Positions 1 to 64,000 of a stretch of 64,000 bases of DNA are shown one piece after another (position 1 is the first letter of the stretch; the number at the start of each line of letters is the position of its first letter). Source of the stretch: Saccostrea echinata (Eukaryota). The DNA is taken from the NCBI RefSeq assembly GCF_033153115.1, contig NW_026889766.1:2480001-2544000 (forward strand), written 5' to 3'. Position numbers and translations under genes: made by a program. The notes beneath the pieces are model-generated. The model worked only from the letters and a program-made list of their open reading frames with translations, was not told where the DNA came from and did no database searches.

Positions 1-38455: not shown

Positions 38456-41400
38456 CATCAATTCTCTGTAAGGACCAAAAATGCTTGGCCACGCACTATC
38501 ATGGAATTTTATTTTATCACTATAATATTAGAGAGTGCCCTATGTAAAGACTATTGGTGGGTAAATTTTGGACAGTGTCTCCTTGGTTTCCATAGCAACG
38601 ACTTTGAAATATTTTGTTATGGCAAATCTGACCTGATTGTCATCACTGTCATCACATCATTGTAAAATAAATCTGTGCTTCCTTAATGTAGGAAAGTTAT
38701 GAACATAACATGGGTTTCTTTTTATAGCTAAGTAATCAAAGTTTCTTTGTATCTAAATTTTATTCAATTTAACCTAAGGTTTTTGATATGATACAGATCA
38801 ACTTACATGATTTTGTCATAAAAATGAATACGAAGGTGCCTCTTTCTGGATACGCATATAAATTTTTGCAGGCAATGGAACTTAGTAAAAAGATCTTTTT
38901 AGTAATATCGAGCTTAGATCTAAAAGATGCAAAAAGATTTGAGGTGGGGAAATCAGCTAAAGTCATATTCCAATCCCCTCAAATTATAACTTTTCCTAGA
39001 AATTAACCTAGAGTTATTTCCCTTTGCTGACTCTTTTGCACTGAAGATGATAAATTAAACTGGTGTAAGTTCCCTTTGTTGACTCTCCTGTATTGAAGTC
39101 TAAAGAAGTTTATAACAACATATGGCAGAAACAGACGCCAGAAAAATAAAATGAAACAATAACAGAAAAATGATGTGTTTTTCAATTTTTTAAAAATGGA
39201 ATTCAAGTGTGAATGACAAATTAAGTCATCAGTCAATTAATGAAAATAAAGGAGACACTGCTTTCTCAGCATTCAACTTGATAATGATGTACGGACCTTT
39301 ATAAATATTAGATTTTTAAAGTCAAATTCACTTTGCAAAATATTGAAACAAAATTTATGAAGTCTGACTTGCATTCCCATCATGTGGAATTTCATGAAAA
39401 AAATGCAAGATGAAATTGGAGGAAAACAACAAATTTTTGGTAACTTTATACAGTTTAAAATCTGATTTGGTCTAAAAAGTATTAGGGGCGGTGGCTAAAA
39501 ATTAGTAATGGTCGACTTAATGGAAACAAATAAAAAAAATTTAACCTAAAAAGAAGTCATATAATTCAGATTCACTGTAAAAGAACACACCATATTTAAC
39601 TGCAGATATAAATACACACCAATAAGATAAAAATAAAATATATCCATGTAAATGTATGTATTCATGATCGATGAATAATGATTTTTTTTTTAATTTGAAA
39701 AAGAAAATTAAACATAATTTAGATGTACTGATGCTTTGAAAAGAAAAAAAGAAGATGAAAAGACACACAGTGAAATAATTTTTTTAATATAACAATCGTC
39801 TGGATATGGAAAGGAATAGAAATTTTCATTTTTTAATTCCAACTTCCACAATGAATTTATCAAATCTTTTATAAAAGTGAATGATATAGTGTTGATTACT
39901 TGTATGAATATCCCTAATGCATATGATTTACACAAGAAAATTGCAAAGGCCTATAAATTAACTACAAGTTCTTTTTTAGTATCAGAGAGTATGAATTTTT
40001 ATAAAAGGTTAGTGTTAGGTTATATTTTGAATTTTTCAATCGTAATACTTTGTGAATTTGTCATAGAAAAATATCTTATATAAAAAGAAGTAAGGGAGAA
40101 CCCTTAGGGTATGGAGCGGAGGAAGGGGGGGGGGGGGGGGGGGGTTCCGTCCCCAAGCATCTGTGATATGAAGCCAGCTGTTTTAAGTACACATGCAGGA
40201 ATTTTGAGGCAATTTATTTCAAGGTGTAAATTCTAATTACTAGCTAAGAATTATATACATTTTAATAAAAATAGATATGTTTATATACTTGTATTTGTTA
40301 TCACATGCAAAATGAAGTAGATATTAAACAATTGATTTTTGATTAAACTATACATGTATGTTTTTTATTCCAGGGGAAAAGATGAAGATGATTATTTCAC
40401 GTATCACTTTTCAAACCCGTTTAAAATTCCTCTTGACTGGTCAGGCACAACACCATATAAAGGTCAATCACTGATGTAAAGAGAAATCATGGAAACATCA
40501 AGCCTAGCTGTTTCTATTGTCTACAAAATTGTTATAAAATAGCTATTTTCTAAATTTTGTTTATCTCTAAATACACGTTTTGGATAATGTTTAGATGTAG
40601 ATTCTTGCTTGATTAATAATTTGGAAAAAAAAAATGTTTTTAAAGTGACGATAAAATTATACATATACACAATAATATGTGTATGTTTTCTGAGTGTAAG
40701 ACTGTACATTAATGGTATTATTTTTAATGGGGGTGTTAATTTATGGTCAGTCTAAATAATTCTAAATTTCTTTAACCAAATAAAATTATTATATAAAGAT
40801 ATGCATCTGGGAACGAGCAAAATTTAAATGGAGGAAATTAACATCAGCTAACCTGCTATTACTTACTCATGTATGAAAAAGTAATATTTTATTATTTATT
40901 TATTATTTTTTTGGTTGAAAAAAGTATCATTAGAGTTTTTATCCATTATCTTTTTCCATTTTCTATCTAGTATTTGAAAATGTGTTTACTGAAATAAGTT
41001 CCAGTGAATAGCTTATTTTCTTTAGATTTTGAGCTATCTGCCCTTGGTAAAGGACCATAGAGAAACAACAATAATTCAATTAATTTTATTTTATCTTATT
41101 TATTATATTTAATAATATATATTAATCATTCGGTTTGTCTTATTTATAAGTGAAAAAAATGTTTGGAAAAGAAATTTTATAAAACAACCAGTTTCTAGTA
41201 ACATTTTGAACAAAATATTACTTGGCAAAATGATAATTTTCGAAGCTAAAAAATACTGAAAACGAAATAAAACCCCACTCTACTTTTCATAAAAGTTAAC
41301 AAATATTATTATGCTGTTTTTAAAATTTCAAGTGATTTTTTCTTGAATTGCCTGCATTTCTTGAGAGACTTCTTGAAATTTAGGGTATAAATAACCATTT

Positions 41401-41760
41401 TCAAAATGTAATCTTTGGTCATCTTTGAGCCATTAATGGAAGAATTTGCAGTGACTTGTAGAATTTTATTATTGCGTTATATAGTGCTTCATTCGTTCTA
41501 TTCATATGATGTATGAATTATCTAAAAATAATAAAGATAATTAAACCACATGAAATCAAGTATATAGCATTTTTATGCTTGAATTGAGAGTTAATCTATA
41601 TTAGCCCGTTACCATGGCAACCAAGGTAGTAACCTTAATTTTGAATGTTGATTATGTCATAATGTATGGACTTTAATCACCTGAAAAAGTTTCATGAAAA
41701 TCGCTCATGGTGTGTGCCACAGCCCTAAAGTAAAATTTTGGTCCTTACAAAGAATTGATG
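38456..41760. mobile_element. TTAA-flanked non-autonomous TIR element, same family as 21-6719, in an intron of copy B
   Basis: TTAA|CATCAATTCTCTGTAAGGACCAAAA ... TTTTGGTCCTTACAAAGAATTGATG|TTAA (25-bp TIR, 1 mismatch); subterminal CCTTGGTTTCCATAGCAAC / GTTACCATGGCAACCAAGG. Confidence 0.85.
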
Positions 41761-42357
41761 TTAAAATTGCTCCAAAAGGAGAGTACTTGATCATTCGAAG
41801 AATCAAAACAAGACATGACTTCTAGCATATCGATGACAGGTAGAGCAAAAATCTTATCTAAATACACTTACAAGAATATTTTTACTGTTTGGATTTTCTT
41901 CATAATATTCTCCAAAAAGTATTTCCATACAAAATCATTTTCGTATTCATTAATATTGACATATGTGCTATTATTATTATCTTTTGAATCCTTGTATATT
42001 TTCTCAACCTTCTGACGTTCACATACCAGCGAATAAAACGTATAAATCAAAGTTAATTACAAATATAAAATCAAATGTTTTTATCATAATATAGTATTTC
42101 TCTTTCTCTCTGAGTGTGAGCTTTGTTTTTTCTTTTCCATTCCTTGATGCTGTTTGTTTTTCCTTGTAAACATGCAGATGTTCATTGTTGTACATTTTCT
42201 TTTAATTTTGCCTTTAATTAGATACGAGGAACATATACTCTAACAAGGACATTTTAACAGCTTTATGGAAATCTGAGACATGAATTTTAAATTTTATTCA
42301 GATGACATATTTTTAAATGCTTATATTGCACTTTCCATTTCCGAAAAAAAACCTTAC

Positions 42358-42495
42358 CAATACAATCTAAGGACACGGCACTGGGATTAGAACAGCCATA
42401 AATACATGATCCGTTAAAAGCATCACAATGTTTGTCCTCACACTTATCACTGCATGTATTAGTACATCCAAAATGATATTTACTTTTATCACAAC
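42358..42495 (-). pseudogene. Copy B exon 4 (EGF-like)
   Basis: GCDKSKYHFGCTNTCSDKCEDKHCDAFNGSCIYGC..DCI; 138 nt, AG/GT, open. Confidence 0.85.
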
Positions 42496-42701
42496 CTACA
42501 ATGAAAGACGATAGCATAAGTGCAATATGTGTGTACGTGTTTTTTTTTTCTTGAGAATTATTTTAAATTAATTTATCCAATACTATTTTTAAGGTGTTCA
42601 AGGTAACGGTATTTAAAAGACAGTAATACATTCTACAATGTTTTTCATCTTATTAAAATCTAAAAATCCGTTAAAAGACACGTTTGTTGAGCGCAACCTA
42701 C

Positions 42702-42958
42702 CCATTTCTATTACCTCGCATACTTCAACTGATGTCTTTCCTATATTTACACCCGAACAGCTTGACGTAAATCCGTTTGGTCTTTTATTAAAGAGGGCCA
42801 TTCCATAAGCTATTTTATTCACAATTATGTTCTTGAAAGGCAATGGGCAACCTGACATATGATCCTGATGGTACACTAGACTCCCCATGTCTCCAAAGAG
42901 TGGAACATGGGATACTTTTTCGTAAGTATATATGGAGTATCCAGTTGACCGGTTTTTG
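42702..42958 (-). pseudogene. Copy B exon 3 (lectin-like domain, C half), 1-nt deletion
   Basis: RSTGYSIYTY..GSLVYHQD..GCP..SVEVCEVIEM; 257 nt between AG and GT, one short of frame-preserving. Confidence 0.8.
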
Positions 42959-43143
42959 CTGAAATAGAGAGAATTACTATCATTATATCTAACAATGCAA
43001 CCCTTAGATTTAATTTTGCTAAATCCTGACGAAGTATAGTGTAATGAAATTGAATAATCAAAGTGGATTGAAAGGCGCCTGAATCATTCAATCGAATCAT
43101 TTTATATTTAGCCAATCAATGTTTGCATTTCAGCATATCAGAG

Positions 43144-43378
43144 TGTCGGGAAACAACCGAATTGTTAGTTAGACCACTCAGCTCAGGGATCTAGTTCCTT
43201 AGTGACTTGATGACTTTAGATTGTGTCTTGATGACTTTAGATTGCGTCTTGGTGACTTTAGTTTATGTCTTTGTGACTTTAAATAATAGAGGTGTCTCAG
43301 TGACTTTTTAGGGTGTGTTTTAGGGTACTTGCAGACTGTGTCGGGAAACAACAGCATTGTTGGTTAAACCACTCAGCC
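43144..43378. repeat. 39-bp direct repeats enclosing a ~20-bp tandem array
   Basis: TGTCGGGAAACAAC..TTGTT(A/G)GTTA(G/A)ACCACTCAGC at ~43144 and ~43339, with TGACTTTAGATTGTGTCTTG units between. Confidence 0.75.
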
Positions 43379-44329
43379 TGCAGCTACAGGGAAAATGTTA
43401 TAGATTTGATCACTGGTGATTCATTTGTTATAGTTCGTCTTCATTTAGTTCACTAATCATTATCCAGATAGGACCTAGGAAAAAGTATATATAGTGAATT
43501 TCAGTCAGTTGTTCTTTTAGTATCATTAATATTATTGAAGTTTGTTTTGATTTTATATTATAAGCGTAATTCTTAGGAAGGAAACCTAAGCAAACCCAAT
43601 TATTAATCATTTATATATAGTAAAAACGTTACAATAGGTAGTTGATACACTATCATCTCTGTTAATTCTTTTATGCAATTGGTGCCAAGAACTTAAATGT
43701 GTTCTCTTGTATTAATTGCAAAGCAGAATAAAGAAACATACCTGGGGTCATTATTTTTTTTTTTTTAATTTTAGATGTCCTGTATCGATTTTACATCGAG
43801 AACTCTGTAGAAATCAAAATCTGTTAAGACACTTTATTTGAATAACGAAAATGTGTCCGCCAATCTTTTCATAATTGTAAAGATTTCTTGCAAAGAAATC
43901 TTTTATACGATTGTCATCTTTGACGACCTTGAGAATTTGAATATTTTTAGCTGATCCTTATCCCTAATTAACAAAAAATAATGAAAAAAAAAAAAAAAAA
44001 ACTCACGAAATAAATATAAATATGGATCTAATTGTGTTTTTCTTTTCATTCTTTATTTTCAAAAAACAACAGGAATTGCAATAATGAGGCATATTGGATT
44101 GGATAGATTATATTACAGATGTATCATAATATACATATCAACGTAAACATGCATCATTAATTGTTAAAATTATAAAAAGAACATTTTCTTTATCTGTAGA
44201 AAAAAACACAAATGTTTGTTAGAATTCATATTCGATCTTTAGAGAATAAGTATCGCTGCCAGTGGGGCACATCCTTCATCTTACAAAGTCCGTAATAAGT
44301 ACTCCCATATGGCAGCACTACTGAAGGAC

Positions 44330-46110
44330 AAACCCCTTCAAATAGTCAGACTATAATTATTATTAAAAAGCTGTAGATATATCATTAAACCATTTAAATG
44401 TTAAGTTGACATCTAATCTAATTTTGTAAACCTCATATTGATACATAAAATTTGTCTTTACATAATATATAATATCATTTTTATGTTTTCTTCTTCGCTT
44501 TCATATCTTAGCTTCATTTTTATCTTATATAAAAAAGTGTTATATAAGATAATAAATAATTGAGTGAAAAAATAGTTTTGTGTTCTTCATAAAAAATCCC
44601 AATACAATATTTTTCCATTTTATATTTAAATTCAGACAATTTTCTAGGTTAGCCCAAACCAGTTGTACATTTCTACATTCAAAAATTAGATCTTTTATAT
44701 CTTCAAGTGTTTCACAAAACGCATATCTATTTAATACATTCCTATTCCATTTGTGAACAGATTTGTTATTATAAAGTAGATTTTGCAAGAGCTTATAATT
44801 AAATTTTGCAAATTGTTTATCTTTGATTTTAGTAATTTTGGATTTATAGATATGTGTTTTGTTTTCTACAAAGTTGAAATTAAAGCTTCTCGACCAAAAT
44901 TTCTCAGAGTAGGTTTTAGAAAAGTTTTTTTGATAAAAATACCATAAATTGTTTTGCTACTTATCGAGTTTATCGGCCTTTGTTTATTTTCTAGTAAAAT
45001 CATTGTTTGATTTCTAATGTTTATTAATGCTCCTTTTGAAACATCGTTATATTATTGTATAGGTTTTATAACTTTTTTAAGTATTGTATTCACAGATAAA
45101 GTTTGACTTGTTTTCAAGAATATCATAAAAATAATTGTTGTCATGGAAATTTCCGTTTTCATCAATCAGGTCTTTAATAAATAAAATTCCACTTTTTATT
45201 TAATCTGTGTAAAAAAGTATTTTATCTTTAAAACCAACCAGGTTGTTTAACCAAATAGGTAGAGACAACATTTCAACATCGATCATCTCCCTTATATTGT
45301 GAATTTTATTTTTACAATGTTTAGTGTACCAAGCATATCACAATAGAAAAGTGGTAATGACTTAAATATTTGTTTTATTTCATCAGTACTGGTTGTATTT
45401 GTCTTAATAAGATACTCTGTTGAAACGAATTTTCTCGCAATATATGTTGGGAAGAAGGAATTTAAAGATGATTGTTTTTTATTTAAAATTTGTGTTACCC
45501 ATGCGGCCCTGAGCGCTTTCAATTTATAATCAAAGTCAACAATTCCTATCCCTCCCTCATTCCGTTTTCCTTTTAAATTATTTCTTTTTATCCGTTATCT
45601 CTTTCCCCCATAGAAAATTGAACATGTTTTCCTTATTCCTTTAATGGTTTCGTTTCTAGGATATTGCAAAATAGTTGCACTTTAGTATATTTGTGTTAAT
45701 GCTAAAGTATTAATGACAGTACATTTCCCGTATATAATTAACTTTCTGGTTAAAATATAGAAAATTACTAAAATCTTTTCTCCTGCTGAATTGTGTAGTA
45801 TTTTTGGACATTATTTCTACAATAAATAAAAAGAGCAGTGCTGAGATTTGAAACCTTGTCGAATGTCTTTTGTCATTTTACAAGTTCTAGATATCCACTT
45901 GTTATTCTTTATACGAAATATTCAGGCTTTGGATATAGAATTTTCATCCATCTTATGAATTGTTCTCCAAAATTAAAATAAATCTCGGGTACTGAGCATA
46001 ATGTTCCATTCTTCAGAATCGAAAGCTTTTTGAAAATCAAGAAGTTAAATTGTTCCTTTCTCTTGCTCAATATCACATTATTCAAATATATCAGTAAAAG
46101 TCTTGCAATT
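44330..46110 (-). mobile_element. Highly decayed L1/Tx1-type ORF2 fragment
   Basis: DFQKAFDS, KALRAAWV, DLIFECRNVQLVW..KWKNIVLGF. Confidence 0.75.
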
Positions 46111-47079
46111 TAACCAATATATAATATATACATTTGTGGTATCTCTCTATTATATAAACATGCAGAGAGCAAATATCTTCATACCTGTATGAAGTTTTTC
46201 GAAGGTCATAGGTCATTACGTGACCTAATCACACAGCGCAGTAATATCTACATAAAAAGACTTACTCCACTAAGCAATATAGCATGTTTTTCATGCATAA
46301 AAATGTACAAAATACGCAAGTAAAATAATAATCATTTTATTTACAATGTAAACGAGTATTTAATACAGTTTTTGATCGGTTTTACATAGAGAATATAAAA
46401 CTACATGTTATAAGTTCCATGTCTGAGCTGCATAGTCTCAACGTTTACCCTTATTTTTCTCGCAGACCTCTGAATGCTATAATTTTTTTTCATTAAACTT
46501 TACTCACAATAAATTTTAAAATCTGTTGAAAAACATCAATGTAATGCAATCACGCCACAAACAGCTGAAAAACACTGCACTTTGGAAGTTCGGTAGGCAC
46601 ACCTCCATCATCGAGATCGTTGTCTTAACAATGTAAGCTGTCGCCAATGTCTCCATGTCAACATCATAAATTAATAAATATGCCTGACTGAAATGTAGAT
46701 TTTATGTTTTTGATCAAATTCTGTACTTGAGTTCAAGTTATCTGGTCCGGACAAGTGTCTCCATCCATCCCTTTCCGACCGAAATTCCTCCAACTTTTTA
46801 TTATCAAACATCGGACGCGTTTCTTGTGTTTTTTAAACATCGAATATGGGTTCTCATGAATACAAAAATTCCCACACACCAATATGCTCACTATAATTGA
46901 TCACAAGTAGCCTTTCACAGAATATTCCCTTCAAAACAGAATCCTTTGCCAGATGAATTTGAAGCGTAACCGCTTTTCAAGCCGATTTACACCTAGCGTA
47001 ATTTGTCAAAATCTACGACGTACAGTTAGTGCAATATTTATATTCGATTACATTCGATTGTCCGTCTCAAATGTATATA

Positions 47080-47239
47080 TAAGTAATAAATAACAAATTT
47101 AAAAACTTCAATGGGAATTGAAGTGGGTCGGTACGTGATCAAATCTTCTGAGAAGGCCTTCGGCCTTCACAGGATTTGATCACGTGACCGACCCACTTCA
47201 ATTCCCATTGAAGTTTTTAAACTTGTTTTTTATTTCTTA
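47080..47239. mobile_element. 160-bp palindromic MITE-like hairpin
   Basis: Arms TTTAAAAACTTCAATGGGAATTGAAGTGGGTCGGT..CGTGATCAAATC and their reverse complement around GAAGGCC-TTC-GGCCTTC. Confidence 0.85.
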
Positions 47240-47405
47240 AGTGTAATCACAATTTGTTAAACTAATAGGTCTTTAATTTCTCAGATAATTCTTTTCTCCT
47301 TTTTTATGTATCAGAAAAATAATTGATATTTTTTGCGAAAAAGTCAATTCCTCATTTTTAAATGTCTCAGTTAATAATTCATAAAAATATTCTTTAATGT
47401 CGTTT

Positions 47406-47441
<36 letters not shown>

Positions 47442-48345
47442 GAATTCGACAGGTAACCCCTCAGAACCAGGGCATTTGATGAGATCGATTTTTAAAAAAT
47501 GGCATAAATTATTTTTCATTTCCTCCTAGCAAGTTATTTCAAAGTTGCTATGCTTGTAAAAAAGTGTTATTCAGATATATTACAGTATAAGCTGGTCATA
47601 TATGGAGGGACTTTATTCACTGTTCGTTATCTTACCTTGTCATTTGAAATTTGCTCATTACCTCCGTAAACCTTGCAATCAAATTATTTATTTCTGTGTT
47701 ACCAGGAAAATTGAAAAAACCAGCACGCAGGCCCTTTTAGATAAAATTGCAACATTGAAATTTATATCAAACTTTAATACTGAAGGTCTATTTGCAAAGA
47801 TCGCGTGATTTCCACCTTAGGTGACTGGTTTAAACATAAAATTCATTCATCCTAAATATACTTTTTTATCAGTATCATATCTGCCAATCACTATTAAAGA
47901 TTTACATTGAAACACCAAGCGTTATAAAGAATGAATTCTTATCATAACAAATCACCAACATCTCTATTATAATGGTGCATTGACTTATCCTTCGTAGAAT
48001 ATCACAGATATAGTTAAGACATGAAGCTCAAAAGAAAATTTTTATTTTATACTAAAATGTCGCTTTTAATAGATACGTGAAAAGGTATTTTAACAACTTA
48101 ATTACATATCCTTTTAAATTTTCTGATAATTTAGTATAGTTAACACACAGTACTTGATTTTAAGCTAAGGAAAGTCTAATATAGTCGTTAAGTATGATTT
48201 TATTTTTTTTTTCAATTCTACCTTTTAAATGTAAGTAATGAATATGTAGCTTCTTTTAGAAGGAGAGCATAGCAACAACTATATACGTTCAGACACATGT
48301 ATATTACAACAGAAAAGGTTTTTATTAAAGCTAAGGAATACTTGC

Positions 48346-48582
48346 TGTAAGAACGCAGATAGATCTCTAAATATACTATACTATATTTCCTGTTTAACCA
48401 TACTTTCCACCAAACTGATTTATAATTATTAATATCGAAAGCAGCAATGGCACATGTAGTAAGATAAGTCTGAAGAGTACTACCATCTACCACTTTGTCA
48501 GGAGTCAAGCTGCTGTAATGAGGAGCAATATTCCAAAAGGCGGTTCATTGTAGATTATGCTCAGGTGTATGTGCCAGATTAA
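48346..48582 (-). pseudogene. Copy B exon 2 (lectin-like domain, N half), with in-frame TGA
   Basis: INLAHTPEHNLQ*TAFW..DKVVDG..CAIA..VWWKVWL..LEIYLRSY; TGA at 48547-48545; GC donor; paralogous to 11083-11307. Confidence 0.85.
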
Positions 48583-48750
48583 CTGTATAATGATTTTGTT
48601 TTCAAATATTTCATTTTAAATCACTTACGACCAACAATCCACTATTCAGTATTTATGGCGACGAGTATCAAAGATTTAGTGTTCATAGTTTGCAAAAACT
48701 GACAATCTTTCTACTATTTTATAAGAGAAGATAGAGAGTGAGAGACTTAC

Positions 48751-48847
48751 TAAAACCCGAGATCTTTGATACAGAGTGTATCAGAAAAAATAGTAAAATT
48801 GCATCCAACCTTATATCTGTATATTTTAGATGTTTGGCGTCATTCAT
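48751..48847 (-). pseudogene. Copy B exon 1 (leader/signal peptide)
   Basis: MNDAKHLKYTDIRLDAILLFFLIHSVSKISGF, phase-1 donor A|GTAAGT. Confidence 0.7.
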
Positions 48848-51800
48848 CTTCCTGGTTGACTGGATGAAGTGATTTATACTCTCTACTGACCTGTTTGATA
48901 GGTAAGTTATGGGGCACACAGCAAAAGCTATATAAATCTATGTACAGTATATGTATAATATGTAGCCAGACTTAAAGCCTTTAAAGATATTCAAGATTTA
49001 CATTAAAAAAAATTCCCCAAACGTGTTTGAAAAGAGGAAATACGACATTTTTAATCTGAAGAACAATTTCGAGGGAAGTTAAATATATGCAGAACTGTAG
49101 AAATCTACTGAGAACAGTCCAAATGCTTTAAACACATTGAAAATATTATTTTGAAAAAAAAAAAAATCAATTTTTCTATATACTTACGGTATTTTCCTTT
49201 TCTGTATACATTTGAAATTAAGAATTGGCAATTCCTTTTACAGAGATGATGTTCTTTGTTTGATACCCTTTGTAAAGATACTTTCATATTTCAAGAACAA
49301 GGTTCGGTAGAGAGATTTAGAGAGGGAGGAAAGAGAGGGGGAGATTAACCGACATGAAAGACTTCACAAATATAAGCAATTGCAATGCAGTGTTCAATAT
49401 ACGTCAATGTCATTAAATAAACACGGTGTGTTTTATCTTCCGTGTCCTGTCGAAAATGTTTTTGGAATGTGGCATTTAATGAGTGTTGTGAGATAAGGTG
49501 CAGGTGGTATAGATTGCGATTTAATAAAATCAATAAAATCTAATTGATATAGCTCTTGATGACAGAATTGAGGGTTAAGAAATGGCAAACCTATCCGTAT
49601 ATATCATAAATAATTTAATATATTAAGATATCAATATGTTTGAAGGTTTAAACGAAAAGACATTAAAATAAATATTATTGTAGGTCTTATATGTAATCTA
49701 TTAATGTCTTAAATGTAGAATTTTCATAACTTAAATATTTTATATTTTCGACAAAATTAATTTTTACAAAGCACATCTAGTAAAGTTGAAGTTAAAACAC
49801 GTCAGGTTGTTAATTTCATACAACAAAAAAGTAATTTTTTTTAAAGATTTCTTTTAAAGAAGAACAACGACACTTTTTTTAATATATTTATGCAATTGGA
49901 AGTTTGCCTTTAGTAAAGAAATTGAGAACACCAATATCGCAGTTTATCATTCTCCATAGCCGACATTATGTAAGAACGTTTTTTGTTTTATTATTTTTTC
50001 CATTTTTTTTCCTTTATAGCCTTCCTTACTAACTTATTCATTCAATTATTTGATCAATAATTTTGAAGAGCATCACCCTTTCAATTACTTTGATAAAGCA
50101 AAAAAATATATATATCTTTGGTATATCTGTTTAACATATTTAAATGATAAAAAATAAGGGGATTGCACATGAGTGGTTTATCTTAGATATGTTTTGGTAG
50201 AAGACGATCAATACATTTGCATTCTTTGAGTGATTTCCAATAAGACATTTTATACATTTGGATATGCATCAGATAATTAAAAAAAATCAATAGTCCACGA
50301 GAATGATATTTTTAATGAAATATTTAAACATTTATTTTTATTCACACATTCTCCAGATCAAGTATCATAGCTTACTTTCAATATTTATATTTTTATCTAT
50401 TCCAACAGATTTGTCTATTGAATTAGACATTTTTATATATAGCAGTATAATATCGGAGAATCAAAATCTTACAAAAAATATATTTTATGTATATTTTGTC
50501 TTTTCTCAGATTTCTGGCGGACGTTATGAGGTGAATGTGGAAATGTGGTTTTTAGATGAAACAATGAATATTTTTGGCTCTCGCAGCGATGTTAAGGCTT
50601 ACTACGAGGAAATCAACGGAATATGAACGTGCATAAATACATACCTTTTTAAACCGAATTTATTTTTGTAAAGCTACTAGATCATCACATGAATTTAATA
50701 TTAATTGAAATGACATTGTATACCCTGCTCTGTATTGAATTTGGTTTGGTCATGTTATTTGACAGGCACGTGATAAATGTATTTAATGTGTTCTGTATGT
50801 AGGTCATGAACAAATTTCAATATCGCAAGGGCATACCCTAGTTCAAATTAAAAATTTAAGCAATAAGTTGTTTCTACATATCTTGTAGTTGATGGAAAGT
50901 GCTGCTGTTTTAAATAGAATTCGTAATTTATTACTTTAAATTTCAAATTATTTAGCTCTAGTCGAAATATGTGTGACCTTTATCAACTATTTTATGTATT
51001 TATTAAGTTATACACTCGATTTCAGGAAAGCAGCAGCACTTTTCAAGTTAAGGAATGTGTTCGTTATGTATATCTAAGAAATGGTCAAGGTCTGTAAACC
51101 GTATGCCCTTGCGAAAACGCGATTTCATGGGGCACCTCGGCGTGAAACATGCAAATCCTGTACAAAAAAACACGGAAAAATTAATTCAATACATTCTCTA
51201 GATAGTTTTTAAATGATGGCACTAAACAAAGGTTTTAGATTTGTATTAATAGTCGAAGTAACATTTGCAAATAATATTCTCTTTAATAATGAAATGCATT
51301 TTTCACTGAGAAAATATTACTTGATCCGCCTCTCACTGCACATAAAATGTGTCAAATTTTACCGTGATGACGTCATGTCGACAAGTGCATTGCGATCACT
51401 GACTTGTTTATATCTTACTGTTTGGGATTTAGCTAGAGAAAAAAATGAATAAGAGTGTTAAGTTTTGATGTAGTTCATTACTCATAAGCAGTTTAAAATC
51501 GCAAATTATTTCATTTTCTTATATTGTGAGGAATTGCTATTTTTGTGTGATGTCACAGTAAGCATTTCCCGTGTAATTAGGCCCCGCCCCCTTTATGCAG
51601 CCTTAACAGAGCTGCGCTGTTTATCTTGCATGTAGCCAAATACTTATAATTCATGCATCAGAATAGCATCATAACAGTAGATAACTTGTAGGGGTAAGAC
51701 ATCGGGTAGTTCAGCTTCACTTGAAAGTCAGAGATCCATAAATTATTACTTGAAGTGAATTGTTGTTGTACAGCGGCTACAACATCAGTTTCCGTAGAGA

Positions 51801-54800
51801 CTGTACCAAAGACAACCATATTGGGCAGTTATTGCAGGTAATTATTCAATCTCGAGATATGAAATTTATATCCAAATATCAACAGTTTAATTACTGCAGC
51901 TAGTATCTAGTGCTTAAGAAAGCATAACTTAATCATAAGCACAATGTACAGATCCCCGCGGCAAGAGGTAAATGTATGTTCAAGCTTATTTTGAGTGTAA
52001 CGTATATAACTTTTAAATCAAAGCAGGCTAAAGACAAATTTGCATTACAAAGATTTCAGAAACTTCGTTTAATGTAATCATTTTGCAATTTCTATGGTCG
52101 TTATAACGGTCCTGTTTGCAAAGACATCCTATCGTTGGGTTGCGTTTTGTCTAACATTTTATATTGAATTTGACAACGGGCTAGGATCTTCACCTGATAA
52201 ATAAATAGTTTTTAAGGATGGTCGTGACTGCTTGGTAGGGGATGTTTTCTACTCCTTAGCACGTAATTCTACCCTAAGGTCCGTGTTTTTACCTTGTTAA
52301 TTACTCGTATTCTTTACTAGATTTATGAGATAAATCGCTGTTCGCCACTTTTTAACTTTATTTTCTTTTTCTATACTTATATATTTCATTAAATTCATTA
52401 CATAGAAGGCATTGATACTAGTATGAACAACTTTGGAAACTAAAGTCCCAAATTTTAATAAACCAAAAAATTAATATCTGTTAGGGAATGAAACTAAAGC
52501 TGTCAAATCCCTATACCTGGATCATTGTTAATAAAGTATACCTATGCTTTCATGCATTTATTTCATATTGGAAGATCTATGAGATATTTATTGCACCCTG
52601 AGTATGTAAGTTGATAAATCAACATTTGCAAGTTATGCTCGCAACTCATTGAGATAACCTGCATATTTCCCCTTCTAATTAACGATTTTGTGTCAGAGAA
52701 TTAATATACTTATTGCTTAATACCAACTAACTATGAATAAAAACAGAATAATTCCAAATTTATATACATTTTTTTTTAAATCCGCACATCACTTTACTGA
52801 TGGTAGAGGTACCCCTGCAGTCAGTTATCAAAGAATTGTTAACTATCACCTACGTAATTCCAATAGACCGAATGAAAGTTGGAAAACTAGTAAAATTATA
52901 TACAAAACTTTTCATTACTAATGGGAATAATATTGCGCATCATTATCTTCACGTTGGGTGCAAGTTCAACATATGTCACAGACAACTGTTTTAGGTTAAA
53001 GGAGGTAGTGTTTGTGAATCTTTGTACTAATAGAATACAGCATAACGCATATTTATATGTAAGAAACAATCCATGGCAATTTAACATTGGCTTATCAAAA
53101 ACAAAGACATCTCATTTACTGAGCAGTAACCATTGAGGGGAAATTTGACTGATTTGTTTCTATAATTTTCTAAGTCGCAACAAAAAAAAAAAAGAAAAAC
53201 AAACAAAAAGAAACAAAACAAAAAAAAAACTAATAAACACAAAAGCAGAAACAAAAAAACCCTTCTAAAAATGTGTGCAGTTCGGATTGTGCCCTCTTAC
53301 AAAAACATTAAGGATATTTCTTTCTTTAGTTAGTTTTTATTTTATTTTTTATCTTTTTTGAATGCATGCAAGATATTGAAGATTCTGTGTTTTTTAAACA
53401 ATTAATTATTATCGTATCTGTTTGTCTTAGGTATTATTTTATTTTAAAATTGTACGAAATTATACAAAATTCTGATTGATCTTATACCGCTAATAAAACC
53501 AGTGATCATATTCTCCGCTACTATATTTACTGCATTACGCAGGTAGGTTGTCTTCCCATCGAATGTCACAGTGCACTCTGTGTCTTCAGCTCTCTGAACT
53601 ACCTACATGTATATATGACTTTATGACGTCATAATAGAAAATGACGTCAAGACACTGCTAACTGGAGCTGTTGTGACGTGAAAGATGTCATAAATTTTAC
53701 ATCTTCTTTAGAAAAAAAGGGTTGCGTAATTATTCTTGATTGAAATTGAGCGTGTTTAAAATGCTAACAAAAAATACACTTTTGAAATGTACCTGTGGTT
53801 TGAGGTAGAATTTATTGTGTGTGTATGTATTAAAGAGTTTGGCGCAGGAGATTTATGAGGATTAATCTATCTTTTGTGAAAATCTTAATGATAAGTTTGT
53901 TCTCTGACTGAATCTTGCTTGGGAAAAATGAATACATATTACTGTATTGTGTTGATAATCTCCCAAATGTGATGGTAGGTTAAACTTCTCCTTATATATT
54001 TTGTAACCAAGTAACACCATGTCTTTTCCCAAGCACATCTCGGGTACATAAGAATACGACAAGTTTATTTTATATAACAGAAAGTTAAAACTAATTGTGG
54101 TGGTCTGTTGCACCGAAGCGATTTACATGACACACGTCAAAAAAATTATATATGACCGTCACTTGTTCAACAATCTTTTGATACCATAACAAATATGTTA
54201 ATATATAGCCGAGAAAACCCTCTCTATAATTTGGTTGTACCTGAGTACATAGCTTACAAATTAAAACCAAAACCCATCTAGTCATGCAATATTATATTTT
54301 GAACACATTTTAAAGTTTCGAGAAGCCTTAACATAGTTTTTTGATCGGGGAAGAGGGGTATTAGAAATATGATTTATTTTTATAACTCTCGAGAAGATTT
54401 TATGAAAACATGTATGTGTTCCTTACGGGGAATGTAGTCTAAAATACATATGCGTGCAAATAAACAATCGTTCTACAGAGGATGCTTGCTCCTCCTAGGC
54501 ACCTGATCCCACCTCTGGAATTTTCAGGGGATTGTGTTTTGTGCCCTCCTCACAATTGTGTATTGTTTATGGATTTCTTTTTTTTTTTTTTAGATCGGTC
54601 AATGTTTGCTATCTTCACATATTTTTTTTTATCTGTAGAACGTCTGCTTTAAGAAAAAATACTATAAATTACATGTTATAGGGGGTAGGGATAGGGGACT
54701 TGTTTCATTTTAAAATCATTTTGGGCTCAGTCTGTTTGATTTTCAGACCTCAAAATTAGAATGATTAAATATTGATAATCAGCCGGACGTCGGTCAAGAT

Positions 54801-56385
54801 CAAGAAATTTCCAGTATGGGAAATGACGAGATAGAAAACATGACTTGCACAAATTCAATGCTAAAGTATTGAAACCGAATACATAAACATGCATTTCCTT
54901 TTTGGAAAAAAGTTTATCGAACCTAACCAGAATGGAACAGAATCATATCTGTATTTCTTTCAACAATCAGTCCTCTGCTCAATTTTTAAATAGGATTTAT
55001 TAATGAATTGAAAAAAGGAAAGAAAATTGTATATTTCTTTTTTAATTAATTAAACGTATTTTTTTTATTTTGTATATTTATCCTCTCTGTCACTTAATAA
55101 AACACATGCACCCCATTGCTCAATGTATATAACTATTTCCCTCGCAGCTAGGTTAAGGACGTCCATGAAATATACACCTTATTATATTCAGGGAAAATGA
55201 ATACAATTTTAATATTATTTTAACAGCATTAGTTTTCATAAATGCGAATTGTGGTGCTTGCACTTGTATATATCGGGTCTCTGCTGAGTTCGGCCAAAGC
55301 GACATCGCTTACATCAGCTGTTTATATCCTGACAGGATTAAAATTAGAACATTCATGTACTGTTACAAAGATCGTAAAAGTTCTACGATATACGGGCATA
55401 TTTTTGCTATAAAATTTATTCTGTTTTCTTTGAAACAAATTCCTTCAACGAAAAGTGCTGGGATCAACTTCCTCATGCTCGGGAATTGTTTAAAATTAAG
55501 CCGTCTTTCCATAAACTCTAGACAAAAATGTAATACGCATTGAAATAATGTTACATTACGGAATAAATAAACAATGCACAACCAGCTCCCAGCATTTTTA
55601 AGAATAGTAGGAATAATACCTACACGTGTTTAAAAATCAGTATTCATAGTGAAGCGGATATCGTTGAACTTTTGATATTTTCGAGGGACTGAACCTGTTA
55701 TTCTAGCACGTTACTGTACAAATGTGCGCCCTACGAATTTATATAAAGTCTACACATTATCAATTTAGTTTGACAATTAAATGTGGATTAATATATTTCA
55801 GAATATGTCTCTCTTTTGGTCTTTATAATATTTATTAGAAACGAACGTATTTAGTGTGTTTTAAAAAGAACATATAGTATTTATTCATTGAGATTCAGTT
55901 GTATTGTTTTAATGTGACGTCATAATAGCTTTCCCGAACCTCTGCATAGGCTGACGTATATATGGGAGTCCTAGCTGCGCTGTAATCAATGTCTGTGATT
56001 TTTTAAAACAAACCATAATTCCACCGTTATAAAAAAAATCATTTATTTATATGAAAATCAAAACACAAAAAAATGTCCTCTTGCCAAAACTATTCTTCCT
56101 CATTTATAATAATGTGTGGAGTATAATACGTGTATATTTCATGCGATTCAATTTATTTCAATCCAGAGTTTATTTGGAGTAAACAGAAGAAATTAAAAAG
56201 AAAAAGGTTTCAGTGAATACTAAAAGAATAAAGATAAAGTTCATCTTACATCATTATTTGAGGAATACATTTCATTTTCATTATCAATCAGGATATAGAT
56301 ACAGTTATTAACATTTATCAGAACTCCAACGGGTTTGGCCAGTGTGTAAAATTGTCTAATTAATATCAGATAAGGAAAAGTGTTT

Positions 56386-56684
56386 TTATATGACCTCATT
56401 AAATTCAGAATTTCCATAAGTATGTATTTCTTGGTAGACTGATTCTCTGTTAGTGGAATTAATGGATGTGTAATGGTGATCTTCTTTTCCGCCTGTTAAC
56501 TCGTCATACTTCTCCTCTGTATCCTTGCTAGACAGATGGTCAGTATTGCTGTGTTCTCTTGCGTTCTGTTGCAGACATCTTGTTCTTTTGAGATATATAA
56601 CTATAGTCAGTGCACTGAGAAGTATTACTCCAAGAAGCGTTGAAATGACGGAGATGACGACCAAGGACGTTTTAGAAAACTCTT
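56386..56684 (-). CDS. Receptor copy C terminal exon (TM plus ITAM/ITIM tail)
   Basis: Acceptor TTGTTTTTTCAG, phase 1, 299 nt, open; TM helix; EEKYDEL-x8-YTSI-x6-SVYQEI. Confidence 0.85.
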
Positions 56685-56966
56685 CTGAAAAAACAATGGT
56701 TTGTACCAAAAATGTAGATTACATTCCTCATTCATTTTCTTCAATGTTGTCATTTCGAAGAAACATTTCTTTTTTATATATTTTATATGCAATTCAAGAG
56801 AAACGTTGGTTGTACAGTGTTAGTGAGTTTTTTTTGAACAAAATAAAATCCGATACCAATATGTCTCCTTTGGACATTAAGACAAATATATTCACTTACT
56901 ATCTCCTTAATGTTGGGTGTTAAAAAGTATTTTAAAAACGATTAATTAAATTATAGAAGTACTTAC

Positions 56967-56996
56967 CACCTGTTCTTGATTCCCTTGTAGTATAAA
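56967..56996 (-). CDS. Receptor copy C 30-nt stalk mini-exon
   Basis: TTTTTAG|TTTATACTACAAGGGAATCAAGAACAGGTG|GTAAGT; encodes VYTTRESRTG, phase 1-1. Confidence 0.75.
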
Positions 56997-57437
56997 CTAA
57001 AAAGCAAGTGATAATCACTTCTTATTTAACAAGATATAATTTTATTTAATATTCTCGACTATTAAAGTTTTCAGATACCATTCTTTTCATTTTAAGCAAG
57101 TTTCAGTCAATACTCAGTTCGATGAAACACGTTTTGATTTTTTAAAGCATTGTTTTTCGACATTCTCTTTCGTGAAGCCTTATTCTCTTCCCCCTTTTTT
57201 TCTTTTTATTTCTGTTGTCTAAACAGACACTTTTGATTTGAGTAATTATATATTCTAATTATAAGACAATTATAAAATCATTTCATATGCAAGACAGCAT
57301 AAAAATTAACAAACACTTATGTTCTCATGATAATGTATATATTTCAATATCTTTACCAAATAAAAAAAAAACAATTTTTTCTCTCGTCATTTAATATCAC
57401 TCAAGAATTCTGATAAATAAAAAAAAATTAATCTTGC

Positions 57438-57569
57438 CATTGCACATAGGCCCCTGCCAGTCCTGTAAGCAGCCTTTAGTGCAGGTTCCTTTCTTCTTAT
57501 CACAAATTCCTTGGATGCAATTTCCACATTGCAAATTGCAGCTTTCGTCATATAATCCATTAGCACATT
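57438..57569 (-). CDS. Receptor copy C EGF-like exon
   Basis: ECANGLYDESCNLQCGNCIQGICDKKKGTCTKGCLQDWQGPMCN; 132 nt, open; GC-type donor G|GCAAGA. Confidence 0.85.
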
Positions 57570-59099
57570 CTAAGTTGGAATTTTAGGATAAAGGCCAAAA
57601 AAATGAAAACATTAAAAAAAAAAAAATAAATGAAGACTTGTCTAATATGATCCAGAAGATCGTAGGACGATTCAGAGCTTAAATTGTCAAAAATAGGTCG
57701 TCCTAGATTGTGACGTAAGAAACGATGAGCAGTCTTTAACTAGATATCATAAAAAGACAAAGACCTGTCTGATGTTCAAATGAACATAATATTGAAAATT
57801 ATGAATTTGTAGGGAAACCTGTATCTGCTTTACAAATTGCATGCTACTTGTCGTAATTTTTACGTCTTCATGTAAACAATTGTCTGTCAGATCGATAAGG
57901 TCGTAACATAATCATAAATATAGAGTACAAAACAAATGTTCCCATCTTAAAGAATCCTACGAAATATTTCAAAAAAGAACACAACTATCCACAAACTTCC
58001 GGAAAAATATATGCTAAGAGAGAAACTGGAGTGTCTAAATCAGCTTAGATCTATGTTTATTCAAATGCTAAGAGTGTACGGAATACTTAGGTATTGGAAA
58101 GATGGAGAAAATGTGGGAGTATGAAATAAATTGTGCAATTCTATTTCTTATGTTACAATTTTACTGAATTTGTTTAAGTTACGCCACCACCTTTCCTCTT
58201 TTCTCGATTTGCTTCGTTTAACCTCTGGTCTCTTCTTTTAATATGCTTCTGACGCCTATAGTTTTAGTCTACATGTATACCTGAGGTGTTTATAATTTTT
58301 TGTCTAAATTTCTAAATTAATGAGTATTCCTTTTATATTAGGTTAAAACATTTCAGACGTATTTACCTTGGCATAGTACCCGTCAATACATGGAGTTTCG
58401 CGCCATTTTGGCCTCTATCTATTATTTTACCAGTTTATTACCGAAAATTATAAGAAAAAAATTTAAACAGATTTTTCATTCGTCTTGATCTCCAGAAAAT
58501 GTAAACAATGCATTCTGATTTTAAACTATGCAATTTCATCAATATTTTCAATCCTTGTCTGAACGATAAAAGCAATCCGTAAGAGTTCTAGTGGGATTAT
58601 TTCCAGTGATATTTTCCCTAAAACACGGGAAAAACTTTAATTTCTGTAGGTACTGATGTTTTAAAATTTAACGGTTGTCCGGCATGGTTTCAACTTTCGC
58701 TGGAAGGAAAGCCAAAAAATCGTATGGTATTCATGATATAATAGTCTAAGAAATATAATTTGTGTGGAGGGAGGGAGGGGGGTGGGGGACTCCTAACAAG
58801 TCCGGGGGTGTATATCGGCGAAAGGCTGGGGTTGCAGAATTGTTTGAATGTTGAAAACAAAGAAATAATCAAGGAAAAGAAACATGGAATTTAATTTTTT
58901 TTTAATCAAATTTCAATTTTTTTAGCCTTTTTTTTTTGTCCCTTCGAAAATGTTTCACTCGAATTAGAACATCGCCAATTGCCGGAAAAGACTGCTCACG
59001 TTCTTTGAGCAATTATGGCTCTTATTTCTGCAGGAAACGACTGTGACATGTAACCTCTGCATATTTATATAGACCCTGAAACATGCAACTACCCCAAAA

Positions 59100-59345
59100 A
59101 AACGTGTGCTTTTCGTTTCGTGCAAACCGTGTGGCGTTTCGTGAAAACCGTGCAGCGATTCGTGCAAACCGTGTCGCGTTTCGTGTAAACCGTGCAGCGT
59201 TTCGTGTAAGCTCCAAAGCGTTTCGTGCAAACCGTGTAGCGAGCGTGCGAGAAGCGTGTGAGAAACGTGCGACTTTCGTGTAAGAGCCGTGTGAGAAACG
59301 TGCGACTTTCGTGTAAGAGCCGTGTGAGAAACGTGTAGGATTCAT
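59100..59345. repeat. CpG-rich compound minisatellite (21-bp then 30-bp units), probable transposon end
   Basis: CGTTTCGTGCAAACCGTGTGG-type units x~6, then CGTGTGAGAAACGTGCGACTTTCGTGTAAGAG x~2.5. Confidence 0.8.
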
Positions 59346-59987
59346 TCGGAACTCCTCTTATTTTAAATATGGCTATTGATGGATCAACATGTCATTCTGT
59401 GTTGTTTGTAACTAATATTATTTGAATATATTATACCGGTGGTATTTTAAGAGAGAAAGAACTACGGAAACAAAATGAAATTACTCGGTAATGTATTACA
59501 TATTTGTTTGATTTCCTTTCTTTTTTTATTTAAATAAAGAAGGAAAGAAAATATGTTCAAAGTAATTAATTATATGCACATCAAGTTTAAGGTATTTGAT
59601 TCAGTACATTTTTTAAAGGGAGCAATACTGAACATTGTCTTTAAAAAATCATCAATAATCCTGTCTTGTCCTTTTCATTCATTTATTTGAATCTCTTCAC
59701 CATTTTACAGTTGTGGTATATAGATATTACAAAAACATATGGGTGATTAATGCAAAATAATAAAGAGATAAAGCAGGCGTGAAATATAAAATACACATGT
59801 ACTAAGTTTAGTGCGTTGCTATAAATGTGAAGTATGGGAATTCTAAGCCGGGGAGCACAATTAATTCTCTTTTTTTTTCTTTATAAACGAACATAATTTT
59901 CTTATATTACAAGATTGTGATACAAATATTTTTTAAACGATGAGTCATTTATAGTCTTTATATGCACAAAATTGGTTGAATGATAAT

Positions 59988-60171
59988 NNNNNNNNNNNNN
60001 NNNNNNNNNNNNNNNNNNNNNNNNNNNNNNNNNNNNNNNNNNNNNNNNNNNNNNNNNNNNNNNNNNNNNNNNNNNNNNNNNNNNNNNNNNNNNNNNNNNN
60101 NNNNNNNNNNNNNNNNNNNNNNNNNNNNNNNNNNNNNNNNNNNNNNNNNNNNNNNNNNNNNNNNNNNNNNN
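59988..60171. other. Assembly gap
   Basis: Run of N. Confidence 1.
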
Positions 60172-61638
60172 ATTTTGGATATTGTTTTTGGGTCTTAGAA
60201 TCTCTCTGGTCACTGGATAAAATGATTGTCAGCTCCGGGATCGTTGTGCGCTTTTTGCCTGTGAGAGATTTTTAGACACAGGGGAACAATTCTTACAATA
60301 CCCTGGTCTTGACCAGATTGACCCAAGTTAGTTGGGTTATTAATGGTCCTTTATTTCTCAAAATGACGCTCCAGTTTAAATCTACTCTTCCTAGGATATG
60401 TTCCCTTCCTGTCCATAGCGCATCACAGGTTATGGGGAGTGGCCCTAGCTATTACCCAACCTGTATAAATGCAACCAGAAAGAGACAAAATCCACCAGAC
60501 CACCGTTTATTAAATTAATACATACATTCTAATTATTTACAATTACTAAAGATACACAATACACAATATAACAAACATTATAATAAATACGAAACATTAC
60601 TATCAGATTATAAAATATATTAACCTGTAAATACATTAAGCCATCTGAAAATTTTACCCATTTTTACAAAAATCTCGCAAGTCTACAAAATATCTTACCT
60701 GTATAAATGCAACCAGAGAGAGACAAAATCCAGCAGACCACCGACTGGCTATGTCTCACTGCGCTACATGTATACCCCCGTACATGCCTTGCATATTTGC
60801 GTATTTCTTCAAAATTTGCACTAATGACTTTTAATTTTGCTCTGAATTTAAATTAATATTATCCGTCCTTAAATCCTCTTTTTATCTTTGATTGCCCTTC
60901 AAAATTCTTGTTGAACTTTTTGCATAATCTTGACTTTTTATTTACCGTAGATAATTTATTCAGATGCATGACCTCTGCTCCCTTGCATCAACCTCTTTGA
61001 TTGGTTAGACCTTTATTCTTGACCAAACCAGCATCTTATAAACAAGTTCTTAATCTACAAACAAATAGCAACCTTCATGGAACTAATTATCAGCGGTGAA
61101 AAGTTCATCCTGCATTCATGCCGAGCATCTGTTTTCTTCTATTTTTATCCTGCGTGATCGTCTAAACATTACTACATTTCCTACTTTACCCTCGAGATTC
61201 ATAAATTCCACAATTTTCTATTTTTATGCAATTTTTGTTAAGATAATGGAATCATAATTCACATGAATCGGCAAATACAAGGTTAAATATTTCCTGGGGG
61301 GGGGGGGGGTGTTCAAATGTAAACACAAGCTTTGAGTTTTTGTTATTAACATGTTTTGTTTTTTTATATATAATTTTCATTTTAAAAAAAATATTTATTT
61401 TTTCGGGGTGCGCCTGACGCACCCCTTAAAAATGTATTGGAATCTTCTTTACACTTTCAACACTCTTCTCACGACTGTGATCAAGGTCATTTAGATGGTA
61501 CAATGTACAGGTAGGCGAACACGAGTTATCGTTCATAGTACGAGTTATCGTTCATTATGTAGTAGATCTATTCACTCGTACGTGGAATATTCGACATGTG
61601 TTAAAATACATATACGGAAATAAATGAAATATTCTTAA

Positions 61639-62949
61639 TTATGTTCCCCAAACGAAGTTTGGGAACATATTGTTTTTACTCTCTTTCTTCTTCTTATTAT
61701 TATTATTCTTTTTTTTCTTATTTCTTCTCCGGTACTTTTTTGTCCGCGAGTGTTCTCGGAAACGGCTCAACCAATTGAGCTCTTTAGGGTTAATAGGCAT
61801 GTTGTGTAGATGTGTTCGTCGAAGGTCATTTTGCGCGCACATGCATACACGTGCGGGCGCGTGCAATGAGTGAAATGACTGATATACTTAATATAGCTGT
61901 AACTTTTATACTTTTTTAGGAAATACTTTGAAACTCATAATATAAAGACATATTAGTAGTGTTAACAAAACGACATGGTCAAAGTAGCATGAACTCACGC
62001 GCATGCACATGCGTTTTGCTCTGACTGGCTGAAACAAACATCTCAATATCTTCTTTGCTTTTGACCAAATTCTTTGAAATTTAAGATATAGGTATATATT
62101 ATAAGGTTCTACAATATGATTTATATAGAAATTCTTGAAAACACGAGCAAGCACGTGTGCTGCAATTTGATTGGCTGAAACTTTAAATGGTTATATCTTC
62201 CTTAGTTTTCAACAAAATAGGATGAAATTTAGAATATAAATAGGTATAATGAGTTCGTACATAATGGCACGATCAAAACTGAATGTAAGAACATACATGC
62301 ACGTGTGCTGAAATCTGATCTGCTAATATTTTATAGGCTGTATCTCTCTTACTTTTCAATATAATGATTTGAAATTTTAAACATAGTCATACATTAGGAG
62401 GTTCTATAATATGATATATATAAAATTTCGTGAAAACACGCGCATGCAGGTGTGCTGCAATCTGATTGGCTGAAACTTTAAATGACCGTAACTTCCTTAG
62501 TTATCAACAATACAGGATGAAATTTAGAATATTGATAGGTAATATGAGCTCCAACGTTATGCTACGATCAAAACTGAATGCAAAAACATGCATGCACATG
62601 TGCTGAATTCTGATTGCGTAATACTTATATTACTGTATCTCTCATAGTTTTCAGTTAAAATCTTTAAGATTTTACTCATAGATATTTATTGTGAGTCTTT
62701 TTACGAGAAAGACATGAGAAATATCTAGAAAACATGGGCAAGTACGTGCGCTGAAATCTCATTGGCTAATACTTAAAGGACTATACTTCCGTTGTTTTTC
62801 GATAAAATACTATGGAAAATAAAGTGTAGATTTATTAAACAAAACAATTGCCTAATTTAATGAAGCTTCTAGGGAATGAGGCCCAAATTGGAGTAGGGGG
62901 AGCGTTGGGGGAACATCTGTAACGGTTCCCGTTACAATTAGTACTAGTT
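61639..62949 (-). mobile_element. HINE-like non-autonomous Helentron with a ~148-bp internal satellite
   Basis: Terminal hairpin TATGTTCCCCAAAC-GAA-GTTTGGGAACATA, (CTT)n/(ATT)n microsatellite, tandem units marked by CACGTGTGCTG, and subterminal GTTGGGGGAACA..ACTAGTT at the other end. Confidence 0.8.
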
Positions 62950-63339
62950 AATATTAATATTCACAGGTAATTTACATTTATTTCAGTGGCAACAATTGGT
63001 AATTATATATTAAGTCGTACAGGTAAAAGTAGAAATACTAATCCATATAAACAATGTATCCATTTGAATTAATCATCAAATATGGATAAATTGATGACAA
63101 ACGTGGATTTATTCAAATTCAAAATAAAATTCGTTGAACTATATTATTAGATTTTTTTTTTCAATGTTCATTTGTATTTCGATTGATCCAATGTTTATGT
63201 GTATTGGGAATAGAAAATCCGCGGGGGGGGGGGGGGGTTATTATCCCCTGCAAACAGGCACGTATCGTTACAAATGAACATTTAAAAAACATATGTCTAG
63301 AGGCTGTTTTAAGATCCCGCCCCATTTTTACAGCCAATC

Positions 63340-63562
63340 CAACCCTGATGACCTATGCTCGGCACTTAGTTCCATTGAGCAGTGAGGGATCTTTTTCGTG
63401 CCAGCACCTAGTGGGATACGGGACCTCGGTTTATATGGTCTCATCCGAAGGACCGGTCTCCACGTCCCGCAGTGGACCAATGCGAACCCGCGACGTAAGG
63501 ATCAAGTCTTTACTCCGCGACTCTAGAGCAGACGCTCTTACAACTGCCCCATGCAGGCGACG
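63340..63562 (-). mobile_element. tRNA-derived SINE
   Basis: CCATTGAGCAGTGAGGGATCTTT..GGGACCTCGGTTT..CCGAAGGACCG is the reverse complement of the 12255 SINE body; B-box-like GGTTCGCA. Confidence 0.75.
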
Positions 63563-64000
63563 ATTCCATAATTTTTTTTATTTTAATAATATACTCACAC
63601 CTAAACTACTACTGTGAAATGTGCCTATATTAGTAAAGAAACATTTTTTTTTATCTTCTTTTGATTTCAAAAGTTTTATTTAATTTTATTTTACCTGAAT
63701 GTCTTACTTAGCGCCAAGATTTTATTTTCACACAAAACTCACGGTTTACCGAGGTACATATATATCCGAACGCAATACAGCAAGTCATTTGTTAATCTAT
63801 CAACTTATATTCCTCGTCATTTGCTACTCCCAACTTTTCTAACTCATGTTCATTTCACACTAGGTGATTTCGAGCTATTTTTTTCCTCTAAAGTACAAAT
63901 ATATATCTTTCTAAACAATGCATCTAATTTCTCTACCTATTTTGACACGTATCAGATTAATGTTAGACATTTGTTCACTTCCCTTCGAGATTGTTCACTC

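Follow-up and report, generated by a model that had tools for sequence, protein, structure and literature searches.

ITAM-bearing receptors have been described in flies and mice, where Draper and Megf10 are examples (PMC8092387), and they are also found in oysters. CgIgR of Magallana (Crassostrea) gigas carries the ITAM YTEL-x8-YEKL, co-precipitates with CgSyk, and is reported to promote ERK phosphorylation and phagocytosis (PMC6994640). Vertebrate paired receptors are kept alike by gene conversion and their activating copy is often lost; in these pairs, the ITIMs of the inhibitory member recruit SHP-1/2 and the activating member borrows DAP12 (PMC13358205). SudRes1 of Biomphalaria sudanica is a duplicated cluster of MEGF/GBD receptor protein tyrosine phosphatases (PTPs) that has been tied to schistosome resistance (PMC12297450), and three single-pass MEGF/GBD genes without a PTP domain (BSUD.15167, 17728 and 17729) are located beside its phosphatases (PMC12297450, Supplementary Data 5). 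Thus, oyster ITAM receptors, paired receptors and the lectin-EGF receptor PTPs at SudRes1 are already known. A literature search returned no description of the triple-tyrosine family presented here, or of a pairing between ITAM receptors and receptor PTPs, but this is weak evidence because much of the work on oyster immunology is published in subscription journals, most of which were outside the search.

The DNA analysed, referred to as the window, is a 64-kb stretch of the Saccostrea echinata genome. It contains the last three exons of a gene designated C, the upstream exons of which lie beyond the window end. The interval singled out in the original prediction coincides exactly with the last exon of this gene, including the AG acceptor, the stop codon and the reading frame (Table 1). 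This exon encodes a transmembrane helix, followed by a basic stop-transfer stretch, about 65 residues of tail and the stop, and it corresponds with 100% identity to residues 442-540 of XP_061180534.1 (P0001), a S. echinata RefSeq model of 540 residues that is named MEGF10-like. From the N-terminus onwards, the gene C product consists of a beta-sandwich, two cysteine-rich units, four 44-residue EGF-like repeats, a stalk, the helix and the tail, and its predicted structure shows one helix followed by a disordered tail. The predicted topology places the ITAM on the tail side of the one hydrophobic helix and its basic stop-transfer stretch. As read from its sequence, gene C encodes a predicted receptor that crosses the membrane once, with a lectin fold as its head, EGF repeats as its stalk and three YxxL/I motifs spaced 12 residues apart. 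Since the P0001 model lacks a signal peptide, its 5' end is probably incomplete. The splice donor of the last EGF exon in gene C is GC (57438), and the same may apply to the first lectin exon of a second copy, B (near 48345).

Table 1. Positions of the receptor gene features in the 64-kb window
Feature	Position	Strand	Remarks
Gene C, last exon, 299 nt	56386..56684	-	AG acceptor at 56685, stop at 56386, in frame
Gene C, triple tyrosine module YDEL-x8-YTSI-x8-YQEI	56425..56508	-	Tyr codons start at 56508, 56472 and 56436
Gene C, stalk micro-exon, 30 nt, phase 1-1, AG/GT	56967..56996	-	10 residues
Gene C, last EGF-like exon, encoding 44 residues, with a GC donor	57438..57569	-	100% match to P0001 388-431
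Likely gene-conversion tract C/B (transmembrane and stop-transfer codons)	56566..56673	-	Partner 29872-29979
Copy B, last exon, intact helix and triple-Tyr tail	29692..29990	-	Tyr codons 29814, 29778 and 29742
Copy B, micro-exon, dead	30084..30113	-	TAA at 30085-30087, GG replaces GT donor
Copy B, EGF exon remnant	32160..32246	-	No acceptor, truncated
Copy B, EGF exon, frameshifted	33797..33929	-	133 nt
Copy B, EGF exon	38221..38358	-	In-frame TAG at 38240-38242
Copy B, first cysteine-rich/EGF-like exon, open	42358..42495	-	
Copy B, lectin-fold exon 2, open	42702..42957	-	5' boundary approximate
Copy B, lectin-fold exon 1	48346..48582	-	TGA in frame (48545-48547); position of the 3' end approximate
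Copy B, signal-peptide exon, approximate	48752..48842	-	63% over 19 residues to the P0002 N-terminus
Gene A, lectin-fold exon 1	11083..11307	-	100% over 61 residues; first exon of XP_061180609.1 (P0038)

The tail peptides that had been quoted for C and B were both recovered in frame on the minus strand, and their tyrosine codons could be located; the copy B tail reads YDDL-x8-YASI-x8-YQEM. An ITAM consists of two YxxL/I units with 6-8 (at most 12) residues between them and D/E at -3. In gene C, the ITAM consensus D/ExxYxxL/I is matched in its strict form, with an acidic residue at -3 and an 8-residue spacer. The proposal that Y2 and Y3 could form a second, overlapping ITAM was borne out at the sequence level as well, with two overlapping strict D/ExxYxxL/I-x8-YxxL/I matches. 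The C and B tails were the sole clean double matches in coding sequence upon a six-frame scan of the window, and in 2000 shuffles of the C tail the ITAM core appeared in 1.0% of the trials and the triple with both intervals of 12 residues in 1.2%. The E-x-H-x-Y context in the tail may resemble that of CD79b. ITIMs follow the loose consensus S/I/V/LxYxxI/V/L and ITSMs the consensus TxYxxV/I. The ITIM that had been proposed at Y3 of gene C (SVYQEI) matches the loose form, but so do 18% of the shuffled C tails. Y3 fails the stricter ITIM pattern xYxxL/V (PMC13358205). B, C, P0002, P0004 and P0005, all from Saccostrea, share a fourth tyrosine six residues past Y3 (56404-56420, minus strand); it is seen in this genus only. 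Upon comparison of the tail alone with the PDB, no match was obtained at E 10, and the Atlas feature matches for the tail were all ≤0.82. The Atlas neighbours of the gene C product belong to several clusters of 50-116 mollusc proteins each. No RNA run was listed with the sequence in a search of sequencing runs, which returned 7 rows with shares of ≤0.12.

When residues 1-260 of gene C were used as an ectodomain query, 33 proteins were matched: 19 have a helix followed by a non-phosphatase tail, 4 are of the phosphatase type and 10 have no helix in the model. The pattern Y-x11-Y-x11-Y was present in 14 of these 19 tails, or in 12 of 17 (Crassostrea and Magallana relatives) when P0001 and P0002 are set aside. 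Among the other five, two had one ITAM-like pair, two had none, and a freshwater-mussel match had other spacings. Together with tail-found matches and one cluster member, the 19 ectodomain-found proteins made up a set of 26 non-phosphatase tails. Rather than being lost in these further paralogues, the triple with its 12-residue intervals was found in 20 of the 26, compared to a summed shuffle expectation of 0.05 of 26 (about 0.1-1% per tail). Exactly 12 residues separated successive tyrosines in 42 of 56 gaps, and the median identity over the 28-residue core was only 36%. L/I/V was found at Y1+3 in all 20 triple tails, Glu at -4 of Y2 in 18, His at -2 of Y2 in 19 and D/E at -3 of Y3 in 15. The strict D/ExxYxxL/I pattern is limited to 3 of the 26 tails and the YxxL/I core to 14; several tails have Met, Val, Arg or Lys at Y2+3, often Met. 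It should be noted that many of the family rows are alleles or recent paralogues and hence not independent; about five deep lineages can be distinguished in the tail tree. In the sequences compared, the spacing is kept across three oyster genera, Saccostrea, Crassostrea and Magallana, and the view that the tyrosines and their spacing are under selection is supported by these patterns. In two S. cucullata receptors, P0004 and P0005, the same helix and triple-tyrosine tail are joined to ectodomains that are much less closely related (about 30% identity), so that the tail module must itself have been transferred from one ectodomain subfamily to another.

Copy B can be traced from a signal exon near 48800 down to the tail at 29692. 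The last exons of B and C share 83% nucleotide identity and the tails 54% amino acid identity. Across 36 membrane codons dS was 0.03, whereas in the tail dS was 0.61 and dN 0.27 (Fisher p=3e-4), and the longest identical run measured 60 nt (permutation p=1e-4). Recent gene conversion fits the near-identical membrane codons better than constraint, because the third paralogue, P0002, is unlike C at several residues of this segment. The kept tyrosines of B and C had been taken to imply selection, and selection is indeed supported by the wider family. The B/C pair alone, however, is weak evidence, because these are recent paralogues for which the chance of keeping all three tyrosines is about 0.16 (0.54^3). 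Copy B is most likely a pseudogene, judging from its three stops, frameshift, exon remnant and lost donor, although assembly error may account for these lesions. In the ectodomain tree, its branch is three times as long as that of C. Directly after pseudogene B, there is a frameshifted LINE-type element (23769-29097, minus strand), with endonuclease and reverse transcriptase pieces at 23769-27163 and a coiled-coil ORF1-like region at 27919-29097. Downstream of the gene A lectin exon, an inverted repeat of 1.75 kb and 92% identity (16-1770 and 4987-6724) surrounds a tandemly repetitive stretch (2180-2933); this is probably a transposon or foldback element.

The head of the gene C product gave weak F5/8 type C-like hits in Pfam. 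Its structure model, with a mean pLDDT of 81, matched 1k12 and 3cqo at E ~1e-8 (TM by target of 0.68 for 1k12); fucolectins of eel and bass are thus matched by the head, and CBM32 modules of bacteria about equally well. According to the motif definitions in PMC5712786, the F-type cation motif h2DGx is present (AVDGN in P0001 and most relatives), but the fucose motif HX24RXDX4(R/K) is missing in all 16 domains examined, where the His and Asp are replaced. Membership of the canonical F-type lectins was therefore rejected despite the shared fold and cation motif. Like MEGF10, Draper and CED-1, which are EGF-rich single-pass receptors with a tail ITAM that is read by Syk or Shark (PMC8092387), the present family has multiple EGF-like repeats and a tail ITAM. 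However, the Pfam search of the gene C product found no EMI domain, with F5/8 type C-like hits in its place, and the family tails inspected contain no NPxY motif. For these two reasons membership of this class was also rejected, and the MEGF10/Draper name, which RefSeq derived automatically from it, is wrong. Further differences from MEGF10, Draper and CED-1 are the lectin-fold head, the short tail with three evenly spaced tyrosines, and the organisation as a multi-copy, fast-evolving cluster. The automatic names in the family also include scavenger receptor class F-like. The EGF units are 44-residue single exons that are 60-100% alike across the triple-tyrosine and phosphatase classes. One repeat, P0001 344-387, is identical at 44 of 44 positions to residues 176-219 of P0046, a phosphatase model on another contig, which could reflect a recent exon exchange or a gene-model chimera.

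A search with the ectodomain among longer proteins gave 11 matches, 9 of which are receptor PTPs, and the phosphatase partners bear the RefSeq names PTP alpha/epsilon/T-like. The D1 catalytic motifs HCSAGVGRTG, WPD and the Q loop are intact in all 12 phosphatases examined, and the pTyr loop reads KNRF, not KNRY, in 11 of them. The C-terminus of each of the 12 is formed by a conserved IYAN(M/T), reminiscent of the C-terminal phosphotyrosine site of PTP-alpha. As to a second PTP domain, two Pfam stretches were detected in both P0038 and P0047. P0056 and P0057, C. virginica proteins with Ig, GAIN/GPS-type and 7TM-2 domains that are encoded on the same large contig as the other C. virginica members, are likewise matched by a part of this ectodomain, which suggests a possible third signalling end, an adhesion GPCR.

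Within the window, this class is represented by gene A, the lectin exon of which is the first exon of XP_061180609.1, a model for a receptor tyrosine phosphatase with two PTP domains whose other exons are located outside the window. The order on the strand is therefore C, B and then the phosphatase, so that genes C and B and the start of the PTP model are all found within 64 kb. P0038 is without lectin exon 2, and the models of P0038 and its near twin P0046 are without a membrane helix; this helix is present in the phosphatase relatives from S. cucullata, C. virginica and M. gigas. The gene A lectin exon is not sister to that of C, with 50% identity and a position outside the Saccostrea group in the tree. 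The incompleteness of XP_061180609.1, together with the placement of its lectin exon, makes the local link between C and a phosphatase weaker than the family evidence. One 58.3-Mb contig of C. virginica encodes both classes, under neighbouring accessions.

Two simple relationships between the tail types were considered and rejected. One is that the triple-tyrosine tail represents a truncated phosphatase juxtamembrane region. In a profile comparison, for which one PTP row was left untrimmed, the membrane helix alone was aligned, with a probability of 46%, and on this comparison the two tails are judged not to be homologous beyond the helix. The other is that one gene is spliced to either tail. 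This was rejected for the window because the lectin exons of A and B are distinct, and it is further contradicted by the separate LOC numbers of the C. virginica members. The Logan contig proteins P0021 and P0019 combine lectin, EGF and transmembrane parts, one with each tail type, which argues against pure gene-model chimeras.

The relationship between the ectodomains of the two classes was assessed in a tree set of 26 rows, 16 with triple-tyrosine and 10 with phosphatase-type tails (two of the latter truncated after the start of D1). After the first tree, 14 of 40 rows had been dropped (11 without a classifiable tail, 2 with two tyrosines and 1 near-duplicate), and three tail labels (P0029, P0078 and P0042) were corrected after this tree had been seen. 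A further 4 rows that were not cuttable at the domain boundary were left out of the lectin-part and EGF-part trees. Separate descent of the classes would give two ectodomain clades. This expectation fails, since the tail types are interleaved, with at least 6 switches forced by starred branches. A single phosphatase clade was rejected (AU p=6e-6; mixture model p=4e-5), and phosphatase monophyly was rejected separately in the lectin part (2e-57) and the EGF part (3e-7). All 15 triple-tyrosine ectodomains of known genus are nearer to a phosphatase ectodomain than to the triple-tyrosine ectodomains of other genera. In the 15 intact rows, the best identity between ITAM-type and PTP-type ectodomains was 66-90%, with sister pairs at 86-90% in C. 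virginica (XP_022310265 and A0A8B8C4M0, for instance, at 86%) and at 80-83% in Magallana. The phosphatase ectodomain nearest to that of C, at 74%, belongs to S. cucullata, compared with 55% for the best triple-tyrosine match of C in another genus. Clustering by tail type was weak or nil compared to shuffles, 37 of 500 of which were as low. Such near-shuffle clustering fits an exchange of ectodomains, but it would also fit blind homogenisation in a tandem array. Conversion at the DNA level was seen directly for B versus C, the only pair open to such a test.

As judged from these comparisons, the arrangement is a paired-receptor pattern: linked genes with similar ectodomains that appear to be kept alike, and with different signalling tails. 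The paired-receptor idea thus fails for B versus C, for which it had been put forward, but survives with a sister-ectodomain receptor phosphatase as the likely opposing partner. The oyster genes resemble vertebrate paired receptors in their linkage, similar ectodomains, conversion, differing signalling tails and loss of activating copies (PMC13358205). Unlike in the vertebrate pairs, the oyster receptor itself bears the ITAM in its tail, and a phosphatase is built into the partner. The FcoR receptors of the tunicate Botryllus and the Alr receptors of Hydractinia are likewise clustered and have ITAM/ITIM-type tails, divided between activating and inhibitory members, but they differ from the oyster family in their ectodomains and in ITIM-based inhibition (PMC12582321, PMC9546547). 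In the available portion of PMC12582321, no shared-ectodomain receptor-PTP partner is described for FcoR or Alr. CgIgR is, like gene C, an oyster single-pass receptor that has an ITAM with an 8-residue spacer, and the E-T-P before the second tyrosine of its ITAM is also seen in the Magallana Y2-Y3 pair (PMC6994640). In contrast to gene C, CgIgR has five Ig domains instead of a lectin fold with EGF repeats; the available text describes one ITAM and no phosphatase sibling for it (PMC6994640).

Our preferred reading is that the gene C tail likely works as an activating ITAM, on which an oyster Syk-family kinase would dock, and that receptor phosphatases with sister ectodomains likely oppose it. 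We assign this reading a probability of about 0.52. Docking of the ITAM/Syk type is, by analogy with CgIgR, probable, whereas opposition by a sibling phosphatase, which is read from ectodomain relationships, is put forward tentatively, at somewhat less than even odds. Upon ligand clustering, a Src-family kinase would phosphorylate the tail tyrosines, next to which acidic residues are found at -3 or -4. The pair Y1-Y2 or the pair Y2-Y3 would next be bound by tandem SH2 domains; with three sites, binding could take place in two registers, or a second reader could be accommodated at Y3. The bound Syk-type kinase would lead to ERK activation and phagocytosis, as reported for CgIgR. The sibling phosphatase, upon binding this ligand or a similar one, would remove the phosphotyrosine marks and set a threshold. 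Repeated swapping of ectodomain exons would maintain the match between the two specificities, and copies of the activating type, B among them, would decay. Against this explanation counts the finding that amphioxus Syk is able to inhibit instead of activate (PMC13344425).

It is also conceivable, though we consider it unlikely, that the ectodomain mixing is a by-product of unequal crossing-over or conversion in a tandem array and that the triple-tyrosine receptor is functionally independent of the phosphatases. This would agree with the likeness of the EGF exons across the classes, including the identical P0001/P0046 repeat if that is not a model chimera, with the label clustering near shuffle level, and with the conversion that also reached the membrane segment of a pseudogene. 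However, both tail modules are old and have been kept in each genus (PTP D1 is 65-74% identical across genera), sister pairs that include the lectin domain recur in at least 5 lineages, and the linkage of both classes recurs in C. virginica.

CD45 and PTP-alpha prime Src-family kinases. A sibling phosphatase could similarly help an ITAM tail, either by priming such kinases or by being switched off by the ligand, in which case both receptors would push the same way. The PTP alpha/epsilon/T-like names and the IYAN(M/T) end of the partners agree with this possibility, as does the control of RPTP activity by ligand-driven dimerisation that is discussed in PMC12297450. Nonetheless, we regard it as rather improbable, because matched ectodomains and the loss of the tyrosine-tailed copy B fit paired receptors, in which the activating partner is commonly lost (PMC13358205).

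There is a small chance that the tail has an inhibitory role or serves as an adaptor scaffold, in which an ITIM-like Y3 together with Y2 would recruit SHP2/Corkscrew or SHIP, not Syk. Y3 does fit S/I/V/LxYxxI/V/L in 10 of the 20 triple tails and TxYxxI in 4 more, and an inhibitory Draper isoform binds Corkscrew (PMC8092387). On the other hand, the ITIM pattern is loose, as the shuffled C tails show, and fixed 8-residue spacers suit Syk-type tandem SH2 domains and match CgIgR.

Endocytic and lysosomal sorting signals follow the consensus YxxPhi, and each of the three motifs fits it. The tail could then belong to a scavenger-type uptake receptor, for which the scavenger receptor class F-like names would be apt, and its tyrosines would not be phosphorylation sites; this is very improbable, since sorting signals need no fixed spacing, whereas the 12-residue gaps and the acidic and His positions of this family are conserved. 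Lastly, the version in the original prediction, with B and C themselves as inhibitory and activating members through an ITSM versus an ITIM at Y3, is hardly tenable: residue -2 of Y3 does differ (Thr in B, Ser in C) and the last exon of B is open, with a tail dN/dS of about 0.44 relative to C, but B is disrupted by three stops and a frameshift, has one exon reduced to a remnant and shows a GG in place of a donor, its TAYQEM has Met at +3 and so misses the ITSM consensus, the same ITAM core is kept in both tails, and Ser or Thr at -2 of Y3 is a family trait (17 of 20 triple tails) and no switch between B and C.

Mollusc receptor clusters are large, polymorphic and poorly annotated, and they have been tied to disease resistance; genes of the triple-tyrosine family are mislabelled as MEGF10, draper or laminin in RefSeq. 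The conserved tail offers a direct assay handle, by way of Syk binding and Tyr-to-Phe chimeras, and the pairing with receptor phosphatases provides a testable logic for discrimination without antibodies. The SudRes1 PTPs resemble the oyster partners in combining a galactose-binding-like domain, EGF repeats, a transmembrane segment and tandem PTP domains (PMC12297450); this likeness is one of domain and gene composition. The term ITAM does not occur in the SudRes1 main text (PMC12297450). By analogy, BSUD.15167, 17728 and 17729 are candidate activating partners. It is possible, if on balance doubtful, that oysters, and perhaps all molluscs, possess paired immune receptors in which a diversified lectin-EGF head is repeatedly swapped between a triple-tyrosine ITAM and a built-in phosphatase, with a kinase-versus-phosphatase threshold for the distinction of self and non-self, and that SudRes1 is the same system, its non-phosphatase neighbours being missed activating partners. 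The prediction for SudRes1, a locus of public-health interest, is that the single-pass MEGF/GBD genes beside its phosphatases should bear ITAM-like tails.
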